Virus record (IMG/VR): IMGVR_UViG_3300020577_008743
Location: 1-64,000 of that record
Source of the DNA: a virus
Lineage: Duplodnaviria; Caudoviricetes
Direction: 5' to 3' (one strand)
Length of the DNA: 64,000 bases
Shown: positions 1 to 64,000 of the stretch, piece by piece
Layout: each line of letters starts with the position of its first letter
Position numbering within the stretch: the stretch's first letter is position 1
Notes under the pieces: generated by a model
What the model was told of the DNA's origin: nothing
Seen by the model: the letters and a program-made list of their open reading frames with translations, nothing else
Database searches by the model: none
Position numbers and translations under genes: made by a program

Positions 1-125
1 CCACCTGACCAGAAATTCTTTAAAGTAAGCTAAGTGCTTGATTTATATAGATATTTTTGGGACAAAAAGGTTGTCCAGGCCCTGTTTTGCTCCCGCTCTT
101 TATTACTTGGATTAAGATACCGAGT

Positions 126-347
126 ATGAAGATAACTAAAGAGCTGGTTGAGAACCTGGAAATGATCGAAGCTGTACTTGCGCAAAAAAGTAAACAGCTT
201 CAAGAAGCTATTAAGCTTATAGGTAAAGATGAAGATTGCCCCGAGGATATAAAGGAGGCTTTGGAAGAATGCAAGTTGAAGTATTCCAAGCTGGCTTCAG
301 ACCTGGTTATTCTTCGAGCTACCCATGGACTTTTCATTCGTCGTTAG
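126..347 (+). CDS. hypothetical coiled-coil protein
   Basis: ORF track; ATG at 126 preferred over the upstream TTG. Confidence 0.55.
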   Translation: MKITKELVENLEMIEAVLAQKSKQLQEAIKLIGKDEDCPEDIKEALEECKLKYSKLASDLVILRATHGLFIRR

Positions 348-356
348 GTAAAATTG

Positions 357-365
357 TGGTATAAG
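357..365 (+). promoter_or_regulatory. TGGTATAAG extended -10-like promoter motif (also at 5590, 8200, 22536, 31167, 35323, 35551, 43683, 45931, 49667; variants at 33590, 37936, 39310)
   Basis: Ten exact copies seen, on + strand, at gene boundaries just upstream of genes or RNAs; resembles TGnTATAAT. Confidence 0.75.
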
Positions 366-416
366 CTGATGTGATCAAAAGATCACGTACCAAATTTTAC
401 TTACGAGAATAGGTGA

Positions 417-1694
417 ATGACTAAGTTAATAGACCTACCCCTAACCCAACTATACCAACGCCCCTCCATCACTGCCTCCGTTGAAGAGGCCATCCGCTCC
501 AAAGAAGACTTCTCTCGGATTCAGCCTAGCTATTGTCAAGCTGTCTGCAAGTTGAAATGCAAACAGTTCGCTAACACGGAAGGTGTCAGACTTCTGGATC
601 ATCGTCCTGACGTCCTGATCATACAGGACCACAACGCCCTGCCTGATACTAGATACAACAAATCCAGTCATCAGATCGAGGAAGCCAACCTCAAGATTCT
701 CCGAGCGTTGATAAAGCAGTGCTTTCCAGACGGGACCACTTACTACGTTTCCAACTTGCTGAAATGCGGAGTAACCCCCGCCGACATGATAAAAGGAAAA
801 GGCCCTGGAGTTACAGTCCTCTCCAAGTGTGCCCCTTACCTTTTATCCGAGATTGAACGCTGTGCTCCAACCATTATCATTAGTCTGACGACATCCTGTA
901 CCAAAGCCCTGGGATTCACCAAGAAGAGCAATACAAACAATCGTGGTGAGATTCACAGATTGGCAGACGGCACTCCAGTCATCTTTACTTTGCACCCCAA
1001 GCTTACAACCATGATTCGTCAGAATGCTTCTGGCGCAATGTGGGGTCCTGACTATTGGGAAGTTATAAAGCGAGATTTCGTCAAAGCCTCCAAGTTGTTA
1101 TCCGGAGAGCTTGATCCAGGTACTCTTGACGAGGGTATTACTCAAGCCCAAACCAAGATTCAAATCGCAGATACGCTACAAGCCGTTAAAACGGCCGTAG
1201 AACGCATTTTGAGCCTGGGTAAGACCAAGATAGTCAGCTTCGATACTGAAACGACTGGGCTCGATCCTTGGGCTCCTGAAGCCAAGCTGTTAACTATTCA
1301 GTTCGGCTACAAGAACGAACAGGGTGAATACGAAGCAGTCGTCATTCCTTTATGGCACCGAGAGAACAAAGCTTACCGCCCAGAGGAAGCCTGGGCCCTG
1401 CTGTTACCAATACTTGAAAGATCCGACGTCCCAAAAATAGGTCACAACGCCAAATTCGATATACTATACATTTATGCAACTACCGGTTGCAGAGTACAGG
1501 GATTGGTGTATGATACCATGCTCGTTCTACACAACCTCAATTCCGGAGTTCAGGGCTGCTATGGTCTAAAGGCCGCAGTCTGGGATTGGATACCCGAGAG
1601 TAATCTGGGGGGCTATGAAGATAAGCTACCTAGTCTTACAAAGACGAAAAAAGAGGTAAAAGGAGAAGAACAAGGAGAAATGAGTGACGATTAA
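417..1694 (+). CDS. DNA polymerase A N-terminal part: uracil-DNA-glycosylase-like domain plus 3'-5' exonuclease motifs I/II
   Basis: CAPYLLSEIE..TLHP (UDG-like); SFDTETTGLD (ExoI); GHNAKFD (ExoII); SPO1-like architecture. Confidence 0.85.
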   Translation: MTKLIDLPLTQLYQRPSITASVEEAIRSKEDFSRIQPSYCQAVCKLKCKQFANTEGVRLLDHRPDVLIIQDHNALPDTRYNKSSHQIEEANLKILRALIKQCFPDGTTYYVSNLLKCGVTPADMIKGKGPGVTVLSKCAPYLLSEIERCAPTIIISLTTSCTKALGFTKKSNTNNRGEIHRLADGTPVIFTLHPKLTTMIRQNASGAMWGPDYWEVIKRDFVKASKLLSGELDPGTLDEGITQAQTKIQIADTLQAVKTAVERILSLGKTKIVSFDTETTGLDPWAPEAKLLTIQFGYKNEQGEYEAVVIPLWHRENKAYRPEEAWALLLPILERSDVPKIGHNAKFDILYIYATTGCRVQGLVYDTMLVLHNLNSGVQGCYGLKAAVWDWIPESNLGGYEDKLPSLTKTKKEVKGEEQGEMSDD

Positions 1695-2340
1695 ACGGTA
1701 TGATACGTATGAGGACTTTGAGTACAACGATCTTCTTACGTATGCAGGTATAGACTGCCTGGCAACAAGTCGACTTTTAGCCAAGCTGGGACCGCAGATA
1801 TTTGAGAAGCCCAGCTATACAGAAGTCAAGGCAGGAGCGTCTAGTAAAGTAACACTGATGTCTATAAGTGAATCAATGGAACGGTATCTGATGCCGGCTT
1901 TTGAATTCATTTGTGACATGGAAATCAATGGCATTAAATATGACGTTGCTCTCAACCAGCAAGTTGGGAATCGAATGCAGCAAGAAATTGCTACTCTCGA
2001 AGACGATATATTTGCTTCCATTGGAAGAGAACTGGACTTGAACTCCGGCAAGGTAATGGCCGAGTTTCTATACGGTGAAAAAGGCTACGAGCCTCCTGGA
2101 TATACAAAGACAGGGGAACCATCTACGGATGGGGATGCCATGGCTGAACTTGCCAAGAAGTACGAAGGAGACTCTGGCTGGCTTAAGGCAATTGGTAAAC
2201 GTAACGACATTGCCAGCGTATACAGAACATTCGTTAGAGACTATGTTGCCGAACACGTCAAGAGAGATGGAAGAGTACACCCTTCCTACAACCTTAACGG
2301 GACTAGCTCTTTTCGTATAACCGGGGATAAACCTAACCTT
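1684..2340 (+). CDS. polA: DNA polymerase A C-terminal gene, exon 1
   Basis: YAGID (ExoIII), MEINGIKYD, DGRVHPSYN..TSSFRITGDKPNL; GTG start after AAGGAG. Confidence 0.85.
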
Positions 2341-2993
2341 AAAGTTTGAGGCTTTACTAAGAAATTAGTATTGACAAACGGTGCGAATTGCTGGAAACTC
2401 TGACCGAGTAATGTCGAAGACAATCAGCAGCCATTTAAAATGAAACTTTGTAAGAATTGTAACCAACATCCGATAAAATACCGCACAGCTAAGTATTGTG
2501 TGGAATGTTCTATTTCAGTTAGAAAAGCTAATGCTAGAAATAGAACTATGAAATACATGTTAAAAAACAACATGATTCAGAACCCAGGAGTTGGGACAGG
2601 GAAAGCCAATACTAAAGGTGTAGAAGATTCTAACTACACTAATGGTCGGAGCTTTTTCATGAAGATACGAGAACAAATTCTCAATGATAGAAAAAGTTGC
2701 AACAGATGTAACAGGTTGCTTCTTCCTAAGAGAAAAGGTCAGTGGTGTGTACACCACATAGATCACGACAGAACTAATAATGTCATTGAAAATTTCGAGC
2801 TTTTGTGTATCACCTGTCATAATAAAGAACACAAAGTAGTCAACCATTTCAAGTGGTTCAGAGACTATCCTATTATAGGAGTAGGCGCCAAGGGGCGTCG
2901 AAGCACACCGGGTCCTGAAAAGGATCATGATATAGTCCGACCTGTTGAGAAATCAACAGAGAGCTAAATACCGATTAGTTCGCAACACAAGTG
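2341..2993 (+). mobile_element. group I intron 1 in polA
   Basis: Exon ends in U (AACCTT), pairing with GAGG in P1; core elements AATTGCTGGAAACTC, AATCAGCAGCC, GTTCAGAGACTA, GATATAGTCC; ends in G2993; splicing restores PNL|TQLPRP. Confidence 0.9.
2440..2967 (+). CDS. intron-encoded HNH homing endonuclease
   Basis: CNRC..VHHIDHDRTNNVIENFELLCITCHNKEH; N-terminal CxxC pairs. Confidence 0.88.
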   Translation: MKLCKNCNQHPIKYRTAKYCVECSISVRKANARNRTMKYMLKNNMIQNPGVGTGKANTKGVEDSNYTNGRSFFMKIREQILNDRKSCNRCNRLLLPKRKGQWCVHHIDHDRTNNVIENFELLCITCHNKEHKVVNHFKWFRDYPIIGVGAKGRRSTPGPEKDHDIVRPVEKSTES

Positions 2994-3289
2994 ACACAAC
3001 TACCCCGTCCAAAACATGGATACAACGTTCGTGAGTTTTTTACCGTCGACCAAGGCAACCTGTTTATAGCCTTCGACTTTAGTAGTGCAGAAGTAAAAGT
3101 ATTAGGAGCGTTATGTCGAGACCCTGCTTTGTTGAGGGCTATCCATGAAGGAAGAGATTTCCATAGCTTTTCAGCAGCGAACATGTATGGTATTCCATAC
3201 GACGAATTTGTACACGTGTTAGAAGATGACTCCTCTCCATTGAAGAAGAAGTACAAGGAGATGAGACAAAATGCAAAAGCACTTACCTT
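2994..3289 (+). CDS. polA: DNA polymerase A exon 2 (motif A)
   Basis: FIAFDFSSAEVKVL, DFH, RQNAKALT. Confidence 0.88.
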
Positions 3290-3547
3290 AAACTAACCTG
3301 AGGCTACATCAAGGAATTGATGATAGAAAACAACGAGAATTCGGTGGAACTCTAAGGCAGAGATGCTATGACAATACCGAGCCGAGCTGAGTGATAATCA
3401 CTTGGAAGGTGTAACGACTATCCCTGCGGGGAGTAGGACTCAAGAGAGTTCGAAGCACGTTGAGCCCAGTTCGGGCTGTGATATAGTCTGTACTTTCGAG
3501 AAATCGAAAGAGACCTAGTGGAATCGATTAGATCGTAACATGAATAG
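3290..3547 (+). mobile_element. group I intron 2 in polA (no ORF)
   Basis: ACCTT|AAA with GAGG P1; GAATTCGGTGGAACTC, AATACCGAGCC, GTAACGACTA, GATATAGTCT; ends in G3547; splicing restores motif B KALT-F-GILYG. Confidence 0.9.
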
Positions 3548-4121
3548 TGGAATTTTGTATGGTTCTTCTCCGGCCGGCGTAGCCATGAACATGGGCGTAA
3601 CCCTGGAAAAAGCACAAGAACTGATTCGTATGTACTTCGATTTGTATCCTAAAATCGAAGAGTTTGTGGCAGATTCTCATCGTATGGCGGAGTTGAACCA
3701 CATGGTTGTAACCCCATTTGGTCAAAGAAAGCACCAGTTTGGAGCACGTCCTGAATACAAATACACCGCAGTTTATAACGCTGCCAAACGTAATTCACAG
3801 AACGTCAGAATCCAAAGCCCTACCTCAACCCTGGGTCTGGTCTGCTTTACCGAACTTAACAAGCGTATCAAGAAACTCGGAGGGAAAAGCCTTTGCACAG
3901 TCTATGACTCAGTAGAATTGGAAATCCCCATAGCCAGGGCAGCAGAGGCTATCGAAACCGCTTTTTACTGCATGAACGATTACCCACAAGAGACATTCGA
4001 TTGGCTTGATTTCCCTATTGGAGTTGAAGGGGAAATAGGTTATAATTGGGGGGATGTCTCAACGGTTCATCGCGGTGTTACCCAAGAGCAAATAGAACAG
4101 AAGATAGGATTAAACGAATGA
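3548..4121 (+). CDS. polA: DNA polymerase A exon 3 (motifs B/C)
   Basis: GILYG, RNSQNVRIQS, TVYDSVELE. Confidence 0.88.
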
Positions 4122-4312
4122 TTTTCACCGTTCTCATGACGGAGATAGAAGAAAGGTTGGTAGAGGTTGAAGTAGAAGCACCCTCTGTGGAGATTGCAAA
4201 GCAGAGGGCGGTAGACGCTTACATGGAGTCAATAGACTGCGGGACCATACGTAGTTCCACAAGCTCCATTCCGTTAGACTCAATCATTGTGAAGGCAGTA
4301 GACGAGGTATGA
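4118..4312 (+). CDS. hypothetical protein
   Basis: ATGA overlap with polA stop. Confidence 0.5.
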   Translation: MIFTVLMTEIEERLVEVEVEAPSVEIAKQRAVDAYMESIDCGTIRSSTSSIPLDSIIVKAVDEV

Positions 4313-4707
4313 AAACCCTGTACGAAATAGTAGAAGAGTCCGTTTTCCTTGATGCCGAACTGGAAGATGACCTCAGCGTTGTCGAAGAGGTATTGGAAGA
4401 AGTCGTCGCTGAAGCTGTGGTTGAACAGACTCCCCCTCAGCCAGACCTTTCCGGCAGTTCCAGACGTCGTCCCGACCAATGGATTAAGACAAGAGATTGC
4501 TGGTGCAACGAGTGCCGGTTTCATTCTCAGACTGAGCCGGGGTGGGAGGAATGCCCCGGCAAGCATGTAGTCGGAGCTAAACGTATCTCTCTATGGGCTA
4601 CTAATCCCGAGTACATTCGGGGTCTTACTGATGATGATCTAAGGGTTCAGGCCAAAGAAGCTAACATCTCGGCAAACATCATGCCTATCAGCCCCGAAGA
4701 CCAATAA
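4309..4707 (+). CDS. hypothetical acidic protein with CxCxxC motif
   Basis: ORF track; GAGG RBS; overlapping start. Confidence 0.55.
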   Translation: MKTLYEIVEESVFLDAELEDDLSVVEEVLEEVVAEAVVEQTPPQPDLSGSSRRRPDQWIKTRDCWCNECRFHSQTEPGWEECPGKHVVGAKRISLWATNPEYIRGLTDDDLRVQAKEANISANIMPISPEDQ

Positions 4708-4718
4708 CGATAATTATC

Positions 4719-5258
4719 ATGACAGACCGTACCTACCACTTGGGAATAGATCCTGGCGTCAGAAATCTGGCTATATCTCTGATCGATGATTCCGGCAAAT
4801 TCATTTCTGGAGACGTCTTTGATGCTAGACCCCCAGAAACAGACATTCGCGACTCCATAGATGCCGTAACTTCCTTTATTCTTCAGGTAACCGGCAGTGG
4901 GAGCAAGATCATCTCAAGTGTAGGTATAGAGCGTTATGTCCCGTATGCAGGAACCTACACCAACAATGCTGAAGAGATACTCATGCTTACGGGAGCTATC
5001 GTTTATGTTTGCCAGCGTCACGTCAATCTGATTCGTCCTCCTGAAATCAGGCTGTTTCGTGCCATAGACTGGAAACCTTCTTTGTGCAAGACTTTGGTGA
5101 GAACCAAGGGTTTCAGTAACCCTTCAACTTCATTTGACAAGAAATACAGCAAAGCAGCTGCTGAAGCAATAACAGGAACACCTTTCAAAAATGATCACTT
5201 GGCTGATTCAACGTGTCTCGCGTTTCATGCATGGACCAAAATCCAAACCACAAACTGA
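4719..5258 (+). CDS. RuvC-like Holliday junction resolvase
   Basis: LGIDPG, GIERY, DHLADS RNase H-fold motifs. Confidence 0.8.
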   Translation: MTDRTYHLGIDPGVRNLAISLIDDSGKFISGDVFDARPPETDIRDSIDAVTSFILQVTGSGSKIISSVGIERYVPYAGTYTNNAEEILMLTGAIVYVCQRHVNLIRPPEIRLFRAIDWKPSLCKTLVRTKGFSNPSTSFDKKYSKAAAEAITGTPFKNDHLADSTCLAFHAWTKIQTTN

Positions 5259-5538
5259 TAGCAATACACACATATCCCATACCGGATCCAATATTTCCAT
5301 CGAAGGCCCCACCGACCCAAGCGTGGTTGATGGAGAGAGTTTCGTTGAAATTCCCCCGGCTGACCCTGTATCCGATATGCTCGATGAGTATGAAAGATGG
5401 ATTGCTAAGTCTTGTTTCAACTATACCACGGATACTATGGTGACGGGTCCGGATGACCCTCTGTTGAAACTGATTTTGGCGGAATTTCCAGAAACTCTGG
5501 TGGTACCTACGGTTCGTACACGAGCCTACGTCAGATAA
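5191..5538 (+). CDS. hypothetical protein
   Basis: ORF track. Confidence 0.45.
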   Translation: MITWLIQRVSRFMHGPKSKPQTDSNTHISHTGSNISIEGPTDPSVVDGESFVEIPPADPVSDMLDEYERWIAKSCFNYTTDTMVTGPDDPLLKLILAEFPETLVVPTVRTRAYVR

Positions 5539-5549
5539 TCTGACTAAAG

Positions 5550-5577
5550 AATAGCCGACTTCGGCCGGTTATTTTTT
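5550..5577 (+). terminator. intrinsic terminator
   Basis: AATAGCCG..CGGTTATT hairpin followed by T-run. Confidence 0.65.
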
Positions 5578-5646
5578 AGCCTCCGAGTGTGGTATAAGGA
5601 AAATGTAGTAGGAGTTTCTTTACCACAACCCACCCGAAGGAACATC

Positions 5647-6480
5647 ATGTCCCACACCCGCATTGACCTGGTGATCATCGATCCCCAGAACGATTTCATC
5701 GACGCTCCTGGTAAGCCCGGGTCCCTGGCCGTTCCCGGTGCCTACGACGATATGGGCCGGCTGGCGAAGTTCATCAGCCGTATGGGCAACCGGCTGTACG
5801 ACATTCACGTGACCATGGACACTCACAACGTCCTGGACGTGGCCCATCCCCGTGCCTTCATCAACGCCTCGACCGGAAACAACCCGACGCCGTTCACCAT
5901 GATCGACCCTGCTGACATCGGCAAGGTCTGGCTGGGCCTGACCAACGAGATGACCCGCCGGTTTCACGATTACTCGGAGCAGCTCAAGTCCAGGGCTCGC
6001 TACCCGCACATCATCTGGCCCGAACACTGTCTGAAGGGCAGCTGGGGCCACAACATCGACGAGCGTGTTCTCGAGGAACTGCAACGCTGGGAAGTGTCGG
6101 CCATCGGTCAGTTCGACGTGATCACCAAGGGCACCAATCCCTGGACCGAACACTACTCCGCAGTCCAGGCCGAGATCCCCGATCCGCAAGACCCCAGTAC
6201 GCAAGTGAACGTTGACTTCGTTCGCCTGCTGCAGGAATCCGACATCGTCGTCCTCTGCGGGGAGGCCCTGTCTCACTGTCTGGCCAACACCGGCCGGGAC
6301 TTGCACGGGCAGTTCAACAGCCTGTTCAACCCCACCGGCACCGGCAAACGGGCTGAGTTGGTTCTGCTTCGCGACTGCACCTCCAACGTCCCAACTTTCG
6401 AGAAGCTCGGCGACGACTTCATCAAGGACTTTCAGTCCTGGGGCGGCAAGGTCATGAACTCGACGGACTTCGGCACCTGA
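5647..6480 (+). CDS. nicotinamidase/isochorismatase-family cysteine hydrolase
   Basis: IIDPQNDF, TMDTH, WPEHC, KG..EHYS, GEALSHC. Confidence 0.85.
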   Translation: MSHTRIDLVIIDPQNDFIDAPGKPGSLAVPGAYDDMGRLAKFISRMGNRLYDIHVTMDTHNVLDVAHPRAFINASTGNNPTPFTMIDPADIGKVWLGLTNEMTRRFHDYSEQLKSRARYPHIIWPEHCLKGSWGHNIDERVLEELQRWEVSAIGQFDVITKGTNPWTEHYSAVQAEIPDPQDPSTQVNVDFVRLLQESDIVVLCGEALSHCLANTGRDLHGQFNSLFNPTGTGKRAELVLLRDCTSNVPTFEKLGDDFIKDFQSWGGKVMNSTDFGT

Positions 6481-6485
6481 CGGAC

Positions 6486-6695
6486 ATGAACCTGTTTCAA
6501 ATAGTCGCAGCCCTGAAAAATGCATCGGTTGATCTTGAACCGGTAAGCAGGCAAGTGGTGGGGGCAAATGCCATTTGCAAGGGCTGTGGTCACGCTCAAA
6601 TCAAGGAAACGGAAGGGGGATGGTGCTACATGTTCAAAGATCCCCCTTCAGGCACCTGCACTCAACACACGAAGTTCAACCTGCGAAGGAAATGA
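6486..6695 (+). CDS. small Cys-rich hypothetical protein
   Basis: CKGC..CYMF..C; fills the gap between neighbours. Confidence 0.5.
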   Translation: MNLFQIVAALKNASVDLEPVSRQVVGANAICKGCGHAQIKETEGGWCYMFKDPPSGTCTQHTKFNLRRK

Positions 6696-6696
6696 C

Positions 6697-7428
6697 ATGC
6701 GCTTCGGCATGAACGACAACGACACCCAGACCCATACCGGCCCGAGCAACTTCCAGTACACCGGGGTTCGCTTCGAACGACTGAAGAACGCCGGCTACAC
6801 CCTGGTCTGCATTCTGGTCGACACGACTGGCTCCACCATGGGCTACGTGAACGACTTCCACAAGCTGATCCTCAAGGTCATCGGCGCCTGCCGGGCGCAC
6901 CCCATGAAGGAGTCCCTGCTCATTCGCGTCTGCGAATTCAACTCGAGCATCGGAGTGAAGGAGATCCACGGCTTCATCCCCGTGATCAACACGAAGGACT
7001 CCGACTACCCCTCCCTGGTGGCTCAGGGCGCAACGCCTCTGTACGACGCCATGTACTCGGCCGTCGGCAGTGTCGATGACTATGCCCGACAGCTGACGGA
7101 CAAGGAGTACAACGTGAATGGCGTGGCCTTCACCATCACGGACGGCGGCAACACTCACTCGGCCGTCGGGCTGAGAGATGTCAAGACGCTGATGGAGGGC
7201 GCAGTCTCCGGAGAACATCTGGAGTCCTTCCGCCACATCCTGATCGCCGCTGGTGCCGAGGTGTCTCATCTGGCCTCCGATGCCAAACTGGCCGGCGCCG
7301 AGTACGTTCCCATCGGTTCTGCCGACGAGAAGAACCTGGCCAAGCTGGCTGACTTCATCAGTGGCAGCATCAGCGCAACCAGCCAGTCCCTGGGAACCGG
7401 CGGGCCCAGTCAACCGCTGACGTTCTAA
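6697..7428 (+). CDS. vWA domain protein (TerY-like)
   Basis: MIDAS-like DTTGST, GATPLYDA, TITDG. Confidence 0.8.
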   Translation: MRFGMNDNDTQTHTGPSNFQYTGVRFERLKNAGYTLVCILVDTTGSTMGYVNDFHKLILKVIGACRAHPMKESLLIRVCEFNSSIGVKEIHGFIPVINTKDSDYPSLVAQGATPLYDAMYSAVGSVDDYARQLTDKEYNVNGVAFTITDGGNTHSAVGLRDVKTLMEGAVSGEHLESFRHILIAAGAEVSHLASDAKLAGAEYVPIGSADEKNLAKLADFISGSISATSQSLGTGGPSQPLTF

Positions 7429-7435
7429 CGAACTC

Positions 7436-7640
7436 GGCTCCGTAGCTCAAATGACAGAGCTTCTTCATCGCAAACCGTACGGAGAATAGGGCAGTAATGG
7501 GGTGGAGTGACTCATCCATCCCCGTGAAGTCCCGGTTAGTCACCGGGCCTAACAGGAATCCGAACGTACGAGAGGCTTTGTGACGGCGTGGGGTAGCTGC
7601 CACGTCAGAGATGGGGGTTTGAATCCTTCCGGAGCCACCA
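7436..7640 (+). ncRNA. 205-nt RNA with tRNA acceptor, D and T arms and a large structured insert replacing the anticodon arm
   Basis: GGCTCCG/CGGAGCC-A-CCA; GCTC/GAGC D stem; GGGGG-TTTGAAT-CCTTC T arm; internal hairpins. Confidence 0.75.
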
Positions 7641-7643
7641 AAA

Positions 7644-7963
7644 TTCGAGAGCAAGGTTAGGATGTTGGAGCAACGTCTCCATCATTTAAAGAGTAGGTAG
7701 AAGTGGGACTTAGTCGTAACACGGAGGAATCTTCCAAGCGCCCATAAAAAGGTCTTGATACCCTCTGTCCTCTCACAAACAGAGAGTTGGCTAGGTGGTT
7801 ACACTGGAGCTAGGCGTCCTTAGGAGGCCTCAGTTGTCCCCCGAAGAACACGAAAAGGCTTGTGTTGTTGTACGGCCGTAGCTAGGTCAAGGTCCGACAA
7901 CTAAGTAACCCTTTTGGCCAAAACCCTTGCGGGGCAGTGGCACACTATCCTTGACTCGAACCA
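7644..7963 (+). ncRNA. putative ~320-nt end-paired structured RNA
   Basis: TTCGAG..CAAGG.TAG pairs with CTA.CCTTG.CTCGAA followed by CCA; no + strand ORF. Confidence 0.5.
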
Positions 7964-7966
7964 TAC

Positions 7967-8188
7967 ATGAACTACTACGAACCAATTCAAATTAATGGAG
8001 GCGTACTGTGGCGGCGTAGGTCCACGGAAGACGAGATTACTCTGTTGGAACTTCCCCCGGACCTGTACCGAGACTTGAGGGATTTGGCCGAAGCCAGAGG
8101 CATGTCTACGGAAGCCTTCATAGAATACGCCCTGGAGGTTGCGATTTTGGTTAGAGGGCACGGCCTAACAGAACCGCCGAAGTATTAG
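7967..8188 (+). CDS. small ribbon-helix-helix-like DNA-binding protein
   Basis: LELPPDLYRDLRDLAEARGMSTEAFIEYAL pattern. Confidence 0.5.
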   Translation: MNYYEPIQINGGVLWRRRSTEDEITLLELPPDLYRDLRDLAEARGMSTEAFIEYALEVAILVRGHGLTEPPKY

Positions 8189-8200
8189 CGGTTCTTTTTT
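8171..8200 (+). terminator. intrinsic terminator
   Basis: GAACCGC/GCGGTTC hairpin plus T-run, abutting a promoter motif. Confidence 0.7.
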
Positions 8201-8234
8201 GGTATAAGACAAAGTATCCAACTAGGAGTCATTC

Positions 8235-9266
8235 ATGAAAGTCAGAAACCAGTATATAGCCATTCCCCTAAACGACAACACCGATCTGTGCGTTTCTGTC
8301 GATTCCTACGTCGCCCGGGGCAAACGGCATGAACGTGATCACACCGTTTGTCAGGACTACGCTGCTACCGGGGTGATAAGCGATGGCTGTCCTACACTGG
8401 TTGTTGCGGATGGTTGTAGCGCCAGTCTCGGTTCCGAACTCGGTGCCATGCTGAACTGCCACATGTGGATGACTTTTGCAAGCACTCACCGTATGCGCTA
8501 TCCTGACATGACAAAATGGGCGTCGATCTGGAAGTTCAACTACATTCGTAGCGTCGAAGACTACCGCAGTGGCGGCTTGATGGACGACGGAGAAGGAAGC
8601 ATTTTCGATGCCACCATGCTGTCCGCCATGTTCATCCCCTCCATGAACTCTGTCATTCTCACAGTTCAGGGAGACGGGGCCTGGCTGGCTGTCTACGAAA
8701 AATCGAACGGAGAATTGGTTTACTGTTTCGACTACCTGACGTGGAAAACCGGCATGCCTCCGTATCCGTCCTACGCCCTGGACAATGATCGAATGACGGC
8801 TTACTGGACTCACAGTCAGAAGCTTCTCAGCGGCAGAGCGGAAGGGGTGTGGACTGCTTCGGAAACGGAAGGATTTCTGAAGGTTACTTCTTCGGTGGCT
8901 CTAAGCGATGTCCTTCCCGTTGGCGCCCTTACGGACAACTTCGGTCTGGTCATTGAACTCCCCCGTCTTCGTGATGAACCCGACGGCCAGTGGAAGTTGA
9001 AGACATTTTCCGTGTTCACTGACGGAGTGCTGGATATTCGTCATGAAAACGAACTTCCTCTATACATCAACTATCCTGCAGGCTTGGTGAAGGACCTGAC
9101 TGACTACAAGTCCACCGCCGGGGATTTCCAGTTTCGCCGTTGCCGAGCCTTTTTCAAAGGACTGGCGGTGGACGGGGTTTTCCCTGAAGATGACTTTTCT
9201 GTAGCAACAATGCTGTTTGAAGAACGGAGGCTGCCGGATGGCGACGATAACAGTGGTAATGCATGA
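8235..9266 (+). CDS. PP2C-like protein phosphatase (TerY-P type)
   Basis: G.RH....CQD, VVADGCS, FTDGV, EDDFS. Confidence 0.8.
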   Translation: MKVRNQYIAIPLNDNTDLCVSVDSYVARGKRHERDHTVCQDYAATGVISDGCPTLVVADGCSASLGSELGAMLNCHMWMTFASTHRMRYPDMTKWASIWKFNYIRSVEDYRSGGLMDDGEGSIFDATMLSAMFIPSMNSVILTVQGDGAWLAVYEKSNGELVYCFDYLTWKTGMPPYPSYALDNDRMTAYWTHSQKLLSGRAEGVWTASETEGFLKVTSSVALSDVLPVGALTDNFGLVIELPRLRDEPDGQWKLKTFSVFTDGVLDIRHENELPLYINYPAGLVKDLTDYKSTAGDFQFRRCRAFFKGLAVDGVFPEDDFSVATMLFEERRLPDGDDNSGNA

Positions 9267-10980
9267 TGGAAACCAGGTAAAACTGCCTGAGTCTTCCTTC
9301 ATTTTCCAGGGGGGCCAAGGGTCCATCTACGGCGTCGGAAAGCGGGTCTTCAAGATCTACACCGATACCAAGGCAAACTATGACTGGGTCGCCAAAAAGG
9401 TCCAGGCCTTGGCACCTCTTGGCAAGAATCCGCTGATCGTGGCTCCCACCGGCATTCTTCGGAATCCGGCGGGGAAGATCATTGGGTACCACATGCCCAT
9501 GCAAAAGGGGGACTCTCTCGTCTCCCTCTACCCCAATTCGGCCTGGCAAAAGCTGGGTCTTACTGAAAAGGACGCTGCCGACATATCCCTTCGGCTGAGA
9601 GAAATCGTTGCCTTTGCCCACTCCAACAAGGCTCTGCTCATCGACGGAAACGAGATGAACTACCTGGTGGAGAACAAGCTTCCACATGCTATTGACGTTG
9701 ATTCCTGGCAGATCGGCGAGTTCAAGGCAACGGCAATCATGGCCAGCATTCGTGACTACCACGCCAAGGAATTCACGGAGTTGACCGATTGGTTCGCCTG
9801 GGGCGTCGTCACATTTCAGCTTTTCACGGGCCTGCATCCTTACCGTGGCAAACACCCTTCGTTCAAGCCTGGTCAGATGCAGGAAAGAATGGAGAGGAAC
9901 CTGTCGTTGTTTGACAAGAATGTCTCCTCTCCGCCGTTCATGAGGTCTCTTAATACCATACCCAAGAACCTTTTGGCGTGGTATGAGGACGTATTCCAGA
10001 ACGGAAAGCGCAGTCCCCCTCCTGATGAAAAGAGCTACAAGGAAGCTCCAGCAATTCCCACTCCTGCCGTAACGGCGCTCAGGACCGTTCAGACACCCGG
10101 CGGCTCCATAACCTACACCAAGGTTTGCGAAGCACCCGCCGACATCGTCACTCTGCTTACCGGCAGAGTTCTGGTCCTGACAGACGGAGCGTATCGTCTA
10201 GTTGGTGACAAACTCAAGCTGGCGTACAAGTTCAAGGCCCCGGGGCATCACTCCGTTGTGGTTACGAAGGAAGGCAATATCGTAATCTTGGAACCCATGC
10301 TGCCGGCTGCCTCGAGCTTTTGGGTTGTTGTGGTACCGCCCAACGGCCAAGTCTACAACTCCTCATGCCCCCTTTCCATCCGTGATCATTTCGTTTCTGG
10401 AAACAGGGTTTTTGGGGTACAAGAAGGAGGATCGGGGCTTCTTGAGCTGGAAATCCTGGTCCTGCCGAACTTCAATGCAATCATCGGCGTGAAGAGCACG
10501 TGGGGAGCAATGATAAACTCCCTGAAATATGATGACCTAACGGGATTCGGAATCTACTTTGTGGTTGGCGGCACTGCGGTTCTCGTAGCCCCACAGGAAA
10601 CCGGCCTGGTCAGTTTTGTGGTTCCGCAGCTCAATCAGAAACGTATTGTAACCATTTGGGGTCACGGGAGTTTCTTCACTTGTGTGACTTTGGAACGGGA
10701 CGGCACGTACCAGAAACATGAGTTCTTCTTCAACACAGGAGGTGTAACGAAATACTGGCAATCCCCTACCGACTCCTCCCAGCTCAACGTCGCAGTAACA
10801 TCAAAAGGAGCCGTGGCGACCATTCCCACTGACGGGAAACTTGTGTTGTTCACGGCAGACAGTACCAACGTCCGCATGGTATCTGACGGGAAACTTTCGT
10901 CCAGAAATCCTCTCGTATTTGTCGACGGCAAGATGTCGATGATCGAAGGCCGGTACCTGTGGGACATTTCCCTCAAATAG
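9238..10980 (+). CDS. Ser/Thr protein kinase (TerY-associated type) with C-terminal beta-rich domain
   Basis: QGGQGSIY, FKIY, DGNEMNYL, IDVDS, DWFAWGV, HPY. Confidence 0.82.
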   Translation: MATITVVMHDGNQVKLPESSFIFQGGQGSIYGVGKRVFKIYTDTKANYDWVAKKVQALAPLGKNPLIVAPTGILRNPAGKIIGYHMPMQKGDSLVSLYPNSAWQKLGLTEKDAADISLRLREIVAFAHSNKALLIDGNEMNYLVENKLPHAIDVDSWQIGEFKATAIMASIRDYHAKEFTELTDWFAWGVVTFQLFTGLHPYRGKHPSFKPGQMQERMERNLSLFDKNVSSPPFMRSLNTIPKNLLAWYEDVFQNGKRSPPPDEKSYKEAPAIPTPAVTALRTVQTPGGSITYTKVCEAPADIVTLLTGRVLVLTDGAYRLVGDKLKLAYKFKAPGHHSVVVTKEGNIVILEPMLPAASSFWVVVVPPNGQVYNSSCPLSIRDHFVSGNRVFGVQEGGSGLLELEILVLPNFNAIIGVKSTWGAMINSLKYDDLTGFGIYFVVGGTAVLVAPQETGLVSFVVPQLNQKRIVTIWGHGSFFTCVTLERDGTYQKHEFFFNTGGVTKYWQSPTDSSQLNVAVTSKGAVATIPTDGKLVLFTADSTNVRMVSDGKLSSRNPLVFVDGKMSMIEGRYLWDISLK

Positions 10981-10990
10981 GAAACATCAA

Positions 10991-11611
10991 ATGCCCTCCC
11001 TTTCAACTCTTGCAAGAGGTTTGGCCGGCGCCATCCTTGGCCGCCCTGACCTTCCCAACCCGGAAACGTCGCAAGACAAGTTTCATTTCTTCCGCTACGT
11101 CCGGCCCTACGACCCCAAAAACCCGTACAGCAAGCCGACGGAGCCCGACATCATCAGTGACATGAACCATGGCCCCCACGGCGGTGTCACGTTCTATTTC
11201 GAATGGAGGCCGGTCTCCAGAACCGCACGGTTCGGCTTCTCTCTCTGTCACGAGAACGACCCTTTCATCAAGGCCGAGGGTAGAAACCAGGCCAAGGAAG
11301 CATTCGACGCCGGGGATATCTACACCATCACCAACGTGCTGGACAAGATGTCCCTTTGTGACAACGTTCGTATCGGTCTCCACCGGCATTTCCATCCCTC
11401 CCGAGGCCCTGACATCACGAAGTTCCTGGGGGGTGAGTTCGCAATTCTGGATGTCTCCTCCTCGAACTTCGAATCCACGAAGGAGATGATGGACCGCTTG
11501 ACCGGCCTGAACGCCTGGCTCCGTCTTGTTCGCCGGCAGGAAGAACACTTCCAGCCGTACATGAAACTGGACTCCGACGACCTGGAAGAGCTCGCCAGAC
11601 AACCTCACTGA
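10991..11611 (+). CDS. hypothetical phage protein
   Basis: GC3-rich ORF; followed by a terminator at 11633-11656. Confidence 0.65.
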   Translation: MPSLSTLARGLAGAILGRPDLPNPETSQDKFHFFRYVRPYDPKNPYSKPTEPDIISDMNHGPHGGVTFYFEWRPVSRTARFGFSLCHENDPFIKAEGRNQAKEAFDAGDIYTITNVLDKMSLCDNVRIGLHRHFHPSRGPDITKFLGGEFAILDVSSSNFESTKEMMDRLTGLNAWLRLVRRQEEHFQPYMKLDSDDLEELARQPH

Positions 11612-11658
11612 ACAACGCAACAACAACACAGGAAAGGGGCTAAACACCCCTTTTTATA

Positions 11659-12417
11659 ATGAAAACTCTAGGTAGAAGACTAAAATACTGTACTATTACA
11701 GGTGCGGACGACGACACGGATATCGCGGACCTGTTAGCTTTACAAGAAGAATACCCATTTCTTGAGATGGGACTTCTAATCTCGGAAACCAGACAGGGCA
11801 CTCCTAGGTACCCCAGTAAGGAGTGGATTGCCGACTTACACGAAGACTTAAACCAAGATGGATTCGGTTTTAATGTAGCACTCCACCTCTGTGGGAAAGT
11901 AGCCATCAAGCTCCTCTTCAACCAAAGGATGGAGAAAGTCACAGGACTGGCGCATTCCTGTGAATGGCAACACCCCTCCGGAGAATCCTTCCGCTACCAG
12001 TTCAATCTGACTCACAACACCTTGAAAGAAATACCCTCGGCAGAGTTTCATTGGAGGACGGGACTAAAAGGGCTGTCTCAAATCATTCTCCAATACAAAG
12101 AGAAAACCTCAGAAACTGTATTCGATCTGGTTCACGGGTGTCTACCTGGTAAAATAGCCCTCTTGGTAGACGAGAGTGGGGGTACTGGAAAGAACATTGA
12201 ACAATTCCCTTCATTTTTGGGTGTTTTCACTGGATACGCCGGAGGCCTAGGGCCTGACAACATCGAATCTACAGTCATGTCCTTGGCTAGTGATCATCCC
12301 GGTATGTACTGGCTGGACATGGAAACGAACGTGAGAACCGAGGATACCCTTGATCTTGACAAGGTTGAAATAGTGCTTAAAACAATACAACGAATGAAAA
12401 ACGAAGGACTTGCATGA
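11659..12417 (+). CDS. TrpF-like TIM-barrel phage protein
   Basis: TITGAD, HLCG, LVDESGGTG, GYAGGLGPDN, WLDMET. Confidence 0.7.
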   Translation: MKTLGRRLKYCTITGADDDTDIADLLALQEEYPFLEMGLLISETRQGTPRYPSKEWIADLHEDLNQDGFGFNVALHLCGKVAIKLLFNQRMEKVTGLAHSCEWQHPSGESFRYQFNLTHNTLKEIPSAEFHWRTGLKGLSQIILQYKEKTSETVFDLVHGCLPGKIALLVDESGGTGKNIEQFPSFLGVFTGYAGGLGPDNIESTVMSLASDHPGMYWLDMETNVRTEDTLDLDKVEIVLKTIQRMKNEGLA

Positions 12418-12860
12418 GCGAAAAACTGGTACTGTTGCTGGAAATCCTGGGTTGGATGGCGGATAACAATCACAAATACTATTACGTTGATGTTATTCGC
12501 GACGGATCCGGGGATCTACTCGTGGGGATAGAAGATATACCATTCGACACTAGGGAAACCTGGAATTTGTTCAAGGAGATTCATGAGTATGTGATTGCAG
12601 ATGGTAAAATCTCCACAAGTTGGATACCCCTCCTATGTCAGTATTCTTTGGCTAAAGAATATTTGTCTCTCACCTATTGTTGTTTCACCGAAAAACAGGT
12701 ACAAGAATTAGAGAAGTGGGTTGTTTTCAAAGACAAGCCTGATTTCAGCAAGAATAAAAACGAGCCCGAATCGGAACATTCCCCGATTGCTGAAGAGCAG
12801 GCTCAGAAATGGCACCAGTCGGTGATCTACCGTCTGCTACAACTATTCAGACTAGGATAA
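12414..12860 (+). CDS. hypothetical protein
   Basis: ORF track; overlapping start. Confidence 0.55.
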   Translation: MSEKLVLLLEILGWMADNNHKYYYVDVIRDGSGDLLVGIEDIPFDTRETWNLFKEIHEYVIADGKISTSWIPLLCQYSLAKEYLSLTYCCFTEKQVQELEKWVVFKDKPDFSKNKNEPESEHSPIAEEQAQKWHQSVIYRLLQLFRLG

Positions 12861-12865
12861 AAACG

Positions 12866-13624
12866 ATGCGTAGAGACATGAAAAAGGTAATCTGTGAGTC
12901 TCGTAGGAGGTACGGATCTTCGTTCAGTGCCAGCAGGTTGAGAGGGACCAAATCCCTCTCTAATGATGAGTTGTTCCCTACTCGTGTTCCTATGCGCAGA
13001 ATTCATTCCAGCCCCAAAGAATTCGGAGAGAATCTCACTCCTCTTCTGAAGTTTTTGGAAACCAACGCGGGTAGAAACTGGAATGATGTCTATTCCGAAA
13101 TCCGGGAAAGCTTGAAGACCAAGAGCACTATCGATATGCACATTCTGATTCATCTGGAACAGTTTGTGACGATAACCGGGCTGTACGTGGAAGACGGAGA
13201 GGTGTGGGTCCTTCCTAGGTTCAATCTCTGGAATAGAAACTACCTTGCTTTTGATTTTTGTGAATTCTTCGTCCATCCCCAAACCGGTATTCTCGTCTCT
13301 TGCGCTGAGCACAAAGCCAAACGGGCCTCCGAACGGAAAAAGGAAAAAGCCAGGAAAGACGCAGAGAGAGCGCGCAAGTTTGTGAAAATGGGGGAAGCCA
13401 GTTTTGCGTACAAGGTGAATGGGGTGTGGCAGGAATTCTATCTCTCCCCATGCGTCTATCCCGGGGGAGGTGTTAGGCCCTCGTGTTACTACAACGATAA
13501 AGAGCTGTATGGGTATGCTCAAAGGTTTTTCACCTCCAAGCAATTTACTCACAACAACTTACGGACCCGCACCCTGAGCAAGAAGGAAATCCGTAACCTC
13601 AAACTCAATCAGGAACCCAAATGA
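12866..13624 (+). CDS. hypothetical basic protein
   Basis: ORF track; GRNWNDVYSEI, FVHPQTGIL. Confidence 0.6.
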   Translation: MRRDMKKVICESRRRYGSSFSASRLRGTKSLSNDELFPTRVPMRRIHSSPKEFGENLTPLLKFLETNAGRNWNDVYSEIRESLKTKSTIDMHILIHLEQFVTITGLYVEDGEVWVLPRFNLWNRNYLAFDFCEFFVHPQTGILVSCAEHKAKRASERKKEKARKDAERARKFVKMGEASFAYKVNGVWQEFYLSPCVYPGGGVRPSCYYNDKELYGYAQRFFTSKQFTHNNLRTRTLSKKEIRNLKLNQEPK

Positions 13625-14466
13625 AAATCAACAGCAAATACCGGGACTACTATGATGGGGTTCAGAGCCATGGTTTTGACTCTGACCTCGTCTGGCTGAG
13701 AATACCTGAGCCGATACAAGGCAGGGTTTATAACTACGGAGCCGAAGACGATCCCTGTGATCCCATTCTGGAAGAAATAAACGAGTTGATCGAAACCTGG
13801 GTTGAAGATACTGCTCCTGGGTACCTGGATAGTGAGATGTGCTTCGCCGTAGTCGAAGGCAGAAAGAAATGTGCTCTGGAGGTACGAAAGGTGGCTATCA
13901 TTTTCTGCGGGGCCCTGTACCGAGGAGTTACCCTGGAAGTTAACACCTGGACTCCGGACAAAGTGATACGGGCTTTTAGAATGTGCTGGACCCAAGCCGA
14001 CGTTGAAAAAGCTTGTAGAGACCTTTCCATTTCGTGGAACGATACTCGCAAGTTTCACGGAAGCAGAAGCCCTCAGAGTAAATTCAAAACTCCAGAAGAA
14101 TGGCTCAACTCCATGTTCATCGTCAAAAAGGAGTTGGAGAAAACGAGAAACTGGGCATTAAAAACTCGCATTCCAATTCTGGCCATCGGCAAGGATCCCC
14201 ACAACACCATTCGCAGGGATTTTGAGCCAAGACAAATCCCCATCACCAAAAACGCTCTTCTCAAAGATTTCGAATTCTATCGCATAGTTTCTCCTGAACA
14301 AGTTTACCAAGAACTTGCGATGTTTCTTTCCAATGTTGCAAACCCTGACCCAGTCATGGTACAATTGACGGATATGGACAAGCAGAAGAAGTTTGGGTTC
14401 ACTCATCAGTACTCCTTTCGTAAGGAACCGGGTGAAAAGAGAATCAAAAAGAGAAGACATAAATAA
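13621..14466 (+). CDS. hypothetical phage protein
   Basis: ORF track; MKI.SKYRDYYD start. Confidence 0.6.
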   Translation: MKINSKYRDYYDGVQSHGFDSDLVWLRIPEPIQGRVYNYGAEDDPCDPILEEINELIETWVEDTAPGYLDSEMCFAVVEGRKKCALEVRKVAIIFCGALYRGVTLEVNTWTPDKVIRAFRMCWTQADVEKACRDLSISWNDTRKFHGSRSPQSKFKTPEEWLNSMFIVKKELEKTRNWALKTRIPILAIGKDPHNTIRRDFEPRQIPITKNALLKDFEFYRIVSPEQVYQELAMFLSNVANPDPVMVQLTDMDKQKKFGFTHQYSFRKEPGEKRIKKRRHK

Positions 14467-14472
14467 CAACAA

Positions 14473-14548
14473 GCCCTTGTAATTCAGTGGTTAGAATAGC
14501 TGCTTTGTAAGCAGAAGGTCGTGGGTTCGAATCCTACCGGGGGCACCA
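14473..14548 (+). tRNA. tRNA-Thr(UGU)
   Basis: cloverleaf, TGT anticodon, CCA. Confidence 0.9.
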
Positions 14549-14557
14549 AATTCCAGT

Positions 14558-15091
14558 ATGAAAGTAATCAATCTATTCGCCGGCCCGGGGGCTGGCAAGA
14601 GCACAACAGCAGCTCGTCTTTTTACCTATTGTAAGGACAGTGGAATCAACGTTGAGTTGGTCACGGAGTACGCAAAGGACTTGACGTGGGAACAGCGGGA
14701 AGACATTCTCCAGGATCAGTTGTATGTCACGGCCAAACAGAACCGTAGATTGGCCCGACTAAAAAACAAGGTTGATTTTGTTATAACTGATAGCCCTCTT
14801 CTCCTTGGTTATCAGTACGCACTCCCTGATTACTTCCCCAAGACCTTCAAACCTTTCGTAGTAGACTTATGGAACAGCTATGATAACCACTGCTATTTCC
14901 TCGGTAGAGTAAAACCGTACCGAACAGCAGGCAGATCACAGACAGAACAAGAAGCCGTTGGCATAGACGGAGATATTCGTAAAATGCTGAAAAACATGGA
15001 AATCAAGTATTTAGAAGTTAACGGGGATGAGTCAGGGGCTAAACACATCTTCACCGACATACTTGCTATTCTAGCCCTTCCTAAGGTATAA
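14558..15091 (+). CDS. P-loop kinase/ATPase (NadR/AAA_28-like)
   Basis: GPGAGKST, ITDSP. Confidence 0.75.
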   Translation: MKVINLFAGPGAGKSTTAARLFTYCKDSGINVELVTEYAKDLTWEQREDILQDQLYVTAKQNRRLARLKNKVDFVITDSPLLLGYQYALPDYFPKTFKPFVVDLWNSYDNHCYFLGRVKPYRTAGRSQTEQEAVGIDGDIRKMLKNMEIKYLEVNGDESGAKHIFTDILAILALPKV

Positions 15092-15119
15092 GAAGTTGAT
15101 ACACTTTCGTGAGGTTGAA

Positions 15120-15368
15120 ATGTCCGATAACAGAAGTACGTTCGAAAAATATACCGGTATGGAGCTGGGGGAGTTCGTCTTCGGAGGAATAATACTGATG
15201 GCTGTAGTGGCCATGGTCCTGGATGATGGTCCGAAAAAGGCCAACAAATATTATCGGTGTCTCGACAACGAAGCTGTGAGTAGAACTAAGGCTGGCTTGC
15301 CGCCGTTATCCGACAATGATGTTAGGAAACGCTGCGCTGACCTAACCGGCTACAAGCCAACAACTTAA
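15120..15368 (+). CDS. small membrane protein
   Basis: one hydrophobic segment; GAGG RBS. Confidence 0.5.
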   Translation: MSDNRSTFEKYTGMELGEFVFGGIILMAVVAMVLDDGPKKANKYYRCLDNEAVSRTKAGLPPLSDNDVRKRCADLTGYKPTT

Positions 15369-15394
15369 CTAAAGGGGAACCTCCCCTTTTAACC

Positions 15395-16201
15395 ATGATA
15401 ATTCCTCAAAATACTGAATACGAATATGTGATGGTAGACCTTGAAACTCTCGGTCTATCTTCAAAATCCCCAGTCCTGTCCATCGGCGCTGTGTTGTTCA
15501 ACCTCACCGACCTGGACACTATGGAAAGCATTAATTCCGCAGACCCAACCAGGACTTTTTACGTAGAAATAGAAGCAGAAGACTGGCTTAAATATGGAAG
15601 AGTAGCAGACGCAGAAACAATCCAATGGTGGATGGCTCAAAGTGACTCTGCCAAAGCCGTGTTCAACCGGACAAGTCCACATAAAACCTTCGCAGTTCCA
15701 GCATTGAATCAATTTAATACCTTCGCCTTTGGTAATCGTCCCAGAGGTCTGTGGTCCAATGGTGCCAATTATGATGTAGTCATTCTGTCTGACTGGGCCA
15801 AAGACATGAAACGTGCAGGGGAGGAAGTCCAATACGATAGCAAGTTCAACTGGGAATACGATGTAAGAACACTCCTTGAGTTAGCCAAGAAATTGACGGG
15901 ATTCGATAAGAAAAGCGTCCCAAGGGTGGGTACTTACCACAATGCTCTCGACGATGCAAAATACCAGGTATTATTGGTACAAGAAGCATGTAGGAGTCTT
16001 AATCCCAACAAGTCCGCAGTGAGATACGTAGAGTCTGTTGAGCCGGGAGTTCTCCCCCAGCCGCCGATTGACACTTCTTACCTCCAGAAAATTGCTCCGA
16101 ACGCGTTTCCCGCTCATACTCAGGAGCAGGCCAGCGAAGCTTTGTTTTTGGACGGAAAGCGAGACTTCATTTCTCCAGAGGATAAAAGAAAGTACTCATG
16201 A
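15395..16201 (+). CDS. DEDDh 3'-5' exonuclease
   Basis: MVDLETL, WSNGANYD, DVRT, HNALDDA. Confidence 0.82.
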   Translation: MIIPQNTEYEYVMVDLETLGLSSKSPVLSIGAVLFNLTDLDTMESINSADPTRTFYVEIEAEDWLKYGRVADAETIQWWMAQSDSAKAVFNRTSPHKTFAVPALNQFNTFAFGNRPRGLWSNGANYDVVILSDWAKDMKRAGEEVQYDSKFNWEYDVRTLLELAKKLTGFDKKSVPRVGTYHNALDDAKYQVLLVQEACRSLNPNKSAVRYVESVEPGVLPQPPIDTSYLQKIAPNAFPAHTQEQASEALFLDGKRDFISPEDKRKYS

Positions 16202-16947
16202 CAACGAAAAGCATCTGGTTGATCGACCTTGACGGAACCGTGTTCGATTTCAACGGGAGATTTGTAAAGCTTTGGAATGAATGGGTGACTACCGCAACGG
16301 AGCAATTGTACGGCGAAATTCGTACGGTTCCGAAACCCGTAATTCTGAAGAACAGCTGGCAGAAAAAAGGATTTGGTCGACAGGATGACATACTAACAGC
16401 GTTCCTCATCAAAGACCCGGTCCCCGCCAAGTTTCACATGCATGAGGCGTGGCCAGACAAGATGACGGACGAGGACTCCAAATGGCTTATGAGTCAGCCC
16501 AGGTTTTTCGAGGATATGGATCTGTTGCCCGGGGCAAAAGAGGCTCTAACTTCCATTCTCGCCTCGGGCACCATCGAGCCTTTCCTTTGCACAGCGCCCG
16601 TTGTTTCTTCTCCGATCTGCTGGACCGAAAAAGTGCAAGCAGTGAAGAGAAAACTGGGCCCGCACTGGGTTGATCGTCTCATTATCACCCATGACAAGAC
16701 TCTGGTCAACGGAGACATTCTGATTGATGACAAGCCTAAGATAAGGGGTATCAACGAAGAAGACACCCCTTGGGTTCATGTCATTTTCGACGCTCCCTAC
16801 AATCGAACTCCTTCGGAATGGGGCACATGCCTCAGACAGCACGCCTCTCTCGCCCATCTGTGCCCGAACCAGTACCCCCCTGTCCCCCGAATCACCTGGG
16901 ACAACTGGGTTGCTCTTTTGGCCCCTCCCATAACTTTCAGACGGTAA
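16198..16947 (+). CDS. HAD 5'(3')-deoxyribonucleotidase (NT5C-like)
   Basis: IDLDGT, EK, DKTL.GDILIDDKP, PYN. Confidence 0.85.
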   Translation: MTTKSIWLIDLDGTVFDFNGRFVKLWNEWVTTATEQLYGEIRTVPKPVILKNSWQKKGFGRQDDILTAFLIKDPVPAKFHMHEAWPDKMTDEDSKWLMSQPRFFEDMDLLPGAKEALTSILASGTIEPFLCTAPVVSSPICWTEKVQAVKRKLGPHWVDRLIITHDKTLVNGDILIDDKPKIRGINEEDTPWVHVIFDAPYNRTPSEWGTCLRQHASLAHLCPNQYPPVPRITWDNWVALLAPPITFRR

Positions 16948-16957
16948 CCACACCTAA

Positions 16958-17033
16958 GCGGGTGTAGCTCAATTGGTAGAGTATCTGCCTTCCAAGCAGA
17001 ATGTTGTCGGTTCGATTCCGATCACCCGCTCCA
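16958..17033 (+). tRNA. tRNA-Gly(UCC)
   Basis: cloverleaf, TCC, U73-CCA. Confidence 0.92.
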
Positions 17034-17060
17034 CTCCCCCTCCTTTCCTTTGGAAATGAA

Positions 17061-17756
17061 ATGATACCTCTCTTCGCCTTCTTCGCCGAACTCACCCTTT
17101 GGGGGTGGGTCATCGTGGTACTGCTTTTCGCCAGCCTCATCGGATCGACAAACCAGTTCGTCCCCTGCCGGCGTTCCTGGGGCTTTGGAGATTTCTCTCT
17201 ACTATTCCTGATCATTTTCGCCGTCCTGTTTCACTACTACGTCGTAGCGTTGCCATTGAGCTGGGCGGTCGGCCGAGACATTGCTGTCTACTATTTCGTC
17301 GGTTTCTTCCTGTATCCCTGCTTCGAGTGGTACTTGGTCTTAGGGGAGCTCAGAAAGGGGTTGGAGAAAAAGAGAAAGCAGTGGACTCAGGTGTACGGAG
17401 CCAGTACAGATTCCAAACTGACCGCCCTGTTTCTGCAAAGCAAGAAAGTGCTGAATGACGATGAGAAAGTGCAAAAGTCCAACCAGTCCCGCGCCCGAGA
17501 CATGCGTGACGAGCTCATCAGCGTGTTCACTCGGTTGGGCCTCAATCCCAACATGGACACTTTCGACACGGAAGCAGACTTCGCCCCTCGTGCCGAACAT
17601 CACAAGTCCCTGCTGGGCTATTGGGCTTTTTGGTGGCCATTCATCGCCCTGAACCGAACCTTCGGCGACTTCCTGAACTGGCTGTGCAAGCTCCCTGGCC
17701 GCATTTTCCGGCCAATTCTCAACAGCCTCTCCTCTTCCATAATGAAGGACGTGTGA
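17061..17756 (+). CDS. multi-pass membrane protein
   Basis: several TM segments. Confidence 0.6.
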   Translation: MIPLFAFFAELTLWGWVIVVLLFASLIGSTNQFVPCRRSWGFGDFSLLFLIIFAVLFHYYVVALPLSWAVGRDIAVYYFVGFFLYPCFEWYLVLGELRKGLEKKRKQWTQVYGASTDSKLTALFLQSKKVLNDDEKVQKSNQSRARDMRDELISVFTRLGLNPNMDTFDTEADFAPRAEHHKSLLGYWAFWWPFIALNRTFGDFLNWLCKLPGRIFRPILNSLSSSIMKDV

Positions 17757-17759
17757 TCC

Positions 17760-18500
17760 ATGAACAAAGACAATCTCATCAAGTACGGTGTCCAATCCCT
17801 CGCCATCATGGTGGCGGGGTTTTTCATCGCCCCCTTCGTCTTTCAGGCCATCGGCGGTATCATCGGGCTCGGTGTGGCAGCGGGCCTGGCTGGGGCCATG
17901 GTGTATTTCTCCCCCTGGATGGCCATGAAGGCTGCCAACCTTCGTCTCAAGGCGATGAAGGCCGAGGCCATAAAGAATCCGGTGGAAACGCTTCAAATCC
18001 AGTTGGTAACGGCACAAGGAGAGGTGGAGAAATCCCGGCGAGAGTTGGTGGATTTTGACGCTGCCCTCCGGACTTTCAGGGATGAAGTCAACGGCCTTGC
18101 CAAAAGCTTCCCGGGCTCCGAGGAGAAATTCAAGGAGCAACTCGAAGAAATGGAGCGAGGTTTGCAAGCCAAGAGGGATCTCCGTAATGCTGCCATTCAA
18201 GCCATGGGCGAGTTCGAGAAGGTTGTCCAGAGAGCCGAAGCGGAATGGAGAGTCACCCAAGCCATGATCAATGCGGGAAAGGCCTCCAAATCCTCCGTTG
18301 ATCTGGCCGTGCAAAAGATTCTCGGCAACACGGCTCTCACCTCGGTTCAAAACGGCATGAACAGGGCTTTGGCCGACCTGAAAACTCTCAACTTGGCTGC
18401 CCCTCCGGTCATCGATCTCCCCCGGCCTTCTTTGGACTTTCGTCAGTCCGAACAGGTCTTCATTCCTGCAACACCAACCAAGAAGGAGCTTCGAGTTTGA
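17760..18500 (+). CDS. membrane-anchored coiled-coil protein (PspA/IM30-like)
   Basis: N-terminal TM hairpin, NPVETL, long helical region. Confidence 0.55.
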   Translation: MNKDNLIKYGVQSLAIMVAGFFIAPFVFQAIGGIIGLGVAAGLAGAMVYFSPWMAMKAANLRLKAMKAEAIKNPVETLQIQLVTAQGEVEKSRRELVDFDAALRTFRDEVNGLAKSFPGSEEKFKEQLEEMERGLQAKRDLRNAAIQAMGEFEKVVQRAEAEWRVTQAMINAGKASKSSVDLAVQKILGNTALTSVQNGMNRALADLKTLNLAAPPVIDLPRPSLDFRQSEQVFIPATPTKKELRV

Positions 18501-18656
18501 ATGCGAATTTTCGGCATAGTGCTGATCCTGCTCGTGCTGGGGGCCCTGGTCTTCTCAAACCCGGAACTTCTTCACGGAGGGGGCTCCAGCCCCAACCCCA
18601 CCCCCAGCAGTTCATCATCGTCGTCTTCGGATGACGCCTTCAAGCAGTTCAAGTAA
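18501..18656 (+). CDS. 51-aa single-TM protein with Ser/Pro-rich tail (below ORF-track cutoff)
   Basis: MRIFGIVLILLVLGALVF..SSSSSSSSDDAFKQFK; AAGGAG upstream. Confidence 0.6.
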   Translation: MRIFGIVLILLVLGALVFSNPELLHGGGSSPNPTPSSSSSSSSDDAFKQFK

Positions 18657-18666
18657 AGGAACGATC

Positions 18667-19611
18667 ATGAAATTGTATATCAATGTACCCCGGCTTCTCT
18701 TCTCTCTGTTCATCCTTCTGGCTCTCTGCCTGTTTGCCAACTACGCCGGGGCCCAGACTCTCAAGGTCGCAACCGGAGACCCAAAAGGGAACTATTCCCG
18801 CATCTTCAAGGAACTGATGGCCGCCTGTTCCAACACCATTCAGGTCGGTGAAGTGAATACGGATGGCTCGAACTCCAACGTCGACATGATCGTTCGCAAT
18901 GAGGTCAACGGCGCAGTGGTTCAGCCCGACGTCCTCAAGTTCCGGGCGTTCAACGAAGACCTGTCCGGGTTCAAGACCCTGTTCACCCTATACCCGGAGG
19001 AGATTCACATCGTTGCCAAGGCCGTTTCAGGGCTGACCTCCGGCGGCACTGGGGTGGGATCCTTGCGTTTCAACACCAAGGACGTGGTGTTCAACAGCGT
19101 CGATGATCTGAACGGTTACAAGATCGGCGCTGCTGGTGGCAGTGTCATCACCGCGAGACTGATCAAGTCTGTTGCCGACTTGAAATATGAGGTTGTGACT
19201 TTCAGTAGCAACGACCTGGCCAAAGCTGCACTGGACAAGGGGGAAATCCAGGCCCTCCTCCTGGTCGGTGGTCAGCCCATGGCGTTCGTCGATGCTCTGG
19301 GGCCGAACTACAAGCTCCTGCGCATCTCGGAAACGGCGTCCGACAAGCTGAAAGCAGTCTACTCTCCAGCCAAGCTGACCTACACCAGAATGGGCCCTGC
19401 CGGCACCGGCATTCAAACCATGGCTCAGCGTGCCACTTTCATTGTGGTGGACTACAAAACGCCGAAGATGTCCAGTCAACTGTTGGCCCTGCGTAGCTGC
19501 ATGACCGACAAGCTCGACGATCTGAAGGAGAAAACTGGCAATCATCCCAAGTGGCGTACCGTCAATCCTGAAGACAAGGGCAACTGGGTCTGGTACACCG
19601 GCACCAAATAA
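18667..19611 (+). CDS. TAXI-family periplasmic substrate-binding protein
   Basis: signal peptide, VATG..GNY, TDGS..N, VQPDV, LYPEEIHIV. Confidence 0.75.
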   Translation: MKLYINVPRLLFSLFILLALCLFANYAGAQTLKVATGDPKGNYSRIFKELMAACSNTIQVGEVNTDGSNSNVDMIVRNEVNGAVVQPDVLKFRAFNEDLSGFKTLFTLYPEEIHIVAKAVSGLTSGGTGVGSLRFNTKDVVFNSVDDLNGYKIGAAGGSVITARLIKSVADLKYEVVTFSSNDLAKAALDKGEIQALLLVGGQPMAFVDALGPNYKLLRISETASDKLKAVYSPAKLTYTRMGPAGTGIQTMAQRATFIVVDYKTPKMSSQLLALRSCMTDKLDDLKEKTGNHPKWRTVNPEDKGNWVWYTGTK

Positions 19612-19617
19612 CAACCA

Positions 19618-19703
19618 GCCCGGGTGGCGGAAAATGGTAGACGCAGAGGACTCAAAATTCTCCGTCGAAAGACGTGCGGGTTCGACTCCCGCCCCGGGCA
19701 CCA
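19618..19703 (+). tRNA. tRNA-Leu(CAA)
   Basis: type II cloverleaf, CAA, CCA. Confidence 0.92.
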
Positions 19704-19721
19704 ACAAGTTAGGAAGAGAAA

Positions 19722-20006
19722 ATGGTAATAGGCGATAAGCCCGTACTCTCTTCTTCTTTTTTATCGACTGTAGGCAACGCCGTTGACGGAAGAACCCTAT
19801 GTAGATTAAAAGAAGAAGTTGAACTTGCAAGGCTTAGATTAAAGCAGTTTGAAGACGATTGTAAAACATGCCGAAGTTTTCGGCCCTGGATAGTAGAAAA
19901 GTACAAGCTTGTGTGCGGTGATCCATACTCCCTAGGTTTTGTTGCAAAAAAGCCCGGTACTGCTTATTGTCCCGAATGTGGGACTTGTGTAATGGATAGG
20001 AGTTGA
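19722..20006 (+). CDS. hypothetical Zn-ribbon protein
   Basis: CKTC..CPECG. Confidence 0.5.
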   Translation: MVIGDKPVLSSSFLSTVGNAVDGRTLCRLKEEVELARLRLKQFEDDCKTCRSFRPWIVEKYKLVCGDPYSLGFVAKKPGTAYCPECGTCVMDRS

Positions 20007-20383
20007 TATTGTCCGAAATATTCGTATTTGGTAGTAACCTGGCCGGCAGACATGGAAAAGGTGCAGCCTTATTCGCGGCCCAGTACTACGGTGCTGTCTA
20101 CGGCCAAGGAGCAGGAAGAACTGGAAACGCCTACGCCCTCCCTACGAAGGGTAACAATATGCACGTCCTTTCGTTGCAAGTAATAAAGGCTTACATCACT
20201 GACTTTCTGGAATACGCAAGAACTAATCCTGACCTAAGATTTTACGTTACAAAAGTAGGGTGTGGTCTTGCTGGTTACACCTCTGAACAAATCGCTCCTA
20301 TGTTCAAAGGGGCTCCTGAAAACTGTAGATTCGACCAAGAGTGGATCGACATTCTAAAGAAAGAAGAAAATGGAAGCACTTAA
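20003..20383 (+). CDS. conserved phage protein (IFVFGSN family, macro-like fold suspected)
   Basis: IFVFGSNLAGRHGKGAA, YALPT, VGCGLAG. Confidence 0.65.
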   Translation: MILSEIFVFGSNLAGRHGKGAALFAAQYYGAVYGQGAGRTGNAYALPTKGNNMHVLSLQVIKAYITDFLEYARTNPDLRFYVTKVGCGLAGYTSEQIAPMFKGAPENCRFDQEWIDILKKEENGST

Positions 20384-23022
20384 CCTTGTCAACCAACTCC
20401 CCGGCAATACTCATCTGGGATTTAGAGATGCAATTCATATTCCAATAGTGGTAATGAAGATGGAGAAATTCGGTAACAACTCTTGGTTTGATCCCACGGC
20501 CGGACAACCAGTCATGTTGAAACCAGGTACCAGAGACACAGTTATTGCTATTACTTCGAATCAAATTGATCGTCCTGAAGTCCTTGGTATTTTGAATCCA
20601 TATATGACTTGGGATCAGTGTGGAGATTTATACGATAAAGAGAGAAGAGACGGTTATTGTATTGTAACCGTGTTTCTGAAACCCGGAACTTCAACAGGCG
20701 TCACCCATCACTATACCCACCCCGTTTTGGATGACCCCCATCAGCTGGACGCCCACGAGACATGGCTACGTAACTTTGCTGCTAGCTGGGGTTTTAACTA
20801 CGATGAAATGATTAGAATCGGAACTACGGTTGGGACACACGGGACGGGTTCTGAATGGAAAGAATACATTACTGCCCAGGGTGTAGACCTACACAGTGAA
20901 GGTGAACTTGGTGAGGACCTGGCAAGATTCTGGGAACATCTTGAAGGCTTGAACCGCGAACGTTACCCGGCAGAAAACAGAGCCAAACTGGGTTGGTCCT
21001 GTTCCTGCTAATTCGTTGTTTGTATGGTAAAAGAGAGGGTGAAAACCCTTTCTTTACTGGAGTGAATAATGGCTACAAAGCAGCAGCAAATTGAGCAGTT
21101 GGAGAAATTGCTTGGTGATCTATACGACCACGTGATACGTAACACTTGTTTTCACGAAAGTACTCATCGTGGTGGCGCCATTTGGGAAATCTGTGATGAC
21201 TGCGGTGAAAAATGGGCGGATGACAGGGGCGGGAAGCCTGAATTCAAACTCCCTAAGTCTGTTCAAGCAGCGAAAGACTATATAGATGACCTGACAGCAA
21301 AAGCCGATCACTTAGTTCATGAAGCGGTAGAGAACGACTGTGAAGACCAGGGGTTTACTCGTATCGACCAAGGTTGTTTCAACTGGAAGTGTTTTACTTG
21401 GGAACAGGGCGCTGGCAAGCCAACTAGGCCTAAACTGGTACAACAAAGACATTATGGAGTCTGGTTCTGGGTTTGCCCCAAATGTGATGGATACTACGGA
21501 GAAGCTGGGAAATGAGACTTTGGGATAAAACACTGCTTGAAATGAGGAATTTGGTAGACTTATCTTGCATCAAGACAGTTACTTCGTTGCATCATCTCGA
21601 ACCTGACGAAAATCCTTCCGATATTTGGTTAGCCAGGGATAGGTTCACTGAACACGTACATGTCTCCCGAGAGATACGAGAGTACATTGCAGAGGTGCTG
21701 AGGGATCTAAATAGGTATGATTTCGAAGTAGAATCCGCATTTTATCGAGTTGAACATAAACATTGGAACAGTCTAGAAAAGAAAAGAACCTAGAAATGAC
21801 CGAACAAATTACTGAAGCAAAACAACGACTTGAACAGGCTTTGCCTTACATCTTCGAGTCTTTTCAAAAGGCCGGAAAAGAAGGAAACCCTGTCCTATTC
21901 GTAGCCAGTCAAGACCCAACCGGCGGTGGTAAAATGCTGGCAAGTATCAATGATCCGGAACAGCTGCTCAAGGATATCGCAGTAGTTATCGGAATTTCTT
22001 ATGAGGTAAGTGATGAACAACGTAATAAAGGCGATGCCGGCCGATTCCTTGCAAAGTTCGGGCTGAATGGACATTGATATGACCAAACCAACTTTGATTG
22101 CTCAAGCCGTTGCGTCTCTCTATGGGTATCGTCGTCCTGAACTGGAGGCCGCATGGTGGCCTTGGTTTTATCCCGATGGTGATTTCTACGGCCTTGAACT
22201 GACGATTCAGAATTCGGTGTTAGACCCTCCTTTAAGACGTGGTACTTACACAGGGGGGTGACGTTAAATGGCCTATTGCAGATGGGGGGGACGATAGTGA
22301 TGTCTACGTCCTCCATACTGGCGTCTGGGTAACCTACGTAGGCAACAACCCAAGTGAAGAGACAATAGCTAAATTGGGGGGCAGCTCTTTTCAGGACAAA
22401 ACTCCTGGGGAATGTCTACGTCGGCTCCTGAACATGCGTAAGGAAGGTTTGTTAATTCCACAGTATGGTATTGATAGACTCAGAAGAGAAGACCAGCAGC
22501 TCACCCAAAACGGATTTATCAGCCCTCGATAACTTTGGTATAAGTGTAATGTAAGCAAACCACTTAACCTGTCGGGAGAAAACACATGGGAACCATATCT
22601 GTTGCACGTCCTGTGACAAGCTTGCAAGCCACAGATTTCGTCAAGAAGTACAACGAAGGTGGGTACCCGGGCCAGAGCTTCGGTCTGGCATTCGTCAACG
22701 AATTTCGGCTTGACCGTGAAGATCCCGACGTTCAGGAGCTGCTGGAAGAGCCGAATGCCTCTTGGGCATATGCTCTGGCCTACAACTACTTCGTGGAGAT
22801 TTAACTACGAAATACGATGACTCAGAAAAAGAAACGTACACGCTAGAGCCGCACAGTTTCAACATGAAGATTTGTCACTGGTTGTACTGTTCCAAATGCG
22901 GGAGTGTATTGCTGAACAATCCGTTCAGTCGTTGGGCAGCCGACAAGGGCTGTAATTGGAACCTTCATCCCTCATACGCTTCTGAAAGGGCTAAAACTGG
23001 GATGAATTACAAAAAGAGGTAA
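20370..23022 (+). other. run of small hypothetical genes (20370-21011, 21069-21515, 21512-21793, 21796-22077, 22067-22261, 22239-22532, 22586-22804, 22762-23022)
   Basis: tightly packed, overlapping + strand ORFs. Confidence 0.55.
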
Positions 23023-23026
23023 CGGA

Positions 23027-23719
23027 ATGAAAATAGTGGAATTCGTTTGGGAGGCAACTTGGCCGGTTCTGCTGGCCCTCCTGCTGTGCTTTGCAATTGT
23101 CGGAGGGGTTGAAGCCCAAACCCTGAAGGTGGGAGATCTGACCAAGGAGCAGCGGGTTGTGCTCTACGCTCATCTGGCCAAACTCCGTGCGGAATCAGCC
23201 GCTGAGTATGCGACTAAGAAAGAACAGGCTGCGAAGCTCAGAGGGGCGGGGGAGACTGTTAAGGAGGTTGTTGGAGCCGTCTCGGCTGCTATCCCCCCTC
23301 CCCAAAAGGTTGATGAATGGACCCAAGTCGGAGCCAACATTGGCAAGGGTCTGGTTGCAGCGGCCAAGGAGATCGGTACTGCAACCGTGGACTTCTCCAA
23401 AACCGATTTAGGTAAAATCACCGTTGGAGTGATTGTATGGAAGGTGATTGGTAGGGAGCTGGCGGATACGGCCTCAGGGATTGTTCGGTACTTTACTCAT
23501 CTCTTTGCAAGCCTTCTTTTTCCTCTTGTTTGGTTTCTCGGAACCTGGTATTATATTCGGGCTGTCAAAATAACTGGGATCACAAGAGCAGAGGGCAGGA
23601 TCTTTTCATACGTAAGCAAGATTGATAGAGAAAAACTAACAGAAAACGAAAAAGTCACTTTTGTTATGTCCGGAGCTATTGCATTTATTGGAATGGTGTG
23701 GGCTCTAGTATCAATTTAA
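23027..23719 (+). CDS. membrane protein
   Basis: signal/TM segments. Confidence 0.6.
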   Translation: MKIVEFVWEATWPVLLALLLCFAIVGGVEAQTLKVGDLTKEQRVVLYAHLAKLRAESAAEYATKKEQAAKLRGAGETVKEVVGAVSAAIPPPQKVDEWTQVGANIGKGLVAAAKEIGTATVDFSKTDLGKITVGVIVWKVIGRELADTASGIVRYFTHLFASLLFPLVWFLGTWYYIRAVKITGITRAEGRIFSYVSKIDREKLTENEKVTFVMSGAIAFIGMVWALVSI

Positions 23720-23725
23720 CAACTC

Positions 23726-23816
23726 GGAAGGTTCGGTTAGAGGTCCATACCACCTGTTTGGAAAACAGGAGCTGGCGTGAGCTGGCCCACAGGTTCGAAT
23801 CCTGTACCTTCCGCCA
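23726..23816 (+). tRNA. tRNA-Ser(GGA)
   Basis: GGA anticodon, long variable arm, GCCA; atypical D arm. Confidence 0.85.
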
Positions 23817-24040
23817 AATTCATTATAAACAGTAATAAGGAAACAACAACATGACCAGTATTGTACGTATTATCGTTGACCATCTCATGCCGGGTAAGAA
23901 AATCGTGGTGAGAGAACAACCGAAAGGATGTGATTCCGGAGCGGTAGGGGGGGCCCCTCGTCTGGAAATCACTCAAGCCGTGGAATCCAAACAAACCCTT
24001 GCAGTGTGGGACTCCAACCAACTGGTAATCACGGAAGAAG

Positions 24041-24676
24041 ATGATCCCCTCGGAACCAACTAAGTTCATCTTTCTGGACATAGACGGAGTTCTTAATTCC
24101 CTTCGGACAGCAGTAGCCGTGAAGGAGGGCATTAGGCACTTCATGGACCCTGTTGCGGTTCAGCTTTTGGCTACACTCCACAAAGCCACCAAGGCTGAAA
24201 TCGTGGTATCGTCTACCTGGAGAAAAGAGTTTGAGTTGGAGGCAATTCGTCAATTTCTCATTCGAGCGGGGTGGGAGAATCCTCCTGTTTTGCGGTATAA
24301 GACACCGGCACTGGACCACGGCTTTCGTGGAGAGGAAATAGCTCAGTTTTTAGATGGTTTGATTCAAGAGGGAAAAGTCGTAGAATCCTACGCAATCTTC
24401 GATGATAACTCGGATTTTTATACTGATTGTCCCGATGAATATACCCGAGTTAAAATAAGTAGGCTGAGAACAGAAGACAAACCGGGACGGTTTCGTAACA
24501 ATCAGCCATTGATTCAAACTGCGGATGCATACGGATTATGTGCTTCGCATGTCAAGATAGCCCAATATGTTCTCAATATCCTGCCGAACAACCCAAACGG
24601 AAACAAGGATTACATGAGAACCATTTCACACCTTCGTGAAGCAGAATGCAACACGGAGCTGTATCAACCGTTGTAA
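24041..24676 (+). CDS. HAD-family phosphatase (Swiss-Army-knife RNA-repair type)
   Basis: FLDIDGVLNS, VVSSTWR, RGEEI, IFDD. Confidence 0.75.
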   Translation: MIPSEPTKFIFLDIDGVLNSLRTAVAVKEGIRHFMDPVAVQLLATLHKATKAEIVVSSTWRKEFELEAIRQFLIRAGWENPPVLRYKTPALDHGFRGEEIAQFLDGLIQEGKVVESYAIFDDNSDFYTDCPDEYTRVKISRLRTEDKPGRFRNNQPLIQTADAYGLCASHVKIAQYVLNILPNNPNGNKDYMRTISHLREAECNTELYQPL

Positions 24677-24682
24677 TTTAGG

Positions 24683-24758
24683 TGCCAGATAGCTCAGTTG
24701 GTAGAGCAGCACGCCGTTAACGTGCCGGTCCTGGGTTCGATCCCTAGTCTGGCAGCCA
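24683..24758 (+). tRNA. tRNA-Asn(GUU)
   Basis: cloverleaf, GTT, GCCA; C33. Confidence 0.9.
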
Positions 24759-24769
24759 CCTATTCAAAT

Positions 24770-25309
24770 ATGCTAACACAACTACAAGCCCTTAAATTGG
24801 TGAGGCTTGAACGCGCCCATCAAGACAACAAGTGGGGAAATATAGACGAAAACCAACAGTCCTTGCCTGGGTATCTGATAGTCGCAAGAGCAGAACTTGC
24901 TGAAGCTGGGGAAGGATGGCTTAAAGACCTGAATGGCAGGCACTCCTGTCTTGCGGAATTGGTCCAAACCGCCGCTGTGTGCATCTCCGCCATAGAACAA
25001 TACGGAGATTATAGAGAGCTTTTCTCTCTATACGAACAAGAGCTTTTTGACAGGCTTCGTGAACAGGACAAAGGCTACGTTGCTGACTTGGAACGGGCCA
25101 ATGACTATCTCCATGATCGGCTAGAAGACAATCGGGTTTATGACTTTGAAGGTAACATAATACAAGTCAAACCAGGTTCAGTTCCTGATGGAATTGAATG
25201 TCGAGATGAAACCATCAAACTCATGAGAGATGTAATAGGCGAAAAGGACGAAGAGATAGCCCGACTCCAAAATCTGCTATATGAAAAGGGAGTTGGTGAG
25301 GCCCAATGA
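24770..25309 (+). CDS. MazG-like helical nucleotide pyrophosphatase-like protein
   Basis: ERAHQDNKWG..ELAEA..ELVQTAAVC. Confidence 0.5.
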   Translation: MLTQLQALKLVRLERAHQDNKWGNIDENQQSLPGYLIVARAELAEAGEGWLKDLNGRHSCLAELVQTAAVCISAIEQYGDYRELFSLYEQELFDRLREQDKGYVADLERANDYLHDRLEDNRVYDFEGNIIQVKPGSVPDGIECRDETIKLMRDVIGEKDEEIARLQNLLYEKGVGEAQ

Positions 25310-25799
25310 ATCAAAAGACGGAGTTGCCCAAGCCTAATGTTTTACACACTCAAATAGTAAACGATCACGTAATCAAATTTCCCTTCCCCTGCAAGTTTTG
25401 CACAGAGCATTCCGTCTACGGTAACATTCACGGCGAGTTCTTCTGCCCTGATCACTGGATTGAACAATGGCAAACAACCAAGACCACAAATATGTATTTA
25501 TCGCCTTCTCAAAAAGCTGGGGAGATGAATTTGAAGTCACCGGAATCTACTGTTGTCCCACAGATCGCTGGAACAACCTGAGAAATAGAATAGAAAAAGT
25601 ATTCGCCAAAGAGAAGAAGCCGATTTCTAGATATTTTGGGACCAACCAATGTCTCGATTTCAAAGACTACGAGGACTGGTTGGATTGTGTGGATATTGTT
25701 CCCGTAAGCGAAGCTTTTTACAATGAATGGTCTACCGTTATTCCCAGACATACCTCAGAAGGCTATGTCGGAGTTTTCATAGATATTGGAGCATGAGTA

Positions 25800-27098
25800 A
25801 TGACCAAACCCCTTAGAACTATCATTTATGGTGGCGGAACTTTCAACCCCGTTCGTGTCCACATTGCTTTGGCAGCAATGGCCTTTGGTGAAACCGCCAG
25901 GTTCATCTATGACGACTTGGTTGCCAACTGTGAAGTAGACGACGTGGTTCTTCGTTTGACCAAGATGGCAGACCCTACTCGGTCTAAGCTGGTTACGAAC
26001 GAGGATGTGGAAAAGCAACTGATGATTGACGTTGCCGATCCAACTACGAAGACAATTGTGTTCAACGTGGCCCTTTGCGATTTCGAAGGAACCATCGACG
26101 GGGTTAAGTCTGGGAAGTATGCCTCTCGCCTGAAAAGCAGAGCCGGTCCGATAACCATGGACCTTACCGCTTCCCCCAAACTCTTGGGCAAGATCAGAAA
26201 AGAACGCAAGGACATCTTTCTGGTTGCTTTCAAAACCACGTGTGGTGCCACTCACGATGAACAGTACAAAGCCGGCTTGAACTTGTTGAAGGAAGCTAGT
26301 TGTAATCTGGTTTTGGCCAACGATATACTAACTGAACGAAATATCATCATCGTTCCGGAAGAGGCTTATTACACGGCGGAGGATTTTACCGGATTTGTTG
26401 ACCTAGCCTGGCTGGCAGATGACATAACAAACGACCGGCACAAAATTCTGTATATGCTGACAGATATGATGATGTCTCGTCGGAACTGTACTTTCACTCG
26501 CTCGACCGTTCTGCCAGCCCTGCCAGGCAAGGGACTTCTGTGGAAAGATGGGGCAGTTCCAGTAGTACTGAAGACGGTGGTGGACCACTGCATCTCAAAA
26601 GGGGCCTACAAGCCCTTTAGGGGGGCTACAGCAGGCCATTTCGCCTATCGGATATCTGACCATGAATTTGCTACATCCCGCCGTAAAACCGATTTTAACC
26701 ATCTCTCCGAACTCGGCCTTGTCTATGTTAAAAGTAGTTCACCAGATTCAGTTCTGGCATTTGGGGCAAAGCCTTCAGTCGGCGGGCAGTCTCAACGGAT
26801 TATCTTCGCTGAACACCCGGGGTTCACAAATATTGTCCATTTTCATAGCCCCCCAAGAGAAGGGGTAGTGGTTCCAGAGGCTCCTGAGCCCCAATGGAAG
26901 TACGAATGTGGTTCACACCAGTGTGGACAGAACACTTCCGATGGGTTGGTTGATGTTGGCCCGGGCATCAAATCTGTTTATCTATCCAACCACGGTCCAA
27001 ACATCGTCTTTACCAACGATGCTGATCCACAAGAAGTAATTCACTACATAGAGGAAAACTATGACCTTTCTCAGAAAGTCGGAGGACTCGTTTCTTGA
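25800..27098 (+). CDS. CoaB (phosphopantothenate-cysteine ligase)-like domain fused to class II aldolase-like domain
   Basis: GGGT, ALCDF, FLVAFK, LVLAND; C-terminal GHF, PSVGG, HFH, HG. Confidence 0.65.
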   Translation: MTKPLRTIIYGGGTFNPVRVHIALAAMAFGETARFIYDDLVANCEVDDVVLRLTKMADPTRSKLVTNEDVEKQLMIDVADPTTKTIVFNVALCDFEGTIDGVKSGKYASRLKSRAGPITMDLTASPKLLGKIRKERKDIFLVAFKTTCGATHDEQYKAGLNLLKEASCNLVLANDILTERNIIIVPEEAYYTAEDFTGFVDLAWLADDITNDRHKILYMLTDMMMSRRNCTFTRSTVLPALPGKGLLWKDGAVPVVLKTVVDHCISKGAYKPFRGATAGHFAYRISDHEFATSRRKTDFNHLSELGLVYVKSSSPDSVLAFGAKPSVGGQSQRIIFAEHPGFTNIVHFHSPPREGVVVPEAPEPQWKYECGSHQCGQNTSDGLVDVGPGIKSVYLSNHGPNIVFTNDADPQEVIHYIEENYDLSQKVGGLVS

Positions 27099-28102
27099 CC
27101 TGGGTAATCGGATTGTAAGGCGGTCTGAGATACTAGAAGTTTACTACGGTAAACTGTTCGAATCAGAGAAGTTTCGAAAGCAGGAAATAACTGTCTTTTT
27201 CAAAGATACTAAACAAGGATTGATAGTGGAGGGTTTCGACGCAATCAGAGTCCTCTGGGAGCTCAGCCCCACTTCGCTGGAAGGTAAGCATTTCTACTGG
27301 GCCAAGAACTCTTGGTGGTTTCACAATCTCGTTGGCCATCCGGTCATGCAACTTTTGGCTTTCGTTGGACTAACCTCTTTGGCGTTGAAAATACATGATA
27401 AAACAGTCCCTTACCCGAAGCCAGTTGTGGCTGATAGATAATTGGATGGACGTTGCAAGGGATCTGGAGAACAGAGATCCTAACCCGGTAGTTCTTAGTA
27501 TGAGGTTGACCAACAGAATTCCTCCGATGTTTTTTCCAGCCAGACCCAAATTTCGTATCAATCACTACAATACGGACGATAGGTTTAGCGTGGTTGATGT
27601 CCCAGAGAATCCCGTGCCAGGAGAAGGTGTTGATATTTTGAATTTGAAGAAAATTGCTTCTATGACACCAATCGATCTATTGTGGCCATCGAAGCTAAGC
27701 AGTAGGGGACTTCGTGATCTAAGCAATTCTCGCCCAGTATACGGCGGGTGTTATCTCAGGCACACCGTTCCTACTCCGGGGGTTAGATCTGATGTAGTGC
27801 GATTTCTTGACTGGATTTTGGAAGGAGAACACGGTACTGTTTTCTGCCCTAGGCTTTTATCCAATTCCGGATTCTATCGTTGGAATAACTATATTGGGGT
27901 TTTAACGGCTTACACCCCCGGGGAATCTCCTTTTGATGATTCCGATCTAATAAAACCAACTCACGTTGCATATCGTAGGATTGACTTTCTTAAACTCGCT
28001 CGTGATAGTTACCAACGAATTTCAAGAATAACCTCCCCCCAGCCTAACAAATACACCAAGATGCTGGAAGTCCGATCCATAATCAAGTTTTTCCTTGCTT
28101 GA
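27061..28102 (+). other. two hypothetical genes (about 27061-27441 and 27395-28102)
   Basis: ORF track. Confidence 0.5.
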
Positions 28103-28127
28103 CTTACCACAAACTGCCGGTTATAAT
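28099..28127 (+). promoter_or_regulatory. sigma70-type promoter for the tRNA cluster
   Basis: TTGACT-17 nt-TATAAT. Confidence 0.7.
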
Positions 28128-28172
28128 AAGCGTCAGTATTGTGGTACAAGAAAAACGGTAAGGATGTTATTT

Positions 28173-28249
28173 GGGTCGCTAGCTCAGTCTGGTAGAGCAG
28201 CGGACTTTTAATCCGTTGGTCACTGGTTCGAATCCAGTGCGGCCTACCA
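28173..28249 (+). tRNA. tRNA-Lys(UUU)
   Basis: cloverleaf, TTT, CCA. Confidence 0.92.
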
Positions 28250-28256
28250 CAAATTT

Positions 28257-28332
28257 GGGGCCATAGCTCAGTTGGGAGAGCGGGTGCTTTGCAAGCATCA
28301 GGTCGTCGGTTCGATCCCGTCTGGCTCCACCA
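28257..28332 (+). tRNA. tRNA-Ala(UGC)
   Basis: G3.U70, TGC, CCA. Confidence 0.93.
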
Positions 28333-28561
28333 AATTCTAACCGGATTGATCATGAAATTGACAGTTCAGTTCTTGAAGCTAAGAGCCAGGCATCATCTCT
28401 TGAAGTATCGTGATCTAACCGAAGGCTTGTCGTGCGGCAGAACACTGGCGGAAGAAATACGTCCGCAAGCCCACTTGCACAAGTTGAAATTCAATATGAT
28501 CATGAACAGGTTAGGAAGCATGGATCCTTCCTGTCCTGCAGCAAGGCTGTAAAACAGTTTC

Positions 28562-28653
28562 GGGAGAATAGCTCAATTGGTAGAGCAGCGGATTTATATC
28601 CCGTGCGTTAGATAAACGGTTGGTTGAGGGTTCGAGCCCCTCTTCTCCCACCA
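28562..28653 (+). tRNA. atypical tRNA, possibly Ile(UAU), with ~16 extra nt in the anticodon/variable region
   Basis: perfect acceptor, D and T arms and ACCA; irregular middle. Confidence 0.65.
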
Positions 28654-28670
28654 TTTTCCGAAAGTTAGAA

Positions 28671-29102
28671 ATGAGAACCAAATTTATGCCATACACGGTT
28701 GCCAAGGTCTTGGTACCTAGCAACCACGAAGCCATGATCTGTCTGGCCGACCTTGGCAGTAACTTAGTAGCCGGAGAGGGGTGGGACCACCGAATACGAT
28801 TGTATTTCCAGGATGTTGACTCTGACACCCCCGGTTCCTTTACCAGGTGGCATGCCAACTCAATCTACCTGTTTTTGAATGAGTTGCCGAAAGAGATCGA
28901 CACGATTTACGTCCATTGTTTCGCCGGAGTTTCCCGTTCTGCTGCTGTGACGAAGTACATCGCTGAACGGTACAACATCGAGGAAGCCTTGGAAGAGTTT
29001 CGGTCGTACACGCTGTACAACAAGCGCATCTACCGAATTTTGCGCAACAACTGTCCGGTACTTGGGCCTGTCCCGACGGATTATTCCAACGTAGGTTCCT
29101 GA
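28671..29102 (+). CDS. dual-specificity/tyrosine phosphatase-like protein
   Basis: VHCFAGVSRS CX5R motif. Confidence 0.8.
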   Translation: MRTKFMPYTVAKVLVPSNHEAMICLADLGSNLVAGEGWDHRIRLYFQDVDSDTPGSFTRWHANSIYLFLNELPKEIDTIYVHCFAGVSRSAAVTKYIAERYNIEEALEEFRSYTLYNKRIYRILRNNCPVLGPVPTDYSNVGS

Positions 29103-29115
29103 AAAGGAGAAAGTC

Positions 29116-29319
29116 ATGGCAATCGTGGTTTGCAACAGCTGCCGGCGTAGCTATCAGAAAATCCGGGCTTCCGACAAGTGCCCCAACTGTGATTCGGGCT
29201 CCAGACGTCGTGGTAGTTTCGATGACGACGATGACGGAGACTCGGGTTCCATCTTCGCCGGTACCATCGGTTTCGGCGGCAGGGATGATGACTCCGGAGG
29301 GTACAGTGGCGACGATTAG
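29116..29319 (+). CDS. small Zn-ribbon protein with Gly/Asp tail
   Basis: CNSC..CPNC; AAGGAG RBS. Confidence 0.55.
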   Translation: MAIVVCNSCRRSYQKIRASDKCPNCDSGSRRRGSFDDDDDGDSGSIFAGTIGFGGRDDDSGGYSGDD

Positions 29320-29493
29320 AAAAGCGCCAGACAAATTTGCCTGCACGTACTGCGGCAAGGAACATTCGTCCTACAACGGAATGGGGACGGATGTTTCCTG
29401 CTGCGGAGAAGTCGGGCACGTCAATCCCATGGCCAACTGGGACGTGAAGGGTCCGTACTTCGTGTACGAAACCCCGACGAAAATCGAAACAAC

Positions 29494-29579
29494 TGCGGGA
29501 TAGTGAGTAGCTGGTAGCTCTGAGGTCTCATAAGCCTCCGCCCTTGGCCCCGTCGGTTCGAGTCCGACTCCCGCAACCA
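29494..29579 (+). tRNA. tRNA-Met(CAU), atypical (extra nt before D stem, enlarged variable loop)
   Basis: TGCGGGA/TCCCGCA-ACCA; CAT. Confidence 0.8.
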
Positions 29580-29592
29580 ATTTGAGGTAACA

Positions 29593-29889
29593 ATGAGCAA
29601 GAAGTCAAAAGCACGGGCCTCCCTCGAACGTAAGAAGGAAAAGGCCCGCCGCAAAGAATCCCAACGGCTGAAGTACCAGTCCATGCGGGACCAGGGAATC
29701 AACAGCAAGAGCAAACGCTTTTTGCTGCGTTCCAAGCGCGGCCGCAAATCGCTCAGCAAGCACATGCACCTGGTGGCCAACTGTGGCAATCCAGGCTGCA
29801 AGAACTGCTTTCCGCGTGAAAACGTGATGCATTTCGAGATCGGTTGTCGGGTCTACGCCCACGTCGTTGCGAATGCTCATCTGATGTAA
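29593..29889 (+). CDS. highly basic hypothetical protein
   Basis: K/R-rich, CGNPGCKNC; GAGG RBS. Confidence 0.6.
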   Translation: MSKKSKARASLERKKEKARRKESQRLKYQSMRDQGINSKSKRFLLRSKRGRKSLSKHMHLVANCGNPGCKNCFPRENVMHFEIGCRVYAHVVANAHLM

Positions 29890-29894
29890 ACTGC

Positions 29895-29970
29895 TGTCCC
29901 GTCGCCAAGTCTGGCCTAAGGCACCGGATTTTGATTCCGGCATACGTTAGTTCGAATCTAACCGGGACTG
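29895..29970 (+). tRNA. tRNA-Gln(UUG)
   Basis: TTG anticodon; CCA not encoded. Confidence 0.85.
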
Positions 29971-30160
29971 CCCTTCACTACAAACCAAATGAACCCTATT
30001 TTTGCAAGCCTTTTTTTCGATATACAGCCTCCGCCGGAGCTGTTGTTGTTCTTTGCTATTCTAGCAGCAGGTCTTGCGCTATTAGTAGGGACAATAGAAA
30101 CCTGGCTCTGGTTCACCAATTGGGCCAAAAATCGCCATAAATAACAAGGACTTAAAATAT

Positions 30161-30448
30161 ATGAACAAGACAATCAAAGCCAAATGGGTAGCTGCCCTGA
30201 GATCCGGCAAATACAAACGAGCCGAAGGGGTGATGAGAAAAGGGACGGCTTCGAATCCCGAAGGCTTTTGCTGCCTGGGAGTACTCTGCGACGTTGTGGG
30301 TCAAAAGAGATTCAAGGCTCAAAGCACCTTCAGCAATCCTGCTATAAACCACCTCCTTCCCCACAACGTACGACAACGTCTTGGCTACATGAATGACGGG
30401 GGTAAGACGTTCAAAGAAATAGCCAATTACATCGAGCAAAATCTATGA
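30161..30448 (+). CDS. hypothetical protein, paralog of 33632-33979
   Basis: shared W..ALRSG.Y, C.LGVL, ND..G.TF..IA..IE. Confidence 0.65.
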   Translation: MNKTIKAKWVAALRSGKYKRAEGVMRKGTASNPEGFCCLGVLCDVVGQKRFKAQSTFSNPAINHLLPHNVRQRLGYMNDGGKTFKEIANYIEQNL

Positions 30449-30649
30449 TTGCCTTTATCTTTGCAGCCTTTTTCGGGCTGGTCGTCGTAGGAGCAAACAC
30501 TCCTACCGTCGAGGAAAAGTATGGCAATGACTGTGCCAAGAAAGCACGGGAATACGCCAGCACCAAACCAGTGTTTACCGGTATGACTCCAGACTATGTG
30601 CTGGAATATGCTGAGAAGAACTGTACCAAACTCTCCAAGTAATCCAGCA

Positions 30650-30725
30650 GTGAGGCTAGCTCAATTGGATAGAGCTCCTGATTGTGACTCAGGAAGATGT
30701 GAGTTCGAATCTCCACCTCACCCCA
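30650..30725 (+). tRNA. tRNA-His(GUG), irregular
   Basis: GTG, C73-CCA; no encoded G-1; imperfect T/acceptor junction. Confidence 0.7.
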
Positions 30726-31219
30726 AGAATACAGGAAACACAATTATGAAGTTGGAATTTTTCGCAATCAGTCATGATGGTGGGGATGGGTCCAGGTCCG
30801 TAGTTTTTTACAATGGTGCGGAAGAAGCCCTTGAAGAACACAACAAGGAGGCTGAAACTTCTGAAAACCCCAAGTTTGAATTCGTCGATGACTACAAGGA
30901 TTGGATGCATGATGATCCTTACGAACGAGGGGAGTACGATAGCGTAAAAATGGAATTAGTCAAAGGTAAACTGACGAAACCGGTTTGGATGTCGTTCGGT
31001 TGATATGACGAACTACCGTAGAAAGCAGTTTAAAAAATACCAGGAAAGCCGAGAACAGTTCGAATTTCAACGTAAGAAAGCTCTCCTTGCTTGTTTTGGA
31101 TTGCTTTTGATCGGTATTTGGGCTCTCGCTCTGATAGTCGCATTTTGGCCTAAATAATCCCTTTTGTGGTATAAGTGATTTGGAAGGGACTTCCTTCTAA
31201 CTCACGAAAAGGGAAAATC

Positions 31220-31993
31220 ATGAGCAATACCAATCGCGTTTACTGGACGCCGGAAGAAGTGTTTGCGCTGGCAACAGCGTACTTTCTGGCCATCAACTTC
31301 GGCGATCCGGTGCCGAATCACATGCGCCTCAAGCTGTTCAACGAGGTGCAGGCAGAAGTGCTGGAACCGCACCGCCGTCGTCGGCTGAACGCCGTCACGG
31401 TCTGGGGCACGGAGATGGATGAAGCCATGGAAGCACTGGAAGCGGAGTTCGTCAGAATCACTCAAGTCGAGCTTCCGGAAGTTCAGCTGTCCGAACAGGA
31501 GATGAGAATCTCCACGGTCACCAACATGTTCGAGCACGCTGTGCGGGCCTTCACCGCTCCGGCCGACGAGCTCCTGCACAAGCTGGAAGTCCGCATTGCC
31601 GGCATCGAAGAGCTGCTGCTTCACGTCGCCGACCGCATGGACAACATCCAGGTCCGCGCAGCGGTGGAAGTCAAGACGGTGCCCTGGGTGGCAGACGCCA
31701 AGAAAGCAGAAGAGCTTCCTGCGTTGACGGTGGTGGGCTGTAGCGTCGACATCGCCAAACATCTCAAACAGGTCTATACCAACCTGGCTGAGTTGCGCTT
31801 CATTCAGGGGACCTCCCTCCGTGCGGTGCAGCGACTTTCCGATGGCAATAAGATCCTCGTCGGACGGCACAACTTCCACGCTGTCAAGGCCATCTTACAG
31901 CGCAGCAAGCTGCCCCACACCGTCGTGTCGGAGTCTGCTGTGTCGGCCTGGGATAGTGCCGTGCGGCAAGCATTGTTCGAACAGCCGGCGTAG
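31220..31993 (+). CDS. hypothetical protein
   Basis: own promoter motif, GC3-rich codons, hairpin terminator at 32011-32043. Confidence 0.7.
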   Translation: MSNTNRVYWTPEEVFALATAYFLAINFGDPVPNHMRLKLFNEVQAEVLEPHRRRRLNAVTVWGTEMDEAMEALEAEFVRITQVELPEVQLSEQEMRISTVTNMFEHAVRAFTAPADELLHKLEVRIAGIEELLLHVADRMDNIQVRAAVEVKTVPWVADAKKAEELPALTVVGCSVDIAKHLKQVYTNLAELRFIQGTSLRAVQRLSDGNKILVGRHNFHAVKAILQRSKLPHTVVSESAVSAWDSAVRQALFEQPA

Positions 31994-32045
31994 CAACAAG
32001 CAGTAGCAGTACCCGGAGGGAGATTAATGTCTCCCCCGGGTTTAT

Positions 32046-32131
32046 GGACAGGTGGCTGAGCGGTTAAAGGCGGCGGACTGTAAATCCGTTCCCTTCGGGG
32101 TACGTAGGTTCAAATCCTACCCTGTCCACCA
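32046..32131 (+). tRNA. tRNA-Tyr(GUA)
   Basis: type II cloverleaf. Confidence 0.93.
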
Positions 32132-32413
32132 CTTTCTTTTACGAACCACAGACCATGAACGAAAAACCACAACACGTTCCAACCCTGGAAGAAATCCAGT
32201 GGAGAAACATCAAGAAGGTGGTCAGGGCCATCGCTGATCTCTGTTTTGAGTCCAAAGATCATCCCCAGTACGGAACCTGTCACCTTGCTGTGGTGAATTC
32301 CCTGACAGCAAAGGACGGGCTTGGGCATATCGAATTGGAACCCCTAGTTGTTCCGACAGTTCCTGCAGTTGAACATCTCAAGCCAGCACGAAGAAAGCTG
32401 TAACAGTTGTAAC

Positions 32414-32489
32414 GGCACGTTGGTCGAGTGGTTTAGGCACTTGCCTGTCGAGCAAGAGTACAAGGGTTCGAACCCCTTACGTGTCGCCA
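32414..32489 (+). tRNA. tRNA-Asp(GUC)
   Basis: GTC, GCCA. Confidence 0.88.
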
Positions 32490-32494
32490 AGTTT

Positions 32495-32571
32495 GTCCGT
32501 ATCGTCTAACAGGAATAGGACATCACCCTTTCACGGTGAGTATTCGGGTTCGAGTCCCGATATGGACGCCA
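32495..32571 (+). tRNA. tRNA-Glu(UUC)
   Basis: TTC, GCCA. Confidence 0.9.
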
Positions 32572-32583
32572 AGGAAATAGAAA

Positions 32584-32958
32584 ATGATGGTAGTTTGGCA
32601 TTGGTGTGATAGAATACCTACCACCAAATCAAGGTGGATTTCTTATCCGCGAATTTTGTGTTCAATGTGTAGTCCAGCAAAACCCCTCATACAATTGGAA
32701 TTGCCAATAGGAACCGCTCCAGATAGTAAAAATGAAATGGATCAACCAGTAAAAATAACTCCGAAATTTAGCTTGTACAGAAAACGTGGTATAACAGAGA
32801 TGAGGCCCTACGTCCCTGGGGAAGATCTCACAGGAATCTCCGTTAATGGAGAAGATACTCCTGAGCCGGGTGGAATGATAGCCCGTAACAGTGACAACCA
32901 CAAGGATCAATGGTACGTTGCAAAGCGTACTTTCTCAAAAATTACGAAAGGTATTTAA
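32584..32958 (+). CDS. hypothetical phage protein (start uncertain; possible C-terminal frameshift)
   Basis: EMRPYVPGE..GGMIARN..DQWYVA. Confidence 0.55.
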   Translation: MMVVWHWCDRIPTTKSRWISYPRILCSMCSPAKPLIQLELPIGTAPDSKNEMDQPVKITPKFSLYRKRGITEMRPYVPGEDLTGISVNGEDTPEPGGMIARNSDNHKDQWYVAKRTFSKITKGI

Positions 32959-33315
32959 ATGACTGAACAAGAGCAACAAACCGCATCCAAAATCCGCAAC
33001 ACTGACCTAGCCATTGCATTTCTGATGGCCATTCTCATTGGTCTGTTGGCCTTCGGATACAACACAGCAACCGCTGGTGAAATTCATCGGTCTCAAAAGG
33101 CACGGCTTGACTTCGTGAAAGCCAACAAATGCCCCGCCACTGGCAAAAACAAACTGCCATGCAAAGGCTACGTGATTGACCACGTGAAACCCCTCTGTGC
33201 TGGCGGTGCTGACTCTCCGACCAACATGCAGTGGCAAACCGTTGCAGACGCCAAGAAAAAAGACATTGGCGAAAAACAACAGTGCGCAATTCTTCGCAAA
33301 CAGGTGAAAAAGTAA
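32959..33315 (+). CDS. HNH nuclease with N-terminal signal/TM segment
   Basis: CPATG..IDHVKPLCAGGAD..NMQWQT. Confidence 0.75.
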   Translation: MTEQEQQTASKIRNTDLAIAFLMAILIGLLAFGYNTATAGEIHRSQKARLDFVKANKCPATGKNKLPCKGYVIDHVKPLCAGGADSPTNMQWQTVADAKKKDIGEKQQCAILRKQVKK

Positions 33316-33321
33316 CAACAT

Positions 33322-33408
33322 CGGGGTGTAGGTCCGTAATCAGGTAGCGGTCTCGGCTTGGATCCGAGTGGGAAACCCTTGCAGGTTCAAATCCTGCCTC
33401 CCCGACCA
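33322..33408 (+). tRNA. tRNA-Pro(UGG), atypical (variable-arm hairpin)
   Basis: CGGGG start, TGG, ACCA. Confidence 0.8.
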
Positions 33409-33631
33409 TAACATGAAATCCGTCTACGTAGTTTACAGCAAGACGCAAGACGAATTAACGTTGAACAATAAAGCGTTTGAAGACTACTCTGATTCCTGGA
33501 AATACAGGCAAGAGTTAGACCAGATGTTTGGTCCAAACGCTTTTTTAGGACCAATGTTGATGAACGTCGTTCTGAAAATTGAAAATTGATGGTATAAAAA
33601 AGAGCAACTATCTTTATGAAAGAACAATAAC

Positions 33632-34969
33632 ATGGCAATGAATGAATCTCTGAAAAGAGCTTGGGTGTATGCTCTGAGAAGTGGTGAGTACAGACAAATC
33701 AAAGGCAGACTATCGTATGCCGGCGGCTACTGCGCTTTAGGCGTGCTTGAAAAGCTTGCCTCCAACCGGACGGGGCAACCGTTTACCTCCCAAATCGGAA
33801 CCCTGTCTCTCTCAACCGCCAAGCTTGCTGGAATCGGATGCAACCCCGTGGTAAAAATCCCATTGGGGATGAACCTCAAGGACGTCGTTCCTGGTCAATA
33901 CGTTACCATCAGCACGTTGAATGACAACGCTGGTGCCACATTTGAACAAATCGCTGGAATCATCGAAACACAACTGTAAGGAGTTAAAATGGCCACCAGA
34001 AAAACCATTCTCAAGCCTTATCTTTCGGAATTTGAATATCTCAAGGCCAAAGCCAGCCCGAAAGACATCTGTGATGCTCGTGGTGTCTCCCCATTCTCGG
34101 TGTCCATTTTTAGCGGGGCTGATTACTCCGCAAAGATTGGTGTGGTTTGGGCGAAAGGCAGTGAAGTAGCTATCTATAGTGCCGGGGGTGATCTGGTCTG
34201 GGGTACTTCCTCCAGGCGTACCATTTACCTAAAAGGGAAAGTTCCTTTATATTCTGGTATCTACAGCAGCAGAGATACCCTCACCAAGAGAGTGACCAAA
34301 GTTCCAGTCACTGACATCAGCTACGACGAAGTTACTCGCATTGAAAGATTCCCCTCCTTTCAGGCTTGGATCACTGGGCCGGTAGCAGCCTAATCATGGA
34401 AAAGACCTTAAAAATCAAGGACTTAACAGAGCAGGAAATAAACCTCTATATTGCAACGTTAGTCTTGAAATATCCCGAACAGGGTTACAAGGTCTTTATC
34501 AGTGAAAACACGGGGAAGTGTGTAGCACGAAAATCAACCGGAAACGCCCCGTGTGAATACGAGGAAAGAAGCTGTGACTTTGCGGCACTGTGGGATCCTC
34601 TAAAGGTCATATTTGCCGACGTTCCGCAGCTCATTCCTGAAAATCTGGTTGAAAGTTTGAGGTACGTTCTAACGCTGCGTTACGGGGAAACAATTGATAT
34701 CTCTTGATTTTGCAAACCTTGTCGAAAAAGTGGGAAACCCAGAAGTCAGCAGACCATGGAAAGACCACAGATTGAAGATTGATGCAGAATACGTAGGAAT
34801 CCCAAATATGGAACTTGCCGAACTCATGGCTTTCTGTTTGAAGCACATGAAAGAGATACAAGAAGGGCTGGAGCTACGAGACAAACTCCGTCCTACCAAT
34901 TGCGCACTGTTGGACAGGGCTACTCTTTTGTATAAGAAGTCAACCTCAGTTCCGCAAGCTGTGCTATAA
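33632..34969 (+). other. four hypothetical genes (33632-33979, 33989-34393, 34396-34707, 34694-34969)
   Basis: ORF track. Confidence 0.55.
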
Positions 34970-35022
34970 TCAAGTCTCAATAGGCCTTCGGGCCAACAAA
35001 GCAAAACTAAAAGGAAAACAAA

Positions 35023-35283
35023 ATGCAATTAAACACCGCACGTCGCCAACTGGCAAGAAAAGTAAGAAACTTCCGGGCCGAGCGTCAACTCACCCAAACC
35101 GAGCTGAGCAATCGCGCCAGCATCGGTGTCTCGCGCAGAACCCTTCAACGTCTTGAGAATTCTGACGTGGTGGCTTATAATCCCAAGCTTTCCACTCTGC
35201 TCAAGCTGGCTCATGGCTTGAACACTGACGTGTCTACTCTGATTGGGCAAATCTCCCGTCAGACTACTGCTGCAGAGCAGTAA
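35023..35283 (+). CDS. XRE/Cro-type HTH regulator
   Basis: LTQTELS..VSRRTLQRLE..NPKLSTLLKLA. Confidence 0.85.
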   Translation: MQLNTARRQLARKVRNFRAERQLTQTELSNRASIGVSRRTLQRLENSDVVAYNPKLSTLLKLAHGLNTDVSTLIGQISRQTTAAEQ

Positions 35284-35336
35284 TTTCGAATTGAACAATA
35301 CTCTGAAAATCCCCCCTATTCCTGGTATAAGACTGT

Positions 35337-35502
35337 GGAGGATTCTCAGGGTATCAATGGTTGTTGAGTTCAATTTGGAAAATTGTGGCCTAACAAGCCG
35401 GGATCTAACAAATCTAACTTAGTGACCAAGAGGAAGAGCTACTCTTTCTTGTTCCATCTGCACGAGGCAGAATCCAAGGCGGGTCGAGCCTGTGAATCCT
35501 CC
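35337..35502 (+). ncRNA. putative structured RNA A
   Basis: starts just after promoter motif 35323; GGAGGATTC.CAGG pairs with CCTG.GAATCCTCC. Confidence 0.55.
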
Positions 35503-35563
35503 CCTTCGGGCAAAAGTGTGGAAAATCAGCTTCCATAAAAATCAAATTGCTGGTATAAGACAG

Positions 35564-35780
35564 TGTGATAAAGTATTATCGCGACTTCCGAACCCCTACT
35601 AAAGGTAGGGTCTAGCGGTTCAAGTCCTCGGTGCAAATCCGTGGCAAGTCAAGCGATGAGAGCATGCAACGTGCTCACTTTTCTCCACCTGGGTGGCCCC
35701 AAACCAGAGCTGGAGACCAGGACTGATCAATAGATGTAGTAGTTCTTCCCAGATCACGTCATAAAACAGAGTTTATCACA
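35564..35780 (+). ncRNA. putative structured RNA B
   Basis: starts after promoter motif 35551; TGTGATAAA/TTTATCACA closing helix; several hairpins. Confidence 0.55.
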
Positions 35781-35805
35781 AACGGATTTGTAGTACGGTA
35801 GTAAT

Positions 35806-35985
35806 GGAATAAGTCATAAAGCTGCCTAGGCTTGAGGAGAGGAAACTTCTCCACTTTTCTTTCGTGTCCGGTGAACCGGCACGAGGACTTAAACGACCAC
35901 CTTTATATATATATAAAGTATATTAAAGGGCCCCCTGGAGCAGCTCAGCCAGGCGGGGCTGCAAAGTCGTTGAGTTATTCCACCA
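35806..35985 (+). ncRNA. putative structured RNA C ending in an acceptor-like stem plus ACCA
   Basis: GGAATAA/TTATTCC-A-CCA. Confidence 0.5.
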
Positions 35986-36353
35986 GTTTCAGTTTCAAAG
36001 TTTAAACCTGGTTAAAGTACCCTAATAAAACCAAAAAAGGGGTGAATGAAACGTTCACATTTTCTCTTCCACACAAGCACACTCAATAGAAAATCTCCTC
36101 GCAAAACCTGCTCGGAGTGGTGGTCTTGTGTGGACAATGGACTGACGGTCCGACAACCAATGCGCCTCCGGCAGCTATGCGTTGTTCGAAGACGTCGTCG
36201 ACACTACAACTGATGTCTGCTGGTTGCGTATCGGCAGGCGCGATACCCAGCGGGCCGCCGGACACAAGAAGCGTACTCTTCAGCTGCTCGAGCACCTCCG
36301 CCACGGCACTGGTAGAACGGCTCCTTCAGTCATAAGTCAGTCGAGTTTAACCA

Positions 36354-36430
36354 GGGACTATAGCTCAATTGGTCAGAGCGAAGAACTCATAATTCTGGGG
36401 TTACAGGTTCGAGCCCTGTTAGTCCCACCA
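36354..36430 (+). tRNA. tRNA(CAU): Ile2 or elongator Met
   Basis: cloverleaf, CAT, ACCA. Confidence 0.85.
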
Positions 36431-36481
36431 ATCCCCCGTAGTAGACCAGCAACAACACATAACCGCACCGAGAAAGACCGT

Positions 36482-36661
36482 ATGACAAAGTCGCTCTTCG
36501 TACTGAAAAACACTAAAACCGGGAAAACATCGGCGGAGACCTTCGCAAACAAGATGGACGCGAAGAATGAACGACGAGCGAGAAACGGAATCAGCAAGGA
36601 CGGCAAGGAAATCCTCACCTGGGTCGTGGCTTACGGCCCGGATCATCACAAGTCGGCTTAG
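36482..36661 (+). CDS. small hypothetical protein
   Basis: ATG at 36482 within ORF-track frame. Confidence 0.55.
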   Translation: MTKSLFVLKNTKTGKTSAETFANKMDAKNERRARNGISKDGKEILTWVVAYGPDHHKSA

Positions 36662-36696
36662 AAATAGGTCATCGTAACTGAATGAAAGGCTTCACC

Positions 36697-37500
36697 ATGG
36701 ACGCCCGGAAATCCGTAGCACTGCACACCCTCGTCGCTGTTCGCCCGACGTTGGAAACAACCCTGAAAACGATCTCAGCCGAAACGGACAACTCCTTCCG
36801 AAAACCCGAAAGCCTGACGGAATGGGAAAAGACCTTCACATCGACGGTCACCTGGCCGGAAGGCTCCGAGGCTCTGAAGGTCGCTCTGGAATCCCAACGT
36901 TCCGGTCACCGTGCGGCGGTCACTTCAACTCAGGATCGAATCGGTTACGAAGCCGCCGAACAGGTCAAGTACTGGGACTTGATGCACAACATCGAGCTGG
37001 GCAACCAGGTCGCGGTTGCTGACGTGGTCCTAAAAGACGGCACAGTCTTGATGACCCGCGTCCCCGCAACGCACTTGCGTCGACTGGATACGTGGCTCAC
37101 CACCTTCCGCAACCGCATCGCGAACTGTCCCACGGTCCCGTCAACTATCAACGTGGAACAGGCCTCCCGCAACGGCAGAATGGTCTACGCCGGACCGGTG
37201 AAAACCATCACCGTGTACGAGGAAACCAAAAGCTGGGTGAAGGTCGCCGAGGCCAATGTACACCAGAAGGAAGCCACCGTCCGCGAAGCCGTCACCAAGA
37301 CGCCAATCGGCATCGAGAAGGAGATCAACTACTACGGCATGCCCACTTCTTCGGAGAAGGCACAGCTGCTGACCCGTCTTGATGAGCTGATCGTGGCAGT
37401 CAAGGAGGCGATCACTGAATCAAACACGGTGACCATCGAACCCGTTTCGGTCTCCAAAACTCTCATGGCCTATGCCTTCACCGGCAAGGTCAATGCCTGA
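36697..37500 (+). CDS. conserved elongated coiled-coil/beta-hairpin protein (DUF7873-like by recall, unverified)
   Basis: ADVV..G.VL...VPAT.L..L....; K..L..R.D.L..AVK.A..E.N pattern. Confidence 0.65.
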   Translation: MDARKSVALHTLVAVRPTLETTLKTISAETDNSFRKPESLTEWEKTFTSTVTWPEGSEALKVALESQRSGHRAAVTSTQDRIGYEAAEQVKYWDLMHNIELGNQVAVADVVLKDGTVLMTRVPATHLRRLDTWLTTFRNRIANCPTVPSTINVEQASRNGRMVYAGPVKTITVYEETKSWVKVAEANVHQKEATVREAVTKTPIGIEKEINYYGMPTSSEKAQLLTRLDELIVAVKEAITESNTVTIEPVSVSKTLMAYAFTGKVNA

Positions 37501-37666
37501 AAAGGAATGAAGTCGTAAGTTTGGCTAACGCACATTGCGCAACTCACAGCTGACATTGGGTCTGATAACCCTGAGGGTTATCTTGCAAGGCCCACAAACG
37601 CACAACGCAAAACGCCAAACAAACGCACATAACTTCCTGGAGTAGAAAACCGCCGAAAACATCGCC

Positions 37667-37780
37667 TTGGAGTTTCAAACGAAATCGTGTCGGGGGTTCG
37701 AGCCCCTCCGCCGCTTCAAATTGCATACTAACGTGTGTAATTCGGAGCGGTGTAACTCAGTGGTAGAGTACGGTTTCCAA
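37667..37780 (+). ncRNA. circularly permuted tRNA-like domain within the 37500-37900 non-coding region
   Basis: T arm, then CGCCGCT, hairpin linker, AGCGGTG, D arm; closed by GAAATCGT/ACGGTTTC. Confidence 0.8.
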
Positions 37781-37949
37781 TACACCCAAAAAACCTCTAA
37801 TGAGCGTGGTCAAAAGCACAACCAGGTATACTAATAGCGTATATTGCTACCAATGATACCAGGTCCCTATGGGGTCGGATAATGCCCTGTGGGGACCGCT
37901 TAATGCAGATTTGGATTCAATAAGTCTCCATTAAGCGGTATAAGAATAT

Positions 37950-38515
37950 GAAGGTAAAGTAACTGCTGTACTAAAAAAAAGCAAAGTGGGTGTAACATCC
38001 ACACGTTTCTTTCAGTCCTAACAACTTGTGTCGTTCGCCTTTGGGCTCACTGGCCCCCTAACGGGTGCCCCACAAGTTGCCAGCTCTGATGAGCTGGGCC
38101 TCAGGATCCAACGACTGGGTCCCCGGGGACTGGATGTCTTCTTGCACACCCGGTGCATTTTGGATGCTGAGCAAGATGGGCAACGCAATTGCCCGCCGGC
38201 TCAGTGAGATCTGCAGACATCGTCACCTGGTGTTGTTCTGGATCCCGAAGGTCGAGTTTACCTACATTAGCAACAGAAGTAGAAACAAAATGAATTCAAG
38301 AATTGAGGCTCTGGGAACAACATTGCGCCGCCTGAATGTCGGAACAAGGTCTTCCCCCCTGTGAGTTCGGCATTCCGCAATTTGGCGTCCTCCCGCCGAG
38401 TTGCATACCAATGCCCAGAGCCTCAACCTTACAAACGAAGAGCGTAAGCTCATGAATACGCCATCAACGAAGCTGACCACTTCGTTTCAAGCCCGGTCGT
38501 TCTTCGTTTGTTTTA
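37950..38515 (+). ncRNA. putative large structured RNA
   Basis: follows CGGTATAAG at 37936; 13-bp and 14-bp helices plus nested hairpins; no convincing ORF. Confidence 0.55.
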
Positions 38516-38523
38516 GCCACAAT

Positions 38524-38661
38524 TAGGACCGCAGAATTACGATTATCTATAATAGCTGACATGCTGCAGGTTCGAGTCCTGCCTGGCCCACCATCTATGG
38601 GTCCAGTGGCGAAATGGTATACGCATCAGCCCTAAACCAGTCGTATTCATAATTTGTCCTA
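38524..38661 (+). ncRNA. Y RNA-like 1 (YrlA type, tRNA-like domain)
   Basis: TAGGAC-CG..TTTGTCCTA stem, TTATC, T arm-acceptor-D arm order. Confidence 0.85.
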
Positions 38662-38670
38662 TTCTTCAAC

Positions 38671-38729
38671 GGGGGCGAAGTAGAAACTTATGAAGTTCGC
38701 AGCTTCTATTTTTCGATACGCTTCCACCA
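38671..38729 (+). ncRNA. 59-nt alanine-acceptor minihelix-like RNA
   Basis: GGGGGCG/CGCTTCC-A-CCA with G3.U70. Confidence 0.6.
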
Positions 38730-38734
38730 ACAAA

Positions 38735-39061
38735 ATGTCTCACACAACCGAGTTGTACTTCGAGTCACATATCACTATTGAGCCCGTGTTCGATGAAAGA
38801 CTGGAACAGTTCAAGGGAATATGTGCTTCGGAGGGTTTCAAGGCAGCAGAGCTGCTGATGAAAAAACGTTCGGGTGATACCGCTGAACGTTCGCAGTACG
38901 ATACCTTTTGCACTAGTAGAGATCTTATTTATGATAAAATCCAGACTAGAACATTAACCTTGGTCGAAAAGTTGCAGTCTTCCGGGTTTGACGTCTGGAG
39001 ATATAAGATTGAGAATACCTTGTTGGATGTTAGACTTAAATTAGAGTCTAAAATCCAGTAG
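38735..39061 (+). CDS. hypothetical protein inside the Y RNA cluster
   Basis: YFESHITI..WRYKIE. Confidence 0.65.
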   Translation: MSHTTELYFESHITIEPVFDERLEQFKGICASEGFKAAELLMKKRSGDTAERSQYDTFCTSRDLIYDKIQTRTLTLVEKLQSSGFDVWRYKIENTLLDVRLKLESKIQ

Positions 39062-39162
39062 GGCAAAAGATTCGATTGTTGTTTATATTACTAAATATAT
39101 TGAGTCTGTAAAAGCTGTTTGCAGTAGAATCAAGAAACATTCGTAGTACTAGAAGCATCCTC

Positions 39163-39224
39163 AGGGCCGCAGGAAGATCGGTTATCCCCTACACTGATGA
39201 CTCCGATTTCCGTATTTTCGCCCT
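39163..39224 (+). ncRNA. Y RNA-like 2 (minimal)
   Basis: AGGGC-CG..TTCGCCCT, GGAAGATCGG/CCGATTTCC, TTATC. Confidence 0.75.
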
Positions 39225-39234
39225 TCCCCCAATT

Positions 39235-39295
39235 AGAGCCGATTTGAGCTGGGTTATCCTTCTAAGATACCTCCCCATCTCAGTTCCCTTGCTCT
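39235..39295 (+). ncRNA. Y RNA-like 3 (minimal)
   Basis: AGAGC-CG..TTGCTCT, TGAG.TGGG/CCCA.CTCA, TTATC. Confidence 0.75.
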
Positions 39296-39324
39296 CCCTC
39301 TTGTAGTTGTGGTACAATCAACTT

Positions 39325-39453
39325 TTGAGCCGCTGTTAAATTCCGTTATCTTCCTTAGAAATAGGAAGTTGCGGGTTCGAATCCCGTCGCCAGCTTATAT
39401 CTGGCGTAGTTTAATTGGTAAAACTAAAACCGGAACTACACTAATTCGCTCAA
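39325..39453 (+). ncRNA. Y RNA-like 4 (tRNA-like domain)
   Basis: TTGAGC-CG..TTCGCTCAA, TTATC, GGTTCGAATCC, CGCCAG/CTGGCG, TAGTTTAATTGGTAAAAC; TGTGGTACAAT just upstream. Confidence 0.85.
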
Positions 39454-39460
39454 CCCCATT

Positions 39461-39530
39461 TAGGGCCGTCAGGTTATGTCGGTTATCTCACTTTTAGCGA
39501 AAACCCCGATTAACCATAAATTTTGCCCTA
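39461..39530 (+). ncRNA. Y RNA-like 5 (minimal)
   Basis: TAGGGC-CG..TTTGCCCTA, GGTTA..TCGG/CCGA.TAACC, TTATC. Confidence 0.75.
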
Positions 39531-39549
39531 CTGATTTAAATTTCAATTT

Positions 39550-39609
39550 GGAGCCGCTTAAAACTGGGTTATCAATTGGTGATTACTCCCCAGTCTAACT
39601 TTTCGCTCC
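39550..39609 (+). ncRNA. Y RNA-like 6 (minimal)
   Basis: GGAGC-CG..TTCGCTCC, ACTGGG/CCCAGT, TTATC. Confidence 0.75.
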
Positions 39610-39663
39610 TCCCGTTTAAACAAAGATTGCTGGGTTCAAACCTCTTTCTTTTAGCTGTTCAAA

Positions 39664-41609
39664 ATGACCTCTCACAGAAAAATTACCCCGTCTGAACGAA
39701 ATATTCTCCACCTCATAAATCGTAGCATAGCGGATTCAGAAGGCTGGTGTAATGTAAGTTCTGCCGTGTTTCCCCTTGTCAAAGACTTTGACTCTGAACT
39801 AGTTGAAATAAACGGCAACAAAATTCGGTTGACATCGGTAGGTAAGATACTTGCAGATTGGACTTGATTATGACCGACTCAGAACTAATACAAAATGCGG
39901 CTAAAGCCATCGGACTCATTGCAACCCCGATATTTACGGAAAATTTCGAGGGCCAGGAGTGGTGGGCGTATGAAGAAGGCAAGCCTACACAAACGCTAAG
40001 GCCGTGGAATCCTCTTGTGGATGATGGGGATGCCCTACGGTTGCTCGTAGAACTTGGAGACTATGTCCAGGAGGGGAGCTGGCCTTATATGTGGGGAGAG
40101 GCCCAAGAACAGGCTAAAGAAAACGATGGGCAAATAGACTGGTGTAAGGTTGTTCGTAGAACCATAGTAAAAGCTGCCGCCAATAAATGGTTAAGGATGG
40201 ATAGATCAAATGAAAAAGCAACCTCTAAATCCGCAGATTGAAAAACTTCTCGAGTTGTTAGACAAGGCCACGGAAGAACAACGAGGCAGCGAGAGGGCCC
40301 TGTACCTGTTGCTGAAACTCAATGTCGCTGTTCTTCCTGAACTGGATTACAGTTTTCACAAGGCTTTCAGACAGTATGATGTAACTGAGTCCGGTGAAAT
40401 GGATATGGCAATCTGGCATCTTTTAGGGGTTTCAAAGACGTTCTGGGAGGTGTTCGGGAAAATTACCGGAACAGATGATGAGGAGCCCGGCGAAGATGGC
40501 TAGAATAGAACTTATCTTCCCCGAGGAAGGATACCGTGAAGTAATCGGTGAAAGAGCACTCACTTTGGAAGAGGCTTTTGAAGCAGGAGTATTTTGGGCG
40601 ACCAGGCAGTTTCAAAGTAAATTCGGCATGTACTACCGCAAAGATGAGTGGGGAGAAAGAGACTACGTAGATGTAAAGTCCATTTTCCCCGATCATGTCA
40701 GGGACAAGATATGACCTGTAGGTTTTGCAACAAACCTTCCGTCAGTTACTACGATATATCTTTGACTGGTATTGGCAATTTCATTGAATACTGCAAGAAT
40801 CACCAGGAAGAGGCTCGTCAAAAGCGCGATGAGCATGATAGATATTGGGAAGAAATCCGAAAGGAAGTTATGAGGGAAAATGGCTAAAGTAACCTGGACA
40901 ATAGAGGATCACATATGTAGTTCTTGCGGGGGTCGAATAGTAAGATCAGCCAAGGGAACTGGTCCCACCCCTGGAGGAAATCCCGTATACAAGTGTTCTT
41001 TATGTGGTAAAGTTACAACAGAAATGGGAGGTCATTCCCTGTGTTGGTGCGGATATTCACAGAAATCCAATAACAACTCCCTTCCATATAAATGCGTTCC
41101 GTATTCGATATTAGAGAAATACCCTGACGGCTTAAGTTACTTTAAGTTTTGTGGATGTGATCCTAGGCGGGGAGGGGAAGTGGGAGTAATGTTAGAGGAG
41201 GATTGGAATGAACTTAGAAAAAAAGACATTGCCGTACAAGTCATACCACCAACAGCTGATTGAGGCTAACACCAAAACAGAGGCTCTTCGAGAACTAATC
41301 TCAACATTGGGTGAATTGTTGGTAAAAGAACAGGAAGCCCGTATTTTATACGAAGATGCTGTATGGAAAATGGTCAACGATGGTTGGTTAGTCCACGGTC
41401 CGGAAGGCATGAGTGAAGCTCAACAAGCTGTCTATGATGTTTGTAAAAATCATCCGGAGCTAAAAACTCGAATAAAACAAAAGCAAGAAGAACAGAGAAA
41501 TTACGAAGAAGCTACGAACAGAAATGTTCGGCTAGAATCCACTCCGGGAACATACGTACCAAATCCCAAACCCCTACCAGCCTGGCGTCGTTTGTTTCGC
41601 TGGCTGTAA
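39664..41609 (+). other. run of small hypothetical genes (39664-39867, 39858-40241, 40210-40503, ~40496-40714, ~40711-40887, 40880-41263, 41208-41609)
   Basis: overlapping + strand ORFs. Confidence 0.55.
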
Positions 41610-41615
41610 CCAAAT

Positions 41616-41743
41616 TTGAGCCGTTAGAATTTGATTATCCAATCGCAGGACGTGGTCAAAGGTTCGAATCCTTTCTCCCCCGCCATCAATGGGGGAGTAG
41701 CTCAGAGGTAGAGCACGTAAACTCGAATTCTGTTTTTGCTCAA
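41616..41743 (+). ncRNA. Y RNA-like 7 (tRNA-like domain)
   Basis: TTGAGC-CG..TTTGCTCAA, TTATC, AAAGGTTCGAATCCTTT, CTCCCCC/GGGGGAG, TAGCTCAGAGGTAGAGC. Confidence 0.88.
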
Positions 41744-41750
41744 TTCCAAT

Positions 41751-41881
41751 TTGGACCGAAGTTATTCAGTTATCGCTCCCAATGCGCCAGATCGGTTAAG
41801 TCCAGCACCCGTTGATTCATGGGTCGTAGTGTATAGAAGCACGGCGCATATTTTCAATTGATTAACGTTCACTTTGTCCAA
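41751..41881 (+). ncRNA. Y RNA-like 8 (degenerate tRNA-like domain)
   Basis: TTGGAC-CGAA..CTTTGTCCAA, TTATC, TGCGCC/GGCGCA enclosing T-, acceptor- and D-like hairpins. Confidence 0.8.
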
Positions 41882-41921
41882 CTCTGTTTTTACCCGTAGT
41901 AAACCAACCTGGAGAACCGAA

Positions 41922-43598
41922 ATGTCTGCAAAGAATCTTGTGAATCACCTCGTTCCGGGCCGCTATGCTTCCATTCCTGCGAAGCGTACTCCCGCCGCCC
42001 CGAAGGTGACCAAATCCACCAACCCGAACGCTGGCCTGCCGCCAGTGTCCACTTCTGCGTATCAGAAAACCGCCGCCGGCCAAGTTCAAAACTCGTCCGG
42101 AGCCTATGTTGGCAAATTGGATGTGTGGGCTCATCTGAATCGGTTTCTCATTCTCGGCACTTCCGGCTCGTCCTACTACGCCTCAGAGCGCAAGATGACC
42201 GTTGACATGGCCAAGGCCGTGGAAGCTGCAGTGAAATACAACGGCATTTCCACCGTCGATCTGATCGTGGAAATCAGCCAAGCCGGTGCCGCTCCAAAGA
42301 ATGATCCGGCCTTGCTGGCTCTGGCCATCTGCGTCGCCAAGGGGGATGATTCCACCAAGGCCTACGCAATGAACCAGCTGCCGAAGGTAGCCAGAATTTC
42401 GACTCACCTGTTCGATTTTCTGACCTACGTTCAGGCCATGAGAGGCTGGGGAAGAACCCTGAAAGAAGGTGTTGCCAACTGGTATACTTCCAAGGATCTG
42501 AACCCCTTAGCCATGCAGATGACGAAGTATCGTCAAAGAAATGGCTGGACTCACCGCGACGTTCTGAGACTGGCTCACCCGAAGCCCACCTCCGAGTCCA
42601 TGAACAATCTGTTCAAGTGGGCCATCAAAGGTCCAGAAGCACTGGAAAGAGGTGCGGAAATCCCTGAACAAGTCATCGGCTTCGAGAAGGCAAAGACCGC
42701 AGGTTCCGGTACTCTGGTCAAACTGATTCAGGATTACCGCCTGACCTGGGAGATGATTCCGACTGAGATGCTGAATGATGCCAACGTGTTTCACGCTCTA
42801 GTCATGAGCATGAATCTCGAGGCCATGATTCGCAATCTGCCGCGCATCACCAATCTCAACTTGTTGCTTACTCGGGAAGTCAGGGACCGTATTCTGAGTC
42901 TTCTGAGAAACGCAGAGGAGATCAAGGCCAAGCGGTACCATCCCCTCAAGGCTCTGGTGGCTAGAAAGACCTACGCCAGTGGCCGAGGTCTGAAGGGTAG
43001 CATGACCTGGGTACCCAACGCCGAGGTTGCCAGGGCCCTGGAAGACACGTTCTATCTGGGGTTCGATGCAGTGGAACCCACAGGCAAAAGACTTCTGTTG
43101 GGTATCGACGTCTCCGGCTCCATGACCATGGGCCAAGTAGGGGGCATGCCCCTTGCTCCGTACGAAGCTGTTGCCGCAATGGCAATGGTTACGGCACGTT
43201 GCGAACCTCTGGCAGAAATCCTCGGCTTTTCGTACAACCTGCAAGACCTTGGTATCAAGAACACCGATACTCTGGCCCAGGTTCTGAAGAAAGTGCAATT
43301 GGCTCGATTTGGAAGTACGAATCCCGGAGCACTAATTCAGTACGCAGCCAAGAAAGGCAATGTGGAAGGCCTGGTCGTCTACACCGACAACGAAGTGAAC
43401 CAAGGTTCCAGCGTTGCGGCAGAGATGAAGAAATATCGCACCAAGGCTTCTGTGGCCAGAGCAACGATGACTGTAGTCGGAATGACGGTCAACAATTTCA
43501 CCCTAGCCGACCCCAAAGATCCAGACATGCTCGACATTGTTGGATTCGATACCGCTGCTCCAGCAGTGATGTCCGAGTTCATCAAGGGCACTTTCTGA
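41922..43598 (+). CDS. rsr: Ro60/Rsr TROVE-vWA RNA-binding protein
   Basis: RFLILG, KYRQRNGWTHRDVLRLAHP, AMIRNL, IDVSGSM, YTDNE, MLDIVGFD. Confidence 0.95.
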   Translation: MSAKNLVNHLVPGRYASIPAKRTPAAPKVTKSTNPNAGLPPVSTSAYQKTAAGQVQNSSGAYVGKLDVWAHLNRFLILGTSGSSYYASERKMTVDMAKAVEAAVKYNGISTVDLIVEISQAGAAPKNDPALLALAICVAKGDDSTKAYAMNQLPKVARISTHLFDFLTYVQAMRGWGRTLKEGVANWYTSKDLNPLAMQMTKYRQRNGWTHRDVLRLAHPKPTSESMNNLFKWAIKGPEALERGAEIPEQVIGFEKAKTAGSGTLVKLIQDYRLTWEMIPTEMLNDANVFHALVMSMNLEAMIRNLPRITNLNLLLTREVRDRILSLLRNAEEIKAKRYHPLKALVARKTYASGRGLKGSMTWVPNAEVARALEDTFYLGFDAVEPTGKRLLLGIDVSGSMTMGQVGGMPLAPYEAVAAMAMVTARCEPLAEILGFSYNLQDLGIKNTDTLAQVLKKVQLARFGSTNPGALIQYAAKKGNVEGLVVYTDNEVNQGSSVAAEMKKYRTKASVARATMTVVGMTVNNFTLADPKDPDMLDIVGFDTAAPAVMSEFIKGTF

Positions 43599-43881
43599 TT
43601 TACAGTTTCACGTACTAGCCCAAAAACCGACTGGGTTGGTATTTTAGGGTGCAGAACATCGTACCCTTTTTTAGCCTTTACTTGGTATAAGGGAAATAAC
43701 GAGACGAATTATTTAAGGAGCAGTTATGGACGTGACGGGAAAGGATTCAAAATACTTACGTGGTGTTAAAGACACCCTATCGTGGGCACTTACCGGGAGC
43801 GGAACTAAGTTGCATCGCAGCGTCAGGGAAATTTCCGAGCTTATGCATAAGGCCGACGATGCAGAGAAGGCTGCCCTCACA

Positions 43882-44061
43882 CGATAGTTTGTTGGACCTC
43901 GTAGCAGTAGCTCTGGCCGTCAATTTTCTGGTTACCCTCTGGACTTGAAAGGATTCTTACCTTGCTCAACATCATTCGCAGCCTCATCACGGAACGGCTC
44001 AACGCCTACAAGAAGGAACGGGACGAGCTGATCAAAATCTCGAAACTTCCGTTGATCGTTC
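43882..44061 (+). repeat. 180-bp direct repeat, copy 1 (copy 2 at 44719-44898)
   Basis: identical by inspection; gives identical protein segments in two ORF pairs. Confidence 0.92.
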
Positions 44062-44066
44062 ATATG

Positions 44067-44612
44067 ATGGACGTGATAGGGAAGTCAGAAGAGTTCAAAC
44101 GAGGAGCAATAGAAGCTCTGACGTGGGCCCTGGAGCAGGGGCTGATTCCAAACGCCAAGACCTTCACTGCTTTGGCCATCGAGGGTCTGAAGAAAGAACT
44201 GGGGTCTGCTCAAGAACCTGAGCTCGAAACTTGGTGGGAACAAAGGGGGCTTGTCTCATACGGAGTGGGCAGAACCACATGGTCAGAATGGAGCAGAATA
44301 CCCGTCGAAGAGGTGGAACGATACAAACAATGGGCCGCAAAAACCCCTAACCGAGTGCAGATTCGAATGGTTCGACAAGTTTCTCGTACCTGTTTAGAGG
44401 TTATCTTTCCCACTGAACCAACCCCGCTGAATAGCAATGAAAAGGAACTCGAAACCCTTCTTCGTGAAGCCTGGTCCGTCATTCGCTGGCATTGTTTCGG
44501 CCAGTGCAGAACCGAGGGGGTGGAGGGTATGATTACTCCGGCAGAAATCGACGCCAAGATCCACGTCAAGTTGACCGGCAGAATGTCGGATCAGGAAAGG
44601 GCAGGGCAATGA
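44067..44612 (+). CDS. hypothetical protein (start affected by upstream insertion)
   Basis: MDVIGKSEE.. frame of ORF 43962-44612. Confidence 0.55.
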   Translation: MDVIGKSEEFKRGAIEALTWALEQGLIPNAKTFTALAIEGLKKELGSAQEPELETWWEQRGLVSYGVGRTTWSEWSRIPVEEVERYKQWAAKTPNRVQIRMVRQVSRTCLEVIFPTEPTPLNSNEKELETLLREAWSVIRWHCFGQCRTEGVEGMITPAEIDAKIHVKLTGRMSDQERAGQ

Positions 44613-44798
44613 CTGTCTTGATGAAAGCTACAATTACTCTGGCCGTTGTCTGGGGGATCTTGCTTTGCTGGAGCCATGATGAGCGATTGCGGGGCTGTCC
44701 TTGGTGTCGAGGAGTGGTCGATAGTTTGTTGGACCTCGTAGCAGTAGCTCTGGCCGTCAATTTTCTGGTTACCCTCTGGACTTGAAAGGATTCTTACC

Positions 44799-45299
44799 TT
44801 GCTCAACATCATTCGCAGCCTCATCACGGAACGGCTCAACGCCTACAAGAAGGAACGGGACGAGCTGATCAAAATCTCGAAACTTCCGTTGATCGTTCCG
44901 GCGGGTCAAACCCCCAACTACAGCCCAGAAATTCGTCGGTTGATTGCATATGTGGATGCCTATACGGACATCCTCAACCGCATCGACACCAAGGTAGTTG
45001 ACATTGCCGACGTTAGCCCGACAATGACGGAGGGGGAGAAACAGTTGGCAATGCTCAATTCCTTTCTGGGTGAAATCAGCCCGGAGAACTGGGTGACCGA
45101 AATCCTGGACCGTTCCAACCCGGAGACTGTCGAACGTCTGACCAAGGCCGTGGATTCGTTGACGTTCTGCCCGGCCAACTTTCCGGCCATGCTGTACCTG
45201 TGGTACATGAATAAGTTTCATCCGGCCACACCCAAGTTCGACGTTCCGATGGAACCCATCGACCCACCACAACCTCCCCCTGCTCCCGACGCAGCCTGA
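44799..45299 (+). CDS. hypothetical protein
   Basis: TTG start after AAAGGA. Confidence 0.6.
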   Translation: MLNIIRSLITERLNAYKKERDELIKISKLPLIVPAGQTPNYSPEIRRLIAYVDAYTDILNRIDTKVVDIADVSPTMTEGEKQLAMLNSFLGEISPENWVTEILDRSNPETVERLTKAVDSLTFCPANFPAMLYLWYMNKFHPATPKFDVPMEPIDPPQPPPAPDAA

Positions 45300-45309
45300 A
45301 AGGACCGCA

Positions 45310-45918
45310 ATGAGTCAGCCACCAGTTTACCGCAACACTCTCCCCGATCATCTGTTTCAGATGTACCCGCTGTTGAAACGTACCCTCACGCTGATTCAGC
45401 TGGGACACGCCGGTCAGTTGTACAACGGGCATCCTTACTGGCATCATCCGGTGCGGGTTGCCATGAGGCTGGAATCACTGTGGGTACAGAACGAGGGGTC
45501 TTTGCTGTATTCCGCTCTTCTTCACGACTTGATCGAAGATACTTCCCTGGAAGTCGATGATTTGAAGGAGTTCGGATATTCCGACACCGTGGTAAAAACG
45601 GTCAAAGCCCTGACTCATGATGCATTCGATACCCGGACGTACATGGAGTATGTCCAGGACATCACCATTCATCCGGAGTCTTTCGTTCGCCACGGAGCCA
45701 GCCTTGTCAAGTTGGCAGACCTGACGGAGAACGTGAACGGAGCCAGGTTTCTGCCCATGGAGAAAAGGGGAAGAATGGAACGTTACGGAAAGGCAATATC
45801 GGTCATTCAAGACTCTCTCATTCTTCACAGCCCCTGGGTAGCCCACTCCGTCCACGTCGGTGAGTTGGACGCAGCCAAGCTTGAGATGTGGTTCGGCCAT
45901 CCCCCAGCGTTTCTGTAA
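45310..45918 (+). CDS. HD-domain hydrolase ((p)ppGpp hydrolase/Mesh1-like)
   Basis: HAGQ..PYWHHP, ALLHDLIEDT, VKLAD..N. Confidence 0.8.
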   Translation: MSQPPVYRNTLPDHLFQMYPLLKRTLTLIQLGHAGQLYNGHPYWHHPVRVAMRLESLWVQNEGSLLYSALLHDLIEDTSLEVDDLKEFGYSDTVVKTVKALTHDAFDTRTYMEYVQDITIHPESFVRHGASLVKLADLTENVNGARFLPMEKRGRMERYGKAISVIQDSLILHSPWVAHSVHVGELDAAKLEMWFGHPPAFL

Positions 45919-45959
45919 CCGGCTCAAACCTGGTATAAGGAGTTGGAAGTAAAACAAGT

Positions 45960-46036
45960 CTGCCCGTAGCTCAGTTGGATAGAGCACCGAGCTTCTACCT
46001 CGGGTGTCGGGGGTTCGAATCCCTCCGGGCAGGCCA
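45960..46036 (+). tRNA. tRNA-Arg(UCU)
   Basis: cloverleaf, TCT, GCCA. Confidence 0.92.
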
Positions 46037-46093
46037 CTCTCATTTCGCAGTTTTCAACGAGGAAATTCACCTCGTTTTTTCGGAGTCGAAGCA

Positions 46094-46777
46094 ATGTACA
46101 CAGTAAGTCCGAATCTCAAACCTCTCACGCTCATTCCGGAAGTCTTTGAATACGTAGCAGGGAAAATTGAAAGGGACTACCGAGATTATGGTTATGTTTT
46201 CGGTCTCTGTTCCATCTTCAACAATCTAATCCATAATCCCTTATTTATAAATCCCCTCCCGTATTCAGATGTCGTATACAGAAAAAAAGCGGCGGAGTTT
46301 CACATGGCTCTATTGTCGGTTTTGATGAGCAAGAAATCCGGCAAAAACTACTGGTGGCCCTCCAACATCCTGTGGTTGCATAACGAACAGGTTTTAGCTT
46401 TATCCCCCCGAATCATCGCCTGTCAACTGGCTGCTGAAGTAGTCAGAGACATACCGAAAACTCCGACAGAGGCTTGGAGGAAAAAGTACTACAGAACGGC
46501 GGTGTTTTTGAACTGCAAAGCCACGGAAGGCCTATGCTGTCAGATGGCAAGCGAATCTCGAGAGTTGGTGACTAAATTTGGCCATTCGCACTGGTACGCA
46601 TGGGACTTAGAGGACGCCAGTAGAGCTTTATTGAAAGGACCGGGGAATAAAATCCGGACGACTTCAAAGAAAAGTGGCTACTGGTGGTACAATCCCCAAG
46701 AACGAAAACTGGCCCTGTCCGAACTGATTCACCGGGCCTTCATCGAAGACATTCGAAACCCCCTGCATATTTACTAA
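46094..46777 (+). CDS. hypothetical protein
   Basis: ORF track. Confidence 0.5.
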   Translation: MYTVSPNLKPLTLIPEVFEYVAGKIERDYRDYGYVFGLCSIFNNLIHNPLFINPLPYSDVVYRKKAAEFHMALLSVLMSKKSGKNYWWPSNILWLHNEQVLALSPRIIACQLAAEVVRDIPKTPTEAWRKKYYRTAVFLNCKATEGLCCQMASESRELVTKFGHSHWYAWDLEDASRALLKGPGNKIRTTSKKSGYWWYNPQERKLALSELIHRAFIEDIRNPLHIY

Positions 46778-46781
46778 CCGC

Positions 46782-47114
46782 ATGCTACAACTAAAATGGA
46801 TGGGAACCCTGCTCTGTGCAGCAGGGATTCTCCTAACCTCCTTCAACGTCTTTCCCCTCAACATCATTTTAGGGGGAATAGGCTCTTTTCTATGGGTGAT
46901 AGCCGCAGCAAAAGTGAAAGACAAGCCCCTGTTGACAATCGAGGCCTATGCGTGTATCGTATACGTGATGGGCCTTGTGACATGGTTTTTCTCTCCACCA
47001 CCGCCTCAAGCCGTAGAGAAAGTCTGTTCTCCACCTCCAATCACACAAAAAGGGCTCAAAAGGGATTGGGACGAAACCGATAGAATAGTAATAAGACCGT
47101 TGGATCCCCTATAA
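46782..47114 (+). CDS. small 3-TM membrane protein
   Basis: hydrophobic segments. Confidence 0.6.
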   Translation: MLQLKWMGTLLCAAGILLTSFNVFPLNIILGGIGSFLWVIAAAKVKDKPLLTIEAYACIVYVMGLVTWFFSPPPPQAVEKVCSPPPITQKGLKRDWDETDRIVIRPLDPL

Positions 47115-47116
47115 CT

Positions 47117-47206
47117 GGAAGAATGGCCGAGTGGTTAAGGCAACGGATTGCTAATCCGTCACTGACGTGAGTTGGTGCCAGGGTTCGATTCCCTGTTCTT
47201 CCGCCA
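47117..47206 (+). tRNA. tRNA-Ser(GCU)
   Basis: type II cloverleaf, GCT, GCCA. Confidence 0.92.
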
Positions 47207-47217
47207 ATATTCAAGGA

Positions 47218-47658
47218 ATGAAAATGAAGTATAGTCATTTTTACACCGCAGTTTTTGCAGCAGGAATACTGGGGGGTTTAGCCACTTGGTGGGTCACTTT
47301 GCCGCCTTTGTTTCAGGCTAGCGTTTACTGGATAGTGTTTTCTGGGTTTACGGTGCTGGTTGACCTATACATTGCGTACCGTCAGGTCAGCCTACAATCC
47401 AGTCAGGACTTTGATGCAAAAAGGATCAGTTTCTCCTTACTGCATGACATGATATTGGTTCAGTCAGGAAAAGACCGGGCCTTTGCTTGTTTGGTCGCCG
47501 TACTACTCCTGTCCCTATCCCTGTTTTTGACTCCACCAGCAACTGAGTATTTATATGGAGCGGTCTGCTATTTCAGCTGGTTCATGTTTACCCAGTCTAT
47601 ACTGGACTTGATATATTACTGGCGCAACTACAAACCCAGAGTGGACAAATTCATATGA
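47218..47658 (+). CDS. membrane protein
   Basis: 4 TM segments. Confidence 0.55.
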   Translation: MKMKYSHFYTAVFAAGILGGLATWWVTLPPLFQASVYWIVFSGFTVLVDLYIAYRQVSLQSSQDFDAKRISFSLLHDMILVQSGKDRAFACLVAVLLLSLSLFLTPPATEYLYGAVCYFSWFMFTQSILDLIYYWRNYKPRVDKFI

Positions 47659-48185
47659 ACATCTTCTTTCTAGCCGACGAACCAAGACGCTGTGCCATTA
47701 ACCACTGCGATAAACACGTCGTCAAAATGATTCTGGAATACGCCCAACTTTTGAGCACAGCAGTGGAACTCACAACCGGTACCGGTTTAGGGTATAAGAA
47801 AACGCATGAGAATCATCCGTGCTCTGTCTGGGTTCGTGAAAGTGCTGCCAATTTTTGGTGGTTATTCAACATGGCAACGTACCTGACCCGGGAATACAAC
47901 TTTCGTTACAACAAAGATCACAAATCTGCCGAAATTATTCAGAGGGCGGGGGCTTACACGCAGTTCTTTCCCGGCTATTCAGAGTACAAAATCCAAGACT
48001 TTAGCACGGCTCCACAATGCATGCCGGAAAGGTATCGGTCCAATTCTCTGTTTTACTCCTACCAGGTGTATTACATCGCTGAAAAACTTCGGTTTGCAAA
48101 ATGGAAAATGGATGGGCCCCCTCCCTGGACATTAGATTTGAAATGGATGCGTCCAGAAACAAAAGAACTATTAGGAATAGATTAA
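47655..48185 (+). CDS. pyrimidine-dimer DNA glycosylase (DenV-like) family protein
   Basis: MNIFFL, DKHVVKMILEYAQLLST, THENHPC, PQCMP. Confidence 0.75.
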   Translation: MNIFFLADEPRRCAINHCDKHVVKMILEYAQLLSTAVELTTGTGLGYKKTHENHPCSVWVRESAANFWWLFNMATYLTREYNFRYNKDHKSAEIIQRAGAYTQFFPGYSEYKIQDFSTAPQCMPERYRSNSLFYSYQVYYIAEKLRFAKWKMDGPPPWTLDLKWMRPETKELLGID

Positions 48186-48186
48186 C

Positions 48187-48696
48187 ATGAATGAAACAAT
48201 CATAGGAGACAGTACAGGAGATTTTCACATCCTTAAGGGGGGGTATATGACCCCTGCAAGCTCCGGGGATTACTCTCGTCTGACAGGAATGCAGCACCCC
48301 TGGAAAGACAGACATAGAGACATCTCTTGGCCCCTGCCCCCCGTTCAGTCCAAAGAACTTCCCCCGATGCAGCCTGAAACTCCGAAGGCTAAAAAAGAGG
48401 TCCCAGCTTCGGAATTTCTAGAGGAGGCTTCTAGAGTAATGAAGGCTAGAGCTGCTCAACGGGATGCCCAGAACGGCGAACGTAGCATGGCCAAAACCGT
48501 GGAAATGTTCAACGCCTATAAGGGAATAAGTCTGTCGGAATCCGACGGCTGGGTGTTCATGGTCCTACTCAAATTGGTGAGAGGATCTCAGGGCCAGTTT
48601 CACATGGACGATTACGTTGATGGGTCGGCGTACTTCAGCCTGCTGGGGGAAGCCGAATCAAAAGGGAGGGAACCCCGTGAAGATTCAAGTACTTAG
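48187..48696 (+). CDS. conserved phage protein (DUF6378-like)
   Basis: ERSM, MVLLKLVR, DDYVDG.AY. Confidence 0.6.
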   Translation: MNETIIGDSTGDFHILKGGYMTPASSGDYSRLTGMQHPWKDRHRDISWPLPPVQSKELPPMQPETPKAKKEVPASEFLEEASRVMKARAAQRDAQNGERSMAKTVEMFNAYKGISLSESDGWVFMVLLKLVRGSQGQFHMDDYVDGSAYFSLLGEAESKGREPREDSST

Positions 48697-49408
48697 TGAT
48701 CTACACTACGAATTCAACGAAGGTTACTATTTAAAAAAAGAGCACTTCGTTGGAGACGTAATAGTCCTGGCTGGGGACATCTGTAGCCTACCGGATCACA
48801 GATTTGCAGATCTTCCGGATGTACCTGTGATTCATGTGCTGGGTAATCATGAACACTATGGCAAGAACTTTGTCGATACCAAGCGTAAGACGGAAGATGC
48901 TTGGCTGCGGCTAGGCAAAGAGAACGTCAGCGTGCTGAACAATCAGGTTCGAGTGGAAGACGGAGTCAGATTCCTCTGCACCACTCTTTGGACTGATTTT
49001 CTCACCGAAGACAAAATGTATCAGATGGCTGAGTGTAAAAGGGGAATGAACGATTTCTACCAAATTCGTAACTTCACCACCGCCACCTGGATCTACGAAA
49101 ATGACGTGGCCGTGACGTGGCTGAAGCAGGAACTGGCCAAAGAGCACGAAGGAAAGACGGTGGTAGTTACTCACCATGCCCCTTCTTTCAAAAGCAATGG
49201 GGAATGGTACAGAAACAGTAGTATCCGTGCCGGGTTTTGTACTGACATGGAGTATCTAATGAAGGAGGAGAAGATTGACCTCTGGATTCACGGTCACACT
49301 CACGAACCGGCCGATTACATGGTTGGATCAACAAGAGTGGTGTGTAATCCTCTGGGGTATCGAGCTGAGAATCCCAGATTTCAAGAATCGCTTGTAGTAG
49401 AAATTTGA
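48677..49408 (+). CDS. calcineurin-like metallophosphoesterase
   Basis: SDLH, LAGDI, GNHE, THHAP, HGHTH. Confidence 0.88.
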   Translation: MKIQVLSDLHYEFNEGYYLKKEHFVGDVIVLAGDICSLPDHRFADLPDVPVIHVLGNHEHYGKNFVDTKRKTEDAWLRLGKENVSVLNNQVRVEDGVRFLCTTLWTDFLTEDKMYQMAECKRGMNDFYQIRNFTTATWIYENDVAVTWLKQELAKEHEGKTVVVTHHAPSFKSNGEWYRNSSIRAGFCTDMEYLMKEEKIDLWIHGHTHEPADYMVGSTRVVCNPLGYRAENPRFQESLVVEI

Positions 49409-49955
49409 AAGGAAACATCTTGAACAGACTCACTATTTCGCTTGATAAAGAACTCCTTACTCTTGAAGGAGAACATGGAATTTGCTCTCTGCCTGTTGAT
49501 CATCTCAGCACCGCTTTAAGAGCCGAATTGGTGAAGCTGACGGGCTGGGATATGAGCGAATTTTTCTATCCAGGCTCTCTTTTGTTGTGTAAGGTGACTA
49601 GAGTCACGGTGCATCCCCTTTCTTCGGTATACCTGGCCTACCTTTCTGATTTCCACATCAAGGAATTGGTATAAGTAAAGTACAGGGGGGTTATTCTCTG
49701 AAACCGAAAAGGACTTGATATGGACCTCAATCGTCGAAGGAAGGGAGCGGGCTTGTTCCGTCGGAACAGGACACCGTCCATGCTGAAGGGCGGAGACAGG
49801 CCTACCGTTCACATCCCCAAGGCTGGGAAACGCCCCCGGGAATCCCGCAAACCGCTCACCACAGTTCAAACCTGATTCATCCTCGTCTTCCCTACGATTC
49901 CTAACGGAATCTTTCGGCCCGATTCACTGGGCCTTTTTTCGCTTCAGGAATTCTC

Positions 49956-50429
49956 ATGGCATATGTACTGAAAATCAATCCCAGAAACAAGATATTGCTT
50001 TCCCTTCTGGCGATGGACCGGAAACTTCTTATTCACGTAGGGCATCCGTACCTCTGCGGAAATCTCTGCGACCTAGCCCTATGGGGAGTTAAACTTCTTC
50101 TCTGCCTTGCCGCTACTTTAATCTGGTACGGATTTCTGTGGGGAACCATGGCCTGTGCTGCGTATGTAACATACGGAATTTGGAACGATATATTTATCCC
50201 CTCAACAGATCACTCCACCTGGGGTGTGGCTAAGGTGATGTTTGTATTCTTCGGAACCTGCATTGGTTGGATGGTATTCATTGTGTGGATACTGCCCATT
50301 CTTTTACGAACAGGTGTACGTTGGATAAAACTTCTATGGGGGAAACTTACTGAGTCGATGTTCTGTATCACTATTGACTTTGATGATCGTAAGTTGGACG
50401 TTCCCAAACGTCGAGGAGAATATGAATAA
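49956..50429 (+). CDS. membrane protein
   Basis: TM segments. Confidence 0.55.
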   Translation: MAYVLKINPRNKILLSLLAMDRKLLIHVGHPYLCGNLCDLALWGVKLLLCLAATLIWYGFLWGTMACAAYVTYGIWNDIFIPSTDHSTWGVAKVMFVFFGTCIGWMVFIVWILPILLRTGVRWIKLLWGKLTESMFCITIDFDDRKLDVPKRRGEYE

Positions 50430-51659
50430 ATGAGCCAACACGAAGTACTAATATACAAGGCAAAGCTGCTGCCTCATCCCAACGCGGATATGATAGAGCT
50501 TTGTCAGATCGGAGACTACCTCTCTATTGTCAAGAAGGGTGATTTCAAGGAAGATCAGCCGGTAGCCTATATTCCTGAACAATCAATTGTTCCAGAACCT
50601 CTTTTGGAAGAAATGGGGTTGAAGAACAAGCTCTCTGGTGCAGCCCGAAACCGGGTCAAAGCCATCAAGTTGCGTGGTACTCTATCCCAGGGCTTGGTGT
50701 ACGTCAAACCGGGAGGTTACGCCGAAGAGGACGTAGGTCGAAACGTAGCTGAAGAGCTGGGGATCATCAAGTGGTCTCCGACTCTACCGGTCCACCTACG
50801 AGGAAAAGCCAAAGGCATGGCTTACGATATTACTGTCAACTACGATATAGAGAATATCAAAAAATGGAACCGACACATTGAAGAAGGGGACTTGGTAGTA
50901 ATCACCGAGAAAATTCATGGAACAAACGTCCAGATTGGTTATGCTCCACGTTGTGGGAGCAGTGGCGGAGGGGTGGGCATTAGTTATGACGGACAGTCTT
51001 CCTCCGGAGGGCCCGATGGAGGTGGGTCAGGCGTTGACGTGGTCTCATCCGAGACCAGGAATATTCTGTTTGAGAACTCATTCTGGGTTAGTTCAAAAGG
51101 TTTGGGTGGTAGGGGAATCATTCTCGATATGGAAGATTCCTCCAACGTTTACGCCAATATTGCTCGTTCCATCGAATATAACCTTCTTGAGAAAATCCGC
51201 AATTTTTACACCGGAAAAAACCTCAGACACATCGAGTATCTCTCAGGCCTTCAATGCCCCCCGATAGTCCTGATAGGAGAAATATTCGGGCCAGGTATTC
51301 AAACAGGTTTTCACTACGGTCAAACCAAGCCTGAATTCAGGCTATTCGACATTGCTGTAGGCCCTCGTAATAACAGGATGTACCTGAGCTGGGACGATTA
51401 CATGCAAGCAGCCTTTATCATGGGCATTCCGACAGTCCCTACTTTGTATATCGGTCCGTTCTCAAAAGAGATTCTGGCACAGTACACCTCTGGCAAGGAA
51501 AAGGTTACCAACCATTCCCACCACATGAGGGAAGGTTGCGTAGTTCGGTTGATCAATGAGAAGTCTTCAGGAAACCTGGGCAGGGTTATTCTGAAGAGCA
51601 TATCGGAAGAGTATCTAACTAGAAAAGGTACCGAGGAAGAATTGACGGAGTACCAGTGA
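50430..51659 (+). CDS. ATP-dependent RNA ligase (DRB0094/Rnl2-like)
   Basis: HPNAD N-terminal domain, EKIHGTN, GEIFG, FRLFDI, REGCVV, ILKSIS. Confidence 0.88.
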   Translation: MSQHEVLIYKAKLLPHPNADMIELCQIGDYLSIVKKGDFKEDQPVAYIPEQSIVPEPLLEEMGLKNKLSGAARNRVKAIKLRGTLSQGLVYVKPGGYAEEDVGRNVAEELGIIKWSPTLPVHLRGKAKGMAYDITVNYDIENIKKWNRHIEEGDLVVITEKIHGTNVQIGYAPRCGSSGGGVGISYDGQSSSGGPDGGGSGVDVVSSETRNILFENSFWVSSKGLGGRGIILDMEDSSNVYANIARSIEYNLLEKIRNFYTGKNLRHIEYLSGLQCPPIVLIGEIFGPGIQTGFHYGQTKPEFRLFDIAVGPRNNRMYLSWDDYMQAAFIMGIPTVPTLYIGPFSKEILAQYTSGKEKVTNHSHHMREGCVVRLINEKSSGNLGRVILKSISEEYLTRKGTEEELTEYQ

Positions 51660-51665
51660 CGGAAA

Positions 51666-51944
51666 CTAGGAGCAGCTTTTAGCCGCTGCTTCTAGTTTTT
51701 CCTCGTAGCTTTGACGAAGTTCAATCTCGGCCAGTGCTTTTTTTATCTTGGAAAAGACGTTTTCTTCTGGACTGGTGGAATCCAAAGGCATTACTGGACG
51801 TTCGGGTAAAGTAACCTTGCAAGGAACCTGCACAGCTACGTTTACTATCTTGTCTTCAGTTTTGATTATAGGAGCTTGGCTGGAAGCGCAGCCTACTAAG
51901 AGTAAGGCGAATAGTGGAATCAGCATTTGTTGTAGGGGTTTCAT
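51666..51944 (-). CDS. o-spanin (Rz1-like lipoprotein)
   Basis: lipobox LLVGC, Pro-rich; overlaps i-spanin. Confidence 0.8.
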   Translation of the reverse strand: MKPLQQMLIPLFALLLVGCASSQAPIIKTEDKIVNVAVQVPCKVTLPERPVMPLDSTSPEENVFSKIKKALAEIELRQSYEEKLEAAAKSCS

Positions 51945-52338
51945 TTCTCTTTTTTCGTGTTGCCAGGTATTCGTTCAGAATCTTGTCCCCCTCTGAACAA
52001 TAGTCGGTAGTGTTTGGAGTTCTAGCCAAAAGCTCTTGGGCCAAGGATTCGTTCTTAGAGGCTCTTTTTTTAGCCTCTGATACCTCGGTAGCAGCTTTTG
52101 CTGATCGTTCGTCTGAGGCCGTTTTAAGGGCCTCTATGCTGGCATTCTGCTTGTCTATGTCCCTGTCCTTGCTTGCCAGGGTTCCTTCCAGGTTCTTTAC
52201 TGCCTGTTTGAACTCGCCTATGTCCTGGTTAAGCTGGCCGTTCTGGTTTTCCAGATATTTGATTCTCCAGCCCATCAAACCAATAACGACAATCAATACA
52301 ACCAAGCCTATGAGTTGAATTTGTGAAAAGCCAAACAT
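51856..52338 (-). CDS. i-spanin (Rz-like)
   Basis: N-terminal TM plus coiled coil. Confidence 0.78.
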   Translation of the reverse strand: MFGFSQIQLIGLVVLIVVIGLMGWRIKYLENQNGQLNQDIGEFKQAVKNLEGTLASKDRDIDKQNASIEALKTASDERSAKAATEVSEAKKRASKNESLAQELLARTPNTTDYCSEGDKILNEYLATRKKRNETPTTNADSTIRLTLSRLRFQPSSYNQN

Positions 52339-52339
52339 A

Positions 52340-52648
52340 TCAGATCATGGACCAAGTAGGAGAGCCGGTGATAACCGTGTAACTTCCCCCTCCAGTGGTA
52401 CCAGTGTCTCCAACTCTGTGAATTGCCAACCCGCCCAAAGTACAAGTAGCTGAACCAGTGAGGGCTGTGGTGGTATGACCACAAGTGGCCAAACCTTGAC
52501 TCCCAACTACGCAAATAGCTGCTCCATCCAAAGTCCCAATAGGGGATCCAGTGGTGAAAGTGACTGTGTATGCTACTGGGGTTACTCCATGGAGCGTGCA
52601 AATTCCGGAACCGGTATCTCCAACTCTTGCTACTGCTTGAACTGTCAT
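52340..52648 (-). CDS. PAAR-like spike tip protein
   Basis: ARVGD, CGH, HRVGD repeats. Confidence 0.75.
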   Translation of the reverse strand: MTVQAVARVGDTGSGICTLHGVTPVAYTVTFTTGSPIGTLDGAAICVVGSQGLATCGHTTTALTGSATCTLGGLAIHRVGDTGTTGGGSYTVITGSPTWSMI

Positions 52649-55600
52649 GTCAGTATTCCTGTAACTTTAACGGAGGCTGCAACGTAGCCTTGTAGAGGGA
52701 TATCAGCCTGTGGGGCAATGTACTTAAGCAACGTTGCAAACCCGTTAGCAAAACTGATTCTGTAGCCGGTATCCATCTGAACTAAAAACAACTCATACCA
52801 CAAATTTCCAGGTCCGTATCCTTGTAGATCGTAGGGTTTGATTCGTATGGAAACCAAAGAATTATCATAGTCCATCTCAATGGAACTGTCAAGGCTGGAA
52901 TACGTTTTGATAAGGGTGTCACTACCTTTTTCAGGCCTTACGTACAGAGTGGCTACGTAGTTGGATATATCCATCGGGAGATTGGTGGAAGAGTCTCTCC
53001 ACTCAAACTCTATTGTCTTGTCCGATATCGGTGAGACGTTGAAGTTATAGAATATTGTCATCTTATCACGCTATTACGGTACTTTCTTGGTGGATACTAC
53101 GACCCTATCCACTCCTCCAGCCGAAGAGTTGGTTTTCTGAACCGTCTTGGACTTGATGTCTATGTTGGCAGCGGAAATACCTTTGTCCAACGGGGTTTGA
53201 GAGCCAAAGACCTTATCTTTGACATCTTCGTTGTAAATCCACACTCCGTTGTAGTACATGGCCGAACCAAGGAGTTCTGCAGCCACAAGAAGTTGTAACT
53301 GACGGGCAGTAAGATTGCTCTCGAGAATCTCGTCCCAGACTCCGGCTGCAATTTCAGAAACCGTAGGAAAGGTCGAAGAGCCCGAACCAGAGCCGGAGCC
53401 ATCCCCGGTAATAACAGTAGCTGCTGCGCTTGAAAGAACCAGGACCTGAGGACTTCCGGTATTTATGATTCTGTTCAAAGCGTCGGACAGGTTCCCCCCC
53501 GTGACTGTAGCCTGGTATGATCCCGCTGCGAACTTTAGCTTCCACTGGTTTCTAAGGCTGGCAGTAATACCAGTAAAGACTGAGCTGCCGAGGTCGTCTT
53601 TCCCCACGGCAGCAAGAATGGAAGGTTCAACTATTCCTCTTTCGCTAGCCTCTTCTTGTCTTATGGTGTTGACTAAAGTCTGAACAGTAAGCGGCTGTGC
53701 GTCGGCTTGAGGAACGTTGATGAAGCTCGACGCATAGTCGAAAGTAATAGTCAAAAGACACCTATATCAATTAGGTAGCTACTGGGTCAACTGTTCTGAT
53801 AGCGGAGAAGGAAACATCGGAACTTCCAACTGCGCCAGAGTTCTCGAACGGAAGAATTGAATTCCCTGCTCCAGTGGCGTACTTACGTACTCTATACACA
53901 ACGTTGAATCCTGTCAAGTATGTAATGGGTTGGGCAGTGACAGAAGTGCTGGCAGCCGCTTGATCCACCAAGGGAACGTAACAATAATCCGTGGATGAGT
54001 ATGTAGCCGCCAAGGTTCCGCTGAGAGTGAAGACTCCTGTTGCCTTGTTTAGAGCGGTGTAAGTATACCCTACATCCGCCAGTCTGATAACCCCCGTGCT
54101 GGCTATATCAGTGGGCACTGCTCCTGTCATAGCGGTGCTGGAAACAGTTTGAGAAATAGAGACTGAATATGTACCCGTGCTTCCGGTGCTTCCCGTAAGC
54201 TGAGCAGTAATCAAGGTTCCTGTAGTTACTCCAGTCCCGGTAACCATGGATCCGTAGGCAAGGGTTCCGGAACCCACAGCACTTACGGTCATTGTCGTGC
54301 CTGAAATGCTTGCGGTAAAGGTAGAAGTAGTATCTACCGTAACTGTTCCTGCGCCACTTGTTGCAGTCTTGATCTTGAATTGATTTCTGTTGATAACCAA
54401 GCTGCCAGAGCCGGTTGATCTTGCAACCAGTACTCTGTCTCCACTTACAACTCCGGTAACAGACACGGTTACCGAGAGAGGAGGAGTACGAGTGTTACCC
54501 GCGTTGTCAATCAGTACTCTGTTGTTTGAATCAGAAACATTGGTGATAAGAACGCCTCTCGCACCAAAGATCTTACCACCAGCAAACGTGCCGAAGGGAG
54601 ATTGTTTCGTTTCTGCGTAAGTATTTGAATAATAACGATAAAACTTACCGTCTCTAGTCGTCGGAGGAGAACCTGCAGCCCTTGCTCCCGCAGTTGCGTA
54701 CTTCAAGTACTTGTAAACTTGGAGACAAGTAAGGCCGGCTCCGTTTACAGTAATATCATAGTTTTCGTTGTTGCCATCGCCGTCAATGTCTGCTGCGTAC
54801 GGGCCGGCATATGAAATGGTAACAGCACCATAGCTACCCCCGGTTCCATCATCGTTAGTATCGACTGAGGTAGCCAGCGGAACAGGGTTTCTACCCCCGG
54901 TTGCCGTAGCAGTTGCGGAGAAGTTATCGTACAGGTTACCCAAGTCTCGAACATAGGCAGTAATTGCCTTTGCGGTGCCATCGGTGGAAATGTCAGAGCC
55001 AGCTACAGTTACTTTGACTAACTGATCTACGTGACCACTGGCGTAGCCCGGAGGGGCAGAGAGTGCCAAACTGTTTTGGTACAGGTATACAACCCCGCCA
55101 GCAACCAAAGTGCCGATGGTATAGAAGTTGGCCCAAATATCCTCTCCAGAAGCTTGGGAGGGTCCCGTTCCTGCTCCGGTTCCTCCGGTGGTGGAAATGT
55201 TGCCTGAAAAAGTTTGAGCAGAACCTGGAGTTCTTACCCATATTTTCTTCGCGGTATTGTCGTAAGCAAGTAAAGTTCCAGTACCAGTCGTAGCTCCAAC
55301 GATGGTTTTGCCAATGTCCCCGGCAACCCAAGAGGCGGAAACGGTAGTTAAGGTAATTTGATAAATAGCGGTACTAGTGGCATAAGTTGTGGCATCCCAA
55401 CCTATGGTCCTTACAGAGCCGCCGGTGAGATATCCATAACTAGTGTCGTCAATCATCCACCCGTTGATGAGAGCATATTCTGTCGGGGTCGAGGCCGACA
55501 TTGGAACTGGGTCATCCATCTGAGTTGCGTTATCAAACTCATTCATGATCTCGGAATACAAAGCGTTTACCGTTATACGACTAGACCCAGTATTATGCTT

Positions 55601-58600
55601 TATAAGTCTGAGAGCAGTATCGTATTGCCAGTCAGTCAGATTGGTGAAGTTAACAAATGCCATTTCTTGCCTTGAATTTAGTTAGGTACTCTGATTTTAG
55701 CTTTTGGCCGGTTAGGCTATTGTGTCCGGCACTTGAATAACATAGACGTTCACTACTCCGGTACTAGCCGTTAAAAAGGTTTCAAACGGTAAATATTTCT
55801 GTCCGGTAGTGCCCTTCCTAAGTCGCAGCCGAAGATCGTTCAAGGGATTTCCTATGCTGTAATAGTATAGAGTCAGATCAAACTGGGCTATAGTCGAATC
55901 CAGAGTTCCGGATACAACCCCTAGATTTGAGCTGGTACCCCCAGCAGCAGCATTAGTGGAACTAACAAATACCCCGTATTCAGATCCTGCAATAGAGTTT
56001 TGAATTCTAAGGGTAAAAGATCCTACCGGTTCTGAATCGAGTCTTTGTCTTCCGAGAGAGATGCTACCTTGTGGGTAAATGCCCGTATCGGTATTCAAAG
56101 TCAGTATTGAAGGCTGAGTAACCCACGTTAGGGTTGTAAAGGAGGTCATGTTACAACGAATTCCGGATCAATAAATATTGCTGAAGTTCCACTGGAACAA
56201 GGGCTGAATATAATCCATTCCACTGTTATTTCCGTGTTCTGTTGAACGGAAGCCGCCGATATTGAAAACTTCTTAGGCACGTAGTTAGCCCAACTTCCTA
56301 TGTTGGCCCAAGTGTCTCCGGCCGAAGAGGGATCGTCTTTCAACATAGTGGAGTACGACTGTGGGTTATTAGAAGAATCCACCCAAGATACTCGCACACC
56401 AAACTGTTGTTTACCGGTTGTTAAGGTAGAGTCATGACAAAATTTACAGTCAATAGTTCTCGCCCCGGTGGCTAGTCTGTTGTATATCGTTGTCCGGTAT
56501 GAAAAAGGATAATGTATAGACATTACGTTGGTGCTGTACCAAGATAACTGTATTGAATAGGATGTTCCATCTGGCATTGTTGCGGCCAGAGTTGGAAAAG
56601 GCGTTAAGCTGGCCGGATTCCAATACGCTGCCCCACAGGAATTTTCGTATCTTTGAGCTCTATTGTCTGGACCGCCAATAAAACTAAGAAAGTTGTTTCT
56701 TGGAATTCTACCCATAGCAAGCTGTGCTTGTAAGCCCACTACCACGGAGTCTATGTTTAGGTTGTAATTACCTTCAACAACAAAATGAAAAGGGGAGGTT
56801 GTAACGCCGGTTATACCGGAAGTTAGTAACTGTACTCTTGGGTATAGACCGTTATTGGTTGAGAATCTGCATCTAGTTATTCTAAGCTCTACTCCACTAG
56901 AACCGCCCAAAGTTCCAGACGCAAGTAATGGTTGCGCATCCGCTGGGCTACCCCCAAGATTGAACAAAAAATCACAATTATCAAATTCTCTGACCCCGTT
57001 TGTAGCAGCGCCCAGGGTGAGAATGCCGACAGAAGGTAAAGTAGATCTGGAATAAGTAGATTGAGTGATCTTACAATCTTGAAATCTGTACGTCATCGTA
57101 CCGCTGGCAGAGGTTCCAAACCCCCACATGGAGCCCGAACCAATCCCACTTCCCCCATCCGCAAATTCCATTCCGATACCCGTGAATCTTCCAGTTGCAC
57201 CGTCCATTACTCTGCCTGTTGCGCTGGCAGCACTAACATCGAATGTTACTTTTGCATTGTAGGGGTACAAACATCTCCAGACTACGTCAGTACCTGCTGA
57301 CCCGGAATTATCAGGCCTGAAATACACGAAACTACTACCCCCACAAACCAGATTAAGGGTAAACACTCCGGTCCCTGAATCTCCGGTCCACTTCGTAGCA
57401 GAATCAAATATCAAGTTGAGGGGGGACCCGGCAGCGGTTCTATTAAAGTGAACGCTGGAGCCCAAAGTAATACTCTTTCCAGAAGCAGTTCTGACGTAAA
57501 CAAAGTCTTGTTCATTTAATGCTGCCTGGCTAGTCTTGGGACTAACCATTGGTTTACCTACTGCTATTCCGTAGGCAGCGGCGGCTATAGAACTACTCAC
57601 TCCTATAGCGGAAGGGTTGATAAACCATCCGAAGCATCCGCCGGTGCCACCCGTAAATTGAGTGATAGTCGGAGTGCCCCAACTTGCAGTTGCTAGAGCC
57701 CAGTTAGAATTAATAGAATTATTACATTGAGTACTCCCCACTCTCGACATTACCTCTAGCGTAGTACCGCTTGTGTTTCTAGTAAATATAAGGTTTCGAA
57801 GTTGAGGAACTCCGTAAGCAACTCCGGCTCCAACCGCAGTTGTACTTGCGTTCATAGCAGTGACTAAATTATCTATTGAGTTTGTTAAAGCAGCCCCGAC
57901 ATTAAATTGGTTGCCCGTGGCTCCAGAAGCAACTGCAGTAAACACAATCCCGCAGACAGTTACGGTTGCCCCGGCGGAGCAATTGATACCAAATACTATA
58001 CTGCCTATAGAAGAGGCCCCTGATGCAGTAGTCGCAGTTCCATCTCCTTCCTGAGGGGTATTCCAAGTAGGAGTGGTCCCTATATTCGTGGCGTATGCCC
58101 CATGATCTACATAATAATCAGCCATGATATAACTCGTCTTCTGTTGGTGGGGTATCTAGAATTATCAAGGCTCTGCCTGTTCCTAGTAGCCCGAAAGCCT
58201 CTAATTGTTGAACTCCTGCCCTCGTGTCAGGTCGTTTTAAATCAATGAAAGTAGCAACGGTTAAATCTGCTTGAGAAGCTCTGAGTGACGCTGCCAACCC
58301 CCTGGCTTGCATACTTGCTTGAGGATTGTCCAAACCGGCTATTTCAATAGCTATTTTCTCGTTTGAAGTAAATCTGTTTCTAAAGGCAAGCTTGGTTATC
58401 TTCCAAGGCCCATTGTATGGTATCGTCTGGGGAGTTTCTGGTGGGACTATGGTGTAGTCATAGTCAGAAACTGGCCAGCTGTCCCAAATCACCTGAGAGT
58501 CGGCTTGGTATCTATATACTTCCTTGCCGTCAGATTTTCTTGTAATTTTATATTCAGTCATTTCAATTGTAAGTTATAACAAGGTTTCCAACAGCGAACT

Positions 58601-59009
58601 TCTTCGCAGCAGAACCAAGTCCAACTGTGATTTTACTAGGAAATGTAGCGTAGTACAACAGATTTCCACCACTGGCCGAGTCATACAATCCAAACGCTAC
58701 GAGATCTCCCCAACTAGCAGTCGGGACTGCAAAGTTGACGTCCACCAGATTGCTGGTAGAACCAGAAGTTCCCGTGGAAGGAGCGGTGTTGGTTCCTTGA
58801 GTGGTGGACCAATTCGCGGAACTGGAAGTAGCTATGGCAGCTCTGGCATACCCCGTTCCTACCGTACTTACTTCTGTTCCAGTGTCAGAGTCTCCGGGAG
58901 AGACAGTGAAAAGGGCTACATAAATCGTACTTGGAGCAGTGTAGGGAGTTTGTTTGAAAACGTGATCAATCAGTTTGTTTTCTAGATAGTTTGAAAGTCC
59001 GCTTGCCAT
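52645..59009 (-). other. virion/tail-associated structural genes (52645-53061, 53074-53754, 53771-55663, 55712-56149, 56146-58125, 58118-58561, 58563-59009)
   Basis: contiguous G/T/S-rich beta-type ORFs in the late operon. Confidence 0.65.
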
Positions 59010-59095
59010 GGTGTTTCCTAGTTATTTTAAATAGAAACCCCGGAATGAATCCGGGGCACGAGATTAGAAAAAGTCCGTCCCTTCCTATACTCGAT

Positions 59096-59761
59096 TTATC
59101 GGCGTACCTCAAAGGCTACTTTAAAGTCTGGGCAGTCATAAAACATTTGAGGCGTTAAGTTGTTTACGTTGGCTATCATAGCCTCCAAGTTGGGAAACTT
59201 GGTTGTGTAATCCGGTAGTGATTTGAGAGCATCCCTGCAGACTTCCACACAGGAAACGTGGGAACTATCAGAGACATCGAACAGATTATCGTAGGGCTTG
59301 CCAAGGTCTTGAAGCCCGCCAGTTACTACCTTCGTCCAGTCTGAGAGTTCCATGTTCTTTGGAATCAGAACGGCCACTGAGTCACAGTCGAAGGCCTCCA
59401 TGAATGTGGAGAGCTTAGTCCCAGAACCGAGAGCTTCCAGAATCATGAAATCGTTATCTGATTTAACTACATCCCCTTCAACGTTCATCATGGAGTGAGT
59501 CCAATGAGAGCCTTTTCCTGTTGTGAGCAGAGAGGCCAGGGAAATAAGGTAAGAAGTCAAATGACAACTTCTTCGAGTTAAGAGGATGTAGTGATCCTTA
59601 ACCAGAGCCTTACGAAGCCAGTTATGGTCTTCTTCCGTAAGTCTGTAATACAAGCCGCCGTTTATCGCTGCCTGTAGTCTGGGCCATCTAATCCAGGAAA
59701 AGATGGAGAAGACGAAGGTTAAAACTTTGTAGGCAAACGTTTGGTACTTATTAGGCATCAC
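59096..59761 (-). CDS. permuted papain-like NlpC/P60 (YiiX/YebB-like) protein
   Basis: WTHS..EA..GKPYD..SCVE. Confidence 0.7.
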   Translation of the reverse strand: MMPNKYQTFAYKVLTFVFSIFSWIRWPRLQAAINGGLYYRLTEEDHNWLRKALVKDHYILLTRRSCHLTSYLISLASLLTTGKGSHWTHSMMNVEGDVVKSDNDFMILEALGSGTKLSTFMEAFDCDSVAVLIPKNMELSDWTKVVTGGLQDLGKPYDNLFDVSDSSHVSCVEVCRDALKSLPDYTTKFPNLEAMIANVNNLTPQMFYDCPDFKVAFEVRR

Positions 59762-60108
59762 TTACTCCCAGGTTCTTTCCCCTGTGTGTTTGGATTTCTA
59801 TCCTTACCCCAGATTCTACCGGCAATGAAAGTACCTGCGTAAAGTCCAGCGTAACCCTCCGTCATTTTTCCTTCGTTTAGTAATACGATAAAACCGTAGG
59901 TCATAGTGACCAGCACGGTTATGAATGCAAATTTGTAAGACGATACTTTCCCTGTGGTGTCATCCAACACCAGAGACCATAAATCAAAGTTAGTATTTTT
60001 GTTGAAATGAGCTGCTACAAGGCTAGCCATCAGCAACAAAAGAGCTACAAATCCAAGAATTTGGATAAGAGATAGCTTAGCTAACAGAACAGCAATATGC
60101 TCAATCAT
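59758..60108 (-). CDS. holin candidate
   Basis: 3 TM segments next to endolysin. Confidence 0.55.
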   Translation of the reverse strand: MIEHIAVLLAKLSLIQILGFVALLLLMASLVAAHFNKNTNFDLWSLVLDDTTGKVSSYKFAFITVLVTMTYGFIVLLNEGKMTEGYAGLYAGTFIAGRIWGKDRNPNTQGKEPGSK

Positions 60109-60632
60109 GCTCCGAGCTCTTTCTTGGCTCGTTCCCAGAACTTCAATCGGTCATCGTAACCGTTATACCCGCCATTGATTTTCTTGGTTATCAAACGAAA
60201 ATCCCCGGCATCGGCCAGGGGATTTAGATTTTTGTACACATGCCAAAACCATCCAGCGGATTTGACTGCATAATCGGGCTGTTCTAAGACGGCTGGATTA
60301 GAGATCAAATCAACGCCTAGATAATCACCGAGAAGTTTATAGTTGTTTCTTCCGGTTATTTGTATCAATCCTCTGCCTTTGAACTTGGGGCCGTCTCCAG
60401 GTTGAGTATTACCCAAGTCTTTTCTACCCTCATAGGCTTTTCCATCGGCCAGTTCTCTGACGTATCGAAACTGTCCCGATTCATGTGCTAGCTGGGCTAA
60501 AAAAGCGGCCTGCCTAGCTGGGGTGTTAACCTCGAACATCTCCAAGGCTTCTTCTACATGGGGGCCGAATTTGTCCACGTTGGCTTGTGTAGCCAGCGGC
60601 ATTATTTTGCGAAGGACGGAGGTATCAAACAT
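60105..60632 (-). CDS. GH19 endolysin
   Basis: FLAQLAHES, FKGRGLIQITG, INGG.NG..DR. Confidence 0.92.
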   Translation of the reverse strand: MFDTSVLRKIMPLATQANVDKFGPHVEEALEMFEVNTPARQAAFLAQLAHESGQFRYVRELADGKAYEGRKDLGNTQPGDGPKFKGRGLIQITGRNNYKLLGDYLGVDLISNPAVLEQPDYAVKSAGWFWHVYKNLNPLADAGDFRLITKKINGGYNGYDDRLKFWERAKKELGA

Positions 60633-61811
60633 TTAAAAAGCTCTTGTAGGGTTGAATGTTAAAAACAAATTGAGCCGGTTTGGTCATGTCTTCATTCATG
60701 AGCTTCCAGCCCATTCTGAATCTAAGACATTTGTTGCTGGTTCCGTACTGTTTGACTAGGTAAAGCATCCAGACATTGCTGTATTCCACAAACACAAATC
60801 CAGATTTTCCTTGGGGTTGGTCTTGAGTAGTAGGGTCTCCTTTTACTACTCTAGTACCGGAAGGAACTCTTCCCAGGACGCTTATGTCGAATCCGTAACC
60901 AGGATTTCTTATCAACCAAAGGACTTGGTTTATATAGATTTTAATACAATTGGTGTCTACATCCGCATCGTTTCTGAACAACCTGTGCTCTGATTTAAAT
61001 CCCGAATCCCCGTTCAGAGAATTGTCAGGAGTCTGAAACCAGCTCAACCAGGAAGGTAGCCAACCCTGTTTATCGGCAAAAAGAGGCCATAGCCAAGCCG
61101 TAGATATGGCGAACAGGGTGAACAGGCCACCTTGAATAAACAGACGGAACCAGGTTATGTATTTCATAGAGCTGATAAGCTATTAATTGTTTGGGTAAGA
61201 ATGTCAACCACTTGTATCTGGGTAGTAGCTGCTGCTACTCTAATCTTGCCAATACGTCTTTGTTCTTCGATTTGATCGGCTTTGTAGTACCAAGCCCCAG
61301 CAGTGGCAGTAATGTAGTCAACAACACTTTGTATAGTCGCACTAGGATCTGCTGATCTGAAGGCCATAACTTCTGCGTACAGGCCAGGGTATGTTATTCT
61401 GTCAATAGTAAGTGGCTTTCCATTGGCAACCCAGAGAGTGCTGCTGGACAACTTAAGCTGGTACGTGATTTCCTGAGCAGTTCTTTCAGTGACATATCTA
61501 CGGCTGACTTCCCCCGCTTTGGAATCTATTTGTAGCGCAGACCTTTCCTTCATCTGAACAAGTTCGTCAACGTCGAAATTAGCTTGGTGATAAGCTACAA
61601 CAACATCAATATCATCAGAAACCTTGGATTGAGCTCCTGGAATATCATTGCCAGGTTTAAGGGAAAGACAAAGAGAGTCCTCCACTTCCATTTCAATGGT
61701 TCTGGCATCCCCTCCAAGCTTGAACGTCCACTTATAGTCTCCCAGTAACACTCCGAGACTCTTGTGGAGCCTGCCTGCGTTAAAAGGGGGATTGATTACT
61801 TTAGTCAGCAT
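60625..61811 (-). other. two hypothetical late genes (60625-61167, 61164-61811)
   Basis: ORF track; tail-fibre neighbourhood. Confidence 0.55.
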
Positions 61812-61813
61812 AT

Positions 61814-62800
61814 TTAGAAGTCGGCGTCAGCAGTGACGTATGTGGTTGAGTCTGCGCAAGAGAAAGAAGAAGCTCCCGTAGCGTTCTGAGTTGCGTAAAC
61901 CATAAGACTGGAGTCTGTGATCCCATTTATCGTGGGCTGGGCGGAGTTGGATACCGTCCAGGTGCCTACTTTTGTTGGGCTGGGGGGAGCTATTCTCATT
62001 TTGACCGGGAAAATTATAGGGATCGAAAAAGCATCTTGGGAAGTCGAAGAATAAGATCCTCTTAAGGCTCCGCTGACTCCACCAAATTTCTGGTAGTATC
62101 TTTGACAGCCCCTCCAGATCTCTCCTTGGGGAAGCATTTCGAAATCCGAAGCAACTCCACCAATCTCAAGCTGGACCTGAGCAATATCAAAAGTGCCTGA
62201 TTGCTGGCCAAGTGAATTCGTTCTTGCGTTGTAAGTAGAACCTGCATCTAACCAAAAAGCCAGCCTTAAATAGCTGGTTTCAATAGTGGAGCTTACTGTG
62301 GCCACAATAGCCGGAACTGTGAAAGTGGAAGTGAATTTTTGCCACGTTGTAGTCAAACCGTAAGTCGTAACACCAATACTGGTTACATCAGAGCCTCCGC
62401 CGGAGCCAAAGCTTTGAATAGCTTCTGTGGCTATGTTCTTGGAGGCGTCAGCCTTGGCCAGGAAAGAAAGAGTAACTGTCTGACCTTGGGTAAGAGTCAC
62501 GTCTTCCAAGCTGGTGTATAAAGCTGCAAAGTTACCGGCTGCTGCCGAAGTAACAACAGCACAGCGGTTGTAGTATCTCGGGTTATTTGGAACTGCAGTC
62601 TGAATACCGAAAGCCTGTTGGCTATTAGCTATAGTTGAGCCGGTTGAGTTGGTGAACCATCTATCAGCAAGGTATCTGGAAGAACCAGCAACGGCAGAGT
62701 TCGACGTGCCTCTTTGCCAGATGTCAAAGTTTCCGTTAATGACCAGATTTCTACCTCTGGCCGGGCTAACTCCTGCTTGTGGGATTTTATCTACTGGCAT
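61814..62800 (-). CDS. tail fibre-associated carbohydrate-binding protein
   Basis: RNLVINGNFDIWQRG, ADRW, VQLEIG, CQRYYQ. Confidence 0.75.
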   Translation of the reverse strand: MPVDKIPQAGVSPARGRNLVINGNFDIWQRGTSNSAVAGSSRYLADRWFTNSTGSTIANSQQAFGIQTAVPNNPRYYNRCAVVTSAAAGNFAALYTSLEDVTLTQGQTVTLSFLAKADASKNIATEAIQSFGSGGGSDVTSIGVTTYGLTTTWQKFTSTFTVPAIVATVSSTIETSYLRLAFWLDAGSTYNARTNSLGQQSGTFDIAQVQLEIGGVASDFEMLPQGEIWRGCQRYYQKFGGVSGALRGSYSSTSQDAFSIPIIFPVKMRIAPPSPTKVGTWTVSNSAQPTINGITDSSLMVYATQNATGASSFSCADSTTYVTADADF

Positions 62801-62802
62801 GT

Positions 62803-63876
62803 TTAGTATTTAACGCAAAATAGTACGACAATGTTTCGGGGACGAGTTTCTATAGCAACTCTAGGTGTCCCATTTGTTCCATCTGAAATTGCTTGTTGAA
62901 CTGCATCCGGCATTCTTGAGGTTTGTGGGCCTGATTGAATAGCAGCATATCCACCGCCGGAGCCTGCTGCTGTTCCTTGAGAGTAAAATGCATGCCAATG
63001 ACCCTGGAAAGCATCTGTTTGATTGGTACCAAAAGTTCTACCTGAATCAACACCTCTTCCCCCATCATAGCCTCTTAGGAACTCTCCTCTAAGATCAGGG
63101 ACTCTAAATGTAGTGCTAAGATCTCCGGAAGAAAATGCACCTTGATTTCCGCTGGACCAAGAAGCTTCGGCTATCACATTTCCACTGCTCTGAGCAAAAC
63201 TCCACAAAGCAGGGTAATTACTCCTAAGGATAGAACTGCCGTCAAGGGCAAGATACCCAGAAGGGGCACTAGTTCCCAGCATGTTAATAACCGTTCCAAC
63301 AGGGTTGGCGTTGATAATAAGGGGGTTTATGAGCCTGAATCCACCAGCACTTCCGTTAAGAGTAGAATCATAGATGTATATGTGTTTACCACCAACAGCT
63401 CCGGCTACTGGATCATTGCCACTGTTATCATAAATTCGTTTGACGCCCAGTCCGTCTACGTTAATGGTAGGGGTAGAGCTCACACTAAGGGCCGGAGCAC
63501 CTACTTCTATAACCATGTTTTGAACATAGCCGACGAAGGCCGGAACGAATGAAGCAATTTGTGCATCCCCACTTCCCGTTGCCTGAGTTGAAGCTATTGA
63601 TCCACTAAGTCCGGCTGATCCGCTTACAACCCCCGCGTACCATACTAGTACGGCAGATCCGGCAGCAAGGCCTGCCCCAGAGTTTATTGTCAAAACCGCG
63701 CCATTAAGAGTATAGTTCGTTCCCGCCCTTTGGATGACCCCGTTTACGAATACCAGAATTGCATTTGGAGAACCAGGAGCTCTTCCAAGGGTGAAGTTTG
63801 TTTGACCAGAAGTAGCAACAAAATAATCTACCGGGTGATCTTCACGAATTAGTTGTTTACCGATTAATCCTGGCAT
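62803..63876 (-). CDS. tail fibre protein with tail-collar domain
   Basis: PVGTV..APSGYL..DG, FRVPDLRGEFLRG, ETRPRN. Confidence 0.85.
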   Translation of the reverse strand: MPGLIGKQLIREDHPVDYFVATSGQTNFTLGRAPGSPNAILVFVNGVIQRAGTNYTLNGAVLTINSGAGLAAGSAVLVWYAGVVSGSAGLSGSIASTQATGSGDAQIASFVPAFVGYVQNMVIEVGAPALSVSSTPTINVDGLGVKRIYDNSGNDPVAGAVGGKHIYIYDSTLNGSAGGFRLINPLIINANPVGTVINMLGTSAPSGYLALDGSSILRSNYPALWSFAQSSGNVIAEASWSSGNQGAFSSGDLSTTFRVPDLRGEFLRGYDGGRGVDSGRTFGTNQTDAFQGHWHAFYSQGTAAGSGGGYAAIQSGPQTSRMPDAVQQAISDGTNGTPRVAIETRPRNIVVLFCVKY

Positions 63877-63878
63877 GT

Positions 63879-64000
63879 TTATTTACCTATTGCCATCCAA
63901 TAAAATTGAGAAGTTTCTGCAGCTGCAGTCTGACCGACTCTACGATAGTAGTTGAATCCAGAAGTTGTAACCGATTGAATATTAACGGTTAAGTTATTGC
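63879..64000 (-). CDS. 3' end of a tail fibre-type gene (partial)
   Basis: reads ..TTSGFNYY..FYWMAIGK* on the - strand. Confidence 0.6.
   Translation of the reverse strand, partial: NNLTVNIQSVTTSGFNYYRRVGQTAAAETSQFYWMAIGK

What the first reader, a model, noticed from the sequence alone, without database searches (positions are those of the whole stretch)
38671..38729. 59-nt hairpin RNA carrying the full alanine identity set
Seen: GGGGGCG pairs with CGCTTCC followed by A-CCA, giving G1-C72, G2-C71, G3.U70 and A73. An inner AGTAGAA/TTCTATT helix and a residual TTCGATA are present. It lies 10 nt after Y RNA 1. Known: G3.U70 minihelices are AlaRS substrates, and tmRNAs start similarly. Inference: a natural minihelix or extremely reduced tmRNA-like domain (alanine donor, SmpB/EF-Tu decoy, or Ro60 substrate).
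Basis: partly seen in the sequence, partly recalled or inferred. Interest (0 to 1): 0.7.

Follow-up and report, generated by a model that had tools for sequence, protein, structure and literature searches.

The report
Phage acceptor-stem hairpin with CCA tail
A small conserved RNA hairpin that copies only the amino-acid-accepting tip of a tRNA sits between a Y RNA gene and a protein gene in a Ro60-encoding phage; it is most likely a cutting mark for tRNA-processing enzymes, and because a related phage has lost its alanine signature, it is probably not an alanine carrier.

Summary
The hairpin is real. At 38671-38729 a 7-bp stem (G1-C72, G2-C71, G3.U70, G4.U69, G5-C68, C6-G67, G7-C66) is followed by ACCA. 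It is non-coding and lies on the + strand, 9 nt after the end of Y RNA 1 and 5 nt before an ORF.

By numbers alone the alanine-type pattern is not above chance (0.31 expected per genome). Conservation makes it a real element:
- A close syntenic relative (L028) keeps 58 of 59 bases where the region differs by about 8%.
- A distant one (L029, Ro60 68% identical) has, in the same slot, a 52-nt stem-loop ending in ACCA (chance about 0.006). Its stem is kept by one double and two single changes.

The L029 ortholog has U3-A70, so the alanine mark is not conserved. There is no T arm, and no tRNA, tmRNA or YrlA model matches, although the tmRNA model finds the DS6A 'TLD-only' tmRNA as a positive control. 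The phage record has no SmpB.

Best reading (about 0.4): a tRNA-acceptor mimic that serves as an RNase P-type punctuation site. Alanine charging or decoy roles remain possible but unsupported.

The scan has noted similar alanine-type minihelices in other phages. None shares this sequence.

The parts
38524..38661 (+). Y RNA 1 (YrlA-like: terminal stem UAGGAC/GUCCUA, permuted T arm, looped acceptor, D arm), the upstream neighbour
   Evidence: Weak full-length Rfam YrlA match at 38536-38650 (20.7 bits, E 0.28). The L029 ortholog has compensatory stem changes. A metatranscriptome contig ends exactly at 38661, the last paired base of the terminal stem.
38662..38670 (+). 9-nt pyrimidine-rich spacer (UUCUUCAAC); it would be the 5' leader removed if RNase P cuts before G38671
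   Evidence: Read directly from the sequence. The spacer is 9 nt in L028 and 10 nt in L029.
38671..38677 (+). 5' strand of the acceptor-like stem (GGGGGCG)
   Evidence: pair probabilities 0.986-1.0.
38678..38718 (+). Interior of the hairpin: irregular rod (GAAA/UUUC, UA/UA, GAAGUU/AGCUUC, CGC triloop). It contains the UUCGAU motif shared with L029.
   Evidence: There is one substitution against L028, at 38679. MAFFT aligns the UUCGAU of the window with that of L029.
38719..38725 (+). 3' strand of the acceptor-like stem (CGCUUCC), giving G3.U70 and G4.U69
38726..38729 (+). Single-stranded ACCA (discriminator A73 plus encoded CCA)
   Evidence: It is conserved as ACCA in L028 and L029. At least 15 of the phage's 17 tRNA genes also encode NCCA after a 7-bp stem.
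38735..39061 (+). Downstream ORF (108 aa, unknown function). The true start is at 38735, so the hairpin is not coding.
   Evidence: Homologs start at M-x-x-HTTELYFE. In L028 the upstream ATG inside the hairpin is out of frame.

Best explanation
The hairpin is a tRNA-acceptor-arm mimic used as a processing ('punctuation') site in a transcript that carries Y RNA 1, the hairpin and the downstream ORF.

Proposed mechanism:
- Host RNase P recognises the 6-7-bp terminal helix with G at +1 and the single-stranded ACCA, and cuts between C38670 and G38671.
- The 9-nt trailer left on Y RNA 1 is then trimmed back to the blunt end of its Ro60-binding stem at 38661.
- The hairpin either stays as a base-paired 5' cap on the ORF mRNA, or is released as a 59-nt CCA-ended by-product.

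What is shown and what is inferred:
- Shown: the structure, strand, non-coding status, conserved position, conserved stem plus ACCA, and loss of G3.U70 in a relative.
- Weak hint: a processed Y RNA 1 end at 38661.
- Inferred: cleavage by RNase P, and the fate of the hairpin.
For: 1. The features kept between the window/L028 and the distant ortholog L029 are those a bacterial RNase P hairpin substrate needs: a terminal helix, G+1 and a 3' ACCA.
   - All scorable stem cells pair (100%), with one double and two single changes. Slid controls pair at 53-79%.
   - A stem of at least 6 bp plus ACCA in that 74-nt slot has chance about 0.006.
   - The interior and the alanine mark are not kept.
2. The slot is fixed: 9-10 nt after the Y RNA 1 stem and 3-11 nt before the ORF start in all three phages.
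3. No terminator or promoter separates Y RNA 1 from the hairpin. Yet an RNA-library contig ends exactly at the blunt end of the Y stem (38661, plus one extra A). If that is an RNA end, it must be made by processing.
4. The phage writes its real tRNA genes the same way, with encoded NCCA and 5-9-nt spacers between neighbours.
5. Precedents:
   - M. smegmatis YrlA, with a 7-bp acceptor-like stem, is cut by RNase P and receives CCA (PMC4201824).
   - Non-tRNA RNase P substrates depend on a 3' RCCA motif (PMC12710915 abstract).
6. The hairpin is better conserved than its surroundings: 1 difference in 59 nt against about 8% in the region, and 5 differences in the next 10 nt.
Against: - No cleavage or discrete transcript has been observed.
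- The other Y RNAs of the same array follow each other without such hairpins, so the hairpin is not generally required to make Y RNA ends.
- A second CCA-ended stem (38023-38082) is bridged intact by an RNA contig, so stem plus NCCA is not automatically a cut site.
- There is no T-loop at the canonical 12-bp distance.
- A mere processing signal would not need the near-perfect interior conservation seen against L028, although that relative is close.
- With three sequences the covariation has no statistical power: 169 of 500 shuffles score as high.
Confidence: 0.4

Rival explanations
1. It is a free-standing, working acceptor-arm mimic. Once released with mature ends, it is charged with alanine by host AlaRS, or it soaks up a tRNA-end-binding factor such as an aaRS, EF-Tu, the CCA enzyme or a tRNA-targeting defence nuclease.
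For: - G1-C72, G2-C71, G3.U70, A73 and an encoded CCA are present in the window and L028.
- Minihelices with G3.U70 are AlaRS substrates (Francklyn and Schimmel 1989, as cited in PMC9976931).
- The interior is almost unchanged against L028.
- The scan has noted alanine-type minihelices in several other phages (unchecked notes, not the same sequence).
Against: - G3.U70 is U3-A70 in the L029 ortholog.
- G4-C69 is replaced by G4.U69 and there is no G20.
- There is no T arm for EF-Tu-type binding.
- The alanine-type pattern is expected 0.31 times per genome by chance.
- No transcript evidence.
Confidence: 0.15
2. It is an extremely reduced tmRNA tRNA-like domain, in the manner of the DS6A TLD-only tmRNA, acting as an SmpB or trans-translation decoy.
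For: - Alanine-type acceptor end with ACCA.
- The order 'acceptor 5' strand, inner helix, 3' element, acceptor 3' strand' can be read as tmRNA-like.
- The DS6A TLD-only tmRNA exists, and a similar molecule inhibits tmRNA (PMC4131195).
Against: - No T arm and no D-loop analogue.
- No Rfam tmRNA match at E<=10 on 91 nt, while the DS6A TLD scores 43.2 bits, E 6.6e-14.
- ARAGORN tmRNA mode is negative.
- No SmpB in the record.
- G3.U70 is lost in L029.
Confidence: 0.05
3. It is a 5'-UTR structure of the downstream ORF that controls translation or protects the mRNA 5' end, with no role for tRNA enzymes. The ACCA is incidental A/C-rich leader sequence.
For: - It always sits 3-11 nt before the ORF start.
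- The leader is A-rich and has no Shine-Dalgarno sequence.
Against: - Homologs of the ORF in more than 25 other phage contexts have no such hairpin.
- The exact ACCA directly after the stem is kept in L029 while neighbouring bases changed (chance 0.006).
- A stable stem 3-5 nt from the AUG would hinder ribosome loading rather than help it.
Confidence: 0.15
4. It is a decaying remnant of a tRNA- or tmRNA-like gene in a tRNA-rich island, tolerated but without a function of its own. Alternatively it is a chance hairpin.
For: - UUCGAU (T-loop-like) and GCU-CCACCA resemble the 3' end of the phage's own tRNA-Ala at 28257-28332.
- The interior differs completely between the window and L029.
- The L029 stem looks like a different (Tyr-type) acceptor (own knowledge).
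- The chance expectation of the alanine pattern is 0.31 per genome.
Against: - The stem plus ACCA persists at Ro60 68% identity, with compensatory changes.
- There is 1 difference in 59 nt against L028, compared with about 8% locally.
- z = -2.6.
Confidence: 0.2

Closest known systems
Synthetic minihelix-Ala / microhelix-Ala substrates of AlaRS (Francklyn and Schimmel 1989; cited in PMC9976931)
   Same: Hairpin with a 7-bp acceptor helix, G3.U70, A73 and a single-stranded ACCA, and no anticodon.
   Different: - This one is natural and genome-encoded.
- The helix is closed by a 41-nt irregular rod, not a T arm.
- 4:69 is G.U.
- The G3.U70 pair is not kept in the ortholog L029.
- Charging has not been tested.
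TLD-only ('CDS-less') tmRNA of mycobacteriophage DS6A (PMC4131195; located here at JN698994:28478-28560)
   Same: Phage-encoded, anticodon-less RNA with an alanine-type acceptor end.
   Different: - DS6A keeps the D-loop analogue, the P2 helix and a canonical T arm, and scores 43 bits on Rfam tmRNA.
- The window hairpin has none of these and scores nothing.
- DS6A does not encode CCA; this one does.
Acceptor-like stem of Mycobacterium smegmatis YrlA, cut by RNase P and given CCA (PMC4201824)
   Same: A 7-bp acceptor mimic in a Ro60/Y RNA locus that tRNA-processing enzymes can read.
   Different: There the stem is part of the Y RNA's tRNA-like domain, with T and D arms. Here it is a separate hairpin downstream of the Y RNA, with CCA already encoded.
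Hairpin and other non-tRNA substrates of bacterial RNase P that depend on a 3' RCCA (PMC12710915 abstract). Analogies from own knowledge: MALAT1/mascRNA 3'-end formation, the small stable RNAs of the T4 tRNA cluster, and phage P1/P7 C4 RNA.
   Same: A helix plus RCCA is enough to direct cleavage, and the cut defines the end of a neighbouring RNA.
   Different: Cleavage has not been shown here. The neighbour is a Y RNA, and the downstream partner is an mRNA start only 3-11 nt away.

Membership tests
tmRNA tRNA-like domain / TLD-only tmRNA | 7-bp acceptor stem with G3.U70, discriminator A and CCA end | tested here: met
   Met in the window and L028. Not kept in the ortholog L029, which has U3-A70.
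tmRNA tRNA-like domain / TLD-only tmRNA | Canonical T arm (5-bp stem, 7-nt T loop) joined to the 3' acceptor strand, plus a D-loop analogue | tested here: not met
   Folds show no hairpin next to the 3' strand. UUCGAUA is half paired with GAAA and has no stem of its own.
tmRNA tRNA-like domain / TLD-only tmRNA | Match to tmRNA covariance models or ARAGORN tmRNA | tested here: not met
   No tmRNA-clan hit overlaps the hairpin at E<=10 in the 2-kb search, and none at all appears in the 91-nt search. ARAGORN -m is negative. Positive control: the DS6A TLD-only tmRNA scores 43.2 bits, E 6.6e-14.
tmRNA tRNA-like domain / TLD-only tmRNA | Binds SmpB | not testable with these tools
   No SmpB gene in the 97-kb record, which is estimated 63% complete. 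The host is unknown.
tRNA (including reduced or armless tRNA-Ala) | Cloverleaf or reduced cloverleaf with an anticodon arm, recognised by tRNA models | tested here: not met
   No Rfam tRNA hit. ARAGORN standard, metazoan-mitochondrial and mammalian-mitochondrial modes are negative for the window, L028 and L029. A UUCGCAG loop with CGC (Ala) can be drawn on a 4-bp stem, but it is absent in L029.
Bacterial alanine identity set (A73, G2-C71, G3.U70, G4-C69, G20; PMC9976931) | All five determinants present | tested here: inconclusive
   A73, G2-C71 and G3.U70 are present. G4-C69 is replaced by G4.U69. G20 is absent because there is no D loop. Whether AlaRS accepts tandem G.U pairs was not testable.
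Natural AlaRS minihelix substrate | G3.U70 conserved among orthologs; RNA made with mature 5' G1 and 3' CCA; aminoacylated | tested here: not met
   Conservation fails in L029. Mature ends and charging are not testable here. RNA contigs did not cover the hairpin, which is not evidence either way.
Bacterial RNase P hairpin-type substrate | Acceptor-like helix of about 7 bp, G at +1, single-stranded 3' RCCA | tested here: met
   The window and L028 have 7 bp plus ACCA; L029 has 6 bp plus ACCA. G is at +1 in all, and -1 is C, C and U respectively.
Bacterial RNase P hairpin-type substrate | Cleavage at -1/+1 by RNase P | not testable with these tools
   Only an indirect hint: the Y RNA 1 3' end at 38661 implies downstream processing.
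YrlA / Y RNA | Ro60-binding terminal stem plus tRNA-like module; match to Rfam YrlA | tested here: not met
   YrlA hits lie at 37688-37769, 38536-38650 and 39366-39425, not on the hairpin.

The most novel reading that the evidence does not exclude
The hairpin is released as a stable 59-nt RNA that host AlaRS charges with alanine. That would make it a natural, phage-encoded, anticodon-less alanine minihelix working alongside the Ro60/Y RNA system, for example as a tRNA-end decoy or a protected 3' end. The L029 version would then have switched to another (Tyr-like) acceptor identity.
Probability: 0.1. Interest if true: 0.8.

Novelty: new variant of a known kind. Interest (0 to 1): 0.38.

Why it matters
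If the processing reading holds, it shows a phage using a bare acceptor-stem mimic to separate a Y RNA from an mRNA. That extends the 'tRNA punctuation' logic (mitochondria, MALAT1/mascRNA, T4 tRNA clusters) to Ro60/Y RNA loci, and it gives a handle on how bacterial and phage Y RNA 3' ends are made.

If instead the RNA is charged, it would be a natural counterpart of the classic synthetic alanine minihelix.

This case also carries a caution for the other 'alanine minihelix' calls of this scan. A G3.U70 acceptor pattern is expected about 0.3 times per 100-kb phage genome by chance, and here it is not conserved in the ortholog.

Tried and rejected
- **Exact and gapped DNA patterns of the hairpin in IMG/VR.** No homolog was found. 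The 23 gapped hits fit chance expectation (about 40 by my estimate). The three inspected were part of a tRNA-Arg (L014), coding sequence (L017), or without any tRNA or Rfam call (L007).
- **blastn of 38300-39100 against the phage collection.** No match.
- **Ro60-based searches.**
  - IMG/VR gave none.
  - Metagenome contigs gave 21 loci at 47% identity or less. These show no enrichment of G-start CCA hairpins (15 on the + strand, 16 on the - strand).
  - The protein database gave only L029's Ro60 (68%) and one 60% hit on a 3-kb contig.
- **DUF7873 neighbour.** No relatives in the protein search.
- **ORF homologs.** Only P0002 (L028) and P0003 (L029) are syntenic. All others lie in coding-dense, unrelated contexts without a hairpin.
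- **Y RNA D-arm pattern in IMG/VR.** It hit ordinary tRNAs; 5 permuted Y-like cases showed no CCA hairpin.
- **Laying public runs.**
  - DNA contigs covering the hairpin in two of the three DNA runs laid (X3, X5) are identical across it, so they give no covariation.
  - The one RNA library (contigs only) did not cover the hairpin. This says nothing about expression.
- **Coding reading.** The ATG at 38690 as an ORF start is rejected, because the frame is broken in L028 and homologs start later.
- **Terminator reading.** Rejected: no U run follows the stem.
- **RtcB and CCA-adding enzyme.** Absent from the record.

Full report
**Setting.**
- The window is the first 64 kb of a 97.5-kb IMG/VR virus record, about 63% complete.
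- It carries 17 tRNA genes and a TROVE/vWA Ro60 gene at 41874-43598.
- Upstream of Ro60 lies an island of non-coding RNAs. Weak but recognisable Rfam YrlA (Y RNA-like) matches are at 37688-37769, 38536-38650 and 39366-39425.
- The finding lies inside this island.

**The observation.**
- At 38671-38729 the + strand reads GGGGGCG, 41 nt, CGCUUCC, ACCA.
- The terminal stem forms with probability above 0.98 for every pair: G1-C72, G2-C71, G3.U70, G4.U69, G5-C68, C6-G67, G7-C66. ACCA is left single-stranded.
- MFE is -17.8 kcal/mol, z = -2.6.
- The two G.U pairs, and one in the ortholog, would be A.C mismatches on the other strand. The RNA is therefore on the + strand.
The predicted interior is an irregular rod ending in a CGC triloop, and half of the 'TTCGATA' stretch is paired.
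- The bacterial alanine set is A73, G2-C71, G3.U70, G4-C69 and G20 (PMC9976931). Here 4:69 is G.U and G20 cannot exist, so 'full set' is too strong.

**Is it more than chance?**
- Not from the pattern alone. Seven-bp stems followed by NCCA occur about 85 times per strand by chance.
- The alanine-type version is expected 0.31 times per genome in Markov simulations.
- It is seen three times: the real tRNA-Ala, this hairpin, and one antisense to a 630-aa ORF.
- What sets the hairpin apart is its context and its conservation.

**It is not coding.**
- An ATG at 38690 opens a frame through the hairpin.
- Homologs of the downstream protein begin at M-x-x-HTTELYFE.
- In the close relative L028 that ATG is out of frame.
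- The ORF therefore starts at 38735, 5 nt after the CCA.

**Relatives.**
- The adjacent ORF has many homologs, but only two lie in the same DUF7873 - ncRNA island - ORF - Ro60 synteny:
  - L028: ORF 95% identical, Ro60 92%.
  - L029: ORF 76% identical, Ro60 68%.
- L028 keeps the hairpin with 58 of 59 bases identical. The only change is A9 to G. The surrounding 840 nt differ by about 8%, and the 10 nt after the CCA carry 5 differences.
- L029 has, in the same slot, a 52-nt element: GGUGGC, two small hairpins, GUCACC, ACCA. It lies 10 nt after the orthologous Y RNA 1 stem and 11 nt before the ORF. MFE is -15.9 kcal/mol.
- A stem of at least 6 bp followed by ACCA in that 74-nt spacer has a chance of about 0.006.
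- Pair by pair, the stem is kept by one double change (G.U to U-A at 3:70) and two single changes. 100% of scorable cells pair, against 53-79% for slid controls.
- With three sequences this has no statistical power: 169 of 500 shuffles score as high.
- The interiors are unalignable except for a shared UUCGAU.
- What selection keeps is therefore a terminal helix, G+1 and ACCA. It does not keep G3.U70.

**Tests against known families.**
- No tRNA, tmRNA or YrlA model matches the hairpin, even in a 91-nt search at E<=10.
- ARAGORN finds nothing in standard, mitochondrial-armless or tmRNA modes.
- Positive control: the same Rfam library finds the 'TLD-only' tmRNA of mycobacteriophage DS6A at JN698994:28478-28560, with 43.2 bits and E 6.6e-14. 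That RNA has an acceptor stem, D-loop analogue, P2 helix and T arm (PMC4131195).
- The window hairpin lacks all of these but the acceptor stem.
- The record has no SmpB, RtcB or CCA-adding enzyme.

**Expression.**
- Public runs holding this DNA come from sludge, wastewater and river samples.
- The three DNA runs laid show no sequence change in the hairpin; contigs of two of them (X3, X5) cover it whole and X6 only in part.
- The single RNA library, available as contigs only, does not cover the hairpin. This is not informative.
- One RNA contig joins 38661, one extra A, and 37524.
  - 38661 is exactly the last paired base of the Y RNA 1 terminal stem (38524-38529 with 38656-38661).
  - 37524 lies just after a GTCGTAAG motif resembling the promoter-like GGTATAAG noted elsewhere in this genome.
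- I read this joint as a chimera that marks a 3' end of Y RNA 1 and a 5' end of another RNA. This is a weak hint, and DNA contamination is not excluded.
- No terminator lies between Y RNA 1 and the hairpin. Such an end would therefore have to be made by cutting downstream and trimming.

**Mechanism.**
- The best-supported reading is a tRNA-acceptor mimic that serves as an RNase P-type punctuation site. RNase P would cut before G38671, and exonucleases would trim the 9-nt trailer back to the Ro60-protected Y stem.
- The hairpin would then either cap the 5' end of the ORF mRNA or be released as a CCA-ended by-product.
- Precedents:
  - M. smegmatis YrlA, with a 7-bp acceptor-like stem, is cut by RNase P and gets CCA (PMC4201824).
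  - Non-tRNA RNase P substrates depend on a 3' RCCA (PMC12710915).
- The phage's own tRNA genes use the same grammar of encoded NCCA and short spacers.
- Weaknesses:
  - The other Y RNAs of the array are separated without such hairpins.
  - A second CCA-ended stem (38023-38082) is bridged intact by an RNA contig.
  - Cleavage is entirely inferred.
- I give this reading about 0.4.

**Rivals.**
- Chargeable or decoy minihelix: 0.15.
- ORF 5'-UTR element: 0.15.
- Non-functional remnant or chance: 0.2.
- Reduced tmRNA domain: 0.05.

**Relation to earlier scan notes.**
- The scan has flagged alanine-type minihelices in other phages. One was read as punctuating a tRNA array, and others as TLD-only tmRNAs.
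- None shares sequence with this one. Those notes are unchecked and were used only as leads, including the DS6A paper.

**Verdict.** This is a real, conserved, tRNA-end-like hairpin in a new setting, between a phage Y RNA and an mRNA. The alanine and tmRNA interpretations are weakened, and the function is unproven.

Noticed in passing
window 38616-38661 joined to 37524-37667: A 191-nt contig from a sludge metatranscriptome joins position 38661 (the blunt end of the Y RNA 1 stem), one extra A, and 37524 (just after a GTCGTAAG promoter-like motif). It could be a template-switch chimera marking two RNA termini, an RNA-RNA ligation product, or a DNA rearrangement.
   Followed up: partly
window 37975-38223: An RNA-library contig covers this stretch and ends at 38223 with a non-templated A-rich tail (AAAAACAAA). 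That is the kind of heteropolymeric tail that poly(A) polymerase or PNPase adds, which is notable in a Ro60/Y RNA locus.
   Followed up: no
window 38023-38082; L028 5284-5355: A second CCA-ended stem-loop (8-bp stem AACUUGUG/CACAAGUU followed by GCCA) lies inside a longer ncRNA. It is kept in L028 despite a 12-nt internal insertion, and an RNA contig bridges it intact.
   Followed up: partly
window 34184-34286: A 103-nt stretch starts GGGGGUGAUCUGG and ends UACCCUC-ACCA. It has a 7-bp terminal stem with G2.U71 and folds at -35 kcal/mol. It overlaps only weak ORFs and may be another tRNA- or tmRNA-end-like RNA.
   Followed up: no
L029 5939-5990: The orthologous element begins GGUGG and ends CACC-ACCA. 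This resembles the acceptor stem of E. coli tRNA-Tyr (own knowledge). It also has a T-arm-like hairpin (UAGUA, UUCGAUUGG, UACUA) attached to the 5' strand instead of the 3' strand.
   Followed up: partly
window 38735-39061: The downstream 108-aa protein belongs to a widespread phage family with no Pfam domain. Invariant residues include Y-x-E-x-H-x-T-x-E-P and W-R-x-K-x-E. In other phages it sits beside DNA polymerase, endonuclease VII and dNMP kinase genes.
   Followed up: partly
JN698994 (mycobacteriophage DS6A) 28478-28560 = L086 28478-28560: The TLD-only tmRNA named in the literature is not annotated in the GenBank record. Rfam tmRNA locates it between gp33 and gp34, just under the gathering score (43.2 against 47 bits).
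   Followed up: yes
L095, L130, L158, L172, L189 (IMG/VR contigs): Five AT-rich phage contigs carry a permuted 'T arm, then loop, then Leu-type D arm' arrangement like Y RNA 1. These may be YrlA-like RNAs in unrelated phages. No CCA hairpin follows them.
   Followed up: no
window 53927-53970: A 44-nt stretch also shows GGG...UCC-ACCA with a 7-bp stem. It lies antisense inside a 630-aa ORF and has several G.U pairs, so it is taken as the expected chance hit.
   Followed up: yes

What the first reader, a model, noticed from the sequence alone, without database searches (positions are those of the whole stretch)
39163..39609. Minimal ~60-70 nt Y RNAs with the animal Y/sbRNA UUAUC loop motif
Seen: copies 2, 3, 5 and 6 lack any tRNA-like domain and consist only of stem-bulge-stem plus a short loop starting TTATC (e.g. 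GAGCCGATTTGAGCTGGGTTATC). Known from recall: human Y1/Y4 read GGUCCGA..G(A/G)GUUAUC at the same position, and UUAUC is the conserved loop motif of nematode stem-bulge RNAs. Inference: a bacterial/phage class linking YrlA to metazoan Y RNAs, with UUAUC as an ancient protein-contact motif. They could alternatively act as sponges or gatekeepers of Ro60.
Basis: partly seen in the sequence, partly recalled or inferred. Interest (0 to 1): 0.8.

Follow-up and report, generated by a model that had tools for sequence, protein, structure and literature searches.

The report
Phage mini Y RNAs, animal-like motif
Four ~60-base hairpin RNA genes beside a phage's Ro60 gene are real miniature Y RNAs. They belong to a large, apparently undescribed bacterial and phage family whose stem, bulge and UUAUC motif match animal Y RNAs almost letter for letter, so that motif probably predates its known role in animal DNA replication.

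Summary
The window is part of a 97-kb phage genome with a Ro60 gene (41922-43598). Eight Y-RNA modules lie upstream on the same strand. Four are 62-70-nt stem-bulge-stem hairpins with no tRNA-like domain (39162-39225, 39234-39296, 39461-39530, 39549-39610). All eight carry TTATC 16-20 nt after GRRCCG.

The motif is not local. In 160 Ro60 loci from viral and bacterial collections, TTATC is the top 5-mer after GRRCCG on the Ro60 strand, peaking at offset 17. That is the offset in the Rfam nematode sbRNA and vertebrate Y RNA consensus sequences. Folding without using the motif recovers UUAYC. Both stems covary: 91.5% of cells are paired against 63.7% in shuffles.

Relatives reach Rfam's gathering score for nematode sbRNA (RF01656, up to 44.4 bits). 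The window's own copies hit neither eukaryotic model. A model built only from genome contigs (MAG) sequences finds three of them.

Ro60 binding and any protein contact at UUAUC are inferred. No RNA data exist.

I found no paper describing UUAUC in prokaryotic Y RNAs. Hairpin Y RNAs are known (YrlB, Yrn2, phiLo Yrl2), so this is a new variant of a known kind. This scan has noted the same family before on other genomes.

The parts
39162..39225 (+). Minimal Y RNA, copy 2 (64 nt). Lower stem AGGGC/GCCCU with bulged C, 9-bp upper stem with one bulged A, UUAUC at 39182-39186. UUAUC can pair with GAUGA across a 9-nt loop.
   Evidence: CM R1 45.7 bits. Bacterial-only CM R2 32.9 bits, E 6e-5. Fold.
39234..39296 (+). 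Minimal Y RNA, copy 3 (63 nt). GAGCCGA / UUGCUC lower helix, UUAUC at 39254-39258. UAUC/GAUA closes a 7-nt loop CUUCUAA that has the anticodon-loop signature.
   Evidence: R1 51.5 bits. R2 36.8 bits, E 8e-6. Orthologs in L001 9453-9516, L004 4173-4235 and L012 4262-4324. Loop analysis.
39461..39530 (+). Minimal Y RNA, copy 5 (70 nt). Upper stem with a bulge, UUAUC at 39483-39487, A-rich 3' half of the loop.
   Evidence: R1 30.7 bits. R2 23.8 bits, E 5e-3.
39549..39610 (+). Minimal Y RNA, copy 6 (62 nt). UUAUC at 39569-39573. The loop AAUUGGUGAUUACUC looks like a tRNA D-loop and is identical in distant phages.
   Evidence: R1 45.2 bits. Not found by R2. Loop is 100% identical in L003, L005 and L029 while the stems differ.
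38524..38661 (+). tRNA-like Y RNA, copy 1 (YrlA type), with the same GGACCG...GAUUAUC module.
   Evidence: RF02553 20.7 bits. Pattern.
39325..39453 (+). tRNA-like Y RNA, copy 4 (YrlA type), lying between minimal copies 3 and 5. Module GAGCCG...CCGUUAUC.
   Evidence: RF02553 33.5 bits, E 4e-5, for the T, acceptor and D part.
41616..41743 (+). tRNA-like Y RNA, copy 7. Module GAGCCG...GAUUAUC.
   Evidence: Strict parse.
41751..41881 (+). tRNA-like Y RNA, copy 8. Module GGACCGAAG...CAGUUAUC. It ends 40 nt before the Ro60 start codon.
   Evidence: R2 24.9 bits.
41922..43598 (+). Ro60/Rsr ortholog (558 aa), the presumed protein partner.
   Evidence: Pfam TROVE 3e-39 and vWA_Ro60 1e-41. PDB matches: D. 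radiodurans Rsr 331 bits, Xenopus Ro60 309, human RO60 304.
43646..43667 (+). Terminator-like hairpin with a T run just after Ro60. Possibly the end of the transcription unit.
   Evidence: This is a consensus match only, and such sites were no more frequent than in shuffles.

Best explanation
The four elements are genes for miniature Y RNAs, the small RNA partners of the phage's own Ro60 protein. They sit in a tight same-strand array with four tRNA-like Y RNAs, and no promoter or terminator signal stands out between them. They are therefore probably cut out of one long precursor that also carries the Ro60 message (inferred). Each RNA has a constant 'handle' made of a terminal stem with a bulged C, a short internal loop, a 9-10 bp upper stem ending (U)(G/C)GG, and then UUAUC. 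The bulged lower helix is the known Ro60 docking site (established for Xenopus and D. radiodurans; inferred here). The upper stem acts as a rigid spacer of fixed length. It places UUAUC and the copy-specific loop at a set distance from Ro60. The loops are conserved copy by copy between distant phages, which marks them as the effector ends. They would recruit or block different partners, for example host PNPase as shown for phage phiLo, or tRNA-handling enzymes. UUAUC is a sequence-specific element of the handle. I think it most likely touches Ro60 or a Ro60-bound partner, or sets the geometry at the top of the stem. The handle is homologous to that of nematode stem-bulge RNAs and vertebrate Y RNAs. 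Shown: the sequence features, their conservation and covariation, and the link to Ro60 genes. Inferred: transcription, processing, Ro60 binding and the role of UUAUC.
For: Ro60 gene on the same strand, 2.3-2.8 kb downstream of the minimal copies. Eight modules have the same layout. The syntenic array in a related contig (Ro60 68% identical) holds seven modules, six with GUUAUC and one with GUUUAUC. After GRRCCG on the Ro60 strand, TTATC is the top 5-mer: 118 of 849 anchors against 2 of 641 on the other strand, with the offset peaking at 17. The pattern occurs 178 times against 33 in the viral loci (54 of 82 loci fetched to that point) and 235 against 16 in bacterial loci (70 of 80). A motif-blind fold of 233 elements gives TTATC 124 and TTACC 25. 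The covariance model gave 101 and 95 hits at E<=0.01, all on the Ro60 strand. Covariation: 91.5% of cells paired against 63.7% in shuffles and 33-49% when partners are slid, 15 of 16 pairs show compensatory changes, and G.U pairs are frequent, which fits only the + strand RNA. A model built from genome contigs (MAG) sequences alone finds copies 3, 2 and 5 and copy 8, and nothing else, in 64 kb. Relatives hit RF01656 at or above gathering: 38.1 bits and eleven hits of 38.3-44.4 bits. One relative matches the RF00019 consensus 5' strand almost letter for letter. The copy 6 loop is identical in phages whose Ro60 is 47% identical, while the stems changed. Precedents: phage Y RNA-like hairpins bind phage Ro60 and host PNPase (PMC12135203), and bacterial hairpin Y RNAs are known (PMC4201824).
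Against: There is no expression evidence for these RNAs in any organism; no RNA run holds this DNA. The window's four copies do not hit RF01656 or RF00019 even at E<=10. Their internal loops differ from the family consensus (CGC.., CGU.. against CGAAG). Copy 6 is missed by the bacterial-only model. Published work maps Ro60 binding to the lower stem only, so a Ro60 contact at UUAUC has no experimental precedent. In sbRNAs the motif mattered for DNA replication activity, not for Ro binding (PMC4450293). Promoter and terminator scans were no better than shuffles, so the transcription unit is unknown.
Confidence: 0.75

Rival explanations
1. The animal-like handle is not ancient. It reflects horizontal transfer of a Ro60 plus Y RNA cassette between eukaryotes and bacteria or phages, in either direction, followed by purifying selection. 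The RNAs are still Ro60 partners; only the history differs.
For: The window's Ro60 is about as similar to Xenopus and human Ro60 (309 and 304 bits) as to D. radiodurans Rsr (331 bits). Ro60 is patchily distributed in bacteria, about 5% of genomes (PMC4201824). About 35 of 40 non-variable handle positions are identical to the nematode consensus, by my own reading of the consensus lines, which is very high for divergence since the last common ancestor. The loci are often phage-like and mobile.
Against: The handle occurs in many phyla (Chloroflexota, Verrucomicrobiota, Armatimonadota, Myxococcota, Actinomycetota phages, a Vibrio phage) with graded variants UUACC, UUAUU and UUAUA. That suggests long residence in prokaryotes. 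No phylogeny was built here, so neither direction nor date can be given.
Confidence: 0.35
2. UUAUC is conserved for an RNA-intrinsic reason rather than as a protein contact. It could be a folding or processing signal, such as a nuclease cut site, or the 5' strand of an apical helix.
For: In 41 of 124 distinct minimal loops UUAUC can pair with GAUAA, GAUGA or GAUAC, against 18.5 expected. The arrays need processing out of long precursors, since no promoters were found between copies. In short sbRNA constructs the motif was dispensable (PMC4450293).
Against: Most loops have no partner for UUAUC, and some are only 8-9 nt long. Even where it can pair, the motif stays fixed in sequence instead of covarying, which points to base-specific recognition. 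The same motif is kept in organisms with very different RNases.
Confidence: 0.3
3. The minimal copies are decaying deletion remnants of tRNA-like Y RNAs and have no function of their own.
For: They lie between tRNA-like copies. At the positions of W copies 5 and 6, the related contig L001 has tRNA-like copies instead.
Against: Minimal forms make up 77 of 166 strictly parsed elements, across viral and bacterial loci. Orthologous minimal copies keep their loops and show compensatory stem changes between phages whose Ro60 is 47-68% identical. Both stems are under clear structural selection.
Confidence: 0.04
4. TTATC and its surroundings are DNA-level sites such as promoters, operators or repeat elements.
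For: It is a repeated short motif in an intergenic array. GATAA-type sites bind proteins in some systems.
Against: All 196 model hits lie on the Ro60 strand. The motif sits at a fixed register relative to covarying RNA stems. G.U pairs are common, for example 72 of 83 at one pair, and would be A.C mismatches on the other strand. TTATC shows no genome-wide enrichment. Promoter-like sites are no more frequent than in shuffles. The same motif at the same place occurs in eukaryotic Y RNAs, which are transcribed by a different machinery.
Confidence: 0.02

Closest known systems
Nematode stem-bulge RNAs (sbRNAs; Rfam RF01656 ceN72-3_ceN74-2; Boria 2010, Kowalski 2015 PMC4450293)
   Same: Lower stem with a single bulged C, a 9-bp upper stem with G-C clamps and a UG-CA core, UUA(U/C)C at the 5' end of the loop 17 nt after GGNCCG, and the 3' strand CCCA....C-ACCAACUU-G. 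Family members reach the Rfam gathering score (38.1-44.4 bits).
   Different: These are prokaryotic or phage genes in polycistronic arrays beside Ro60, not Pol III genes. Their loops are much shorter (about 13-25 nt against about 70 model positions). The window's own four copies do not hit the model. The known sbRNA function is eukaryotic DNA replication, and most sbRNAs were not found with ROP-1.
Vertebrate Y RNAs (Rfam RF00019)
   Same: The Ro60-binding helix GGUCCGA/UUGACC with a bulged C, the upper stem ...GUGGG, and UUAU(C) at the same offset. One relative (L059 4776-4841) matches the 5' strand of the consensus almost letter for letter.
   Different: Best score is 23.8 bits, below the gathering score of 38, and the window gives no hit. 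There is no long pyrimidine-rich loop. The RNA is about 60 nt against 84-112 nt. The 3' U tract is not a conserved feature here.
Bacterial and phage hairpin Y RNAs without a tRNA domain: S. Typhimurium and M. smegmatis YrlB, D. radiodurans Yrn2 (Chen 2014, PMC4201824); Thermus phage phiLo Yrl1 and Yrl2 (PMC12135203)
   Same: Small hairpin Y RNAs encoded next to Ro60 alongside a tRNA-like Y RNA, with a stem-bulge-stem layout. The phiLo RNAs bind phage Ro60 and host PNPase in vitro.
   Different: The published descriptions name only GNCGAA or CGAA as the conserved motif. They do not mention the upper-stem UGGG or UUAUC. I had no reference sequences for a direct comparison. The phiLo Ro60 is very distant from this one (28 bits).
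YrlA (Rfam RF02553), the tRNA-mimicking bacterial and mycobacteriophage Y RNA
   Same: Same loci, same strand and the same handle. In this family the tRNA-like copies also carry UUAYC right after the upper stem, including in Mycobacterium phage Dandelion.
   Different: The four minimal copies lack the T, acceptor-like and D arms that define YrlA. The RF02553 consensus itself shows no UUAUC.

Membership tests
Y RNA in the broad sense (Ro60-associated small RNA) | Encoded close to, and on the same strand as, a Ro60 ortholog (the prokaryotic criterion of Chen 2014: within 4 kb) | tested here: met
   Ro60 lies at 41922-43598. The minimal copies are 2.3-2.8 kb upstream on the same strand.
Y RNA in the broad sense (Ro60-associated small RNA) | 5' and 3' ends pair into a stem that holds the conserved bulged helix (GGUCCGA-like 5' strand with a bulged C) | tested here: met
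   GRRC-C-G(A) paired with (U)U-GYYC in all four copies. Covariation is shown.
Y RNA in the broad sense (Ro60-associated small RNA) | Physically bound by Ro60 and dependent on it for stability | not testable with these tools
   Needs EMSA, RIP or a knockout. No RNA run holds this DNA.
Nematode sbRNA (Rfam RF01656) | Score at or above the Rfam gathering threshold (38 bits) | tested here: not met
   The window copies give no hit at E<=10. Relatives of the same family do pass: 38.1 bits and eleven hits of 38.3-44.4 bits.
Nematode sbRNA (Rfam RF01656) | Bulged-C lower stem, 9-bp upper stem and UUA(U/C)C at the 5' end of the loop (PMC4450293) | tested here: met
   The upper stems are 9-10 bp, with a bulge in copies 2 and 5.
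Vertebrate Y RNA (Rfam RF00019) | Score at or above the gathering threshold (38 bits) | tested here: not met
   No hit in the window. The best relative scores 23.8 bits.
YrlA (Rfam RF02553) | tRNA-like domain (T arm, acceptor-like hairpin, D arm) between the strands of the Ro-binding stem | tested here: not met
   The four minimal copies have no T-arm motif and no RF02553 or tRNA hit. Their loops are only 20-23 nt. Neighbouring copies 1 and 4 do have the domain.
YrlB, Yrn2 and Yrl2-type hairpin Y RNAs | [quoted passage not shown] | tested here: met
   The architecture is met. Sequence relatedness to the published RNAs was not tested because no reference sequences were on hand.

The most novel reading that the evidence does not exclude
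The Y RNA handle (bulged stem, UG-CA upper stem, UUAUC) is one inherited module shared by bacteria, phages, nematodes and vertebrates. Its original job would then lie in the Ro60 particle, not in eukaryotic DNA replication. In a subset of the miniature Y RNAs, including copy 3 here, UUAUC forms the stem of an anticodon-arm mimic. The loop is exactly 7 nt with the C-U-NNN-A-A signature, and the middle triplet varies between copies. Other copies carry a D-loop-like or T-arm-only apex. These would be Ro60-tethered pieces of tRNA that act as baits or decoys for anticodon nucleases or tRNA enzymes, in a phage that also carries 17 tRNAs and an RNA ligase.
Probability: 0.15. Interest if true: 0.85.

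Novelty: new variant of a known kind. Interest (0 to 1): 0.62.

Why it matters
[quoted passage not shown] The conserved upper stem and UUAUC of animal Y and sbRNAs have been explained by their role in starting chromosomal DNA replication. Here a widespread prokaryotic and phage family carries the same upper-stem core and UUAUC at the same distance from the Ro60 site. These organisms lack the eukaryotic replication machinery. This makes an old question testable in a simple system: what do these conserved Y RNA elements do within the Ro60 particle? A 60-nt RNA with a soluble phage or bacterial Ro60 is well suited to structural and binding studies. It also shows that phages carry sets of Y RNAs with different, individually conserved loops, which hints that one Ro60 is directed to several partners during infection.

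Tried and rejected
1. A DNA similarity search of the array against 50,697 phage records found no match. A single-protein locus search in IMG/VR also found none. An alignment-based search was needed.
2. Rfam at E<=10 on 38300-39800 gave no Y_RNA or sbRNA hit for the window copies.
3. RNAalifold on the MAFFT alignment recovered only the lower stem, because the 3' strand of the upper stem was misaligned by one column in part of the rows. This was solved with a hand-given structure and realignment to a covariance model.
4. Promoter and terminator scans were no better than shuffles.
5. Sequencing runs: no RNA holder is listed. Contigs from four river, wastewater and freshwater metagenome runs carry nearly the same array, with only two differences, both in tRNA-like copy 4. 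They therefore gave no population-level covariation.
6. Individual MFE folds have only modest z-scores of -1.3 to -2.7. Single-sequence folding alone would not have been convincing.
7. Obligatory UUAUC pairing inside the loop was rejected, because most loops lack a partner and some are too short.
8. The 123-aa ORF inside the array (38690-39061) has no Pfam or PHROG hit. The protein atlas gave only phage hypothetical-protein clusters.
9. Two reviews (PMC10870794, PMC6542706) were not held in the library. A search for the papers behind the human RO60 entries 9NEN, 9NEP and 9NF8 found nothing.
10. I did not check Ro60 residues that contact Y RNA, because I could not cite the contact list reliably.

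Full report
**What is in the window**

The window is the first 64 kb of a single 97,490-bp contig. It has 17 tRNA genes and phage-type gene content. Contigs from sludge, wastewater, river and freshwater metagenome runs hold nearly the same sequence.

At 41922-43598 (+) it encodes a full Ro60/Rsr ortholog, with Pfam TROVE at 3e-39 and vWA_Ro60 at 1e-41. This protein is almost as similar to Xenopus and human Ro60 (309 and 304 bits) as to D. radiodurans Rsr (331 bits). It is far from the Thermus phage phiLo Ro60 (28 bits).

Eight elements lie upstream on the same strand. Each begins GRRCCG and carries TTATC 16-20 nt later, at 38526, 39164, 39236, 39327, 39463, 39551, 41618 and 41753.

- Four have a tRNA-like insert. 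Copy 4 gives YrlA 33.5 bits (E 4e-5) and copy 1 gives 20.7 bits, both below gathering.
- Four are plain hairpins: 39162-39225, 39234-39296, 39461-39530 and 39549-39610.

Chance cannot explain it. TTATC is not enriched in the genome as a whole (103 copies), and all eight GRRCCG-TTATC pairs lie in this one array.

**Anatomy of the minimal copies**

Each minimal copy has these parts, in order:

- a terminal stem of six pairs (NNGRRC with GYYCNN);
- a bulged C;
- a G.U or G-C pair;
- a small internal loop;
- an upper stem of 9-10 pairs ending (U)(G/C)GG;
- UUAUC;
- 15-18 further loop bases.

Spacers between neighbouring copies are only 1-30 nt. Promoter-like and terminator-like sites are no more frequent than in shuffled sequence. 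The one terminator-like hairpin of note lies just after Ro60, at 43646-43667. I infer one long transcript that is processed, as reported for M. smegmatis YrlA and YrlB (PMC4201824).

**Is it conserved?**

*Closest relative.* This is a 14-kb metagenome contig, L001, with Ro60 68% identical. It has the same gene order and seven modules, six with GUUAUC and one with GUUUAUC. Two are minimal and match copies 2 and 3 by position.

*Wider sample.* An alignment-based search gave 80 viral loci and 80 genome-collection loci with Ro60 38-47% identical.

- The pattern GNNCCG-N-TTATC occurs 178 times on the Ro60 strand against 33 on the other in the viral loci, and 235 against 16 in the genome loci. It is present in 54 of the 82 loci fetched to that point (L001-L082) and 70 of 80 genome loci.
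- Using only GRRCCG as anchor, TTATC is the most enriched 5-mer downstream: 118 of 849 anchors against 2 of 641. The offset is 17 in 79 cases, 18 in 20 and 16 in 9.
- I then required only a two-stem fold at offset 17 and ignored the motif. The five bases after the upper stem were TTATC in 124 and TTACC in 25 of 233 elements, and most of the rest were the same motif shifted by one base. The consensus is therefore UUAYC.
- Known actinophages have it too. Mycobacterium phage Dandelion carries CGG-UUACC twice and CGG-UUAUC once upstream of Ro60. Gordonia phage Cashline carries UUACC twice. Vibrio phage BONAISHI has UUAUU and UUAUA.

**Structure support**

A covariance model built from 35 minimal elements found only the four minimal copies in the window. 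This is by construction, since they were in the seed.

Across 83 and 84 sources it gave 101 and 95 hits at E<=0.01, every one on the Ro60 strand. On the 83 distinct viral hits:

- 91.5% of cells form a standard pair, against 63.7% in shuffles and 33-49% when partners are slid by 1-3 columns;
- 15 of 16 pairs show changes on both sides;
- G.U pairs are common, 72 of 83 at the pair after the bulged C.

G.U pairs fit an RNA read from the + strand and argue against a DNA-level site.

As a non-circular test I built a second model from 50 genome contigs (MAG) sequences only. In the 64-kb window, on both strands, it found copy 3 (36.8 bits, E 8e-6), copy 2 (32.9 bits), copy 5 (23.8 bits) and the handle of tRNA-like copy 8, and nothing else. 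Copy 6 was missed.

**Comparison with animal Y RNAs**

- The window copies hit neither RF00019 nor any sbRNA family at E<=10.
- More typical family members do. L021 4651-4724 scores 38.1 bits against RF01656, whose gathering score is 38. Eleven elements in fourteen genome loci score 38.3-44.4 bits at the gathering threshold.
- The printed consensus of RF01656 is UCGGUCCGGaGucgaUGGGUUAUCa ... UUCCCAucgaCACCAACUUGACCG. The genome_contigs-only model reads GCGGGCCGAAGcgccUGGGUUAUC ... CCCCAggcgCaccaACUUGCCCGC.
- The commonest 3' internal loop in the prokaryotic set, ACCAACUU, is identical to the nematode consensus.
- RF00019 reads GGUCCgAagguaGUGGGUUAu. One phage element reads GGGCCGAAGGUAGUCGGUUAU, but the score is only 23.8 bits.

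Papers confirm the sbRNA layout: a lower stem with one bulged C, a 9-bp upper stem with a UG-CA core, and UUAUC at the 5' end of the loop. [quoted passage not shown]

The resemblance is thus a module of about 40 positions, not five letters. The window's copies are divergent members, with internal loops CGC or CGU rather than CGAAG and a 3' side of UUUUCG rather than ACUUG.

**What UUAUC might do**

It is not simply one strand of a helix.

- Only 41 of 124 distinct minimal loops allow pairing with a GAUAA-like partner (18.5 expected).
- Some loops are just 8-9 nt.
- The motif stays fixed rather than covarying.
- Its distance from the Ro60 site is fixed.

These points favour base-specific recognition by something positioned relative to Ro60. 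Ro60 is the only obvious partner shared by phages, bacteria and animals. I therefore favour a Ro60-proximal contact, or a role in setting the geometry of the effector loop. This is inference. Published mapping places Ro60 binding on the lower stem only.

**Copy-specific loops**

The loops are conserved copy by copy. The copy 6 loop (AAUUGGUGAUUACUC) is identical in L003, L005 and L029, whose Ro60 is 47% identical, while both stems differ. The copy 3 loop (CUUCUAAGAUAC) recurs in L001, L012 and L004. This argues that each minimal Y RNA has its own partner and rules out decay remnants.

In passing I saw a pattern in the loops closed by UUAUC. They are sharply peaked at 7 nt: 17 against 2.0 expected among minimal loops, and 26 against 8.9 over all 409 elements. 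Seven of 24 distinct 7-nt loops carry the full anticodon-loop signature Y-U-NNN-R-A, where 1.4% is expected. Their flanks are constant and the middle triplet varies (GAA, GAU, GUU, UCA, UCU, UUU, UGG). Copy 3 is one of them, with CUUCUAA. The copy 6 loop resembles a tRNA D-loop, and some relatives carry only a T arm.

Together with the RNA ligase and phosphoesterase genes downstream, this suggests Ro60-tethered tRNA parts. The numbers are small and the lineages are not independent, so I keep this as the speculative case.

**Novelty**

The following are already published:

- phage Ro60 and Y RNAs, and bacterial hairpin Y RNAs without a tRNA domain (PMC4201824);
- a phage hairpin Y RNA that binds phage Ro60 and host PNPase (PMC12135203).

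Those papers name only GNCGAA or CGAA as the conserved motif. My full-text searches found no paper linking UUAUC to bacterial or phage Y RNAs. One review states that bacterial Y RNAs are not homologous with vertebrate ones (PMC4726728).

Earlier agents of this scan noted the same family on other genomes. I re-derived their claim independently here. I class it as a new variant of a known kind.

**Caveats**

- There is no expression or binding data.
- Several 'bacterial' loci are MAG contigs packed with tRNA genes and may be phage DNA. Others lie on contigs of 1-9 Mb.

Noticed in passing
window 41616-41743 and 41751-41881 (+): Two further tRNA-like Y RNA genes with the same GRRCCG...UUAUC handle lie directly upstream of the Ro60 start. 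The array therefore has eight members.
   Followed up: partly
window 47655-51659 (+): Downstream of Ro60 lies a run of repair-type genes: pyrimidine dimer glycosylase (47655-48185), calcineurin-like phosphoesterase (48617-49408) and RNA ligase with an OB fold (50430-51659). An HD-domain protein lies at 45310-45918. Together with 17 tRNAs and Ro60, this looks like an RNA or tRNA damage-response module.
   Followed up: partly
window 39254-39275; L004 4175, L061, L044, L108: In a subset of minimal Y RNAs, UUAUC closes a 7-nt loop with the anticodon-loop signature C-U-NNN-A-A and a varying middle triplet. Window copy 3 has CUUCUAA. The window also encodes tRNA-Arg(UCU) at 45960.
   Followed up: partly
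window 39574-39588; L003 3580, L004 3664, L007 3433, L012 3617: The copy 6 loop AAUUGGUGA resembles a tRNA D-loop. It is identical or nearly so in phages with only 44-47% Ro60 identity.
   Followed up: partly
window 38590-38612, 41677-41697; L001 9590-9612, 9748-9770: The acceptor-like hairpins of the tRNA-like copies have loops that read ...CCACCAUC... or GCCAUCAAU. That is an encoded CCA followed by a short linker, as in a circularly permuted tRNA.
   Followed up: no
L019 4132-4255: A tRNA hit (47.3 bits) with a 64-nt insert at the anticodon region. The insert contains a GGGCCGAAG...GUUAUC handle, so the wiring is reversed relative to YrlA.
   Followed up: no
window 38690-39061 (+); L001 8782-9096: A 123-aa ORF of unknown function is embedded in the Y RNA array and conserved in the closest relative. 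It has no Pfam or PHROG hit. The atlas clusters it with phage hypothetical proteins.
   Followed up: partly
window 28562-28653, 29494-29579, 33325-33405: Three odd tRNA calls. One is a 92-nt tRNA called Ile(UAU). One is an 86-nt tRNA-Met that ARAGORN finds but Rfam does not find at gathering. One is an 81-nt Rfam tRNA hit at 29.3 bits that ARAGORN does not call.
   Followed up: no
L001 6222-6413: A group I intron hit (59.1 bits, above gathering) in the related phage contig, upstream of the DUF7873 gene.
   Followed up: no
L093, L096, L103, L114, L122 (genome contigs): Ro60 loci assigned to Verrucomicrobiota and other MAGs are packed with dozens of tRNA genes. They look like large phage or prophage DNA binned with bacterial genomes.
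   Followed up: no
window 39628-39646: Just after copy 6 the sequence GCUGGGUUCAAACCUC resembles a lone, imperfect T-loop. It may be a remnant of a lost tRNA-like domain.
   Followed up: no
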